Assembly (NCBI GenBank): GCA_001949185.1
Contig: BDGG01000001.1
Location: forward strand, 5,509,527-5,573,526
DNA from: Ramazzottius varieornatus
Lineage: Eukaryota; Animalia; Tardigrada
Direction of reading: 5' to 3'
DNA: 64,000 nt
Shown here: positions 1-64,000 of the stretch, in pieces
Layout: every line of letters starts with the position of its first letter
Position numbering within the stretch: the stretch's first letter is position 1
Notes under the pieces: model-generated
What the model saw: only the letters and a program-made list of their open reading frames with translations
Database searches by the model: none
Told to the model about the DNA's origin: nothing
Translations under genes and position numbers: made by a program

Positions 1-2
1 GA

Positions 3-1940
3 GTCGAAGAGGATGTCTTCAAGGATCTGATTTACCATTTAGACCCCAGGACGCCAAAGCCCACGTCGAAGCTCGTACGTGCATCTATGGATTCTGTCGA
101 ACGACAGCTTCGTCAAAATATCAAAGATTTATTGAAGAATGCAGGAATAATCTGCTTTATAACAGGTATGAAGCAGTTTCACTGTTCACGTTGAATTCCA
201 ACTGTTGGACCTCCAACATGTCGTTTTCCAGATATTTGGACGAAGAAGGGGATGACCGAAGCGTTCCTTGAAATCACAGCACACTATGCGGACAAGAAGA
301 CCCATGTAAGGCACCACCTCTACCTGAGCTGTGTCTCATTTCCGCCCCACATAAAGCCAAGAATGTGTACGAACTCTTCAAACAAGAACTGGAGAAATGA
401 GGTATCAATCCAGAAAAAGTATCAGTCGTCATGACGGACAACGCATCCAACATGATTGCCGCCTTCAAGATGTACGATAAGAAGTTAGAAGAATGTGTTA
501 CGGAAGAAGACGAGTTGCAAGTGATAGAAGAAGCGATGGTCTAGCGTATGCTGGATGAGGAGGAACCACTGGACGACGACGAGGAAGTTGATGAGATGGC
601 GGCTTGATGCTTTCGAGTTGGAAGCTTCAAACCTTTTCACCGAGTACTCCCGAAATCCGTGCTTCTTGCACACTCTACAGCTCGTGGTCAAGTTGTTCGA
701 GAAGAGTCCGCCGATCAAGGATGTCATGGCGAAAGTTCGCGCGATTGTAAATAGCTTCGGCCATTCTCACACCACCGTCGCTGCACTTATGGCGCGGACT
801 GGCGGTCTGAAGCTCATCTCAGACAACACAACAAGATGGTCCAGCACTCTTCTGATGGCGGAAAGAATGGTCAAAATTCAGGCTGCTGTAGAAACGATAA
901 TCGTGGTTGAGCAACTAGTCAAAGTACCTAATTTATCTCAAAGTGAATGGTTAGTGCTGAAAGGAATCGTCAAGTTCCTTGGCAAGTTCAAGCTTGTAAG
1001 TGAACATCGCAAATTGTTGAATTTCCAACAGTTGGAAATCCCACGGAAACATGCTGTACTTTTCAGATTAAGGCTCGAATGCAAGCTGAAAAGGTAAGTA
1101 CCATCCATAAAATCATACCGCATCTGAAAGACATTCTGGCTCATCTATCCCATATGAAGACTTTGGCCGAACCTGGGCTCCTATGGAATTGAGGATCCCT
1201 TTTTCCCGCTGATTAGAAGTATGTAATCTCGATAACGAATCAACACAGCACTATCTAATCCTTTCCATGTAGACATGCAAGTCGACATAGTGGTACGTTT
1301 CGGTGTATGGTTGAACCCTGAACACTTAACGTTCGATCCCATCTTGATGGTAGCAACTCTGTTACATCCAGCGTTACGCCGACTTCTGACGGAGAAGGAG
1401 CAAACCATTGCAATGAAAGGTCTTCTGCAGTACGATAAAGAGTGGAATTCGACTGTCAACGATGATTCTTCTGGTTCCACGAATACAGGTGACTAAACTC
1501 GCTTTGGAGTTCCAAATGTTGAAATTCCAATTCATTCTTTGTTTCTAAATCACGATCAACCTCAGTTCAAGGTCGTCGATGACGACGACGAGTTTTCGTA
1601 CCTCACGGAACTTCTGGCTCGTGCTTCAGTGAATACTACAGCGGAACAACAGCAGGTGCCTATAGAACGTCAGTTAAACTCTTACATGCTCTCAGCAACC
1701 GCAGCCGCCTTCCCACAGAAGAGCGAACCAAGCAAGTTCTGGTTACAAAATACAACTGAGTATCCTGAGCTGAATGCTTTCGCATTGGATGTTCTGGCAA
1801 TACAATGCTCTTCGGCGCCATCGGAAAGACTGTTTTCGACAGCAAGTGATGCTACAGCCGGTAAAAAGAATCGACTTGGCGGTGAAAGATTGGAACAGAA
1901 AGTTTTTGTTAGACGAAATGCTAAATATTACTGTTGCTGA
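3..1940 (+). mobile_element. Decayed intron-containing hAT transposase (5' end outside window)
   Basis: Spliced reading gives T-D-IWT (across intron 166-231), TDNASNM, CFLH, TRWSS and the C-terminal dimerisation block FW...YPEL...DVLAIQCSSAPSERLFS. A frameshift near 350 and an in-frame TGA at 398-400 inactivate it. AATAAA near 2074. Confidence 0.85.
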
Positions 1941-2610
1941 AAGATGTCGGATCTCCAACCGTTGGAATTCCAACCACTACTAATTATTACTGTACAATGA
2001 ACTATTCCATCCTGTGTTATTCCATCGCACCAATGTTACTTTTCTACTTCATTTTCGGTTTACCGTTGTAATCAATAAAAAAAGAGAGACCGTCAAAAAT
2101 ACTGCACCAGCAGTGACACCAAAGAGCCATAAGTGCTCGTCGTTAGAGTTGCTAGAAATTTTCAGTTGACTAGTGTGGGCGGAGCATAACGGAGCTATGG
2201 GCCGCAGCTACGACATAGCCTGCACTCGTAGCCAGCTGGCTGTACGTACGTGCCAGATGGCTGTCATGGGGTAAGTGGAAAAATACCCCATAGACGGTGT
2301 CAGCTGGCCTATAAAAGCCGGCACGCGATGCAAAAAACTTTTGATATTGTTTAGTCTCACAGGCACCACATCAACAACGGAAGCATCCCTGTAAGTTGCG
2401 TGGGGCTCTGGTCAGCCATTATGACTGCCAGGCCATGCCTTAGTTTTCTGGACTTCGTCCAGTTATGGGCACGCGGACGGGCGGCAGAAAGGGCAATCCA
2501 TGCGCGGAAGTGGCGTATAGCTGAGGAATGTCCACAAGGGCATCCGAAGTGGTGCGGCCGCTCTCCTTTCATGGTGCGCCCCGGCCGTACCTTAAAAAAG
2601 AGGCAAACCC

Positions 2611-2850
2611 CTGCGCAAAAAAATAAAAGAAAGTAAAAATTACAAGAAAAAAAGTACATCCAGCTAATCAAAATTCAAATTAATGGAATATGAATCAGCA
2701 CTTCTTGATCGTTATGACTCAACATAATTTGAGGCTAATAAGATAATTAAAACGCTTTCTTTGTTTGTAGAATGATCGATATACTGACTGGTCGATTGAT
2801 TGAAGAAATTGTTGTTTTTAGAGGTATCTTTGCCTTATTTTTTTGCGCAG
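2611..2850. repeat. Perfect 16-bp inverted repeat pair around an AT-rich spacer (MITE-like)
   Basis: CTGCGCAAAAAAATAA (2611-2626) and TTATTTTTTTGCGCAG (2835-2850). No clear TSD. Confidence 0.45.
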
Positions 2851-3234
2851 AGGAAGGGGAAAACCAGAATCAAAAATTACTTGATTAGTGTGGATAGCAG
2901 AGAGCAACTGATATATTTGACCCGTGTTATGTTACAAAAAATGGAGTATCGTATGACAGTCCTTGTCAAGATTGATGAGAACGGAAACCACGTTATCCAG
3001 TGCTCACAGTGTGGTCAGAACATACACCATCGGTGCCAAGAACCTGTAAGCCGTTAACGTTTTTCGGTTTGTGGTAGAGGAGACGAGTCACTAGTATAAT
3101 TATGTGACATGGTTGCAGATAGAACTCCCCCAAATTTGAAGAATAATTGCCCGGAGACAGTTTCGCCGGTGCAAGATCAGCTGTGAAATTTTTACTCGGT
3201 CTGATAAGCGAAATTAAAGCTGATTTCAAGTTTA

Positions 3235-5204
3235 GTGCTTCGTAGACCCAGAAGTCCACCAAGTGAACCAGAAAGCGGTCATCCTTGTCCCCCGAACGAC
3301 TGCTGCAGCAGCCTGAGTTTCGCCACTTCGACTTCTCGCCGAAAAAAACAGCACGTTGTATGTCATCCATGCAACAAGAACGTGATCACCCTCGGGACGA
3401 AGCAGACAGTATTCGAGTCGGATCTTGAGCGTCACCAAAGGACTAAGAAACACGGAAAACGAACTTCCCAGCACACCCTCCTCAAGCCACACTATCATAC
3501 TTCGTCGTCTGGCATTACCAAGCAGAAGGACTGGAACATAAAGTCGGACATCTGTCCAGCCTGCAACAAGCCCGTAACCGCTTCTACCAGCAGCATGAGG
3601 ATGCATGTGAAGAGAACCTTCCACAAGAGCAACGTCCAGAAACGAGCCATGGTTTTGCACGAAAGACCCAAAAACACGCCAGTCAAGACCCGTATCAACA
3701 AGCTTCGTCGTCTCTGGTTCAGGAGTCTTCCTGCCGCCGGTGTACCCATCCTTGATAACGATAAATTCAGACATTTCCTGAGGACATTCGTAGAGGGTGG
3801 CGCTGCGATACCTCAAAGGCAGCAGCTAATGACAGTCGGTATTCCTGAAATACAAGTGGCTGAAAAGAAACGCATCATGGAAAAGTTTCGCGGTAAGCAT
3901 CGGATATTACGATCACAATGACCGAAACTGAACTGAGTTGTTCTTACAGGCAAGAAGTATTCCATCGAAGTGGACTCCAGTCCGATTGCCAAAAAACATT
4001 TCTTTGCTGTGTTACTCATACCGGAGAACTCGGGCAAAGGCGAACTCGTCAGACTGGAGCGTGATGCTGGAATACGGTCTGGATGCAGTGAACTGTCTGG
4101 CCTTCATCGGAGACGGCGCAAGCGTGAACCATAACGCGTTTAAAGAACATCTCGAGAAACAGATTCCAAATGCTAAGTTCGTCATCTGTATGGCCCACTC
4201 TTGGAACAACGTCCATGGCGAGCTGATCAAGAACCTTCCGTTGCTGGTCAAGTTTCTGGCTCGGGTTCAGAAACTCTTCTGTCATTCTGGTGCAAGGAAG
4301 CAGCAGTTCAAAGATTTCGTCATGGCTCGAGGTTTGCACTTTACATCCCCGGTGTTCTACTGCAAGACGCGCTGGTCAACCTACTTGAGGAGCATACGAT
4401 ACTGGGTCAAGTACATCGACGAAATCGAGGCATTTGTCGAACAGTTGAAAGTGTCGGGTAAAGTCGCCCAGTGCCTGCAGTACCTGCGGGAGATGTTCAG
4501 TAATATGGACGAAAAGTACAAGCTTCTGTTTCAGCAGCGCGCTATTGATCACATCGGTGACAGACTCGAGGCTGAGCTGACGAAATGTGAAAACAACAGC
4601 CTACCGTTCGCCCCTTATGTGCTGGAAGCGACAGCAAGAATCTCCAGTACTTTCGAGGGTCTTCTGTTGGACAACGAACTGGATCCTCACGCACCAGCAG
4701 AAGGAAGAACGAACGGATGGACAAGGAAACTTTGGTACACCGAAAGCAAGACCCAGCTTGTTGCTGCGCTCACTGCAGCGAAATCCAACTTCCTTGGGGA
4801 TGATCAAACTGCTTTCCGAGTCCTTGTTCCGTAATAATCAAAGGAAAGCCCTTGCAAACAAAAGAGATAGCAGGAAGAAAAGCTGGAGAGTGGTGCGAGA
4901 ACGGCGTGGAGGACACGAGAAAATACAGACAGAAAATTTTGATGGACATGTGGAATGACATACTATCTGAACAAGATGACATAACAACGGATACACATCC
5001 CTGCTGATTACTCGGTTAATGCAAACTTACAGACGGACCATAATTAAAATAATTGTAATTAGAGATCCAGATGTAATTAAAATTAATAGATAGTAGAGAA
5101 TTCAGCCAATCCAAACCTGCAACAATTAAAATTACGGTTTGAGGAAAAATTTTCCTAATTGTAATAGACATTACAATTCCAAAACCATTAGTAGAATAAC
5201 ACTG
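3235..5204 (+). mobile_element. Decayed CGGBP-like hAT element with two C2H2/BED-like fingers; right TIR ends at 5204
   Basis: Fingers CHPC...H..TKKH and CPAC...H...H. FRHFLRTFVEGGAAIPQRQQL resembles CGGBP1 VRAFLSRHVKNGGSIPKSDQL. Intron ~3893-3949; GDGASVN, CMAH and TRWSTY motifs; frameshift and C-terminal truncation. Terminus reads CAGTGTTATTCTACTA on the minus strand. Confidence 0.75.
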
Positions 5205-5585
5205 GTAGGGAATATCTACTTTCGTCCGGGGTGCTGCATCGTTCCGTCGGCCAGAAGGGATACCTGTTGTAAATATTTGATGGCAGTGCCGAGCGTGTCA
5301 AAAACCTTGTCGCGGAAGCCTGGATGGATGGTCGACGCTTCTACATGGTCAGCTTGAAGTACCTGCAAACCACGTGGATTCCGGGAGAATGGTGCGAATT
5401 CGGTCACGATTTTGCGATCTCGAAATCAAGTACTTCCTGGTCATTTTTATTGCGTTTCTGTTATCAGTTCGTCGTTGAGCGGTACAGGACAAACACTTCT
5501 CAAAGACAAAACAGGCTCTCTGCGGACAGAACTAGGACTAAAGTGGAAGAAAAGCCCAGCTAGGAATCCGTCCATTCAGACGGCG

Positions 5586-5854
5586 TTATCCGAAGGTGAT
5601 GCCATCTCCGGGGCTGTAGGTTGCGTTCCGTCCGTTGTCTGTAGAGGAAAATTTTTAACGATAGACAGTAGTCTCTTTGTGCATGTGACAACAGGTTACT
5701 TTTAAAATACGAAATTTCAGTATGGCTTACGTTGAGTCCCACAGTGGCTCTGCAAGTGCCGGAAGATGAGGAACGCGATCAGCAGCAACACAAACAGGCC
5801 GCCGATTCCAGTAAAGACAAAGAAGATGGTGTAGTCCGGCTTCAGATCGGGCAT
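5586..5854 (-). CDS. Putative small single-pass membrane protein (~58 aa, 2 coding exons)
   Basis: MPDLKPDYTIFFVFTGIGGLFVLLLIAFLIFRHLQSHCGTQ, GT-AG intron ~5730-5639, then HNGRNATYSPGDGITFG*. AATAAA at 5451-5446. Confidence 0.4.
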
Positions 5855-6399
5855 GGGTGCCTGTGGTCTCCGAGAAACGTCCGAACTGTGTACAAAACAC
5901 GAAATTCCACCTAATCTATGGAAAAACACTAAACAGATGCAACCTGCACTTACCCAAATCCAGGGAATTTCGCCCAAACTGTCCCACGATGTCCTTGGCT
6001 GTGGCCAGTTAGTTGCCCATCTTTCTCGTCGCAGTGCGGAAAGGAGTACGAGTGGATCGAGTACGAGTCGCGAAAGCAGGAGCCAGCACAACGGTAAGAG
6101 AAACGAGTACTTCGAAAAACAGGATACGTCCGAAGGCCATTGAAGAAATGAATCGCAAGTGGAAGTGATGTTGTGATGAAAAGGTCCGAGATCTGAGGTT
6201 GGTGAGTGACGATTGTCTTGCAGGTTGTATTTCGCAGACTCTAACAATGCGAAATACGCAAGTTACGCAGAAGATTCAACTGTGACTCGACAGTTGTCAC
6301 AGCTGTGTTGCTGGGTTGCTGGGTTCGACCACTGTGAGGCCACGCCTTAGTTTCTTCAGTCTGACAGCGTAAGTGATATCTTTGTTCGCACTTTGAGCA

Positions 6400-8350
6400 C
6401 AGATAGGTTTTTCTTCCTTACCACTTTTGCTTACTGTACATTTAGAGCAAACATTCTTATCATTAAAACGCTCTTTCTTTGTTGCATGCGTTGACGTAAT
6501 CGGACTTGGTCGGAAGCGCCACTAAAAAGAGACATCTGCTCAAATACCGTCTTCTGATTCAGCGTGTAGAAATATGCGCTAAAGAGACCTTGTTTGGTCA
6601 CACTCAAGCTAAGACTGGGAACCGGTTCTAGTGATACGGGGATGACGCCCTGACCAGCACTGCTTCGAGTTTTAGGTGGACTGGACTGATTCGGCGACCT
6701 AGGTGAACTAGGTTGGTTCTGTCAAGCATCAAAAAACATAATTAGGTAATACTTCGGATCACTTGTGGTCCAGCTAAATCACCTTTTGCGTCGAGGTCGC
6801 CAGTGGCTAAAACGCGTCTCTACTTGTGTTTCTCAAGGTTGAGTACTCTGTTGACACTGAATCGTCCTAGCGCACCTTCTTTTTGAAAGCTGACATGACT
6901 TCGAATCTTCTTTCGACCGTAGGAGTTGCTTCTGTTGCCAAAGAATCTGCAAAACGTATCACATCGGCACAAAATTTTAGATTTCCTTCATCCAAACTAG
7001 TAGCATACCTTCCGGAACCCCTTTATGCTTCAGTACGCTCATCTGCCCATCGGTGAAACTGCTGCACGGGACTTGCATAGCTCGGCGGTTGGACCCGTTA
7101 AAGCTTACGAGCTCGCAGCATTTGAAACCCTCCATGCGACGAAGGCTCTCCAACACTTTTACCGTGCTTGTCCAAAAGCAGCAGAAACATGTCTTCGCAA
7201 ACCCAAACGCACTGTTTCTGCTGTTGAGTTGTGAAGCGGATCCGTCGCTATTGGGCAAGAAACGTTGATTTCTGAAAACAGGATAGTAACCAAACAGCGT
7301 TCATCACCTCATCTGCATTCTCCGTAAAGATAAGCTACGGTCAGAACAAAAGATTATACTCCATTGCCGATGTCCGTTTTGGACGCCTAAGTTTGCACGG
7401 AAGGTCGTCCCGGTTTCGTCTCAACATACTTGTAGAAGGTTGCAGCTTTCGGTGGAATTCTGTTCAGCACGAAGGGCTGTATCTTCCCTTTCCGCTCACC
7501 ATATTTCACTTTCTCCAGGAGTCAAAAAGCCCGGCCCGTTCACTAACATCTGACACGGAGTGCTTCTTGAATAAGCTACGAAATTTTACCAGTTCCATGG
7601 CAGTAATCAGGATGGCAAAGTCAGCTACAACGCGGTTAGCGCCTGCTTTCAGGTCCTGCATGGCTTTAGCCACCGGCTGCATAAGGTTGGCCTTCCGTTT
7701 CCGCATCTCGTGGATATCTGCGGCACTGACATGCAAAAGATCCACAAAATGAGTTGATGCACATGTTTGCGCTTCTTCGATGATGTCCGCCTCTTCTAAC
7801 GTGAAGGGCTCCAGTTTGTCCATCGTTGGAATGACGACGCAACGTGTTAACGCTTCGTACCTAAACATCTTAGTATGTCAGGAAACCACGCCCTACGAAA
7901 CATGACTTTTCCAACCTCTTCTGCGGAAGGTCCATCAAGGCGTCGCTGCAGGTCAGTGCTATCGACGTTTCCGGTGTCCACTGCCCATCATGATTCCTTA
8001 TGGCTTTCCCTTCATAGCATTCTTGTTCAGCATTGACGGCGGCCACCTGGTCGTTCGGATCGTGTATTACCACTCATAATACCGGGGGCACAACTCGGTT
8101 TCGCAGCGCACGGTTACCTGACCGCAAATCACTTCCTGTGCAGCTTTGGCGGTTCAGTATTTCTTGTTTGCCTGTAGTGGCGGGTTCTCTATGACATGTA
8201 GCTCGTGACCGCTGGCTAAACACTACGTACGGAATTAGAAATATTTTACAAGGCTCGAGGGCAAACTGCTCCCAACACATGTTCCAGGTCCTCCTTCACG
8301 CGCCAAGCGTTTCAACAGCTAGAAAAAAATTCAGAACAACTCACAATCAG
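6400..8350 (-). pseudogene. Decayed multi-exon coding sequence of unknown family
   Basis: Several same-strand ORF pieces (7870-8073, 7506-7868, S/P-rich piece near 6500-6720) with splice-like signals, interrupted by stops. No family recognised. Confidence 0.3.
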
Positions 8351-8517
8351 TTCTTTACAACATTATATCTCCAGCGTCCAACTAGCGGTTGTCCAGTGGT
8401 TAGACAAAAAATCGCAAGTAGCTCGTGGTGTTCCGACATATGGCGCAGCCCATGACGTCAGGAACGATACTACCACTGGTGGCGCTGCCAAGGTGGCAAG
8501 AAGTAAATTTAATTTTT

Positions 8518-8568
8518 CAGATTTCTATTTTACGCATTGCCTTTTTACGCATTTTACGCATTGCCCTG
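8518..8568 (-). mobile_element. hAT-like terminus with TGCGTAAAA subterminal repeats
   Basis: Minus strand reads CAGGGCAATGCGTAAAATGCGTAAAAAGGCAATGCGTAAAAT. Partner end not found. Confidence 0.4.
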
Positions 8569-9803
8569 TCCCAGAAAGACTGAGCGAAGAACGATGATTG
8601 TTTGTGGCTCATGTAACGTTCATGTTTGTGCAGCGCGCAGATTAACGAAGCAGAGTGTTGTTTGTTCAGATTGCAGCAAGAAGAAATCGAAATAAGTGTA
8701 GCGAAAAATGGAATGAAATACATTGGTTTACTCCGGTCATGTGACGGAACATTACGATGGTTCTGCGCAGTAACAATCGCAACTTCATGGGGGAGCACCG
8801 TGATTGGTCTGTAGACGCCTCTATCGTGCTTCCAGCCAGTTAAAAGGCTGCAAAACTCAGTTGCACCTCCGTAATCTGCCAGCATGAAATTGCCCGGTAT
8901 TACGTGTTAAGATTAAGTATTAGTGTTAAGATCGGAAACTTTTCCTTTGCGTATCGATCCCGAAGCGCGAAAGGGACGAGTCCTTCATTACGCACAGTTC
9001 CTTTGCATTTTTTCCCGGGAAAGATTACGCAGACTCCGTCGACATTGTTTTGCCTGTCGTCCAACGACCGATGACCACCAGACTCGGCACATTGGTGGAA
9101 AACATCAGCAATTTCGCAGCAGTGGAGACTCAAAATCGTGGTGTGAGCTGCGAAGAACTTTACTGCATTTCCTGTAAATATTAAGTGATGCGAAGTTTAA
9201 TGCCGTTGGTAACCTACCACATATCAGAAGAACAGACAGGAAAGTTTCTTCCCGACGTCTTTTCGTCAAACATTCCCTCAGTGTTTCGATCAGATCCCGT
9301 GACTCGCGTCCTTCGAAGATTTGAAGAGGTTCCACACCATTCAGGTATGCTGAAACGCACACGTAGCTGGCACGCTCGGCACTAATTCTAACGACGCCAT
9401 CAGGTCTTTTCTGCAGGAAAATATTCGGACCAAAGCAGTATGTCTTCTTGTTAAGCTGAACGTTCCTGTGTTCTACGGGATTCTTGTCCACCGGATGCCT
9501 TTTCTCTTGACATTACCTAGTCCCGAACAAGCACTCACTTACTCTTACACTGTCACTTTTCATTTCTAATAAAACAAGACAAGTTCACTTCCGGTCGAGA
9601 ATTTTGCGAACTGAAATTCCTTATAACCAATAACTTGTACTATTGCGCTCGCAAAATGCGTAATCAACTCACTTGGCAGAGCAGTCGTTCTTCCAGACGA
9701 TGAACGACTGTAGTTGTTTCGGTTCGATGTGGCACAGAAGAGGTGGCATCGATGGGGGTGGTCTGGAGGTCATTCTGGAGCGCTCGCAAATTTTGCAACC
9801 CCG
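8569..9803 (-). mobile_element. Highly decayed BED-finger hAT relic with putative left terminus at 9803
   Basis: Broken frames give LWSEYF...CRAC...GTSSNLRR (BED finger), VVIGRWTT (D-x-WT region), VAIVT and IPFFA (C-x-A-H region). Terminus CGGGGTTGCAAAATTTGCG; GCGCTCGCAA repeated near 9644 and 9780. Confidence 0.55.
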
Positions 9804-10524
9804 AGTTGGACGGGAAGCAAATACTACAATTATGACAAAATTTGCAAACTAAAATTAATTCGCTTATACTGAGTTGCGTGGTTTCAGTACAGGCACAAAA
9901 CTTACTACGTCTCATTCGCGTTATTGACGTGCTTCGGCTCACACAACTATCCTCCTTCCTGATTCCGTCAGCAAGAGATCTAACTGCGTCCACAATCCTT
10001 GGCGTAAAGGACACAACCCAACACAAACATGTCATCAATGGCGTCCCTACGATCAGCAGGTATTCCAAAACAAGTCCTGTTCCGCTTTTCGAATCAACAA
10101 GGTGTTTTCCGAAGGGCTGATATTTTGATAGACAAAGCAAGCTCAGACCAGCAACTGCCAAATGAATACCGTTACGGCAGAAGGAGATGCCCCTCACTTG
10201 TGCAAGCGCACCTTCAAACTCGGTTGTGTCGAACTTTCTAGAAGTAGTAGGCGGAGCATTAGGGGTCTTCAGTCTTGCTTGCAGAACTGTGTTGATTGCG
10301 ATGATGTAGAAAGCAACTTTCCGAATCTCGCTAACGAGAAAAGCAGCCCTCGAGCTGCTTTTCTTGCAAGTGAAATCCTTTGATTTCTTGCACGCCCGCC
10401 TCGAAATTTCGATTTATATTTGTATTTACCAATTGTTCCCTGCTTTTCTGGATGAGCTTTTCTCTCCTCCTGCGTACAGTTCCGACAGGTGACGAATTTT
10501 GACTCCCTTTTCACAGCTCTGACT

Positions 10525-11867
10525 ATGGGAAGACGCAAAGAAGTAGCTACCGACGTGGAGACGAGTCAGACACCAGCGAAGAAGTCTCGCAAGCCACGAG
10601 CAGTCAGAGAGCATGCCTCAGACACCTCCCAAGCGCAACTATGGAGTGTGGATGCCTGGCGAGGAGCAGCATTCGGTTCAGTAGATCGAAGATCCCACCA
10701 ACTATCTACTGTACAAGGGACCAGGAAAGAAGAACACTGCGACGGGAAAGATGGCGACGACCGGAACGACAAAGGCTGTAGTGCACCGCAAGATATCCGT
10801 TCACTTGGGCCAGCTTGGCGTTCACCGAGATAGTACGACAATCACGAAAAAGCTCCTTCACTTGGAAAAAGGATACAGGGCGGCAATGGTCTTTCTAAAA
10901 TCTACTGGGTCTGGCTACGGCAATCCTGATCCTGACATACCTATTGAGGAGAAAATGGAGGACGCTAAAAACCAAGGTAAATTTTTCACCTCGATCAACT
11001 GGCGAAGTTTGTGACGTCAGATCAGGCTATACAAAATGAAAGGGGTATTGACTACGTCATACTTGACTCGCCCTATAACATACAACAACGCTTCAGAACC
11101 GGAAGTCGACTTTTCCTGCGGACTTCTGGAGTTGCCCGAAGATGTTTCTCCTGTTGCTACGTCTCAGCTCATTACGGGGTAACAGCGGAGTTGTTTGGCA
11201 TATTGGAGATGTTGGTCGAACGTTTTGCCTACCGCTCGTTCGGAACGTCTTATTGCGGATTCGTGAACGAATGAAAACTCGACAAACAGACTCGACCCAA
11301 TTCTTTTTCCAAGTGGCGCACGCTTGCAGTGTTATTAACCACGAAAGCGCGCCACTTGGAGAAGAATCTTGTCAAGTTTGCTTGTCAAGCTCCCATTTGT
11401 TCAGATTCACGATTCAAAGATCTGAATGAGCGGAAGCCAACGCGTTTGACCGGGGAAAGTCTCGCATGCCTGCCAACTTTGCTGTTTACCCTGTAGTTTT
11501 CCTAGCTCAGTCAAGCCTACTCCGCAACCAAGAGTGTCAGAATATCCTGAGAAGAAATGTCAAGACAGCAAAACTCCACAGAAATCACTGACCATCGCCG
11601 AAGCTCTACAAAAAAAGCACGAAGGATCAGCTTGCCATAGCGGAAAAGAAATTCTTAGTGGAAGAAAAGAAGCTAGAGCTGGCAGGGAAAATTGCCGACG
11701 AGGAACGAGAGGAACGTCGACAACAAAGACAGCTCGATAATGACCAGAGAGAAAAAGACCGAGAAGAAAGAAACGAAGTACGTGATTATGAATTGAAGAA
11801 ACTAGAACTGCAACTCGATCAAGCTAAGAAACGTTTCACTGAACAAAACGTCGAGCTGGCTTTCTGA
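10525..11867 (+). pseudogene. Harbinger-associated Myb/SANT-like DNA-binding protein, disrupted
   Basis: MGRRKE...WSVD...NYLLYKG...GTTK...KKLLHLEKGYRAAMVFLKSTGSG, with a charged coiled-coil C-terminus (EEKKLELA...KKLELQLD). Frameshifts and a stop are present. Confidence 0.7.
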
Positions 11868-13131
11868 CATTCGAGATTATTTTTTTGATGGCCTCTCGAA
11901 AGCCTTTTCCGTCCATAACTGCGGAATCGTGGCTCATTTCTGATACTTCCGGTTCTCGGTATTTTGTCCAGTTGTCATTAAAATAGCTGTCTTTGAGTAA
12001 CATGTTGTGTAAAACAACACATGATTGTATCCACTCTACAGCTGCTCGATGGGTCTGCTTATCGTGAATCTTGATTCTAAAGGACGGCAAAGACGGAAAA
12101 CGTCCCTTCAAGATGGCAATGGTGTGTTCGATCTTAATTCTTGTTCAAGAGTGGTAAAAGTTGAATCGCTCGTTGTTCGCTGACATGACTCCGGCGGCGG
12201 GCTTCTTGTAGGAAGCGATGGTATCAGTTGACGTAGTGTAGGCGCTGTCAGCGAGAAGATATTTGCCTGGTGAAAACAGCTTGGAGACTTGTCTTGCCAT
12301 AGAATTACAGAATACTTTCATATAATGGGCCGACCCACAAAATCCGATAAACATGTATCGAATTTTACGCTTGTCGTCGCAAACCACCATCGCTGATATT
12401 CCGCATCGGGACTTGTGGCTCCAGTAATCCTCGCCATCTTTGGTAGGCTTGTACTCTAACGGGTCTAACGTGCCGTCCAACATTCCAACACAATCAGAAA
12501 ATCCCAAATCCCGAAGAATTCGCGCCTACAATATCAGACTTCAATAAACTTGTGGTGTCCAGCATACCAAAGAATTTCAAGAGCTAAGGTATAAGTACCT
12601 TAATAGTTCTTTCCTCTTTATCCGGCCAGTTAACCACACTTCCTTCTACCGCGAACAGAGCCTCGATACATCTAGTGGTGCATAGAAGGACACAGCCTTC
12701 TGAAACTCCGAAACGTCTAGCAATCTTCCCTACGGAGGTTGAGTTTCCCGAACTCCCGAAACGATAGGAAAAAATCATAAGCTGTAGTCGTGGATCGGCT
12801 TGAGGTGTTTTGCCGTGAAAGTTGAAGACCTTATGACCGACGATCTTGCTTAGTACCATCTCAAATGACTCACGGGACATCTGATTTCCTCCTTGAACCG
12901 TCCATCATCCAGTGCCGGAAGCAAATACCCCGCAAAGTGCTTACTTTTAGGCACTTCCGGTCGCTGAAGGTATCGTGTAGCGGTAACGAGCTGAAGTAGC
13001 ACGGTAGGAACATCCACTTCATCATTGTTGTCATGTTCGTCGAGGTCCAAATTCATCTTCATTAGCTTCCGACCAACCACCCATTCTTCCAGATCACCAA
13101 TGAAGCGCTTTCTTTCGGAAGTGCCCGGCAT
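11836..13131 (-). pseudogene. Harbinger (DDE_Tnp_4, HARBI1-like) transposase, disrupted
   Basis: CVGMLDGT, YLLADSAY, IEHTIAILKGRF and CVVLHN motifs. Intron 12598-12526; 1-bp deletion near 12881; premature TGA at 12145-12147. Confidence 0.9.
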
Positions 13132-13589
13132 GGTGAGCTGCAGCGCAGTACAAAGTAAGAGAGAATAGTAAGAATATGATAAGCGCGAATTACAAGCATA
13201 CTGTTCGCCAAATTTTTTGAACAACAGAAGGTCCGTAATTCGAATTTTGCGAAAAGTTCGAACTTCCCTCACTCACGCTTGATTTGTGTTGATCAAGCTA
13301 ATATAGGAAGACGTTGGCGGCTTCAACAAGTTTCGCAAGCAAGACTGAAGACCACTATTACATTAGTCCTTCTCACGACGAGCTGTTTAAGTCGCTCGCG
13401 GCTGATTCAAAATTCAAAATTCAAACTTCCTTGATCACCTGAAAATGGTCGAGAGTGATACAGAACTCAGTTTTCGCAAACTTTGGATTACGAAGCCTCC
13501 GCTCTACTCTAAATTTCGTAAAATGTATCTTTTCTGTTCTGGTTCTGCTCGCTTTACACCTTCAATTTGTACCCTATTTTGACCTCGTA

Positions 13590-14877
13590 ATGCCGTGCAC
13601 TTCTGAAAGAAAGCGTCTTGTCTGGAAGAATGGGTGGTTGCACGGAAGTTAACGAAAATGAATCTAGACCTTGACGAAGATGACGACTACGACGTTGAAG
13701 TGGACGTTACCATCATGCTGCTGCAGCTCGTCAGTGCTACTCGATACCTTCAACGACCGGAAGTTCCCAAGAGTAAGCACTTCGTACAGCCCGTGTTTCC
13801 ATTTCTGGATGATGAACGCTTTAAAGAAGAAGTCAGGATGTCATGTGAGTCGTTCGAGACAGTACTGCGAAAGATCGAAGGACACGACGCGTTCCATCGA
13901 CCAAGTAACAACTCCCAATCTGATCCGCGATTGCAGCTTCTAATCTGTGCCTATCGTTTCCGAAGTTCGGGAAGCTCCTTGTCCGTGGGGAAGACAGCAA
14001 GACGCTTTGGAGTGTCAGAAGGGTTTGTGATCCTGTGTACTGGCAGATATATTGAGGCTCTACTGTCATTGGGAGGAAGCGAAATTACCTGGCCCAATAA
14101 GAAGGAAAGAGCTTCCATTAAGGTGCGCGTGCTGGCTCTGGGAAATTTTGTAACGCGGATTAAATCGCGGTTATAGTCTCGTATTGCTTATATGCACGTA
14201 TTCTTGGCGATTCTGGATTTCCTGACTGTGTCGGATGGCACTCTCTCCCACTGGAATACAAGCCTACAAACGACGGTGAGGATTACTGGAGCCACAAATC
14301 CCGATATGGAATCTCGGCCATGGCTGTATGTGCCGACAAACGTGAAATCCGTTACCAGTTTGTCGGATTCTGTGGTTCAGCTCATGATATGAGGATTTAC
14401 AATAATTTACCCATGGCAAGTCAAACTTCGAAGTTGTTCTCACCCGGGGAATATCTTCTCGCTGACAGCGCTTACACCACAGCAGCTTGTATCGTTGCAT
14501 CCTACAAGAAACCCGCCGCAGGAGCCATGTCGACTGATAACGAGCGTTTCAGTCGCTACCACTCTTCCGCAAGAATCAGAATCGAACACACTATCGGTAT
14601 TCTGAAGGGACGTTTTCCCTCCTTACGGGCCCTGAGAATCGAATTTCACGATAAGAAAAGCCACAGAGCAGCTGTAGACTGGATAAAAGCCCGTGTCGTT
14701 TTACACAACATGTTACTGACGGATAGCTACTATGATGACAACTGAACAAAGTACCGAGAACCGGATACACCAGACGTTCCACAAGATGCAGCTCTATTGA
14801 ATGGAAAAGGGTTTAGAGAGAACATCAATCGAAGAGTCCTCATCATCAAAAAGTCGAGCCGACGTTTTAATCAGTAA
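13590..14877 (+). pseudogene. Second Harbinger transposase (diverged paralog), disrupted
   Basis: MPCTSERKR start. Intron 14123-14176 is at the same position as in copy 1. YLLADSAY, IEHTIGILKGRF and VVLHN present; DGT region damaged; TGA at 14743-14745. Confidence 0.85.
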
Positions 14878-15500
14878 AACGATTCTTGGATAAGTCAAGT
14901 TGTAAAGCGAACTTTTTATAAATTTGAAATTCACGTATTTCCTTTCGTTCTTCTCGGTCTCTCTGTTTCTCATCGTACTCGAACTGCCGTTGTGACCGAC
15001 GTTCTTCCCGTTCCTCTTGGGCAATCCTCTGTGCCAGCTCCCACTTCTTTTCTTCTAGCAACAGTTTCCTTTCCGCGATGGCCAGCTGATCCTTTGTACT
15101 GGCATGTAGAGCTTCGGCGACGCTCAGTGGTTTCTGTTGGGTTTTGCTTTCCTGCACCTTCTTCTCGGGATTTCATGACACCTTTCTCTGCGGGGTGGAG
15201 TTGCCTGAGCTCGGAGTACTGGGAGGTGGAAAGCTGAGTTGTCAGCCATGTCGAGTTCTCGGGTATATCATTATGTCTTCCGCTCACTTGAATCGTTACT
15301 GTAGTGATTCAGCAAGCGTTGCAAACATGATAATCCAGAACACATCATCTTGCTTCACAAATTCTTTTAGTATTACCGCAGATTTCCAAGTTACCGACTA
15401 TCCAGAGTGCCAAACAAGTCAGAGTTACTGTCCCAGGTTTATGTCTTGACGCTGGGGTGGCTTTCGAAGCGACTGCCAACATTTCCATTTCCCCTATCCG
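14850..15500 (-). pseudogene. Remnant of the Myb-like partner gene of the second Harbinger
   Basis: QESKTQQKPLSVAEAL...EEKKWELAQRIAQEEREERR is homologous to the C-terminus of 10525-11867. N-terminal part and TIR not found. Confidence 0.7.
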
Positions 15501-15576
15501 ACTTCTTTCTGGCGTATGATAACATGTAGGTGCCTTCACCTTACGTAACTTCCCTCCCTAAACCAAATTTTTGCAG

Positions 15577-15900
15577 GTGCAACTTCGGGCGTTTGGGAGC
15601 TCTTCACCAGCCTTTACCTGCCAACTTTCCTGCCCAATACCATTCAATATGGAGTCAAATCCAGCTGATCATTGACTGCCTTCACCTGAAAAATCACAAA
15701 AGGGCTTCCTGCAGCCAGATCTACAATCCAAAACTGTTTACAGAAGCACACCCGGCAGCAACCGAGGCAAACACCATGGCCGCCGAACAGACGTTCTCTT
15801 GCCTCACCAAACTGAAAAAAAACAACTTAACGCTATGAACAAAAGCAACCAGCTGTTCTTCTTAAATCGATCGTTGTCAGACGTAACGATCATCTGAAGG
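15577..15900 (+). mobile_element. C-terminal fragment of a KDZ (Kyakuja/Dileera/Zisupton)-like transposase
   Basis: IDCLHLKNH...C...YNP...NTMAAEQTFSCL followed, after a frameshift, by MN...FFL matches the D-x-x-H-x-x-x-H / N-T-x-x-x-E-Q pattern of these transposases. Confidence 0.55.
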
Positions 15901-16079
15901 GATGTTTGTTACGCAAAGAAGCACCGGTTCGTGTTGGTACGAGAAGCGCTTATCAGAGGGCTGGACTCTAAATAAGGGTTCCTCAACAAACTTTCCTCCC
16001 AACAGATAATTAACTGAGAACGACTGTGGCTACCTACCACCAATGACCATAGGCAGCCAAGCTCACTGGGAATCTTGAC

Positions 16080-16370
16080 CGTGCAGGCTCAATAAGCGAA
16101 ACGGTGGCTAACTGAGAGAACGCAGCTAACAGGGCGAATGGAGGCTGAAAGGACAAACGGAGGCTAACTGGGCGAACGGGGCGAGCAGACCTAACGGGGA
16201 CTAACAAAACTGACGGGATCGAACAAGCCCAACGCACAAAGCTGACTGGGGGAACAGAGGCTAACTAGGACTGACAAAACTATGGCAGGTTAACAAGACT
16301 AACGGGATCAAACAGGCTTAGCTGCGGCTAACTGGGCGAACCAAGACCATCGGGAACGAACAGGTCAAAC
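16080..16370. repeat. Degenerate ~9-10-bp periodic repeat (CTAAC/CGAAC-N-GG)
   Basis: For example GGCTAACTGGGCGAACGGGGCGAGCAGACCTAACGGGGACTAAC. GGCTAACTGGGCGAAC recurs at ~16162 and ~16326. Confidence 0.55.
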
Positions 16371-16699
16371 TCGATCTCATTCTGATGAATAGCACTAACG
16401 TACGCTAGCGGTAAACAACGCTGCTAACCGACGAACTTCCTCCAAGCATGCTACCCATCCGGATTTGGTGTACAAACCATGACATACCTGACCGGATAGC
16501 GCACTGAATTATTTAAATAACTCGAAATAAAAAAAATTTGTCAGAAGGGGCTTAAAGTAGGCCTTTCAAGATGGCGGCTCCAGCAACCTGTTTGTATTCG
16601 ATCGGGCCTCGGGTATTTGAGCGGAACAAAATCCGAATTGCTCCCAGCTTTGATCGATTTTCATTTGGTGAACTGGTTTAAGTCCCTCTCCAAGCCATG

Positions 16700-16870
16700 G
16701 TTTTATCCGGATAGAAAGTTGGATGGATGGAAGACCCATCCGGATTGCGTCCGGATGGATGGGATTTCCTATCCGGTTTGGCGATGAATGGATAGGAAGC
16801 TCATCCAATCCCATTTCTATCCGGATTGATCCGGACCCATCCGTGGTCGGATTGGATTTTAACAACCCTA
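16700..16870 (-). mobile_element. Orphan hAT-like terminus with ATCCGG subterminal repeats
   Basis: Minus strand starts TAGGGTTGTTAAAATCCAATCCGA; many ATCCGG/ATCC motifs in both orientations. Confidence 0.55.
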
Positions 16871-16991
16871 CTCGTGATGAAACAACGCTAATCACCCAAG
16901 GGCTACAGAGGGTCACGCAAAGCAGTCACCTGGCACGCCAACTTTGTGCTGTGCTATGGCAGACATTAATCTTTCTCATTATCTGTTGTTT

Positions 16992-19900
16992 CTAAAAGTG
17001 CTGCAGAGCTATCAAGAGATCATCGTCATGCAGTAGCGTATCTTGTGGCGGATTACACATAACAAAACGTTGGTTCTTCCTCCTGCCATCTGTCCGACGG
17101 AACACTCCAAGCGATGTGATATTCCGCGTGCGAAGTAGCTCAACGTAGACTTGCCCGTATGTATTGACTTTCTCCTGAAAAAACGACAATGATACGTTTA
17201 TTCGCCCATGAACGTGAAACTTGGGATACCCCACCTGCGCGTTCAGAGATTCGAGGACATCCTCTACAGAAGGTTGAACAATCCGAACCCGATCTGGCTT
17301 CCGTTCTAACGGAATATTCATGCCGACTTCACTGTCGATGAGTCCGTCACCTTCTGCCAGAACATTCTCTAGCTCTTTGGATATGGGTCCAAATATCATT
17401 CCCTCCACCACGCTGACCAAAAACGGATCAAAGAAACACATAACCATCAAGAGATCCAAAACGCTGTTTGTGAACGCACGTCCTTCGCTGTAAGGCTGAG
17501 TTAGGTAGAATTCGCGTGTGGATGAATCCGTATCGTCGTCATCCAGGAAAACCACATTTGTTTCTCTGGCTACAGAAATCACGATTCCGGACACTTCAAA
17601 GTATCATAAGTCTTCTTGAACGACGCAAACTGCGTCATAGTAAGCGTGTGTTGCGTGCAGTACCATCCCCGTAAACTCTACGCGTACTGTGGACGTCAAT
17701 TCGCGAAGTTCAAGAAGCATTACAGTATACGTTAAGCTGAGTAGCAGCACTGGCTAACCTAGGTCGGTTATAAGAGGCACTTCGGATCCGTGTTTCCAGA
17801 GGGGACTTTTGCTTTCTAGAGGGTTCGCCCGAGACTCTGCGGGGACACCTTCTTTGGAGAACGACGTGGTCCGAACATTGGCTGTTGCCAAAATGACGGA
17901 CTTGTCCAACAAGGCTGGGTCTTGATCCTTGAGATCCCTACTGACAGTCGGTGCGCTCATTATGACGCACATTTTGCACGTCATCAAACTACAATATGAA
18001 AGTCTTATGTCAAGCGAGTAGTCGCCTTGTGAAACTCTACATATCGACTGCGTGTATCAGGCATATCTTACCTTGCTCGACGAAGGTCTCCACGTTTCAA
18101 TGCACTTCCCTGAGAACAACGGAGTGAAGCACAGGTTGTGGAGTATGTGCTGTTCGAGATTACTGATCGAGAAAGCGTACCTCAAGAATATAAATTTGTG
18201 GCAAGTTGCCGATAACGGGCCACTCCTTCTCCAGAAAGCCCTTGTTGCTGACAAGCAAGATATCGTGTAGTTCTTCGTAAGGGATAGCAGCGGAACGTAG
18301 TGGCAGTACGAAATTGGCGAGACCGATCGCTTCGTTTTCTTTTCCAGCAAGAACGCAGAGTACAATGTGGTTGCTAAACGTTTTTGACGATTCCTTCTTC
18401 ACGTCCTGCAATAACGTTTCATGAACCAAGCGAACAATCCAAACGCTTTTGCATCACGGATTGTACAAACTTACGACAATGACTGTGGAGATATCCGGTG
18501 CAGGTACCCAGTAAAACATGCCGGTAGAGTCAAGTTGCTGGTGGCCGTTGATAGGCTGGTCGCACCCCATCGCTAGACAGAGCTCAGAGGGTCCTCCAGG
18601 AGGGTTCTTTGTGCAGGAAGTAGCAAGCGTATCGGCGGGAGACACGTTGGGACAGGACATATTTTTCTTAGTTTCTACCTCTAGCGCTGAGTTGGCTTCC
18701 AGTTCGGTGCGTGATGGTAGTTCTTCCACTGTGTGGGTGCTGCTCTTCTTGGCTTCTCTTGCAGTAGGCATGTGACATTTGCATTTTTTGATGGCTGACA
18801 GTTCGACGTTTTCGTGACAGTTCTTACAGTACACTCGAACCCTGCATAAAGTTGTAGTGTGGGTTATAATTAGGCTCAGCAGGCTGAAACTATGGTCACA
18901 TGCCGAAAGGTTGTACATTACCTGTCCACTTTACTGCTTCTCTCACCCAGGAAGAAACCGATTGTATCAGTAGTAATTGTTCCACCACCCGCAATCCCGT
19001 CGATGGTAGCGCTGCAGGCACATTGTTCTGGATTGTGATGGGTTGCAAGAAGGACCAATTTTAGCCGGCGATAACAGAAAATGCTCGCTTCTTGGAAGTT
19101 CATCCCGACGAAGAACGGACTGAATTTTCGATAGTAGATCTCGAACCTGGTTCCACGCTGGTAATCGTCCATCCATGACTTTTTATGCTGGAGATTGTTG
19201 AAACTTTACAAACCTGCCTATATTTTTCTGCTGGCCGGAAATTGTTTACCTTGATCTTCGATCTGGATGAGCGTGTTGTAAAGAGGTTGGCCATCAACGT
19301 TGAAAAGCCTTGTGCGACACAGCTTTGAGCCAGAAGTCCCAGCTGTAGTTCCGCCAGGCAGATGACGGAATCTCCATTTAGTGGAGACCAGTGCGGAGTG
19401 TTGAGGACGTGCGGCTAATAAAACTTCTGCTTCATCAAGCAGCCAGTGAAGTACTGTAGTGCTCCTAAATTAACGCGCACTCAACCACGTGATGAGTCAT
19501 CGTTGTCCAGTATGATCAGATGCTACCAGCGTAGCCTGTGTGATTCTCACCCGGGCATCATTTACTGTTCACGTGGTTGAGTGCGCGTTAACTTAGGAGC
19601 ATTACAGTACAAGTTGCGGACGGCCAATTTTCGCACACACTACTTTGAAAGTGAAGTACGTACCTTGTTGTGGAAGTGGTGTAGTTCAACGATAACTCTA
19701 GCATTGTGCTTGAGGTTCTTAGCCGAGACAACCCGCATGATATTTGCAGCGTCGTCAGCATCAGGGTCAAAAGTGTGTCTGCTGCACAGAATCAACGTTG
19801 CTGCCGCCTCCGTCAATGCGACGCGATGAAGGTCCTCGAGTTTCAGCATTGAACCTTGTCGGTAATAGACCTTGGTGTGATGCAGCAGGAGTTGGGTTTT

Positions 19901-22900
19901 TATAGCAGCGTCTGGGGGATTGCTGGAAAAACAAACAGACCACAGTACGGTTTGTTAATTTTTCTTTAGTTGCTGTATGTAGTTTTGTTGAAAGCCAGTG
20001 AATTTTAAGAAAAGCACACGTGCCTGTCCTAAATGTGGGAATGGACAAAAATNNNNNNNNNNNNNNNNNNNNNNNNNNNNNNNNNNNNNNNNNNNNNNNN
20101 NNNNNNNNNNNNNNNNNNNNNNNNNNNNNNNNNNNNNNNNNNNNNNNNNNNNNNNNNNNNNNNNNNNNNNNNNNNNNNNNNNNNNNNNNNNNNNNNNNNN
20201 NNNNNNNNNNNNNNNNNNNNNNNNNNNNNNNNNNNNNNNNNNNNNNNNNNNNNNNNNNNNNNNNNNNNNNNNNNNNNNNNNNNNNNNNNNNNNNNNNNNN
20301 NNNNNNNNNNNNNNNNNNNNNNNNNNNNNNNNNNNNNNNNNNNNNNNNNNNNNNNNNNNNNNNNNNNNNNNNNNNNNNNNNNNNNNNNNNNNNNNNNNNN
20401 NNNNNNNNNNNNNNNNNNNNNNNNNNNNNNNNNNNNNNNNNNNNNNNNNNNNNNNNNNNNNNNNNNNNNNNNNNNNNNNATTTGGGGAGGTAGCACATTA
20501 TCAAATTGCTTGCAGGAGAAACTTCGCCCAAAGGTAAATATATCGCATGGCACGTACTTTGGGCGAGTTTCACGATTTGTTTGATATCGTGGGCACGATA
20601 TCAAACAAATGCGGGGATGGGGTAAGAAATGCCTGCCACCGAACTTGACTCTGCGAGCCCATCATATCATACAATGCGCGACACCAATCAAGCAAATGTT
20701 GGAACCTGACAGAAATACCTGTCAGACTGGAAAACGACTTATGGCGGCGATGGCCGCCCATAGGCGCCTGTACTGTATATGGTTGTGTTTGATGTGAAAT
20801 TGGACCACGACAAGCTGATTGGACTCTTACTCGCTGAGAACCACAATCTTGAAGTATTTGCTGCGAATACGCTCTTTCTCGTAGAATTCCCGGACGAAAT
20901 ACTTGAAATTATAGGCGGTGACGTGTCCGGTGAGGATTATGTGTCTACAACGTTCGACAAAATTCACAAGTCAAAGACAGTGCATTGAAACTCTTTTAGA
21001 AACGACGAATTTTTCTTACAGATAACTCGAGGAGGGATGGTAGCTTCTTTGGTACTCTGGCTTCACCTTCATGTAGTCGGCAATCACAGGTATGGCTTTC
21101 GCAACGACTCCCTTCATGTAAACCAAAAACATTGTAAGACTGCATGAGGCTGCTGAAACTTCTGGATAACCGGATGGGCCATCGTTAGTGCCAGAAACCG
21201 ACGTACCAAGGCTAGTAGCTGGAAACTGTAGATAATGATCCTCCCGGTTGCTGTGCGTACTTGCATGTAGCTCAAGTCCAGCATGGAAACTCTGCCATAA
21301 ATATACAGGAAGCACTTCCAAAACCCGGTTGGCTGGCCGTTGTACAAATCTTCTCCGTCTGGAGCATACAGCAATGGATCGCCTATATTTTCCGCCTACC
21401 GGACACAGTACAAGGTCAACCCTCGACGTAGTCTGTACACGCAAGACGAGAAATTATGGTACAGTAAAAATTATGGGACAAGCGGAAAGGACGGCAAAAT
21501 GGCATTACTGTGAGTCGGTTGCGTACGTACGTGCTCCCGTACCGCCGTAGGGAAAAGGCCTGTCCTATAGTTTTTACTGTACCATAACTTCTCGTCCTGC
21601 ATGTACTCTGAATGCCACACTATTAGATTACTCTTTCATCGAAAGTCGAGGGTTCGTACCAGGTGCAGGAATCCGGAAGCAACCATGGTCAGCGAAGTGA
21701 CAACAAAAATCAGTCGGAAGACTTTAGTCTTGTTCGCTGAGCGAAGTAGACCAGTAGCCACTGCAAGGTCGAGTAGCCAGCCGCCAAAGTTGTACACTCT
21801 CAAGAATCCAAAACCTGAAAAATGGATTTTTTGTATACTTGTAACAGGGTCTAGTACGTATAAAGTGGTGGGAAAATACCGATAAATTGTCGGCAAAGCC
21901 ACGGATCGACAACTGCGTTTGGAACATGAAAATAGTCAACCAGTGAATGAAACGATAATACTGCCGGTAGCTTTTTCTCCCGTCCGAGAACCTGTACATG
22001 GAAGTATTGAACTTATTCAAACCTGGCTAAACGAAAATGCCGAAATTGTAAGCACGCACAGAATCCTACCCGGATAAGGAAGTAAATCAAGAGGTACACG
22101 TTGACCGCCAAATCAATCCAATGGAGCGCATGGTTCCTCTCTGCGCAGGCTTCAATCGTCTGGTTTTTGACAGACGCCAACCAAAGATGAATGCTGAGGC
22201 TGATTCCAGAACAAATCACCCCAAGTGACATCTGTGGAAACAAAAAAAACTATCGATTCGTGGAAAAGAAAACATAGACACAGTTGATATCGACTCGTTT
22301 CATTGGTCAGTAAGCTTACCCATAACCTCCCGATTAAGTTGTGCTCAGACGCTGCTGAGACTATGAAAGCTCTAACTGGCCACCTTGTTCTCTTCTTCCG
22401 GGCAAGTTCTCTGATTTGCTTTCGGAATGTGATACTATTCGGGGTAGTATCATCTGTTGCTTTGTCTTGCAGAGGTTCCTTCTCTGGCTCATTGGCATCA
22501 TGCTTTCTGCCGTGTGTATGCCTATAATCAACGTCGTCCAAGTCTTCCGGAAGATCTCCGCAGGACAATAGGCGGCGAAAGAACTGAAAGATGGTTTGGT
22601 GGTCGACGATTAGCGCGAGAGCAATCGCGAGAAGAAAGCCAACGCCGAAGTAGACGTAAGCTAACTCTGGTCGGCCCAGCAGGTAACATGGAACACCGTA
22701 TTGCCTGTAAGGAACTGAGAAAGTACTGTACGGTCCATCCTACAGAAACTTCGATCTACTGTAGTTCCGCGTGCGCCATGTACCAGATAAGAAGCAAGGG
22801 TGTGACTCACCAGCTTCCAGTGGATGAATTTCCAATAGAAGAGTTGAGTAACGGCGGGTGGGAAAAGTTGCCGAAACGTTCTAATAGAGCTCTGTGTTTG

Positions 22901-23004
22901 GGTACTGCAGGAAACGGCATCGCTAAACCTCCCATCCCTCGTCTACCGCCACCACCGTCGCTCCCTCGGGCTTCGCCATCGCCGCCGCCGAACTTACCGT
23001 CCAT
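16992..23004 (-). CDS. Divergent Slo/BK-family (slowpoke-like) channel subunit with non-canonical pore; multi-exon, apparently intact
   Basis: Exons splice in frame through S0 ([20 protein letters not shown]), S1-S6, RCK1 (HIILTGHVT; [15 protein letters not shown]; [15 protein letters not shown]), CKNCH, RCK2 (NHIVLCV; NFVLPLRS) and the Ca-bowl (FLDDDDTD...YLTQPY). Pore exon 21207-21395 lacks GYG. Confidence 0.9.
17602..17728. mobile_element. Degenerate TA-flanked MITE in Slo intron
   Basis: Imperfect IR CTTCTTGAAC..GC / GC..GTTCAAGAAG. Right end GCATTACAG-TA resembles the 19454 MITE end. Confidence 0.45.
19454..19607. mobile_element. Tc1/mariner-type MITE (family A) in Slo intron
   Basis: ~39-bp TIRs CTGTAGTGCTCCTAAATTAACGCGCACTCAACCACGTGA with 2 mismatches; TA on both sides. 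Related copy at 58368. Confidence 0.85.
20017..20479. other. Left end of a family-C MITE running into an assembly gap (N 20053-20479)
   Basis: CACGTGCCTGTCCTAAATGTGGGAATGGACAAAAAT is nearly identical to the 27132 MITE left end. Flanking Slo exons join in frame, so no coding exon is needed in the gap. Confidence 0.7.
21438..21603. mobile_element. TA-flanked MITE (family B) in Slo intron
   Basis: TIRs CACGCAAGACGAGAAATTATGGTACAGTAAAAATTATGGGACA and its near reverse complement; TA TSD. Longer relative at 61855. Confidence 0.85.
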
Positions 23005-23695
23005 CAGCCAATAACGATAAGCTTACGAATGTATCCAGGTTCCGGAAATATGCTCCAGCTCGAGAAGTAACTTACTTCCATGTCATTCGCATATAAAATA
23101 CAATGGATATGTGTGAGATTGTACTAGAGAAAATACGTTTCACGGTCAAAATATGCAAAATGCGTTATGCGCTGTGTTTGCCGGCACTTTCGTCCATGCG
23201 TTGTTACCTATGTACTGTGTCTCCTATAAAATCCGTGCACCGTTGTGCTCCCTTGCCTTCACAGCCATGCGGCTCGGAACGATCAATGCAGCTACAGTAC
23301 CTCGCCACACAAGGCTGTTGAGTAAGCTCGGTTTTCTATGTAAACGAGTCTCGCGTATTACACCTGTCAGTCCGTCAAGTCAGCGCATTTGGGTCTCGTT
23401 CCTTTGCATGAGCCAGCACTGAGCGAGTTCATGGACATACTTACACGCGTACGTCGTATTCGCCTAGTTTATTTACGATGTTACGAATGCAGCCAATCAT
23501 TTTCATATTTTCCCTTTGATAAGTCAGCTTGCATGATAGACGGTTCTTGAAACTGCTGATTTCTAAACTTGTTTTTTGGGAGCAAGATAGCTAATTGGAA
23601 AAATCGGAACGCTGATGGGTAGAGAGAGGCAACAAAATCGGCGAGGAACAATGCTCAGGCACGGAGCGCCATCTGGAAACTTATCGTGAAGTACG

Positions 23696-24823
23696 TTACA
23701 GCTCTTGTTTTTTGTATCCTTTTTCCGACTCCTTTTTGGCTGATTCCTCTTGCTTATTGCCGCAGAACGACAGCTCCTCACACATCGATTCGGGCTTGAG
23801 GTATCTCGATACCTTGTCCATCACAGGTGGCGCTGCCAGCATGAATTCCTTTTCACAAGCCTGCGTATCCTTCTTCCCGTATTCCATGCAAATCGACTTC
23901 GCTGCATCTAGAACTCTGTCATCTAGTTCGAAAGAGCCAAGGCGGAGAATCTCCTTGCAGTGCTCCAACATCTTCTTGCATTCTTCGCACGATGCTTCTT
24001 GAGGAATTGCGAGTGATTCGTCATCGAGTTGATCATCGTTACACAGCTCGGCGTTCCGGCACATCATCATCGGGTCCAGAAGGAGTTCATGGACCACCCA
24101 AGCTTCTTCAAAATGGTTCGCCAGCTCAGCACACATCTCGTTGACGTACTTGTTGGATATGTGAGCACACAAGTTCTTTATCATCGGAGGGTACTCGGGG
24201 TTGCTGAGCTTGTCCAGATACGTAGTTCTGACTGCTTTTGCAAAGTTCATGCAGGTATTGCAGTGTTCCCCGGAGTTCGTGAGCTGGTTGGTAACTGGTT
24301 TCCAGAAGGAGTTCGACTACAATGAAAACGGAATAGGCGTGAACAATAAAATTCGGCAGCTCACTTTGCGGCCAGAACAGGTATCGAAATCAAACGAATA
24401 ATCGAGACCAGAAACTGTTGAAGATTGAAACATTACCTTGTTGTGTGGTACCACGCCGCAAAATTCCAGATGGTGACAGAGGTAAATAGTCGATTTGCCC
24501 AGATTAAAATCGATATTCTTTCGAATTTTATGCATGTTCCTGTTGAGTCCCATGACACAATTTTCCTGTTCCCCTGTTGTACCAGAAGGTAGTTGTTTGC
24601 AGGTATCCTTGAAGAATTGAATGAGTTCGGGTTTGGTTGTCTTTCTGGTCTCCCGAAGCACATTTAGTCCACCCAAAAGGTTCATCACACACCACCAGCA
24701 TTCCGGTGTGCTGGTATTTTCGAGGATTTTCATTGATTCGGCATTCCGGTACTCATAGTCATCTTTCGCTGCTATGACGCGTAGCCAAAGCGAAGCCAAA
24801 AAACACAGAGATAATGACTTCAT
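23696..24823 (-). CDS. Secreted saposin-like protein with three SapB domains (2 exons, ~335 aa)
   Basis: Signal peptide MKSLSLCFLASLWLRVIAA; three CxxC...C...C...CxxxxxC units; phase-0 intron 24436-24317. Confidence 0.8.
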
Positions 24824-25900
24824 CTTAAGGCTCTTGCATGTTACTGTGCTGTAGGAAGAAGTATGTAATTAACTTAAGGCAGTTTCACCGGTGACCAGAT
24901 CAGGCTTGCTGTTTTTGTCCCACAGTAACTGAAAACTTCCAGTGTAGTACTGAACGCGGGTCAACAACAAATGTGGTCTTTTACGAGTGCCGCGTTTTTC
25001 ACAATAGGGAGCAAGGTGCAGTCTTTTTTACAGAGCACGCCAGCTACTGGGACCGGAAATTCGATCCTATCACGGCCAAGTTCAAGTTCACAGCCTAGTT
25101 TCCTGACTTTTCGAAGGCGCGTACTGTTGACCAGCCACATGGTGTTAATACTGTAGTACTGTACGTGACGGTCTTCCCTGACTGTACAATGCTTGCCAAC
25201 CCGATGACACATGACTCGACCTACGACTGATTAGTGCTGCAACGTCACGTGGCATCGGGTTGGCACGCACCAACGACATTGTAGACATTTATACATCCAG
25301 CTTCCGCGTTCCAGCTGGTCTATCTCGAGGCAGTAGCAGTACGCGCACGAAGAAAAGTGTGGAACAGCGCAAAGTCTGGACCCAGCGGAAAAAGCCGGCA
25401 TCGTGAGATTCAACCATAAAAAATTGCCAGAAAGTACACTCAGTTTCACGCAATTCTCGAAATTTTTTTACGGTTGATTACGTTGCCGTCTTTTTTCGCT
25501 TGGTCCAGACTTTCTCTTCGTGCCTGCACAGAAATACAAGGAACTATGCTCGGTTGTGCTTGACTTTATTGACGCATTGGGCAACGTCGCAGAGCTTGCC
25601 GGGCAGAAAAGGTTTGCCTGGGGCTCTTCGGTTTGGAACTTGCGAACGAATTACGCGTACAGTGTGAACAACAAGATTTGCGCAAGACCAGTACCGGTCA
25701 CACAACTTCCGTCTTTGCCGGCTCTCTGCCTTCTTGTCTTAGCTTCGTGAAATACAATATACAAACGATACGTCGATAGATGAGAACGATGGATGAGAGC
25801 ATTGATCTCTGCGACGAAGTTTAATCAAGTATCAGGCAATTTATCCTTTTTAGATTCACCGTACCACAATATATTCCAGCCTGGACGATGTAGACTTTGA

Positions 25901-27790
25901 ATGAGCGAAATCGTGTCGGACGGACAGGACGCCATGCGAAAATGGGTTTTTAGCCTACTCATTTCGGCTTTGTTTTGCTTTGTGACATATCGACTACCAC
26001 CTCAGACTGCAAGCAGCCCGACAAATCACAGTGCAGCTGGAAGTCCGAATCGAAGTTTCCACAAAACGATTTACACTCCAGCTTGTGTTCCATTGAGCCC
26101 GGAAACACCATCCGACTTCTTGTTCCTGACTGTTCGGACGACTCCAGTTAAGCACCATTCGAGACTCAAAGCATCGCAGGATACTTGGATCAAGGATGCT
26201 GCGGACATGAAATCGAGCGATGGAAAAAAGACGACAAAAGTATCCGCCAGTCAGAGTACATGACATTGTATGCGCGAGCTTCCTGTAAGTAATGCTTTTT
26301 CACCGCAGATATACGTAGTGACGGACAGCTATACGCGCAAATCTACACAGGAAAATCTGGGTATGACTTACATATAATATGAACGCCGGCTGTGCATCTT
26401 TTATATCGATGATGCTATAGATGGCTCGCATATCATATATGAAACCCATTGCGGCAGGTACGAAAGGAGTACAAAATTTGGCCAAGACGATTTAAGAAGT
26501 CTTTTCATGACATGCGGGATTGAAGAGCTATTATTCCGCTGCAGGTCGATTATCCAGTCCCAAGGTTGCAGTCTCCACAAAGAACTTTCTTTATTCTACA
26601 CGGTGGCCGACCACGCGAGGTAACAAAAACAATCCTCAAAGACTAAAAACCCAGAGGTTCGCCAAACTGTATTTGGTCGTTGCAGGTGGTTTTGCCACGT
26701 TGATGACGATGCTTACATCAACGTTCCAGCCCTACTTGTGCTTCTATCCCAACACAACCATGAAGAGCCCTTCTATATCGGAAGGAGATCGCTTCCAACA
26801 GGCATTTGGGGATGGGACCACTTGAACAAGGTAAAGGCGGCAGAACAAGAAACTAACTTGCGGGTTCGGAAGTCAGTCGACCGTGAGAGTATCACCGTGT
26901 GTACAAAGTCTGGTCAGGTTTTTAAAGTTACAGAAACACATTATGGTGGACTTTGTGACCGGCCAGGTCATATGCCTAAGCAAAACAGCCATGGAGATGC
27001 TGAAACCCTTGGTGACGGAGCTCAAGCATCCTTGGAACTTTTTACGTTTGACACGACATCATCCAGACGACATCATTTTGGGCTACATTTTCCAGCGCAA
27101 GTTCGCCTGCAGTTGTAACGAACATGCAGTACACGTGCCTGCCCTAAATGTGGGCATGGACAAAAATGTGGGCAGCGCAGCGAAAGCGGCACGGGCCAGC
27201 TGAGGTCGACCAATCAATTAAATCAATCTGAGCAGCGCCGCCTTCGCTCCAGGGCCCTCTTTCTGTGGCCATGCCCACATTTAGGGCAGGCGCGTGTACA
27301 GGATAAAACTTATCTCCTTGTTCACTTCTGTAGATTACCTCCATATGTCGATCACGGAGTCCCAGCGCATGTACATCCAATATGATGATCTCAGAAACCT
27401 GACGGAAACGGACATAAGAAACGCGGTACGTATAACGAGCGCATGCTGTAGGCTCTCTAGCGGTAACAGCTTATTCTTTGAGGGCCCCTCAGTTTCACGC
27501 TGGTCTACTCTGGCAATAGTACTGACCGACTAGGTAATTCGGTATCGTGGTTTGACCATGGCTTCTTTTAGGCCACCATGAGCTATGGCCGTCGAAACGT
27601 ATTTGTTCTTCCAAGGGAAAACGCCACCGTTGTAGCCGAAGACTCAATCTCCAAAAGGTACATTAGTCTTTGCAGATGTTCGCGAATGGTAGGCCTTTCG
27701 AGCACCGTATCAGCTGTTTTTAGTTACAGGTTCCACGCACTTCACTCCTACTACACCCAAAAAAGCAGAGATTGCCAAAAGCCGGAATGA
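25901..27790 (+). CDS. Fringe-like beta-1,3-GlcNAc transferase (GT31), multi-exon
   Basis: Type II TM segment; LTVRTT...SRL...TW; RWFCHVDDDAYINV; FYIGRRSL; HPDDIILGYI; SYG; RFHALH. Confidence 0.8.
27132..27296. mobile_element. TA-flanked MITE (family C) in fringe-like intron
   Basis: TIRs CACGTGCCTGCCCTAAATGTGGGCATGG / CCATGCCCACATTTAGGGCAGGCGCGTG; TA on both sides. Confidence 0.85.
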
Positions 27791-27866
27791 GGTAATAAGA
27801 GAACCGGCGAAAATAAGCCAGGTGCTTTCCGGAGGTTGATTGAAGTCATCATTATATTCTTAGTTC

Positions 27867-28500
27867 TCACGAAGCGAGAGCGCTGTTGTTCAAGTCTATA
27901 CACAAGGTAAACCAACTCTCGTCCCTGACGTTACTATAGTCCAGCCTTTGGCACATAACTTCCGGGCCGATATACGTAGATACTTTGTGCATTGTTGACG
28001 GCATGGCGGTCATGAACTCTCGTTCACAAATCTCGGCTTCTTCCTTGTCTTCCTTGTCATACTCTCTGCACGCCGCTTTTGCGCCTTTTTCCACTCCGTC
28101 ATCTAGTCCGAAAGAGGAAAAATTCATGGCCTCCTTAGGGAACTCCAGCATTTCCATACATTCGTGGCACGTTGTCCGGTGAGGTTTTACTTACGTTTCG
28201 TCTTCAAGCTGTCCATCGTTGCGCAGCTCCAAAGATTGATATAGGTACAAAGAGGCAAGGATCAGTTCTCGGATCATCCACGCGTCGTCCCGTAAGTCTG
28301 CCAAATCCATATTTCGTTGATAAACTTATTGGAAACAGGGGTGCACAGCCTTTTTGCATTGTTTCGCATAGGCTGCGTCGGTGTAGCTGCGCAGGTTTTT
28401 GTTTGTCCCCGCTTTGCGAAACTGATGCAGGTATTGCAGTATTCGCCGGAATTTGTGTTGACATCTTGACCGGGAAGCTTCCACACGCAGGCTTTCTGTA
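27867..28500 (-). pseudogene. Decayed paralog of the saposin-like gene (domains 2-3)
   Basis: NSGEYCNTCISFAK vs NSGEHCNTCMNFAK; CEREFMTAMPSTMHKVSTYI vs CEKEFMLAAPPVMDKVSRYL. Frameshifts and lost Cys. Confidence 0.7.
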
Positions 28501-29697
28501 GGCAATAAAGAATATTGTTAGACCATGCAATGCCGAAAGTATTTTCTAAAGTTTACAAACACCAGGTACAGACATGAGTGAGCCCAACTGTTTAACACTC
28601 TGGTTACCAAGCTTTTCGTGTCGGCGGATTACCAGTGTGCTCATTGTGAGCACAGAGGATTAATTGGTGGAAAAGGGAAGGCGTGACCCAAATCAGCCAA
28701 TAGGGATTTTCGGAATTTCGATAATTCCCTAACCCCGGGTTTCGAGTCCTACCTGGCTCGTAGGCTATTCGTTGCAAAACTCCAGGTGCTCACAGAGCTT
28801 TGCACCGGAGGCACCATGCTCCAAAACTTTCCGGAATTTTTGGATGTTTGTAATCATCCTTCCCGTTCTATGGTTGTGCTGGACGGGAACCTCGTACAGA
28901 AAGAGGTCTGCGCTTCGATAAAGATTCCGCTCGACTCGCTTAAACAGGTTTAACTAAGCCTATATAATCATCGTACCCTGGAAATTGTTTTCAATCCGCT
29001 GACGACCATACTTCTTTGTCTCACACGTTTATGCACCATCCGCCATTCCTCAAGAACGCACCGTCACCTGATAAACGTATCGAGATACACAAGAAGCCAC
29101 AACCTTAACAAAGTTTCGAAAAGGCAACAAGCGAACACGAAAAATAGGATTGAAGGACTGCGGAAGTTATTGTTCCGGCTGTAGTATGTATCATACCACA
29201 ATAGTTGCATACCGGGTGTCGGTGTTGACAATGAGAAGTGTTTATTCTGGACTCCAGATCCTAAGGACCTCACTTCCCGCTTCTCTCAGCCCAAAAAGCA
29301 TCCACGGGAGAAAGACTACGGCGAACATAGTAGTCATCCCTCCCATCAGCAAACGTCAACACACTGTTAGCAGGTGCAAAGTACTACGTTTGTCTCTGAC
29401 AGCAAGAAATGATCAAATTCAAGTCGTGTTTTCCGCTTTTTTCCCGGTGCCCTGCGTCCATTTGGTTCAAGGGCCAAAGACTGTACGACATACCAGGTAA
29501 ACGACCTATAAGGATTCTGTTGCACTGTACTGCGCCGTAGGGTTCCCGGCGCTCACCGTGACAACCCAAGGTAATGAAAACTTCGAAAATCGTTTAGAAA
29601 TGTGAGTGAAAAGTGCAATTTATAAAAACCAGATTAGCTCAGTCATCGACCAGACGGAAACAGCGTTGCCGAGTTGATTGAATTGATGGAAAAATTC

Positions 29698-30140
29698 CTA
29701 CAAGTCGGTTTTCTCAGGGCCCGTTTTCATGGCATTGTTCAGCCAGTCAATGTCCGCTGCATAGCAGTATTCTGCGCACGGGTTGACAGGAGACTTGTCG
29801 TTGTCAATGACGTTGAGGAACTTCTTCATGTTGTTGGTCAGGCCCTCGACGCATTCGCCTTGGTCCTTTCTGATGATAGCAGGAAACAGCTTGCAAACAT
29901 GTTGGTACATTCTAGCAAGGTAAGCTCCGGAGGTTCTCGATGCCGATCGGTAAGCATGCAGTGTTGGTAGCATCTGCACCATGCACCAAGTGCATTCCGT
30001 GGTGCCGATGGTGGGAACTGGGAAGATCGCTTTTATCTGTAGTCCGGGCTATCCTCGATTTTGATTCTGCTTCCCGCATCCGTTGGTCCACAAAGCATCC
30101 ACAGGGAAAGCACAAACGCCCCATGCCTGAATTAGCCATG
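29698..30140 (-). pseudogene. Single-SapB-domain paralog (domain 1-like), upstream frame interrupted
   Basis: TTECTWCMVQM...VCKLFP...GECVEGL...PCAEYC resembles TPECWWCVMNL...TCKQLP...ENCVMGL. In-frame TAG near 30050. Confidence 0.55.
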
Positions 30141-31276
30141 CCTGTGTCTTACCTACAAAAATTATCAAAACAATGGGATGAAACTGGGCCTGCTAGTCTG
30201 GATACATATTGGTAAAGTGACAATACAGATGACAAGAAGGGACCGACACCGAAGTTCCTTGGACCGGCTGAGAGAAGAGAACCAACCGGAAGAAGCTACG
30301 TGTAACCTTGCAGCAATCTTAAATTTATTGCATAGAACATACAGAACAAAGCACTTCTGTGTCAAATGGAACGCAATGTTTCAGGGCTGAAACTTGTCTT
30401 GCTCGATCTCGTAATACAGTACAGCTCTTATCTACACTAAGTTAACTGTAGGAGGCATTGTCTGTGGCGGCCACCGAACTTGAATATTTTCTCCGTCGAA
30501 GAACTAAGTTTCCATCGTCCTAAGTCCAAGAATTAAGTCCATGCCATCGCCATAGGTTGGTTTTTGCGAATTTCTATCCGGAATCCACACTCATTCACTG
30601 CAGACTACGCTCACCCCGCACACCGCCCTAATTCATTGACGCAAGCAGAATTACGGTTACAGTGCACGAGGTCAACCCTTTTGGTACCACGAGCTTCAGA
30701 TACAGTGTACAGTACGTCTACACCTTGCGCCCAGTGTGTCAAAACAATGGTATTTGATGAAGCATACCTACAGTACATCAAAACTCGACCTTGGCATGTC
30801 GTGATGCAGTCACAGAGTACAAAATGCCATATGCGCGCCATGGCACTTGCAATGTGGGTGGCACGTCTGGGGATCGAGTTCCTACAAAGTAACGTTACCG
30901 ATTGTGCGTAACGCCCAGCAGTTCAGGCTGCTCAGTAGATCTATTGCAGGATAATGTTCCATGCATGTGGAAAATTATCCGGGTTCACTCACACGAAGGA
31001 GCTATCAGTTTCGTGTCTGCCACCTACAGTCTGTAACGACGTTCAAGTTCACTGTCATGTCCAACATCAGTCTGCAGTTTCATAACGTCGGTGAAACTTT
31101 CTTTCGCCTGCATAACCATTTAGCTACCGCAGCTGACGTCCCAGACATTTCTCTATACTTGGCCAAGTCGTTCGGGTCCATCAAAGCTGATAGTTTCTTT
31201 TAAATCTGTTCTGGGCTGTCCACTGAGAAGGAAATGTTTGCTTCGTCCAAAGCGCTAACTTGAAAGCTATCGGGAA

Positions 31277-32465
31277 ATGTTATTCCTCTTCACTCCAACG
31301 CCGTCTTGGGATTTACTGTCCATCGCTTACTTTCTCTGTGTCGTTCAATCCACTACCGCATGGCCGGGGAACTATGGTGGAACGGCGATGTCAAACGGCG
31401 GACTGGCCAGCATGTCCGCCATGGGTGGCGGAATGGGAATGGGTATGGGTAACGGAATGGCTGGTGCAATGAGTAGCGCCATGACCGGCGGACTGAATGG
31501 CGGGATGAATTCCTTTGCCAATGACCTAGCGGTACCAAGCGAGTTTGGTGGTAGCATGTTCGGATCCGGAGGGATGAATCCGGCAGCGTCAACGAATTTT
31601 CAGAACGGCTTTCCGACTAACCCATACCGATCCGCAGCTGCCAACATCGGTTCAATGTAAGTGGCTTTGGAGCGTTTTCATCCACTTCAAGTACACGTAT
31701 CGGCAGTAACTTTTGGGCTTTGGAGTGACCATTTTTGGGTTTTTCAGATGTTACTGTGATGTGCGCGTGAACAAGATGGGTACTCCTGGTGACCTTCTCT
31801 TCAAACTCCACTATCCCACTATCAATGCGGAAACCTGCCAAATGGCCATCCAGCAGTGCATGCTGAGTTGCAAGAACCAGGCACAACGGCAACTGACCGG
31901 AAATGTGCTGTTTGAAGAGGGAGGGCTGGAGAACCTGGCACCAGACAAGGAAGTAACCGTTGGGACAGTTCTCTGCAAAGAGTAAGTGGGGTAACAAGTC
32001 CGAAAAGCAGCCAGGCTCCTTATAGCCTTTTTTGTTAGGACGGGTTTCAATGTGATGTAATGTTGTTACAGGCATAACAAACAGATCGCTCCACCAGGCG
32101 TCATCGCTTCGGTGTTTGCCAAGCCCGATGCCTGCGGTCGCGCCTCACCGGTCTACGACTTGACCGGTGAGGAATCCCGCCTTTGCTGTACAATGATTGC
32201 CCATCCGTACGTTCTGAAGGAACAAATCCTCGTCTTCAGTCCGGAATGTATTGCCGGAGTGGCTCCGGCAGCTGCTCCCGGTACCGCTGCAGCGACCCCC
32301 GCCGGAAGTCCGGCACCCGCTCCAGGGGGCGCTCCGGCTGCAGTTCCTGCTCAAGCTCCCGAACCGGCTCCTATGGCTAGTGCCTTCAATCCCTCCATTC
32401 AGTCAATGCCTCAGTTCCGGCAGTTTGATCCTATGAATGCCATGATGCTTGGTGCTTTTGGTTAA
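31277..32465 (+). CDS. Uncharacterised secreted protein: Gly/Met-rich N-terminus, 10-Cys core, Ala/Pro-rich tail (3 exons)
   Basis: Signal-like segment ending STTA-W; introns 31657-31747 and 31982-32071 keep frame; AATAAA downstream. Confidence 0.7.
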
Positions 32466-32841
32466 ACCTTGTCAATTTTTACTTTTTGATTTCGTACCAG
32501 AATCCGTGAATGTTTTCTCATGTATCATCGTTTTTCTTCCGTAAAAATAATAATAAAATGAAAAATAAAACGTACAATCGTTATTGTATTTTCTCGGTAT
32601 TTCTACGAGCTACGTCAAATTACACCCGCACCGATATCACTGATTGCTTGGTTGTCGCCCGTCACCGCACTTGATTGGCGAGTAATCTTTGATTGAAGGC
32701 ATAGATATTTTCTTGTGCCCGGCGGGTAATATCTACCGCAGCAGTCGCGTGATTCGCTGAACTATCGAGAGAATACAATAAGTTACGTTCCAGTAGAATG
32801 TAATGGAATGGAAAAAAACGCTAGAAGAATAAAACAGAATA

Positions 32842-34176
32842 TCATTCTGATTTCCAAAAGTCCTTGCTAGTAACTGCGGCTTTTTTGGCTTCTTTAGCCA
32901 TCTCTTGCGCTCTTTTGAAGTACACATTCTCACTGAGGGGTTTGCTCCATTGTGCTAGTTGCTCCAGAGTCCGCAGAATCTCATCTTCCTCCACGATTCG
33001 ATTCCCATCCATAGCGACATTCCGCAGCTTCACTCCGCAACCCGACTTTTCCACCACATCCGCGTTCCCGTGTTGGTCTCCAAACATCGGCCAGGCCATA
33101 ATGGGCACGCCGCACGACAAACCTTCCAAAGTACTGTTCCATCCACAATGACTAATAAAGACCCGTACAGCTTCGTGCTTCAGGATATCCTTCTGTGGCG
33201 CCCAAGCCACAACCAGGAACTGCGCGTCACTCTTTGATGCCTCGGCCTTAATTCGGGCCCGTTCTTCTTCTGGTAGAAGCTCCTGCTGCGGCTGTCTCAG
33301 TGACCATATGAAAGGCTGCTCTGATTTTACCAGCGCAGCGTAAACCTCGCTCAGCTGTCCCTTACTCAGTGCGCCAATGGACCCAAATGACACATAAACC
33401 AGAGACCGTTCTTTCTGCTTATCCAGCCACGAAACAACTTTGTCCGTCTGTTCAGTGACCTTCAGATCGCCTTCAGAGGTCGGCAGCATAACCGGGCCGA
33501 TAAGTCGAACGTCGATGCCGGAAAATCTCGAGCAGTGAAGACCTAAATCGCCATAGAACCCACGTTCAAGTGCGGAAAAGGAATTGACCAGGAAGCATCT
33601 TGAGAGAAGCAACTCTTCTTGTAACAGCAGGTTATGGGTCTTCCAGCTCTGAATCATGCACTTCGGGTCGGGGTTTTTGAAGAACTCGTCATCTGGTACG
33701 GCCGGGGAATCAGGCGAGGTCCTCAGTATCTCGATCGTCAGGGACCCGCTCAATGGACCGAAAGCGTACACTGGTATACCGCGTTTGCGGCATTCAGCAA
33801 ACGTCACATGCCCAGTTGCTACGTCGATGACAACGGCGTCAATTGATACCACTGGTTTCTTATCAGCGCAACCATGGCAGGTAGATAGTTGGTCCAGTTG
33901 CTTGACAAAAGCAGCTTGAAGCAGGTGCATCATGTTGAAAACGCCAGCGATGGAGATATTTTGGTCAAGAGCTTTGTCGATGGTGTCGTTCAGAGCGAAG
34001 AACTGGATATGTGGATCGGTACAGTGCGAGCAGACTCCTTGATCCAGCAGGTTCGCCGAGACAGCCAGCGTGGCATGATGGCCGACGGATGTGATCACAC
34101 GTGCAAGCTCCAACAAGGGTGTGATGTGACCGATCGCCGGTAAAGGCAGGAGCACGAAGTGTTTAGGAAGAGCCAT
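32842..34176 (-). CDS. Soluble GT1 UDP-glycosyltransferase with PSPG-type box, intronless CDS
   Basis: HFVLLPLPAIGHITPLLELA; WLDKQKERSLVYVSFGS; WAPQKDILKHEAVRVFISHCGWNSTLEGLSCGVPIMAWPMFGDQ. No signal peptide or C-terminal TM. Confidence 0.9.
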   Translation of the reverse strand: MALPKHFVLLPLPAIGHITPLLELARVITSVGHHATLAVSANLLDQGVCSHCTDPHIQFFALNDTIDKALDQNISIAGVFNMMHLLQAAFVKQLDQLSTCHGCADKKPVVSIDAVVIDVATGHVTFAECRKRGIPVYAFGPLSGSLTIEILRTSPDSPAVPDDEFFKNPDPKCMIQSWKTHNLLLQEELLLSRCFLVNSFSALERGFYGDLGLHCSRFSGIDVRLIGPVMLPTSEGDLKVTEQTDKVVSWLDKQKERSLVYVSFGSIGALSKGQLSEVYAALVKSEQPFIWSLRQPQQELLPEEERARIKAEASKSDAQFLVVAWAPQKDILKHEAVRVFISHCGWNSTLEGLSCGVPIMAWPMFGDQHGNADVVEKSGCGVKLRNVAMDGNRIVEEDEILRTLEQLAQWSKPLSENVYFKRAQEMAKEAKKAAVTSKDFWKSE

Positions 34177-34294
34177 TTTCCTGGAGACCGTCTGGTAAGT
34201 ATGGAGAGATTCCGTGAACCTATGCCAGAAAGAAGGAAGTGAGGATTGTTCATACATGAGAACCAGAAAACGCATATACGGAAGACGCGCTTAC

Positions 34295-34763
34295 CTGCAG
34301 TCTTTCCGGTGTTCCGATGCGAAGCTTCTGAGTGTGTTCTAACTCGAATACTACAAAGGTCCAAACGAAGATTAAAACCGGCTGGGCATAGTCTCTGGAG
34401 GATTCCGTATGGTCCTGCCACTTCTTACGACCGCGCAGATTGTTGTGCGGTTTGTGCTGGTTGTACGATGACGTCACTTGTCGCAGACAGCTGGAGGAAG
34501 TACGTCGTTGTGACGCAAGCGACTGAATCTGATTGAAACGTATTTCTGAATTCTTACCTCATTCGTCCGATATTATTCTTCTTTCTGTATTCTCTCGCAG
34601 TTTCTCTATCTCGTAGCCTTTTACCTCGTTGAACTACGGGATCACAGACATCTGGACGTCATTGCCGGAAGTCCGAGAGATCGTAGGCCGCCGCTTGATC
34701 TTTGCTCTGCACGAAGCGGAATCGTCGTCTTACCCGTATTATCTCCATCCGTTTCTGTTTCCG
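34295..34763. promoter_or_regulatory. Short divergent (bidirectional) promoter region between UGT and ABCF1
   Basis: Head-to-head ATGs ~590 bp apart; CRE palindrome TGACGTCA at 34469-34476; ETS-like CCGGAAGT at 34665-34672. Confidence 0.45.
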
Positions 34764-37700
34764 ATGGCTCCAGGAGGTGACAAGAAGGTGAGTGATGTCT
34801 CACAGCGGGTAGCAATACGGCGAATTAGTGGCAGAAAGTTCTGACAGCGATTTGTGCTTGTTGAAGGGTAAAAAGGGGAAGAAAGGTGATGCGTTTTCCG
34901 ACGACGAGGACGAGACCATCAAGCGACCAGTGCCTGCTGCGCCTGCTGGAAACAAGAAGCAGGTCAAAGGGGCAAAGGTACGTGTAAAATTTCTTGTGAT
35001 TGCGCATGACCTCATGGTACTGGGTTCATCAGCTTATTATAACTATAATAATCACACCATGCCGCACATGACGTCGTATGTGGCTGTCCGTTGTCATGAG
35101 CAGTCTTTTAACTGTCTGTATCCATTTTCTTGCACTGACTTTGAATTTTTCCGTTGTCGTCGCAGGGTAAGAAGTTGAAGGCTGATGGCGACCAGCTTTC
35201 CGACGCGGAAAACGGAGGCGGACTTGTGGAAAAGGAAATGAAGCCTGCCGCAAATAAAAAGAAGGCAGCATCAAAGACAAAGGTAAGTATTGTTTTTGCA
35301 TTGTTCTTAGGCCGAATATTCATCAACAACGTCTAAAGCTTCCATTCTCCCCACAGGACAAGAAAGCTACCGTGGACGATGATAAGCCTTCGGAGGATGA
35401 GAATAGTGATTTAAAATCTGAAGACTCTATTCGGGCGTCGAAGGAGAGCAAGGCAACCGGAAAAGCAAAGGTAAACTTTTCTCGTTTTCCGAATCCCGTT
35501 GCTCATACTCGTTGCGTACATGGATAATTTCGAAACTGTTACAGGGAAAAGCTTCTGCAATGAACGATAATAAACCTTCCGAGGACGAAGATGATTTGAA
35601 AGCACTCGAGGAAGCCATACCTGCGGCAAAAAAGAAAAAGGAAAAATCAGCCGCAAAGCCAAAGGCAAATCCGAGCCTTTCGTTTTCAAATCGAACCATG
35701 TCTTCACCATGTAGATAGGGCCACTTGAAATTTTTATTTTACAGGGAAATAATGTTGTGCCAGAAACTGAACAAGCTTCTGATGATGAAGAAGGCGGAAA
35801 CGACCACAACGATCAGGACGGAGTTAAAGCCGGAAGTGACGTTGACGACAACGATGAAGTGGTTGCGAAGGCTGCTGCTAACAAGAAGAAAGCCAAGACA
35901 AAGAAAAAGTCAGCGAAAGAAAAGAAGAATGCGAAGAAGAAAGTGGAGTCTAGTGGGGACGAAGCGGACAAGCCCGACACCGCAGACGATAACATCGACT
36001 ACGACGACGAGGACGACGAAAACCCGTCGAAGATCAAGTCCGAGCCCGTCATCGAACCAGAACCTGAAGTGAAGATCATGACACGTAAAGAGAAGATGGA
36101 ACAGATGAAGCGGTTGAAGTATGAGGCTGAGTTGGCCAGTCGTGGACCTGGCGTTGGTGGGACGTCTTCCGGTGGAACATCTGGTGATCAGTTTAGCGTC
36201 TCCCAACAAACGAGCAAAGTGTCTTCTCAGAACTTGGAAAACGCAGTCGACATCAAGGTATGCTTTGTCTGAACAAAGTAACCCGCCTTACTGTGCTACT
36301 TGAATTAACTGACAGATGTCGTTTGCAGATAGAGAAGTTTTCCATCGCAGCTCGAGGGAAAGAACTGTTCGTCAACGCCACTTTGGCCATTACGAATGGT
36401 CGACGTTATGGCCTCGTTGGACCGAACGGGTAAATATCGGACTACCATATACGTTAAAAAATAGTTCTATGTCGTAGAAAGAGAAAACCAGGTAGTCGAG
36501 AAATGAGTGGATAATTGCGTAATTACGTTTAATTTTTTTCGATTCGGTGTCACAGATCATAATTCAAAATATTATATGCTGTGGGTTTTCTTGGTAGACA
36601 TGGTAAAACGACGCTGCTTCAGCATATCGCCAACCGTCAGTTGGCCATTCCACCCAAGATCGACGTTCTCCTGTGCGAGCAGGAAGTCATGGCTGACGCC
36701 ACTCCTGCCGTCGACGTGGTCCTTAGAGCCGACATGAAGCGTCTCGATCTTCTTGAACAAGAGAAACTCCTCACCGCCCAGAGCTCCAAGGGCGATCTGA
36801 AAGCTACCGAAAAGCTCAGAGAGGTCTACGAGGCGTTGGCAGCTATCGGAGCTGACTCTGCCGAAGCCCGAGCTAGGAGGTAAACACCCATACCACAACT
36901 CTCAAATTAATCGTAGTTTATCCCGCCCAAAAAACTGAATAATATTTTCTGTTACAGTAATTTCGAAATAAAAAGTCAAATGGGAATTTGGCAAACTAAC
37001 TCAACAAGATTGCTGTCCGAAGTGGCGCACGTTTTGTATGTTCTTGGCTGGAACCGTGCGTCACCTGGGAAAGTTTGTTGTCGAGTTTGTTTGTCTGAAT
37101 ACCAAATAAAAATAAAGACGTTCACCCTGAATCAAAGGCCCGTAAGAGTGTTCAGCAGTTTGTTTTGCGTAGGATTTTGGCCGGTCTGGGTTTCGATGTG
37201 GAGATGCAGAACCGTCCGACGAACCAGTTCAGTGGTGGCTGGCGAATGAGAGTATCGCTTGCAAGAGCGCTCTTCATTGAACCCACGCTATTGTTACTTG
37301 ACGAACCGACCAACCATTTGGACCTGAATGCCGTCATCTGGCTCGACTCGTACCTTAGAACCTGGAAGAAGACGTTACTAATCGTTTCACATGACCAGAG
37401 TTTCTTGGATAACGTTTGCACCGATGTGATACACTTGGAAGAACAGAAGCTCAACTATTACAGAGGCAAATAACAATTACAAAACATTTTCATTTCGAAA
37501 ATTGATGTGATGAGTGTTTCTCTGTTGCAGGAAATTATACTCAGTTCAAAAAAATGTTGGTTCAAAAGAGGGCGGAGCAGCAGAAAGAGTATGAGAAGCA
37601 GGAGAAGAAGCTGTTAGAGTTGAAGAAGCAAGGGAAAAGCTCGAAGGTAGCTGAAGAGAAGACCAAGGACTCTCTCCAGAAGAAGGCAGAGAGATCCAAG

Positions 37701-39025
37701 TTGGGCGGAAAGAAGAACAGGGAAGAGGATGAAGATCAAGGACCACAACAGCTTTTGACCAGAATCAGGGAGTACATGGTGAAGTTCAGGTTCCCGCAAC
37801 CGACAGACCTCAACCCGCCCATCTTAGGCCTCTTTGGTACGTTTGCACCGTCATAAAAACTGTAAAAATTCTTGTCAGAATCGTGATGTTCTAAAGTTCG
37901 GCAAACAAGGTCGAGAAGGTCGTTTTCCAACTGACGCACGTTCATATTGGTATTGGGTCGTAGCTTGCGCTACGTGGGAAAACAATCTTGACGAGTTTGC
38001 TTGATTTCCTAAGTAGCGCATTGTGCTAGTCTTACTGGCTTGAAGAGTGCACCATTTGAGAAAAATGATCTCGAAATTTTTGCCTAGGTTCTACCGTGTT
38101 CCTTTTCTGTTGATTTTCTCTACTTGGTGTCTTGCAGGTGTGACGTTTCAGTATGGAAACCAGCCACCCATTTTCGAGAACCTCGACTTCGGTATCGACA
38201 TGACATCTCGAGTAGCCGTCGTCGGACCAAACGGTGTGGGAAAGTCCACTCTCCTCAAGCTTCTCTGTGGAGACATCCAGCCTAATAAAGGAGAAGTTCG
38301 ACGCAATCCCCGAGCACGGATCGGACGCTTCGATCAGCACAGTGGTGAACATCTCTCTCTGACCGAAAGTCCCGCCGAGTACCTCCAGCGACTCTTTAAC
38401 CTTAGCTACCAAGAAGCTCGACAACGTCTGGGCAAGTTTGGCCTGGCTGGTCATGCTCACACCATCAAGATTGGCGACTTGTCTGGTGGACAGAAGTCCA
38501 GAGTGGCATTGGCTGAACTGGCTGGAAGAGCACCAGATGTGCTGGTACTGGACGAACCGACCAATAACCTGGATATCGAGTCGATCGATGCGCTGGCCGA
38601 AGCCATCAACGACTTCAAAGGAGGTAAGAGAAAAAGAATGAGCACTGTTCTTGCATCTGCATACTCTTGAGCTGTAAGTTTGGCATGGTTTGCGAGTAAG
38701 TAGGTGCGTGAATGAGCAGAATGAGGTTTGTTTCTTGCACCGGCGTACGGACGAACTGTGCTGACTTCACGGTCTGTTGTATGCAGGTGCACGGAAACTG
38801 TTGGAAGTCTCTAGGTGTTTGGAGGGTGTTGACGGTCTTTGCTCTTTTTCAGGTGTAATTTTGGTCAGCCACGACGAACGACTCATCCGTGAGACCAATT
38901 GTCAGCTGTGGATCATCGAGAACCACAATATCGACGAGATCGAGGGTGACTTCGACGACTACAGGGAAGAAGTGCTGCGTGCTCTGGGAGAAGCCATCAT
39001 TCCGTCTGGCTCCTTACCTACTTAA
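34764..39025 (+). CDS. ABCF1: ATP-binding cassette subfamily F member 1 (ABC50), multi-exon
   Basis: Long K/E/D-rich N-terminus; two NBDs ([27 protein letters not shown]; [26 protein letters not shown]); no TM domains. Confidence 0.92.
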
Positions 39026-39327
39026 GTTTATTTCCTTCCAGTTATCTTCACCTCTTCGCCTTGGTTTATCTGCCGTGTCGTCCGTGCATAACAGAAGATG
39101 GTTCAAAGTACTTTATGAAATTTATTTATAAGAAGCGCATGATGTTATGTGATAACTCCGAAAAATAAATAAAAGAGTGCAAACCAGAGAACGATGGAAA
39201 AGAAAAAAGTGGCGAGGCCGTGGAAGAAAAAGACTAATCATAGTTATGTGACCATGAAAGACCCGCGAGTTGTTTTAAAAACGAGGGTGACGTCAAACTA
39301 CACTCATGTTAGGGAAACGGAGGTGAG

Positions 39328-40751
39328 TTATTGGTAGTAATGCCGGTCAGCGTCGCCGCCATTCGGGCGGTAATCCGGCTTCTGTCTTCGTCGGAACTCC
39401 GCCAACACTTCATCAGGTACTGCCTCATACGTCCATGGCGCACTATAAGCGTTCTGGTCTTGCCCATCACCAGCGCCCAGGTTCATTCCGCCCATCAGGT
39501 TCTCTACGTTGTCTTCGCCGTACTCTTCCCCCTCGGGTTCTTCATCCGATAAAGCTCGGCCGTTGTTGACTGCGTTGGCTTCGTCATTCATAAAGTCCAG
39601 TTCTTCCTGGGTGAGAGGGTTTTGGTCAGGTCCATAGTGAGTGCCTAGCGCAGGATCCACTTCATCACGTCCAGTCGTCTGTTCGGCTTCGCTCTCGGCT
39701 GGAATGACGTGGTCGGGTGAAGGTACTTCACCCCAGCGACTGGCTCGGTACTCAAGGACTTTGATGATATCACGACGGCAGTGTGTGTTTAGGTCGTTGG
39801 CGGTGATAAGGAGTTCCCGAAGAGTATCGTAAAGCTTTGCCACCACTCCGGGAATTTTCTACAGAAAATACAAAAAGGCAGGTTAGCACATGGATCGACC
39901 CGTTAACAACCAAATCAGGAAAACCGCAAGTCATCACCAATAAGAATATCATACACACGTGACTTGAACAAGCCACAACGGCCGAAAACTGTCACGTGTC
40001 TACCGGATGGTTATGGAATGCGAATCGAAAAGACGTAAACACAGATTGCGTCCTGCGTCAATTCATCGATGAAACTTCTCACCTGCGAAATGGAAGAATC
40101 CTCGCGCATAGCTCGGTCAATGGAAGGTCCAGCCAGTTTCAGCATCAGCGTAGCACACTGAACATTGTCCAGAAAGTGAGCTAGGGGAATGGCATTGGCT
40201 TCCCGTTTGACAAAGGCAGTGATGAGTTCAAACAGACCGTAGATGATGGCTGGCGTGGCGGCCTTGAAACTTCCCAACACCAGCAACTTCGGGCACAAAT
40301 CAGCGTAAAAGGTAGCTATCAGTCTGACCTCCGCCACACTCTCAGGACTCTGATTTCCCTTCGCGAAATTGTCCATGACTGCAGTGCAGTATTCGTTTAC
40401 TTCTCGCAGCTTGACGATGACGGCTGTGGCGAATGTCTTTCCCTGAACTTCGCGCGTGTACTTCTCCGTGACTTCGGCCAGGAAATTCGAAGCGATGTAG
40501 TGCGTACCTCGATCAACACGGGCTGAATCAAAGATGTAGCTAATCATCTCTTCCAGTGTGGCGAAGTGGTTGATGGCGCAGTTAGAGAGTGTTCCGAGCA
40601 ACTCTTCAACGCTTTCAGTAACATCTTCGGGCGTTCCTTCGGACTGGAGGAGAGATACGAAACAGGATCCGAAAGCTGTAGCAGCCGCGTCATCCGACGT
40701 CATCTCTTCATAGTGAGCTTCATTGAAGCCACCGTGAGGCGGTCCATCCAT
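39328..40751 (-). CDS. PAIP1: PAIP1-like MIF4G-domain protein (2 coding exons)
   Basis: CATLMLKLAGPSID, VLEYRASRWG, YGPDQNPLTQEELDFM and an acidic tail resemble PAIP1 family blocks. Intron ~40082-39859. Confidence 0.65.
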
Positions 40752-41354
40752 TGTGGAAGAAGCTAGGACGAAAACAGTTTCAAAGCAAAACTTTCAACTT
40801 CGATTCATTGCTACATTAACCGCGCATCGCGTGCTCACACTCAATTCGAACTTCACACACATAAACCAAGACAGGATCACCGAGAGACTTACCTTAAGAA
40901 CGTACTGAAGGGTCCAGTACTTATTCGCTTATTCCTAGCAGAATCCCCAGCAGAGCTTTTTTCCAACGGAGTCCAGGAGAATGCAGAAACGGAGGAAAAG
41001 AGAAAATTGCGATTTGAGAATTTCCACTTCAGCAAGTAGAAAAATGGGAAAAGTTCCAAAATTCAAAATCCAAACTGATTAATTTCCCGCTCCGCAGCGC
41101 GGGCCATGCTTGTCCAAGCAAATAAATCCGTCCCGCTGCCTTCTGAGGTCCGGGGATCTGCCGCTCCGAGCCGTCTAATCGGCAGACTCGTCAGCGGGAT
41201 ACCAGTTCTCAAATTTACCGTTCAGGCGGTCGGCTGATTTGTTGATCTGCGGAGTTGGGTCAGGATCCTGTGTAAACTGTAAATTCCTTTCATCGTCGCG
41301 GAAAAATTTTTCGTTTCATTCTTTCCCAGTCAACAGCTTATCATCTGCTCTACG

Positions 41355-42656
41355 ATGTCATCGCCAGCGGAAGCTCATGTGGTAAGATTGCGTTGAGATA
41401 TGGTCCTTTGTGAGGTAAGTTAACTCAGTCATTCTGTTTTGCAGCGGAGGAAGACAAACTACTGGCCCGACTTCGATGAGCAAGTCGCCAGAAATCTGCC
41501 TCCCCTGGAATCGTCTAATTCTCCATTCAGCAGGTCGGATGACAGAAGTTACGACACGAGCAGTGCATCCAGCGCAGCTCGCAGTAGCACTTCCGGGGAA
41601 GCTCGTAGTGATGCAGCTCGTGCCACTGCTGCGAGTGCAGCTGGGGAACATCGCGGGAGTACATCAGGTGGGCTCGGCAGTGGTGCATCTGGAGAAGCTA
41701 GTGGCAAGGGTACATCTGGTGGAAGGCGTAGCAGTTGGTTCGGGGGAAAGTCGAGTGGCGTGGCAGGCGAAACGCGGAGTGATACAGCGCAACATGCTGG
41801 AAGCAGGGGCGCTTCCGGGGAACATCAAAGTAGCTCCTCTGGTGGGTCCGGAAGTGGTACATCCGGACAAGCTGGTGGGAATCGCGGCAGTGCTTCTGCT
41901 GGATTCTTTGGACTAGGCAGTGGGACCTCTGGTCAAGCTGGTGGAGGTCGAGGTGGCGCATCGAATGACACCCATCATGGTAGCGCATCTAACGACACCC
42001 ACCACGGTGGCGCATCAAATGACGCACGCCATGGTGGCGCATCGGGAGAACAACGTAGTGGTTCATCTGACGGATTTTTCAGTAAGGCTGCTGCTGCTGC
42101 TCTTGGTGGAGCTGGAGGAGCTGGTGGATATCGCAGTGGAGCCTCTGGAGAACACCACGGAGAAGCTGGACAGCATCGTAAAGGTGCATTTGGCGATGTG
42201 CACAGCGTTGCCTCTGGTGAATATGGCGATGAAGACCGTGATGTGTATCGGCCGTACTTTCTGCGGCGCGAAATGCCGCAGCCGTTTCCTCAAGACAAGA
42301 CCACCTGGTACGCCAAGTATTTTAAACAGGGAAGAACAGACGATTTCTATCCATTTTGGGGAGCTGTTGGTGGCTACTTGTGCGTCGTGTTTGGTAACTA
42401 CAGGATTGGCCACCCTGTGTTTTCTCGTATCTACTTGCATGCTGGTGGGGCTTTGCTTGGCTGGTGGCTCGGTGGACAGATTGATTACTACCAGAGCAAG
42501 TCCTATGCGGAAAGGGATGCCATGATGCGCCACTACATGTCGCTGCATCCCGAAGACTTTCAGGAACAACGACCACCCAAACTCAAGTACGTTATCTATC
42601 CTTGGTATCCTGTCAGAGAGACCTATGAAGGCCTCAAAAATTACCCTTTCAAGTAA
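41355..42656 (+). CDS. NDUFC2: NADH dehydrogenase subunit C2 (B14.5b) with a large low-complexity N-terminal region (~412 aa)
   Basis: Exon 1 41355-41381, exon 2 from 41445. C-terminus has two TM segments and ERDAMMRHYMSLHPEDF...WYPVR, typical of NDUFC2. Confidence 0.85.
41952..42044 (+). repeat. 27-bp coding tandem repeat (G[GS]ASND[TA][HR]H, ~3.4 units)
   Basis: Units start at 41952, 41979, 42006 and 42033. Confidence 0.85.
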
Positions 42657-43424
42657 ACTCCTTGGAGTTTGCGTTTAGTTTTTGTGCCTGGAGGAAGAGG
42701 AAGTGAACGAATTTGAGAATGATTTGCTGTGAGCTCAATCAACAGTACACTGTTGATTGCTCTGTTTTACCCCCTGTGTGTTTTAGCTGTACATGGTAGT
42801 ATTGTGGCCATTAAACCGGAAGTAAGAATCAAGTCAAGCAGTCTGCGCTTCGTTCCAGCTTTCTGATGCCCGGTGGCGAACAAAGACGTTGCATACACTT
42901 GGTGTTGGAGGATATAACCTGAAAAATTCTTTATAGACTTTGGAATGCTTAGGAGAAAAACCAGAATTTGAGAATGAATCGCTCTGGCCGAGTCACAAGC
43001 AGCGGCTGGTTCCTAAAGTCACTTTTCTCCACGAGGTTCCTCGTCGTGTTTGGTTTGGAAAGCTGTCTGCTGGGAGGTCCAGCTCGTTGAACGGCGAGGC
43101 GCAAGTGGCACATTAATGATTAATCACGGCGCGTTCGATGAGGACAGGTGGGCGTGAAAAGACTGGACGTATCGATTGGCAATCTGGCAGTACAATATGA
43201 TACGGTAAAGGTGAGCCACCGCATCATGCATCCACAAGACTGAGAGGAGGCATACGGCGTGCTCATTTTTCGACTGCGATTACCGGACGCAGACTCGGGG
43301 TATCACTGGCAAAATATCTATGTAACTTCTTCATTACATCTGCCTACTTTCAGGAACCAGGATTTTTGCTGTTGTTATTGCGGCGCGTGAATATTCCCTG
43401 TGGTTCGAATTCTGGTTCTCGGTG

Positions 43425-45091
43425 ATGGCGCTCGTGGCAAGTGTGGTCCTTCCATTAGCTCAGCATCACAACTCCTTTAGCATGCACCATGTGATGAACC
43501 ATTCTTCTTCGCTCAACGACCTGAGCTCAAATAGAGCCCGCGTGCGTCATGAGGGGTCTCTTAATCAGAAACGGGCCATGGAAGGAACCATGCGAGACAT
43601 CCTGTCCCATCTGCCGCCACCGCCTCCCAAACCAAGGCGAGGTCCAGGCACCTCCAACAAGAGTAAGACTCCCCCCATTCCTCCACTCGCGTATCTCCAA
43701 CCGGCGAAGATTGGCAGCTTTCAATTGTTGTTTTGAATTGCAGCTCCCAGTAAAAACTTCGCCCAGGAGAACATCAAGAGAATACGGCAGGTCGCCGCAG
43801 AGCGACGAGAAAGGGAAGACAGGCTGAAAAAGACGGCGGTCCGAGCTTCGTGGAGCGTCCAAAGAGAAAATGGTGGACCAGCCATCAAGCGTGCAGAAAC
43901 CCGGGTAAAGTTTTCATTACCAAACCATCCAGAAAATTTCCCGACTTGCAGTTTCGTGAACTGTTTTCGCCCTGGCCAACAAAGTTGCTCCTACCTGAGT
44001 CTCCTTGATATCCTCTTAAAGTGCTTGCTGAACCTTTCACGTATACAGGCTGCTGAGGGTAGGAACCGCTCCAGACAACCGCCCGGAAGAGCCAGGTCTT
44101 TCCAGGACGGTCTCAACCACATATCTGTAAGCGACGACGAAGAAGCTTTTGAAAAGCCAGCCGATCCTATGGTCCGCAGGCAGTCTCTCGTTCAAGCCAT
44201 CAACTTACCGTCCATGTCTTCAAAACCCTCGAAAGACTTCGTTAGTCTCAACAAGACCGTCAACTTCTCGACAGAGCTACGAGAACGCCGGTCGTCTTCG
44301 ACATCGTCGCTGGGTCGCCGAAGTTCCCTTCTCGACCTGGACGAAGTTCCCAAAGCTAAGATTGGAGTATTGCCAGACTAGTAAGTGAACGAACAATTCC
44401 TTCTATCTGTGTTGAAACCGGTAGTCGGAAGCTCGGCAAACAAACTGGTCAAGACTACTTTCCTAAGCGGCGCATGTTTCCAGTGTTAATTCCCGAAACC
44501 CTGCGCCACTCGAGAGAACAATCTTGCCGACTATGTTTGCCGTACTCCGAACAACTATCACTATGTTCGTAGCATACTAAAGGAGAAGCCTCCGGTGCCA
44601 CAAAAAGGCGTGAAATACAACGGGAATGAACTGCCACTCGGTTATCGCGTAATGGGAAAGAGCGAACGAACTCGCATAACCGAAGGACTCCAACATGGTA
44701 CCTAAGCAATGCTAATCATCTTCCGCTATACAATGGTTTAATATTAGACTGATGCGACTTTTAACTCGTAGCAAAAGCAACAAGAGAAAGGGAACTGTTT
44801 TTGTTGCCACTTCGATCCGACACCATGCGTGCGCAACGGAAGCGGGACGAACTCCAGGCCGCGTTAAGGGACATTGACGACGGGTTACATATGCTTACTC
44901 GAGCTACGGTTATTGTCAACGGCGATAACGTTCCAGGGTCTAAATACATCAAAGATGTGGAGACCTCGACACAGAAAGTTTCTAGTGAAATCGAAAAGGT
45001 GGAGAAAAACGGTGTGATGAAGGCCAAGGCTGTTGCGCCGGCTAGGAAGGACGTGAACCCAGCCATCAAGAAAACCATGAGAAGAGCATAG
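43425..45091 (+). CDS. ENKD1: Enkurin-domain-containing protein (ENKD1-like), multi-exon
   Basis: KNFAQENIKRIRQ; KDFVSLNK; IGVLPDY; PLGYRVMGKSER; LPLRSDTMRAQRKRDELQAALRDIDDGL. Start codon uncertain (43425 or 43482). Confidence 0.7.
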
Positions 45092-45683
45092 ACTTGATCC
45101 CACGTACTACTTGCCATATTTTTTTCCATAAAACAATCTTTGAGGTTTACTTCGTTTTATCGAAAATTACACTTCGAACTTCCTCAGTGGTATTTATTGT
45201 CAGATTTTCCAAGTATAGACCTACAGCGGCTTGATTTTTACTGAATTCGATGGCTTTGGACTGCCTGTATCATCTCAAGCACGTCTCTTGCCCCTACTGA
45301 TACACTTCCTCCATAAAACGGAGGTTTAAAGTCTAGTGAATACTTCCTCTTGGTAAATATTAACCTTCGCGGGCTCTGAAGGTATCGATCTGAAATGTGG
45401 GCGCGTGTACCGACCCTCAGCGGTGGCGCCGGTGAGGCTTCACCGGGTCTTGCTGATCGATCGGCTTCCCGTTCTCCATATGCCATGAATCACCTGCTCG
45501 TGAAACACCTGCTTGTCGAAATAATCGCATTTTTCCAAAGTAATCCATCGCACATGGACAATAGCTCGACCTAAAGCAAAATTTTCTCGAATAAAGGTGC
45601 TGAACCATGAGTGTACGTAGTTCCCTCACTGACCATGGTAACACTTCGAATATACGGACCTGATATCGCTGTTGCTTTTTGTT

Positions 45684-46607
45684 ATGCCGACGATTGATCC
45701 CCGTTCTTCCCATAAAATTCAGCTGATTCGTTCGGTGAAACATGGAGGTTTCGGACAAGTCTTTCAAGCCTTCCACGTGGGTTCGAAGCGGCCTGTCGCC
45801 TACAAAGAAGTGTACGTCACCAGCGACTATCGCGGAAGTCGAGAAAAGAGACCACGCGTGGACAACGAGGCCGAACTCCAGTCCACGCTGAACCACGAAA
45901 ATGTTGTGAAGTTACTCGACCACTGGAAAGAGTCGGATAAAGTCTGTCTCGTCGCCGAATGGATGGAATGCAACCTTTTGGAGTTTCTCAAAGCAAACAC
46001 CATTGACGAGAGGACGAAGAAGAGCTTCATGAGAATGTTACTTTCCGCTGTTATGTACATTCACAGCGAACGGATATTCCATCGAGACATAAATCCCGGG
46101 AACATTTTGATGTCGAAAGATGGCGTAATGAAGCTAGGTGATTTCGGTTTAGCCAGAAAATTTCGAGATGAAGGAAACGAAGCACAAGAACCCTTTTCAA
46201 GTTGCGCGGGGACAAGAGAGTATCGGGCACCGGAAATGCTGTATGGTTTGACTTTCTACGACCACACCGTTGATCTGTGGTCAGCTGGGTGTGTCTGCGT
46301 GGACATCTACCAGAATGGCGAGCCGCTGTTTCACTCGGACACGGATATCGGTCAGTTGGCTCAGGTAGTTTCCGTCTTCGGGGACCCAGTCACGACGGGT
46401 CAATGGGTGGAAGCGAAGACGTTACCGGACTATGGCAAAATTTCCTTTGCAACTCCCGAAAACCCTCCGGGGCTCTTAAAGTCGATAAAGAATTCAACAA
46501 GAGGTTTTCCTGAGTTTTTACAGCAGTTTCTGTGCTACGACCCAAAGAAGCGAATGTGTGCAGGAGATCTACTGCTGCAAGATTTCCTCGCGGACGGTCA
46601 GCGATGA
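45684..46607 (+). CDS. CDK20: CDK20/CCRK-like kinase, intronless, divergent catalytic loop
   Basis: VAYK, HRDINPGN, DFGLAR, YRAPE, DTDIGQL and the CDK20-type LPDYGKISF motif. Confidence 0.75.
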   Translation: MPTIDPRSSHKIQLIRSVKHGGFGQVFQAFHVGSKRPVAYKEVYVTSDYRGSREKRPRVDNEAELQSTLNHENVVKLLDHWKESDKVCLVAEWMECNLLEFLKANTIDERTKKSFMRMLLSAVMYIHSERIFHRDINPGNILMSKDGVMKLGDFGLARKFRDEGNEAQEPFSSCAGTREYRAPEMLYGLTFYDHTVDLWSAGCVCVDIYQNGEPLFHSDTDIGQLAQVVSVFGDPVTTGQWVEAKTLPDYGKISFATPENPPGLLKSIKNSTRGFPEFLQQFLCYDPKKRMCAGDLLLQDFLADGQR

Positions 46608-47232
46608 TAATTGAGCTGCTCCTAATAGAGTGTTCATGATACTATGAACTGTTCTGCTGAAACCTGAAAATACCCTACAACGAAACTAGTAAAATAGAGT
46701 TCGTCAGAGTTAAAGATTGCCTTGTTGCTCGTTCTGCGCATCTTCAAATTCGATATCTGAATCGCAGTCTTCATTGTCCTCCTCTTCGGTGACATCCACT
46801 TCGTCGTCGCTTTCTTCGTCCTCCTCGCTCTCAGCGTCGGCAAGGGCCATGGTACTCGTAGGACAAGCGGTCTGGCATAAACCAGCTAAGCTCAGCAACG
46901 CGAACTTCCTGGTTGAACTTCGCCGTTGAACTTCTCCAGTGCAAATAACGGCGGGTCTTCCTGTAGGGCGACCCAGCCAGGATACGTCCGATCTTTGGGT
47001 GGACCTCACACGGTGGAGGCTCACTCAGTATCGTCTTTATCTCGCGCGCTCAGAGCTCCCAACAGGTAACAGTCTGCCAGCTGAGCTCGAAGTTTCTGAA
47101 CTGTTCAATAAAATTCTCCATGTAGTGTACATGTATCCAAAAATTATTTTTGTACTCGTACGCCAGGAAATGTTTGCTCTTGTTCGGTATGCAAACTCTG
47201 GACACGAAATCTTCCCGCAAGAGTTTCAGCCA

Positions 47233-47883
47233 TCACGATCTTTCCACGATAACTTCAAAAACGCAAGCAGTGACTGTAGTAGCCTTTGCCGAAACCGCCG
47301 ATCTTATGCCAAGCGCAGAAAGCGCACCACGAATTATTCCACAGGGAAAAGTAATAAATCGTGCGGCAGCGGCGTAATACTGATCTACACCCTCAACCGA
47401 GAAAAAGGTTAAGGGCTTGAAAGTATTGTCCGTGAAGACGTACGTCCCGTGGTTGTTAGTCCGCAGAGTGTCGATCTGCTTGTCGTAAATGTACTTCCAG
47501 AGATCAGTGCAAATATACTTCATGATCTCCAGCTCGTCTTTAAATCGCTGGTGATCTTTGAGAAGACGTTCAATCAGTCGTAGACCCACTTGATAGCCCA
47601 TCCCTTCCAACTTGGACAGGACGACATCCGGTGTGACGTTTAGCCTCTTCATGCTCTCGTCGAGCTTCTCAACTTCCGGAGGATTGTTGCGGGCATGCTT
47701 CCGTGCTTTGAGGCTGGGGAGTGGAGCATATCCGTCCGATGTCTGCGACGAGGAGTAAGTCAGAGCACATAGGACAAGCATGGAAGAAACGCTTACCTTG
47801 TCCAGCTCGTTGAACAACACGACCGATAGCTCGTTGGCAAGGAGGTGATACAGAAAGGAAGGTCCGGAAAATGTGTCGGCCAT
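47233..47883 (-). CDS. TRAPPC6: TRAPP complex subunit 6 (Trs33)
   Basis: LEGMGYQVGLRLIER, RFKDELEIMKYICTDLW, IDTLRTNNHGTYV, FPCGIIRGAL. Small in-frame intron ~47796-47743. Confidence 0.92.
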   Translation of the reverse strand: MADTFSGPSFLYHLLANELSVVLFNELDKVSVSSMLVLCALTYSSSQTSDGYAPLPSLKARKHARNNPPEVEKLDESMKRLNVTPDVVLSKLEGMGYQVGLRLIERLLKDHQRFKDELEIMKYICTDLWKYIYDKQIDTLRTNNHGTYVFTDNTFKPLTFFSVEGVDQYYAAAARFITFPCGIIRGALSALGIRSAVSAKATTVTACVFEVIVERS

Positions 47884-48437
47884 ATTGTGAAGACCAAGGT
47901 CCAAGACTATAGAGATAAAATTTTAGAGAAACTGGGCAAATCATACAGAAGTAACAGAACGGCAAGCTTCACTTCCGGTGCATAGTGCATGCTTGATAAC
48001 CTGCGCGGCCGCCACGGATGAGACGCGCATATACGCGCATGTAATCTTCCAATCAAGTAACTGGATGAGAGGAGGAATGTTACGAGATCCGAAGTTACTG
48101 AGGGGTTTGGTCGTTAGGGGGGTTCGTACTTTGGAGCGATCAGCTGAGCTGTGTCAGCTGGCCAAAGCAACCAGGCAGAAAATCAAAACAGTCGTGACTC
48201 AACCGGATCTCTGAAGCCGATTTCTTTCCTGACAGCTCCATCATTAGAAATCCTCCCACCATCTTCCAGGTAAGAATAGCTGGTATGTGCAACTGAACAG
48301 AGGTTCGCACTGTTGTAGCTTCTCCACGGATCGATGACTGAGGCTCGGAGCCGGCCCATACAGTTCTGCCCGACGTCTAATTATCCCCCGTCCTCGGTGA
48401 CTCTAAAAACTCCTTGAGCTTTTAAATCTCAGACAAA

Positions 48438-49954
48438 ATGCATTTCGGGACCTTGCTGCTACTCTGCTGGACTGCATGTTTCATCGGTAAGCTCGTGTGG
48501 GTCCTTTAGACCACTGTTGTCCGAATTGTCTCCGTGAACGAGTTACGTAATACTGTGTCTCGCATAGATTGCTGTTCCATGGTCTTCAAGGATCCTTGCC
48601 CAGTAAGTACGCTAGTAATCTCTGTGGAGGCTGTTCCCTATCTATGTGTGGCTTGGGTTGTTTCAGAATGTATCTTGCCCAGAAGGGACAAAATGCAAGG
48701 CAAGGATGGACTACTACTGTGATGATCGATTCGGAGGAGTATGCACGTCGGTGGCGACTTGCGTAAATGCAGCAACCAAAGGTATTCGTGGTCCAGCAGT
48801 TCTCTTACCACTGAGAATCTGGCTAAAAACACGCTTTTAATTCGCAGATCCATGTGATCGGCAAAAGTGCGAAGAAGACACAAAATGCGTCAACGTGATC
48901 GACCAGTGCACCTACAACGGTACGCTGTGCACTATGAAGGCTCAATGCAACGGTAAGCTCGAAACATTTTCAGTTTCAAATTGGATATTAACACTCACTT
49001 TCGTGGCGCAAAGTTATGTTTCTGTACTGAGTTTCCAGATGAAAAATTTCGAGTCGAATTTTTTGCTTTGCCCGGAAAATCAAGTTCCGTACTGATTTCA
49101 ATCTTTGTTCACTGGCTAGCGGCTCCTCCGAAACTCAGATATCAGTTATTCGCTTTCAAACAAATGTCGCCATGGTCAGCAGACTGATTTTTGGCGGACT
49201 TCTGTTTGACCCAAAGTCATGTACTAAATTCAATTTTGGATTCAAGACTGGATTACAGCTCTTGAACAGTTTTAGGTTCAATCGCCCAGTGGTCAAAAGA
49301 AATTTTGATTGTGTGGTCTTTTGATTCGGCAAGTGACGCACTTCCGTCAGATTTTCCAAATTTTGGCCGATCGGGGAGGTGGTGATTGGTCCCATCCGGC
49401 TACGCCCCCGGGTTTCCACCAGTCAAAGAGTGACGAAAGTGACTTTCACCCTTAGTATTCTGACAGTATGAAATTGCGTAGTAGCGCAAGTGTTAAATTG
49501 GATGTCTATAAAATATTGCTGTTCTATGTCTGAAAGAAGTATTAGGGTTTCGGGAAGGGCGAATAGATTTGTTCTGAACTTTTTCTGTGCATTTTCAGCG
49601 GTCAATCGGTCAGGGAGATGTCCGGACGGCAAAATGCTGGCGGTGCACAGTTGCATGAACAGCTGTGACAAGGACAAGTTGGACAGTATGTGTCCCAAAA
49701 ATACCAAATGCTGCTACAGCGAGATGGCAATGGGTAACTTCTGCGTCAACACTGACGGAGTGACAAGCACCGTTTTTCCTGATGGGGAGCAGACAGTCGC
49801 GAGTACTCCAACCAGCAACGCTTCCGGCAGTACATTCACCTCCAACATCACCGGTATTTTCCTCAGCGAACCAAGACCGGCTTTACGGACCCAGAATTCC
49901 TTCAAGATCAACCAAGTGAATGGGGTGACTAGGAAGAACCAAATCCATGTATAA
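48438..49954 (+). CDS. Secreted Cys-rich protein: two follistatin-N-like modules, a WAP-like domain and a Ser/Thr tail (5 exons)
   Basis: Signal MHFGTLLLLCWTACFI; DPCPNVSCPEGTKC; DPCDRQKCEEDTKC; GRCP...C...C...CPKNTKCC...C. All introns GT-AG and in frame. Confidence 0.7.
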
Positions 49955-51419
49955 TACCGAATACTTCAACTGAACGTAATCTATATTTCAACTGTGCAAT
50001 GACAAGAATATACGGGTCTTTCAAAATATCTTGCCGACAACGATTATAACTAATGTTCCTGACTTTGACCGTGAGTATTCTAGTGTTTTTTTGACATATT
50101 CTCTGCAATCGACATTTAGAGTTTCGAACCCATTTTAACGTCTTTATTTGTCCTTAGCTTTGCGATGGAAAGGTGTGCTTGTTTCGACTGACATTCGATT
50201 CTGACAGCGGTTCGCGGTTACTACATGTTCACGAGAAGTGCGATGGAAAGAAAGGCCAAACCTGTTTTCCTTCCTTTCCGTAGGAACATAGTTAGAGTTG
50301 TCGATTACTCTTGTGGGGAAAAAGGCTTATTACCGAATGACTATTCGGGTCAGAAATATTCGACAGTCTTCGTTATCGACGTTTTCACACTTTGGTTCAC
50401 CGAGAGAGTGTCAAGGAAGCCTTAGTCATCATCCCTTCAAGGTGCTGAGCCGCTTCCGTAAGCTTTCACAGCCTTTCACCGGAGTTGCTTGCAGGTGCTT
50501 CTCATGGCTTTCATTAGGAATGACGCTGTTTCCTCCAGCACATGGCTCGCAGCCACTGATTAGTCTTCCGAAGGCTACTGACTATCATTCAGTCATCGAT
50601 GTAAGTTCGAGTGACGGAATGACATTTCGAGAGACCGCAAAGAATATCCGTGTATCTGCACGGCTGGACTTCCGGGTCTATACACGTGCACTGGTGCGAG
50701 CTGGAATACCGTCCATGTGCACCGGTTGATCGGAAGAAGCAAACTCGGAACTGTCATGGTAATCCAAGTGGCTCACCTTCATCGGTACTGTACAGTATTA
50801 ATAACACGTGTGCCACCTTGAGAGGTACCGTATTTACAGACGTGGAAGCAAGGACATTTTTCTGGGGAAACCCGGTTGAATGCGTCGCGCCAATATTCAG
50901 ACTGATCATGTTTTGGGGCATAGAAGCTTTGGTAAGTTATGAGGTCAGTACTGAACTTTGGCTCTTCGAGCGACGCTCAACGCCAGGTTCGCTGTGACGT
51001 GAGTTCGTACTGAAGGCGGATTTGCACGTGGACCCACGATGACATGATCGAGGTACCCGCCTCCTCCGCCATGCGTGTCCTGTCCACATGTACTGTACCA
51101 ATATAGGGTTATCAGACGGGCCAAGTACATAATACTGATCGGAGTGAGTAACGGTTGAACCATCGTTTTCCTTGGTGAGTACCCTGCCAGTAATTCACCT
51201 TCCAGTCGACCACTCGCAAATCTACACTTTTTACCGCGACCATCATTCCGCGCTTACATAAAAGCGAGATCATCTGCCTATGTTTTTATGTACTCTCAAC
51301 TTGGCAACATCGTCACTCCATTCTTTAAGTTCTTCCTCTTGATTCTGTAGAATTTATTGGATTTATATTCGAGAGCGAACTGTACTAGAATACTTTCCTC
51401 ATCTTTCGATCCCGTAACA

Positions 51420-52167
51420 ATGGCTGCTATGGGTTCTCCTGCTTTCAATAAGAAATCATCCACTCACAACAAGCACGGCGTGCCTTTCTTGTATTCCCCG
51501 CAGTCGGTCCTTCATGCCATGGACCAGTTCAATCACGCCGTGGACACGATGGAACACAATGTGCTTGTGCCGTGCCGTCTCCAAGATATCGATGATCCCG
51601 TCATGGGCGATCTCCACGCCGCCTATAAACTCCTGGCTCGGACTAAGATCAACCTGATGTATGGCGATACCGTCGAAGTCCACCGCAAGACCTCCCGCAT
51701 GCAGCCTCCTCCTGTTTCTCCGACAGCTATGACCGATAGTACTATGTCACTTGCTTCAGACGGTTCTTCGGAAACTAGTGACATTGGTGGGGACGGCGAC
51801 AGTCCCTCCCCGACTCCCACGCTTGACCCTACGATGGTCAAGCTGCACCAGGCTCTAAACCAGGTAGACTATTTCAGCCAAAATGGGACGTCGACAGGAT
51901 TTGAACATGGTTGATATTTTCGGTGGCGCACGTTCCCATTGTTCTCGGTCAAAAGGGTGCGCCACTTGGGAAAATGATCTTGTTCAGTTCAGTTGCCGAC
52001 AGCTCAATTATTTCCGTAGGTTTCGGGCTTTCAGCGTTCTGTTTTGCAATTTTCAACAATTTTCCGTTGGGTAGAACTTGCGAACGCTATGTGGAATACT
52101 GGAGCAAATGACCGAGGCAGCTAATCGTGTGACAAATCTCTACCTGAACGAAGTTGCGGGACCTTGA
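51420..52167 (+). CDS. Spot14/MID1IP1 family protein (2 exons)
   Basis: SVLHAMDQFNHAVDTMEHNVLVPCRLQDI; DLHAAYKLL; C-terminal ILEQMTEAANRVTNLY. Intron 51864-52074. Confidence 0.88.
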
Positions 52168-53185
52168 AAGTCTTTCTTCTGATCATCCGATATGGAGCAA
52201 CTTACCCGCGTTTGGCTGCCCGCATTTTGTTGAGTTTCCTTTGCTGTTGGCCCTTTCTTTATAATTCTTGCCATGTCTAGCCAATATTACTACTGGCAAT
52301 GCTGCTCTTGGTTTCTGCAATTACTTCAAAACACCGTCTTCTTACTGCGTTCTTTCATGATTAATCATTCTGGATCACCTCCGTTCACTCATATATTGCA
52401 TTGAGTAGTCGGTCACTTTCCTCGCTTCCGGGTTGATTCTCGCTGTCGAGCCGCTTTTGTGGGTTTGCTGGCTGAGAACGTTAAATTAATTTTCGATCTG
52501 CTTTTTCTCGCCTTTCCCAAAAAGTGCGTCTCATTCTTCTCTACTTATGTATCCAAAATCGATGTATATAAAGCTGCCATCAGCCAGTAACGCAAGCGCG
52601 CACACGAGGCGAAGACGCTATTTTGGTGGCGACCGAAACAGCTGGTGCCTATTTTGAGATACGAGGGGATAACTTGTCAGGCTCTGGCTGGACGATCCTC
52701 ACGTTGTCCCAAATCACCACGCGCCCGAGTTAGACTGTCGCTTATTGCCCTGCCAAAACTTTCTGGGTTCTGTTTGATTTTCTCCTCATCAGCTGTTCAC
52801 TGTTTGCCAGCGTGCTTGGCGAGTGTTGGCTAAATGATTTATGATCGGTGTGGGAACGGACTTCGCGCCTTCCGTTCAAGGTCCGCTTGTCGCAGCCTTT
52901 CTTCCACTGCGAACAATCAAGTTCACGGTGACGATCGACATCGTTCGCAGACTCTTGAGCGCCATAACTGGAATAAAGATCGGGTTAGCACCATAGATAA
53001 GACTGTAGCTCATCAGCTGATATAATAGCTGCTTGCTCGAACATCTGATAAACCAGCGCTGTTCATGGTTTCCAGTTTCCGCCGGTACTTCCCACTGGAC
53101 AACTGTATGTACAGACTGCACTGCAAATCTCACTACATACGCGAGTACATCTACTCACTCTACTGATCCCTAACCTAGCCAGTGG

Positions 53186-53273
53186 CGCCACCGATACATC
53201 GCCACCGATACATCGCCACCGATAACCCAAAGCCACTCTTCAGGGGACCCCCTGAAGAGTGGCTTTGGATAAC
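53186..53273. repeat. 14-bp tandem repeat followed by a perfect 20-bp-stem palindrome flanked by ATAAC direct repeats
   Basis: CGCCACCGATACAT x~2.8; CCAAAGCCACTCTTCAGGGG-AC-CCCCTGAAGAGTGGCTTTGG (53227-53268). Confidence 0.85.
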
Positions 53274-55184
53274 CTAACAGAACAAGCTCGATGAGAGCCA
53301 CAACGACGATAGCGCTTGTAGTGTACCGACAACGCACTCATCTCTGCAACGGTAGTTACCCAGAACGCCAGAACCATCATCCGTCTGATGGTTTGTCGTC
53401 TGACGGAACTTCGTCTGACACGTCCTGAACAACATTCAGGGGCAGCTTAAAGCCTACTGCATCGTGCTGACGATGCCCAAATCTGTCTGAACTGTAACCT
53501 ACGTTCAACTAGCGTGTGCTTTACTGAACAAACGCGGAGGTGACTTAGCCGGAATGGAGGCACTCGTAATTTGGATTCGACGCGAATCCGAATGCCCCCT
53601 TTGTTGAGCGGGGAATCAGTACAGAAAATGCAGGGTGGGCGGGTGGAAGAGAAGTTTTTTCGTGTAGCGACACGAGAAGCAAACGAAATGAACTTTGCCC
53701 AATCGGCGTAGACCATGATCGAGGGGAATGTGAGCTGTGTTGTGCAGAGAGGATGAAAGTACTGGTAAGAAACCTGGTATCGAGTGCGAAAAACCAATGA
53801 TGCATAACGATATGAAAGCAGCGTGGATAGTGTAATGCTTGGATGAGAAGAAAGGAAAGAAGGTGTGTTGCCGTAAGAAAGCGGTGGTCAGCACACGTTA
53901 ACCAAAACTGAACTCGAGCCAATTTTAAACAAACGGGTGATAAGAGCTAAAATCCCTGCAGGAACTGATACCGGCATATTTAGTTGATCAGCATCCGATC
54001 ACACGCATCCGTAGGTTGATTTATTGTCTGCCCAAAAAGCAGATCTTAGAACTCTCGAATACAAGCAACTGAAGTTTTGATTCGAGCACGCATAAACAGT
54101 TGGGGCAGCCAGATTACTCATACGGTACCCAGCTCGCGATATCCACTGCATGACGTGCCCCAGCCCGTTTATAATGGAAGGGTAGCTCATGACGTACGTA
54201 TGTCACTACATAGGCCATTCTTAATCGACTGAGTCACGCAACCGCTTTATTGAGATGACGGCTACCAGTTGATTTGACAGCTTGATTTTGCGTTATAGCT
54301 CCTCCAGCGCAAATTATTGTTGCCGCCGATACAGTGTGAGGCTATTACGTAATGCTCGCAGAGCTTAGTAGTACAACCTTGCATGCGACTTGATACCCCA
54401 TGTTATCCCATGTCAAACCACTTCAGGTGGTCTAACAGGGGATTTTTGGGCACGAGCTGTCGTTGCGGAGCTGGTTTTGTTCGTAAGTTCGTGTTTGAAC
54501 CCTTCTGCTGAACTTTGCCCAGTGAAGGGCAAAGTACAACATTAGTGGAGATAAGCTTGTGAATGGGATATGACTGAGGAGAAGCGAAAGTAGGTCACAA
54601 AAGATGGAGATAAGGCTCTAGCATTGCATTCTGAGTAACAGAGAGTAATTCAATGGTTGCGAACTTGGGATACGCGTTGCCATCATCCCAGTTCCCGTTT
54701 TCTTCCCTTTAGCCTCCATCGGCGGCAACAGTACCCGTTAGGGTGCAGTCCCGCGAATTATTCTAGACTTAGAAACGGATCTTGTGTCGATGAGATCCGT
54801 TTTATGTCCGTCTATTTTGGGTTCCGTTTGAAACTTCATTTTATTTGATGAAATATCAAGGACGTTCAGCGATCGAATAGTCAAGGAAGGACGGGTGGAT
54901 CTGGTAACAGGTCTATCGGCTTTTGGCAACGAGTAAATGTTCACTGTGGCACCTTCGTCGATGCTGAGGTCAAGGGAGTACACGAGGTCAATCAGCCGAA
55001 CGCTCTACAGTCAGGAGCACAGCGCGGGGAGAGCCGGCCAATCACGTGCAGGTAGGCGTGGTAGCTCAGCATACTTCAGAGGCGGTCCTTGTGTCGTCAC
55101 CCGAATATCGAACTGTTCAAGGCCGAAGCATGGGCTGATTTCCTGATTTCCATACGATTAGAGATAGGCTTTGGTGCACGTGTA

Positions 55185-55523
55185 CGAGGTGAACGACATA
55201 ATCTGGGCGTACTGGTTTTTCACTTGCAATTTGGGCATATTTTTTCTCAGCTCCTGTTGCGTGTAACCAACTTCTTCGTGTTTCCCGAGGCGGATCCTTC
55301 CTCTTGAGATCTTAATAGGTTTGAGAACGACAAGTTTTGTATAACAGAGGAATCTATCCTGGGGGAGAGATGGGTTTGTCCAATGTTAACAAGCCTAAAG
55401 TAGTATCTGCAGGTACACGATGAGAGATGAATCAAGCGTTGACGATAACACTCGAACTTTTCGCGTTGCCCGAATTGTGGTGCGAAAATCGGTACGCCCG
55501 AATTACTTATGTCGTTTACCTCG
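55185..55523. mobile_element. mariner-type MITE (family D), copy 1
   Basis: TA-CGAGGTGAACGACATAA...TTATGTCGTTTACCTCG-TA; internal sequence colinear with 58026-58365. Confidence 0.85.
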
Positions 55524-56180
55524 TACTTGGTAACCCTCTTCGATGCAATCATCCGCCTGGTCCCGAGCACTACAGACAGTGCTCAGGGAGCGATTTGTCT
55601 CTGTCCCAAGCAACCTTGCAGGCTCTGCACGAGGTTACCACAAAGATGGTAACGCTTCCACGAACCATACCCATTCCTCTGAACTAACAAAAAACAGCGG
55701 AATAAGTAAATTAGTCACACAGAAAGGTTGCACAGACAGACAGCTAAGACATCGTTACTGGTCAGTTGCCAGCAGCCATTCACCTTTTTGCATAGTATAG
55801 TACAGGCGAAAGTAACAACAACCATCATGGGTAGTAACTGTATTCCACAACGATAGCTTGGAAACCGCAGGTCTTCGCAGAAACTGATGCCCTTATATGT
55901 CACCAGCAAACTAATGCTGGAAATAAATGGGGTGACTAGCTCAAAGGTTGCTGAGAAATCTCAGCTAGACCAAAGCCCGGAAGCGAACCGAGGATTTTGT
56001 GCACATCGCAGCTGATACAAGAACAGAGCACTGGAAGGCATAGTTTTGCCAGCTCTCCACCTGGCATAGCAAGAGTCAGGATATCGAACTTCCTGACAAA
56101 TTCCACCAGTCCGTGAGAACCGTGACAGCAAAAGGTGGGGTATACTAGCCGAACTTGGAAGCCCGCTCCGGGTTCGAATG

Positions 56181-57400
56181 CTAGGATGGTGGCAACCTGG
56201 GGTTGCTAGCTTTCAGTTTATGTTGCATGTACACGTAAAGGGCATATCCGATGAGCGCCAAAGCGATAAAGATGCTTGTGATTGCAATACCACCAACGCA
56301 GTCAGGTCCACAAAAAAACGACTTGACGTCCGTCACTTTCGACTGAAAGACGGAATGCTCTTCGTAGCCTTCCAGTCTAACCGAAAACATTCCAGCTGAG
56401 CAGTTTTGCGAGCAGGAGCACGCGGTATCCTAGAGTGCAAGGTCAACACTTGAGTAGAATTCAAACAGAAATTCAGAACGCCATCCGATTTTTGAGCTAC
56501 AGTACATATGTTGAGTACTGGAATGTAAACATACGTCTCCATCGCTATGGCTCGAACCGGAAACAAATGACTCCTTGTTGCAGGACTTCCTACCTGGGTA
56601 GAATGGATTTTCGGAATTGGGCCAAGAACATCCGTAGTTTGTTCCGTTTTCGTCTGTAAAAATAACGTCCACAACTCTTTTCTGAGTTAAATAGGTGCCA
56701 CTATTTGGGCTTGGTTGTACTGCGGTGGCGATCCGGTTACCTTTTGATTTTACTGTATAACAGTACCGGTAGTTGGTCGCATTGCAGCTGTCAGTATGGT
56801 TCCTGTTTTCGAAGGTGATGTTCAGTGAAAAGTTTGTGCCGAGAGCGCCATCCGTGATCCTGCATAGTTTCTTCCTTGATTCATCATTCCGCCAATAATG
56901 TAGCAGAACAGCAGGGCGTGTGAGGAGGGCGTTATCATCACCTTTGACTCAGCACAGAAAACGGTCGCAGACAGTAACACAAAGCATTGTCTGCTAGTAT
57001 AGGGCGTCTTGAATATTCCGTTTTACAAAATTTCAGAACTGTGCTCAATTTACGCGCGCAGTAGCACAAGATTCGCAAGCAGCAGGCAGATGGTCGCTTC
57101 TCATCTCTCTTGTAGCTTCTGTATTCCATTAACCTATCATGTAAGGAAGTCAGCTGTCAGAATGTTGCCGAGGAATGGTAACGTAAAGGACCCCAGAGCC
57201 GCGCCCCAGGAAGAGTTGTCTTTTGCTCATAAGGCACAGGTTCCCGTGAACCGGACCGTCCAGCACGCACAGAGTATACCAGTTCTTGCGGAGTCCTGTG
57301 AGCACATGTCGGTCCTTGACAATCGGCCGAAAAGTGTGGTTTTCGAGCCGGGTCGTACCTGTACCCGCTGCAGGTAGTCGGGAGTTACCGACTACCGATG
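56181..57400 (-). CDS. Putative uncharacterised single-pass membrane glycoprotein (exon structure incomplete)
   Basis: Exon-like pieces rich in NxS/T and Cys (NFSLNITFENRNHTDSCNATNY; NGTNYGCSWP) and a TM segment CVGGIAITSIFIALALIGYALYVYM. Confidence 0.35.
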
Positions 57401-57781
57401 AAACACATTCTGCAAATCGCTTTTTTGTCAGCTTGCGTGCTATTACTATCCAGCCATAGTCAGATAACGGTAAAACTAGCGGAGTTGCCCATGTAAGATC
57501 GCATGCAGGAGTTGTCTGCCCTGGTTCTCATCATCCGGTGATCAGACCCCGCCCTGCTCTAGTTCATCCGACAGGAGAAAACGTGTATCTACCTATGTAC
57601 TTGGTAAACACAGTGTACAGGAAAACAGAGCGGGTTTGTTGACTGTTGAGAGGCATTCGCTGGGAAGAGGGATGGTCGACACAATGCTAAAAAGCCTGTT
57701 TTGAAAAATCAGTTGATTTCATTCAATCAAGTTACGCTGCACATGCATATGTAGACATTTGAGGGTGGACAACTCCACCAT

Positions 57782-57966
57782 CAGTGTTATTTTACTATGC
57801 AACTGACTGTAAGTAAAATCAATTATCGCTGACGAATTTCAATTATTTAAACTAAAGTTCCATTTCCTGTTATGGATCAATCAATCAAGCGGACACCAAC
57901 CCGCACAATTAAAAAGATTTTAATTATTAAAATCGATTTCCTATTATAATGGTTAAAATAACACTG
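57782..57966. mobile_element. hAT-type MITE
   Basis: TIRs CAGTGTTATTTTA / TAAAATAACACTG; flanks TCCACCAT and TCCACC-TCCACCAT (modified 8-bp TSD). Confidence 0.75.
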
Positions 57967-58025
57967 TCCACCTCCACCATGCGATTTTGTCAATACATGG
58001 AAAACTCCGCTAGTTTTACCTTGTA

Positions 58026-58365
58026 CGAGGTAAACGACATAATTCGGGCATAGTGGTTTTTCATTCGTAATTCGGGGATATTTTTACTCAGCTCCTGCTG
58101 CGCGTAGTGAACTGCTTCTTGTTTCGCGAGGTAGACTGATCCCTCTCTAGGAGGTTTCAATAGCTTTGAGAACAACAAAGCGTTGTGGATCACGGGAATT
58201 TGGCCTGGGAGAGACATGGGCTTGTCCAATGTTAAAAAGCCTAATGTTGTATCAACAGGAGTACGATGAGAGATGAATCAAGCGTTGACAATAATGTTAA
58301 AACTTTTCGCGTTGCCCGAATTGTGGTGCGAAAATCGAAATGCCCGAATTATGTCGTTTACCTCG
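58026..58365. mobile_element. mariner-type MITE (family D), copy 2
   Basis: Perfect 25-bp TIRs CGAGGTAAACGACATAATTCGGGCA; TA TSD. Confidence 0.9.
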
Positions 58366-58367
58366 TA

Positions 58368-58520
58368 CCGTAAAGTATTAGGGTTCGACGCGCGTTCAAC
58401 CACGTGATGAGTCATCGTTGCCACTACTGCCGAGTATGATCTGCATCGTTGACTCTCACCCGGGCGTTATTTACTGTTCACATGGTCGAGTGCTCGTTGA
58501 ACTGTGAGCACTGTAGTCGG
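58368..58520. mobile_element. MITE family A, degenerate copy 2
   Basis: Shares TCAACCACGTGATGAGTCATCGTTG and TCTCACCCGGGC...TTTACTGTTCAC with 19454-19607. Confidence 0.75.
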
Positions 58521-59073
58521 TGTAGTGCAGTCCTTGAATTCCAGAGTACGTCCAGCCATTTTGGTCCTTCTGGTGCAGCATACAACCATTCGTCCCTATT
58601 TTATGTTATGTAAAGGCTTCGTACTGATAGTCAGAACCAAGAAGCTTAGATTTTTTAACCCATACTACAGTGCACGATATAAGGTTTCAGAAATGGGCGG
58701 ACGCCTTTGATACCAGCAAGGAATCAAAATCAAATTTGATTCGCTGTGTCCACCTGGTTTCCGTTTGAAAGTTTGTTTTGCGGTAACTGTTTTTTGAAAG
58801 TTTGTTTTGCAGTAACTGTACTAAGTTATAACTGTTTAAAATTAAACCGACACGGTTGGTCGGCTCTGGTTTATGGGTCGACGGGGTCCGCACTGGCCAT
58901 TGTGTTCGAAAGTCGTCTAGTATTCTATAGTACAACGCTCTCAGGTCGGCCTCGATATCGGGTGGCCTTACTCTAGTTCTCCACAAGTATTTTCTATCGA
59001 TCAAATGAAAAAGCAAAGCTCTTCAAAAGAAAGCGGGATGCACTACAAGAACATGAAGGGGGTATTACACCGA

Positions 59074-59929
59074 TTAATGCTTCTTATCGTAAGTGTCCTT
59101 TCCTTTGTAGTTTCCAACGTACCTGCAAAACACAGTCCTACGTTATCGACTTCAATACGTAAAGTTTCCTCGACGTCAGTTGCCAGAAAGAGCGGAAGTT
59201 AACTTACCCGCTGTTTTCGTGTACGTCTTCTCTGCCAGAAATACCCTTGCCTTTGCCTTCCGCATCGAAGCGCTCCTTGTGCATACCTGTGTACTTCGTA
59301 GTATCGGAGAGGCGATTAACGCCGCCCACGTCGATCACGTCCTGCGGAAAGGAAAGCAGATTTCAGAGTGATATCGATGTTCGAAGAGAATAATACTATA
59401 AACATCAAACACTCAGCGCAGCGATCTGAAATTCGTAAAGAAACTTACAGTGGTTCCGGTGGTTCCTGGTCCAGTATTTCTGGTCAGTTTCGCCACCATC
59501 TTCTGAACCTCTCCGTTAGGGTCTTCTTTGTTGGCCTGAGCAGCCAGCTGGGCCAGCCATTGTTTGAACTGGTCAAAAGTCATAGTTTTGGCTGCGTTTC
59601 TACAAGAAAACATTTTTGCATCTTTCGTTTTTGTGGCAGAAAGGCAGACAAGTTCACTCACGAAAATCCGCTGCTAGGAAAAATGTTTTACGAAATTTTC
59701 AGGCGAAGTCTGCTCACCCGACCACTTTCTTGAAGGTAATACTGGTGTCGGTGGTTGTGATTTTCTTTCCGAGGACTTCGGCCTCCTTCAGCCACTTGTC
59801 TGCGTTCTTCAAAGCCATGTTATTTCCCGTGAAGGTCTTGTCGCCGAATTTGCCGTAGTTCTCGAACCCAGCCTTCAGCTGACCCATGGCACCGCCATCC
59901 ACGGAGCTCCAGTCGACACTTCCGGGCAT
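59074..59929 (-). CDS. TPPP: Tubulin polymerization-promoting protein (p25-alpha family), 4 exons
   Basis: DKWLKEA...[13 protein letters not shown]; [30 protein letters not shown]; [15 protein letters not shown]. Confidence 0.92.
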
Positions 59930-61534
59930 TCTCGGTTAGTAGGTGGAAGTATGGAGTAGGACGAAAATTTTAGTATATTGCAAAGTTTTTTTCCAAAACC
60001 ATTTGATGTTAAAAAGCGAGAGACAGAAAATGTGGAATACCTGCACAGGATGCCGTGGCAACGTGCTCGTTGAGGCAAGTTGTGCGGACTGCAGGATCAA
60101 GAAAGTGAGCTATTGTTGTAACACCAAGTTCCACTCCTTCCCGGAAGTGTCTGGGAGTGCTTTCTTGACGCAACTTTGCGCAGACTATAGTGTATCTTGG
60201 GTAAATGGTCGGCCTGTGGTATGGCACGTGCTAATACCCTGTTGCAACTTACCGCGCTTACTGTAGAGACGGCGAGCCAAAACAATGGGAATATATTAGC
60301 TTGCCGATACCGTACTACTGTAGCAAGGTATGGCTTAGAAAATCCTGTACTTAGTGCTGCAAAACAATGTCACGTTTCCTCCAAGGAACTCAAAATCATA
60401 GCCAACAAAGATAGCTAAGGTGTCATTCGTTGGATGTTCGTGCTTGCAGATAAACCGGCACATAACATAATAATTAACTAATAATTAACCTAGCTTTCAC
60501 TGATGAGACCTGCCCCTTTTTGCAGGACAGACGGCATCCTGTACAGCTCCTGTGTTTCGCAGGACCAGTTCTAGTCCCTGCTAGGCTGTTACTTTATGTC
60601 GGATACACAAAAATTGTCGACCATCCGCATCGACATCCCGGAAAGATGTTGGCATACAAGAGCGCCAACGTTACAGGAGCCCTTCGAGGACGCTGTTGTA
60701 AATTTCTGTTTATACCTTTGTCCAGCTTGTCTCCCTGCCAGGCGGTCCATTTTTTTACGTGATGGTTACCACCGGTGGTCAATACTCCAATATACATTTG
60801 CTGAGTGCAGCCCTGAGCGAGCTATTGATATATGCCGCGTACCCGGAGGAGCTTGCGAACCGTCCTTGAACATACCGCTATCTCGACAATGTCAGCAATC
60901 CATGCAACAACGATTCTGTTTCTTACGCACTACAAGCAATGAGAAAATTTCATGAAAGCGCGTTCCTATAAATATTTCCAGAACCGAACCTATCGTCAAC
61001 ATCCCAAGTACGCACTGAGCGTCCCATTTCGATACTTTTTAGAGTTGAGCCACGAGGTAAAACTAGCGGACTTGACAATGCAAATTCGCATGGCGAAGTT
61101 GTCAGCTTTCAGGCCGCGCGGTGGCGACACTTCCTATAGCCCCACCTGCCGCAACTATGAAAAGTGACACAAACGCCTTTGGCGGCTCGCTGGAAAATTT
61201 TCCCACTGCCTTTTTAACAGTGGAGAAACCTGTCTTCCTGTTAGACCCGATAAGAAACTTCTTATATTCTCCTTAGCTTCTGGATCGGTACGGTGAGATT
61301 CCACAAGATTTTTCGCTATCCAATGAACCGAAAAGCAAGCAAAACGGCTTAGTAACTCGATAAATCCGACGCTGACAACTCGCCGTGCAATTTGCATTGA
61401 CAAGTCCGCTCCGTTCTCCTCATAATGCTTGTAGCGTTCGGGGTTTTGTCTGTGTGAGACCTTGCACGCCATTGCGCAAGCTCTGGACACTTCTTGCAAC
61501 AAGGCGAACACAACCCAGCAATAGGAACAGTGTA

Positions 61535-61687
61535 CACGACCCTGGCCTAATTACCGGTTGGACCAAATTTCCGGCCACCGGCCGAATGCGGCAGCAGCCA
61601 GCAAAACTGATCAATCAATCAAAACGCGGTCGCTTTCGGCCGGTGGCTGGAAATTCTGTCCAGGCCGGTAGTTGGGCCAGGCGCGTG
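61535..61687. mobile_element. Hairpin MITE related to family C
   Basis: ~55-bp imperfect IRs starting TA-CACGACCCTGGCCTAATTACCGG; central CAATCAAT also seen in the 27132 element. Confidence 0.7.
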
Positions 61688-61854
61688 CACTGGTAGAAGG
61701 ACCTTGCACGGCGCGATGCGGGCAGTCGAGATCAAGCCCTCTGGAACTTGAGTAACACTATTTTGGTGCAGGGTGTGGTACCCGGGCGGAAAGTATTCCA
61801 GGTTTGTGGAATTAAGATGAGTTTATCAGGCTTAAACTTCGATTTGAACCTGTA

Positions 61855-62322
61855 CACGCTCGACGAGATATTATGGGCCAGTAAAAATTACGGGCCACGC
61901 CAGGCCCTTTCGCTACGGCGGCACCGGCAGGTGATTCTTGCTACAAGTAAAACCAACATCGAGGCTGCTCTGATGTACGTAAGTGCTGGATATTGGGCCG
62001 AGGAGTTAACTTAAAGCTTGTCATATTTATTATAGCGTTTAGGTCTCCATTTTACCGGAACACTCAGATCTTCAATAGTTCAAGCTATTTCAGAGCTTCT
62101 CCGAGAGAAAGTCGAATATCAATCGACAGCAGCGTTGAAGCGTAAGAGTAAAACAGATGATCAGTTGATGGCCACTGTCCATGACAGTTTTCTACGGCTG
62201 AATTTTACTGCGTTACGTCATTTGTCCGATTTCTGTTTCTGACTTCCATACAAATTGTAAATTTGCCGTCTTTTCCGCCTGGCCCGTAGTTTTTACTGGC
62301 CCATGATATCTCGTCGTTCGTG
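61855..62322. mobile_element. MITE family B, long copy
   Basis: TA-CACGCTCGACGAGATATTATGGGCCAGTAAAAATTACGGGCCA ... TGGCCCGTAGTTTTTACTGGCCCATGATATCTCGTCGTTCGTG-TA. Confidence 0.85.
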
Positions 62323-63610
62323 TACATGTGGAGCTACATGTGGAGAACTACCAAAGTTCCATCGGATCAAACTGTGACTTTGATCGGCGCGAGTTCGATC
62401 GCAGCAAACTGGTAAAGACGGTCAGAGTGGAACGATACTTTAGATTACCGTTCCATCCTGTTACGGTGTGGGAAATGCGTCCTGTTCGGTACCCCATCTG
62501 GATTTGTCATTTCGGCTTTGTCATTTGAGGGAACTTCGACAATTTTTTTCCAGTTTTCCGAAAAGATCTTGCATCTCCGACAGTGCTTAAAAATTAGCCC
62601 AAGGACTGAGCAAGACGAAAAGCGGTTGTAAGTACAAACTCTTGGTTTAGAATACACTTTGCAATTTTTTTCCATGAGGAGAGGTTTCCCGGCAAAATGG
62701 TCAAAGTCGACGATATTAATTCATTTTCAAAGTTAGTTTGAACTTCTTGCGATCTATTCTGATTTCAATGAGAACCTAGGTAGTTATAACCAGGTTAAGA
62801 TCAAATGGAGGTTGGGTTCTCAAACGGAGTTCCAGAGAACCTGTTTCATTCGTTGCGAGAAGTCTTCCTCACCGGAATTCACGCCAATCAACTTTTTCAC
62901 CCCTGGTCTCAACGCCTACAGATGAACTATAACTCTTTGAGAAGAGCTTGAAAAGTTAAATAAAATCTGTGAAGGACCGAAAAGAGAACCAGCACTTTGA
63001 ATTTAAGTTCCAGGTGGTATTCACTTGGCGTACTCACCCTGTATTTTCACGCACAGGGCAAAACGTCGACGAGCCAGGGACGGTCAATGGTACCTGCTGG
63101 ATCACGGAGGGGCGATTCTGTGATGACGATAGTTTCCGTGTTCGAACGGCACACTCCCCAGCTGGACATGCCGTAAGAGTGTGAAAGAGAACTTCGTAAA
63201 TAAACTGCTGCGTTTCCGTGTGTTATTCTCTTCCAACTTGACGCACTGTGGACATTCCTTCTGATCGGATTCGTTCGTTTACTGATAAAACGGTTCGAGG
63301 ACTATCAATACCCCACATGCTGGAGAGCGTTACAAGTTACAGTATTGGTCGTTTCATCTCGGCAAAAGTAATCGCGATTGTAAAGAAGCACAGAAACAGT
63401 GCGATTCAACAATTTGAAAATTGGAAATCAAAAGACCGTCAAATCCAACTGGGCGCGTACACCAAAACAAATACCGGCATACAGGTGAACGATTGAGCAT
63501 TAACAATAATACGACTTTAAACTAAACAAATATGACAGAAGATTCAAAAAAGGGGTGATTTTATCTGCGGGTCATCTGTACAGGAGCAGAGACGATCATA
63601 ACTGGCAAGA

Positions 63611-64000
63611 CTACTTCAGCCACTTCAGAAGGGTTTCTTCGAACGTCTTCCAGTGGCGCATACTGTCGCGCTTGTAATCTTTGTTCATAGCTCTGATGGA
63701 AGCTGTAAAAACAGGAAGCCTGATCATTCATGAGTCAAGGAGAGGTTGATTCATAAAGAAAGAAACTTCTGATCAATGTACCACAAGCATAGATGAATGC
63801 GTCGAGATTCATCTGCGCCGACGAAGATCCCTTCTTGCCAAAGCGAGCACATAGTTTCTTGCAGAAGTCTGTCGAGAGGTTGTAGCCCATCCCCACAAAC
63901 GCTTCGGAGATTTCGGTGTAGTTGATGGTGCCGGAGTGGTCTTTGTCGAAGTGATCGAAGACGGCGCGCCACTTGCGAATGTACTTCTTGAGCTCTCGGA
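63611..64000 (-). CDS. Penta-EF-hand protein (ALG-2/peflin/sorcin-like), 3' part
   Basis: KYIRKWRAVFDHFDKDHSGTINYTEISEAFVGMGYNLS...MNLDAFIYAC, intron ~63780-63703, then ASIRAMNKDYKRDSMRHWKTFEETLLKWLK*. Not shown in the supplied ORF track. Confidence 0.8.

Follow-up and report, generated by a model that had tools for sequence, protein, structure and literature searches.

The window, a stretch of 64,000 nucleotides of Ramazzottius varieornatus DNA, carries a Slo1-type channel gene on its minus strand. From RNA and homology-guided splice sites, the gene was modelled as 1176 codons in 16 exons, with a reading frame that no stop interrupts. Exon 1 (22811–23195; RNA contigs, translation) comprises the 5' UTR and codons 1–65, with the ATG at 23002–23004 and an in-frame stop seven codons 5' of it. 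RNA joints and alignment assigned an S0-like hydrophobic helix and a long S0–S1 linker to exon 2 (22320–22704), S1–S2 to exon 3 (22070–22231), S3 to exon 4 (21880–21991), and S4 together with S5 to exon 5 (21660–21814). The turret, pore helix, filter loop and first half of S6 are encoded by exon 6 (21207–21395; translation, RNA, alignment), and the end of S6 and the linker to RCK1 by exon 7 (21020–21111; RNA, alignment).

The remaining exons encode the cytoplasmic gating ring. RCK1 starts in exon 8 (20831–20944; Pfam Slo-like_RCK, RNA) and continues in exon 9 (19664–19922; Pfam, RNA), the 5' end of which was set by an RNA overhang at 20831. The BK_channel_a domain occupies exon 10 (19250–19414), the most conserved of all exons, and, with its second part, exon 11 (18922–19187), both placed by Pfam and homology. 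A Cys-rich segment and the variable RCK1–RCK2 linker were assigned to exon 12 (18475–18841) by homology, and the start of RCK2 to exon 13 (18181–18405) by Pfam and homology. Exon 14 (18072–18109) is a 38-nt micro-exon recognised by reading the DNA and checking the frame; it restores a conserved RCK2 segment. RCK2 continues in exon 15 (17759–17988; homology), and exon 16 (16992–17569; Pfam, alignment, frame check) holds the calcium-bowl acidic run, the Slowpoke_C domain and a TAG stop at 16992–16994, leaving a very short C-terminal tail. Exons 9–16 were placed with homologous proteins as guides and a GT–AG and frame filter, and rest on homology and length, whereas exons 1–8 and the 8/9 junction rest on RNA. 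The coding length downstream of 20831 (2125 nt) is compatible with that of the RNA contigs there (2161–2214 nt).

Transcription was assessed via public sequencing runs. Spliced contigs of 3.7–3.8 kb from four runs, each belonging to a different study, skipped seven introns at 20480–23600, all seven of which have GT..AG ends on the minus strand. The contigs placed exon 6 between exons 5 and 7, and in the DNA this exon is flanked by an AG acceptor and a GT donor. Past 20831, the RNA overhang was the sequence from 19922 downward, bar one synonymous strain difference. About one third of the words sampled from 20480–23100 were present in twenty public runs of the same organism, the share expected if exons only were represented. 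As the RNA label of the runs was a guess, they were taken as mRNA because their contigs were intron-free in four studies. The channel gene is expressed and intact. The in-frame, stop-free splicing claimed in the original prediction held up, by RNA for exons 1–8 and the 8/9 joint and by homology-guided sites for the rest, and the spliced transcript that it called for is seen, for exons 1–8, in the RNA contigs of the four studies, which use exon 6 and no GYG exon.

Several other features surround the coding exons. Intron 5 contains a MITE-like element (21435–21606) that is no part of the channel; it spans 172 bp, its 49-nt inverted ends are 88% complementary, the genome contains no fewer than 40 near-full-length copies at 74–85% identity, and RNA contigs from other loci stack on it. 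A run of 427 N (20053–20479) falls in intron 8, and an exon concealed in it was ruled out, as RNA joins 20831 straight to 19922. The upstream neighbour on the minus strand, at approximately 23460–24870, consists of Cys-rich open frames with a saposin-like look, and RNA contig coverage there (23420–23600) was much deeper than at the channel gene. Further minus-strand open frames at approximately 11839–12904 resembled a PIF/Harbinger-type DDE transposase, an impression gained from their translation.

The pore and the channel body

The minus-strand translation of exon 6 was identical to the peptide originally reported for 21207–21395. MAFFT and HMMER alignments to real Slo1 sequences showed that this exon reads MLDLSY where Slo1 has TVGYGD, and both translation and alignment put the six codons at 21267–21284 on the minus strand (exon 6 residues 38–43), as had been predicted. 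The alignment to Slo1, described as free of gaps, is so from the pore-helix Trp through S6; the turret ahead of the pore helix needs gaps. Both filter glycines are absent from the pore loop of the window copy and of its clade, i.e., the divergent tardigrade proteins described below. Around the filter, the window copy reads S-M-L-D-L-S-Y and the family consensus T-L-[LI]-D-L-S-G, the reading of the other divergent proteins in the alignment; the copy deviates at four flanking positions (T>S, L>M, G>Y and R>Q) and keeps the L-D-L-S core. A [TSC]xG[YFL]G motif was found in none of the six frames at 16–24 kb, and a TxG[YF]G motif nowhere in the whole window. An alternative GYG pore exon was excluded by the RNA joints together with the absence of the motif from the gene.

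Searches with the pore exon in isolation returned little. phmmer with the exon alone against PDB sequences gave no Slo match, a pore profile built from five paralogs matched BK only at an E-value of about 0.6, and the ESM Atlas yielded only weak K+ channel pore look-alikes, at 0.86. No short open reading frame fragments matched in a search with the 63-residue exon. As exon-level searches were weak, the pore was assigned by its position and by full-length alignment rather than by exon-level similarity.

In the body of the channel, Pfam detected Slo-like_RCK twice, BK_channel_a and Slowpoke_C (exons 8–11, 13 and 16), mostly above the curated cut-offs; exon 8 alone scored 22.9 bits against Slo-like_RCK, the cut-off of which is 24. 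Against the PDB, the RCK1 exon scored 68 bits with Slo1, 48 with Slo3 and 32–34 with Slo2. The tandem RCK1–RCK2 gating ring that characterises the Slo1/BK family is present, and S0 of canonical Slo1 has its aligned counterpart in a hydrophobic segment of exon 2. The calcium bowl in exon 16 consists of four Asp, a Thr and a fifth Asp ahead of a conserved Y-L-T-Q-P, and exon 9 contains the RCK1 acidic Ca2+ motif D-P-D-A-D-D-A. Most clade members, including the window copy, have kept both the bowl and the RCK1 motif; the Paramacrobiotus protein P0008 has no bowl. Overall, the window protein is about 31–36% identical to canonical Slo1.

The membrane part departs from BK at further sites. The RxxRxxR pattern of S4 is broken, with the first Arg replaced by Gly and the third by Asn, so that the middle Arg, in exon 5, is the sole one kept; the same pattern is found clade-wide. 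No match to Ion_trans (PF00520) or Ion_trans_2 (PF07885) was obtained on exons 2, 3, 5 and 6 at E-values up to 0.1; both domains are missing from all proteins of the divergent clade and present in canonical tardigrade Slo1. S6 of the clade keeps the Pro but not the Gly-Gly hinge, and has a conserved Gln under the filter. Its lower part carries a Lys or Arg, and Gln (Val in the window copy) stands in for the first of the inner-mouth Glu residues of BK. The filter loop is preceded, at a distance of three residues, by a conserved Arg or Lys, and in most members it is followed, two residues on, by a second basic residue; the window copy has no such post-filter Arg.

Relatives, constraint and predicted structure

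Relatives of the gene, which the original prediction had proposed to look for, turned out to be numerous. A search of the R. varieornatus assembly (55.8 Mb, 200 contigs) with the pore exon found four further loci with the same pore type at 56–72% identity, and Asp-Leu-Ser is invariant at the filter position in all five pore exons of the species. One of the paralogs equals R. varieornatus proteins deposited in GenBank. The core [TS][LM][LI]DLS is common to the window gene, its four paralogs and several proteins each in Hypsibius exemplaris and Paramacrobiotus metropolitanus. The five-exon pore profile had 11 matches among 1.84 billion representative proteins; all the named ones were tardigrade (R. 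varieornatus and P. metropolitanus), and the nameless fragments, compared by eye, closely resembled particular tardigrade paralogs. A word-based search with P0008 added two H. exemplaris and three further Paramacrobiotus proteins, followed by the canonical Slo1 of the three species. Canonical Slo1 with TVGYGD has been kept in all three tardigrade species, as in arthropod Slo1; that of R. varieornatus (RvY_11161) is 63–65% identical to its arthropod counterparts. From these comparisons, the window gene is a member of a Slo1-derived multi-gene subfamily that has so far been found only in tardigrades.

Phylogenetic trees, built as quick searches with SH-aLRT support, grouped the divergent proteins into one clade (SH-aLRT 98–100) on a long stem. 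At least two sub-clades each pair a Hypsibius with a Paramacrobiotus protein; since these sub-clades are common to both genera, the filter change and the first duplications predate the split between them. In the free tree, the divergent clade fell outside the group of annelid and panarthropod Slo1, and a sister position to tardigrade Slo1 was not rejected by the AU test (p = 0.25). As no member was seen outside tardigrades, an origin within tardigrades is the economical reading. The window protein is approximately 40% (32–40%) identical to its clade mates. Within the core clade it deviates most strongly, and its terminal branch (1.3–1.9 substitutions per site) is the longest. No ortholog of the window copy itself was found in the other species.

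Some sequences at the margins of the family were also recorded. P0010 and P0012 of P. metropolitanus (1745–1749 aa) form a remote offshoot of the clade with an extremely long branch; this offshoot has L-L-D-V-T-S at the filter position and a very large gating-ring insertion. The gene model of Paramacrobiotus P0017 (1872 aa) also includes a SURF1 domain (PF02104) and is probably a merger of two neighbouring genes. Judged by the public protein P0001, a very short intron, about 46 nt long, interrupts the pore exon of the R. varieornatus paralog RvY_11543 (C6:1570571-1570805). Further, weaker RCK-type matches at 26–34% identity in the same genome (C2:612398, C1:6443942, C1:9330376 and C2:275151) may be Slo2-like or P0010-like.

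Constraint within the clade was gauged exon by exon and from strain differences. Only one exon is better conserved within the clade than the pore exon, in which identity is 56% between the window copy and the other members, 61% among those members and 30% to canonical Slo1; the gating ring is closer to canonical Slo1 than the membrane part is. The paralogs are only 35–57% identical in protein, so that synonymous sites between them are saturated, and strain differences in the RNA contigs were used instead of paralog dN/dS. A strain variant present in three of the four runs differed at 13 coding positions in exons 1–8, five synonymous and eight nonsynonymous. The resulting pN/pS was 0.49 over exons 1–8, 0.77 in the N-terminus and S0–S1 linker, and 0.30 from S1 onward. 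No nonsynonymous difference was found in S2–S6; the two differences there were synonymous, and both lie in the pore exon. Few as they are, these strain differences speak against a freely drifting membrane core and suggest that the termini are weakly constrained. A pseudogene was rejected for the family and is unlikely for the window copy, given its splicing, its 1176 stop-free codons and the strain pattern.

The fold of the pore region was modelled with AlphaFold2 on P0001, a 492-residue fragment of an R. varieornatus paralog that stands in for the window protein, using a 19-row alignment. The model, with a mean pLDDT of 68, contains S5, a pore helix, a re-entrant loop and S6: helices at 87–116, the pore helix at 135–147, an 11-residue loop at 148–158 and S6 at 159–187 (pLDDT 71–80). 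The top Foldseek matches of the model were Slo1 structures. The P-loop architecture is thus predicted to persist.

Possible functions and comparison with known channels

The structural reading in the original prediction, that of a Slo1-type gene without a K+ filter, was borne out: the gene is transcribed and uninterrupted, and a canonical Slo1 exists elsewhere in the genome. As for the functions suggested with it, sequence alone cannot choose among a new selectivity, a non-conducting sensor and a silent subunit. The pore probably passes something other than potassium selectively. Filter glycines are needed for the backbone geometry of a K+ filter, and in the weaver form of GIRK2 a single change in the first filter Gly already abolishes selectivity. 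Without either glycine the carbonyl cage cannot form, which makes K+ selectivity very unlikely. The idea that an unconventional filter might still select K+ has in its favour only the shared Slo1 ancestry and the intact framework of pore helix and S6, to be set against two missing glycines and the failure of Ion_trans_2 across the whole clade, and we consider it extremely improbable.

The explanation that we prefer, with a probability of about one half, is that of an expressed Slo1-derived channel with a tetrameric, Ca2+-opened, non-K+-selective pore and a putative Asp ring. Such a protein would retain the BK body (S0–S6, the tandem-RCK gating ring, the acidic calcium bowl and the RCK1 acidic motif) and would still form a tetrameric pore. 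The conserved binding motifs suggest that intracellular Ca2+ would open this pore, and the loss of two S4 arginines suggests that voltage sensing would be slight. The pore would be unable to build the K+-selecting carbonyl cage. Instead, each subunit would contribute its invariant Asp to an acidic ring of four, comparable to those of TRPV5/6 (T-I-I-D), CNG and NaK, and the outcome would be a non-selective cation channel or a divalent-permeable one. The window copy would be the fastest-evolving of the core clade, with its membrane core still constrained. A candidate working pore with new chemistry is favoured by the near-invariant Asp amid aliphatic residues and by the well-conserved pore exon. 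More tentatively, the family may represent a new class of channels, with at least five genes per species, that are Ca2+-gated and weakly voltage-dependent and have a four-Asp-ring pore passing Ca2+ or cations non-selectively.

Several observations count against the preferred explanation. One is that the residues of the filter loop, for the most part hydrophobic (L, L/I, L), might plug the pore. A serious rival is a non-conducting or modulatory subunit, which would fold, assemble with itself, with paralogs or with canonical Slo1, and block ions with its hydrophobic loop while serving as a Ca2+ sensor, a scaffold, or a tuner or silencer of BK. Filter positions that are mostly Leu or Ile fit this, as do a gating ring that has stayed closer to canonical Slo1 than the membrane part has and the availability of canonical Slo1 as a possible partner. 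Yet the known silent Kv subunits keep GYG, D-L-S and the polar S6 positions are near-invariant over at least 17 sequences, which is more than folding alone needs, and at least five paralogs per species are many for a mere modulator; we regard such a subunit as less likely than the preferred channel. Conserved basic residues also flank the Asp on both sides and recur low in S6, at a place where BK has Glu; their charge might cancel that of the Asp or make anions the favoured ions. A conducting pore of another selectivity, e.g., for anions, would owe it to these residues at the filter (Arg/Lys three before and two after the loop) and at the inner mouth (Lys/Arg in lower S6, and Gln or Val in place of the Glu of BK). 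This appears improbable, as the window copy has no post-filter Arg and the Asp is invariant; moreover, we know of no anion-selective P-loop tetrameric channel.

Further points concern the window copy itself, with its four departures from the consensus, long branch, pN/pS of 0.49 and lack of an ortholog among the sequences found in other species. Conceivably, constraint has relaxed on this copy in particular and its function is being lost, while the family as a whole is functional. Its terminal branch is the longest in the core clade, T>S, L>M, G>Y and R>Q all lie near the filter, nonsynonymous strain differences outnumber synonymous ones (8 vs. 5 in exons 1–8), and the C-terminal tail is very short. 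Nevertheless, the 1176 codons in 16 exons contain no stop or frameshift, the transcript is spliced and found in runs of four studies, the nonsynonymous differences are concentrated in the N-terminus and loops with none in S2–S6, and the L-D-L-S core is unbroken, and drift of this copy is accordingly improbable as well.

As far as we know, all Slo-family channels studied to date are K+ channels, and GYG is treated as a family constant. The tardigrade genes form a natural, conserved and expressed clade in which BK gating machinery is combined with an exchanged filter, and they provide a ready-made test of the extent to which the pore of a K+ channel can be turned to a new use, in a parallel to the departure of CNG/HCN from Kv. 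The locus had been put forward as a candidate for an undescribed system. This may apply to the filter change in tardigrade Slo/BK, which was not found in the searchable literature (a body that omits most subscription journals), and not to the gene models, since public databases already hold those of the clade under the name of calcium-activated potassium channels, a naming that our results correct. Duplication of the calcium-activated potassium channel family in both tardigrade species has been reported and tied to calcium signalling in anhydrobiosis (PMC5531438), with nothing said there on the pore of the duplicated family; the present findings give this expansion concrete content. If the channel with four Asp is real, it would depolarise cells or amplify Ca2+ signals where BK hyperpolarises, and it could contribute to entry into anhydrobiosis, for which calcium signalling has been proposed.

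Among known channels, Slo1/BK (KCNMA1, slowpoke; including RvY_11161) shares with the window protein S0–S6, RCK1–RCK2, BK_channel_a, Slowpoke_C, the acidic calcium bowl and the RCK1 acidic motif; the window copy differs in its MLDLSY filter, the loss of two S4 arginines, and the altered Gly-Gly hinge and inner-mouth Glu ring of S6. Slo3 (KCNU1) and Slo2 (KCNT1/2) are likewise Slo paralogs with a modified gating-ring ligand or selectivity, but the RCK1 of the window protein is far nearer to Slo1, and both Slo3 and Slo2 keep the GYG filter. The silent Kv subunits (Kv5, 6, 8 and 9) are similar in being paralogs that might act only via a conducting relative; they, too, keep GYG. CNG, HCN and NaK provide the precedent of a K+ channel fold with an altered filter that allows non-selective cation flow, and CNG and NaK carry an acidic side chain in the filter. 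They are, however, separate and ancient families with cyclic-nucleotide or other gating, and they retain at least one filter Gly, whereas the tardigrade clade has none. TRPV5/TRPV6 (T-I-I-D) have a Thr, two aliphatic residues and an Asp, as does the clade with T-L-[LI]-D, although this likeness is only four residues long, appears only once the ungapped alignment is shifted by one residue, and links loops that share no homology beyond the general plan of tetrameric P-loop channels. In TRPV6, the filter is TIID and its four Asp form the Ca2+ site (PMC10510737).
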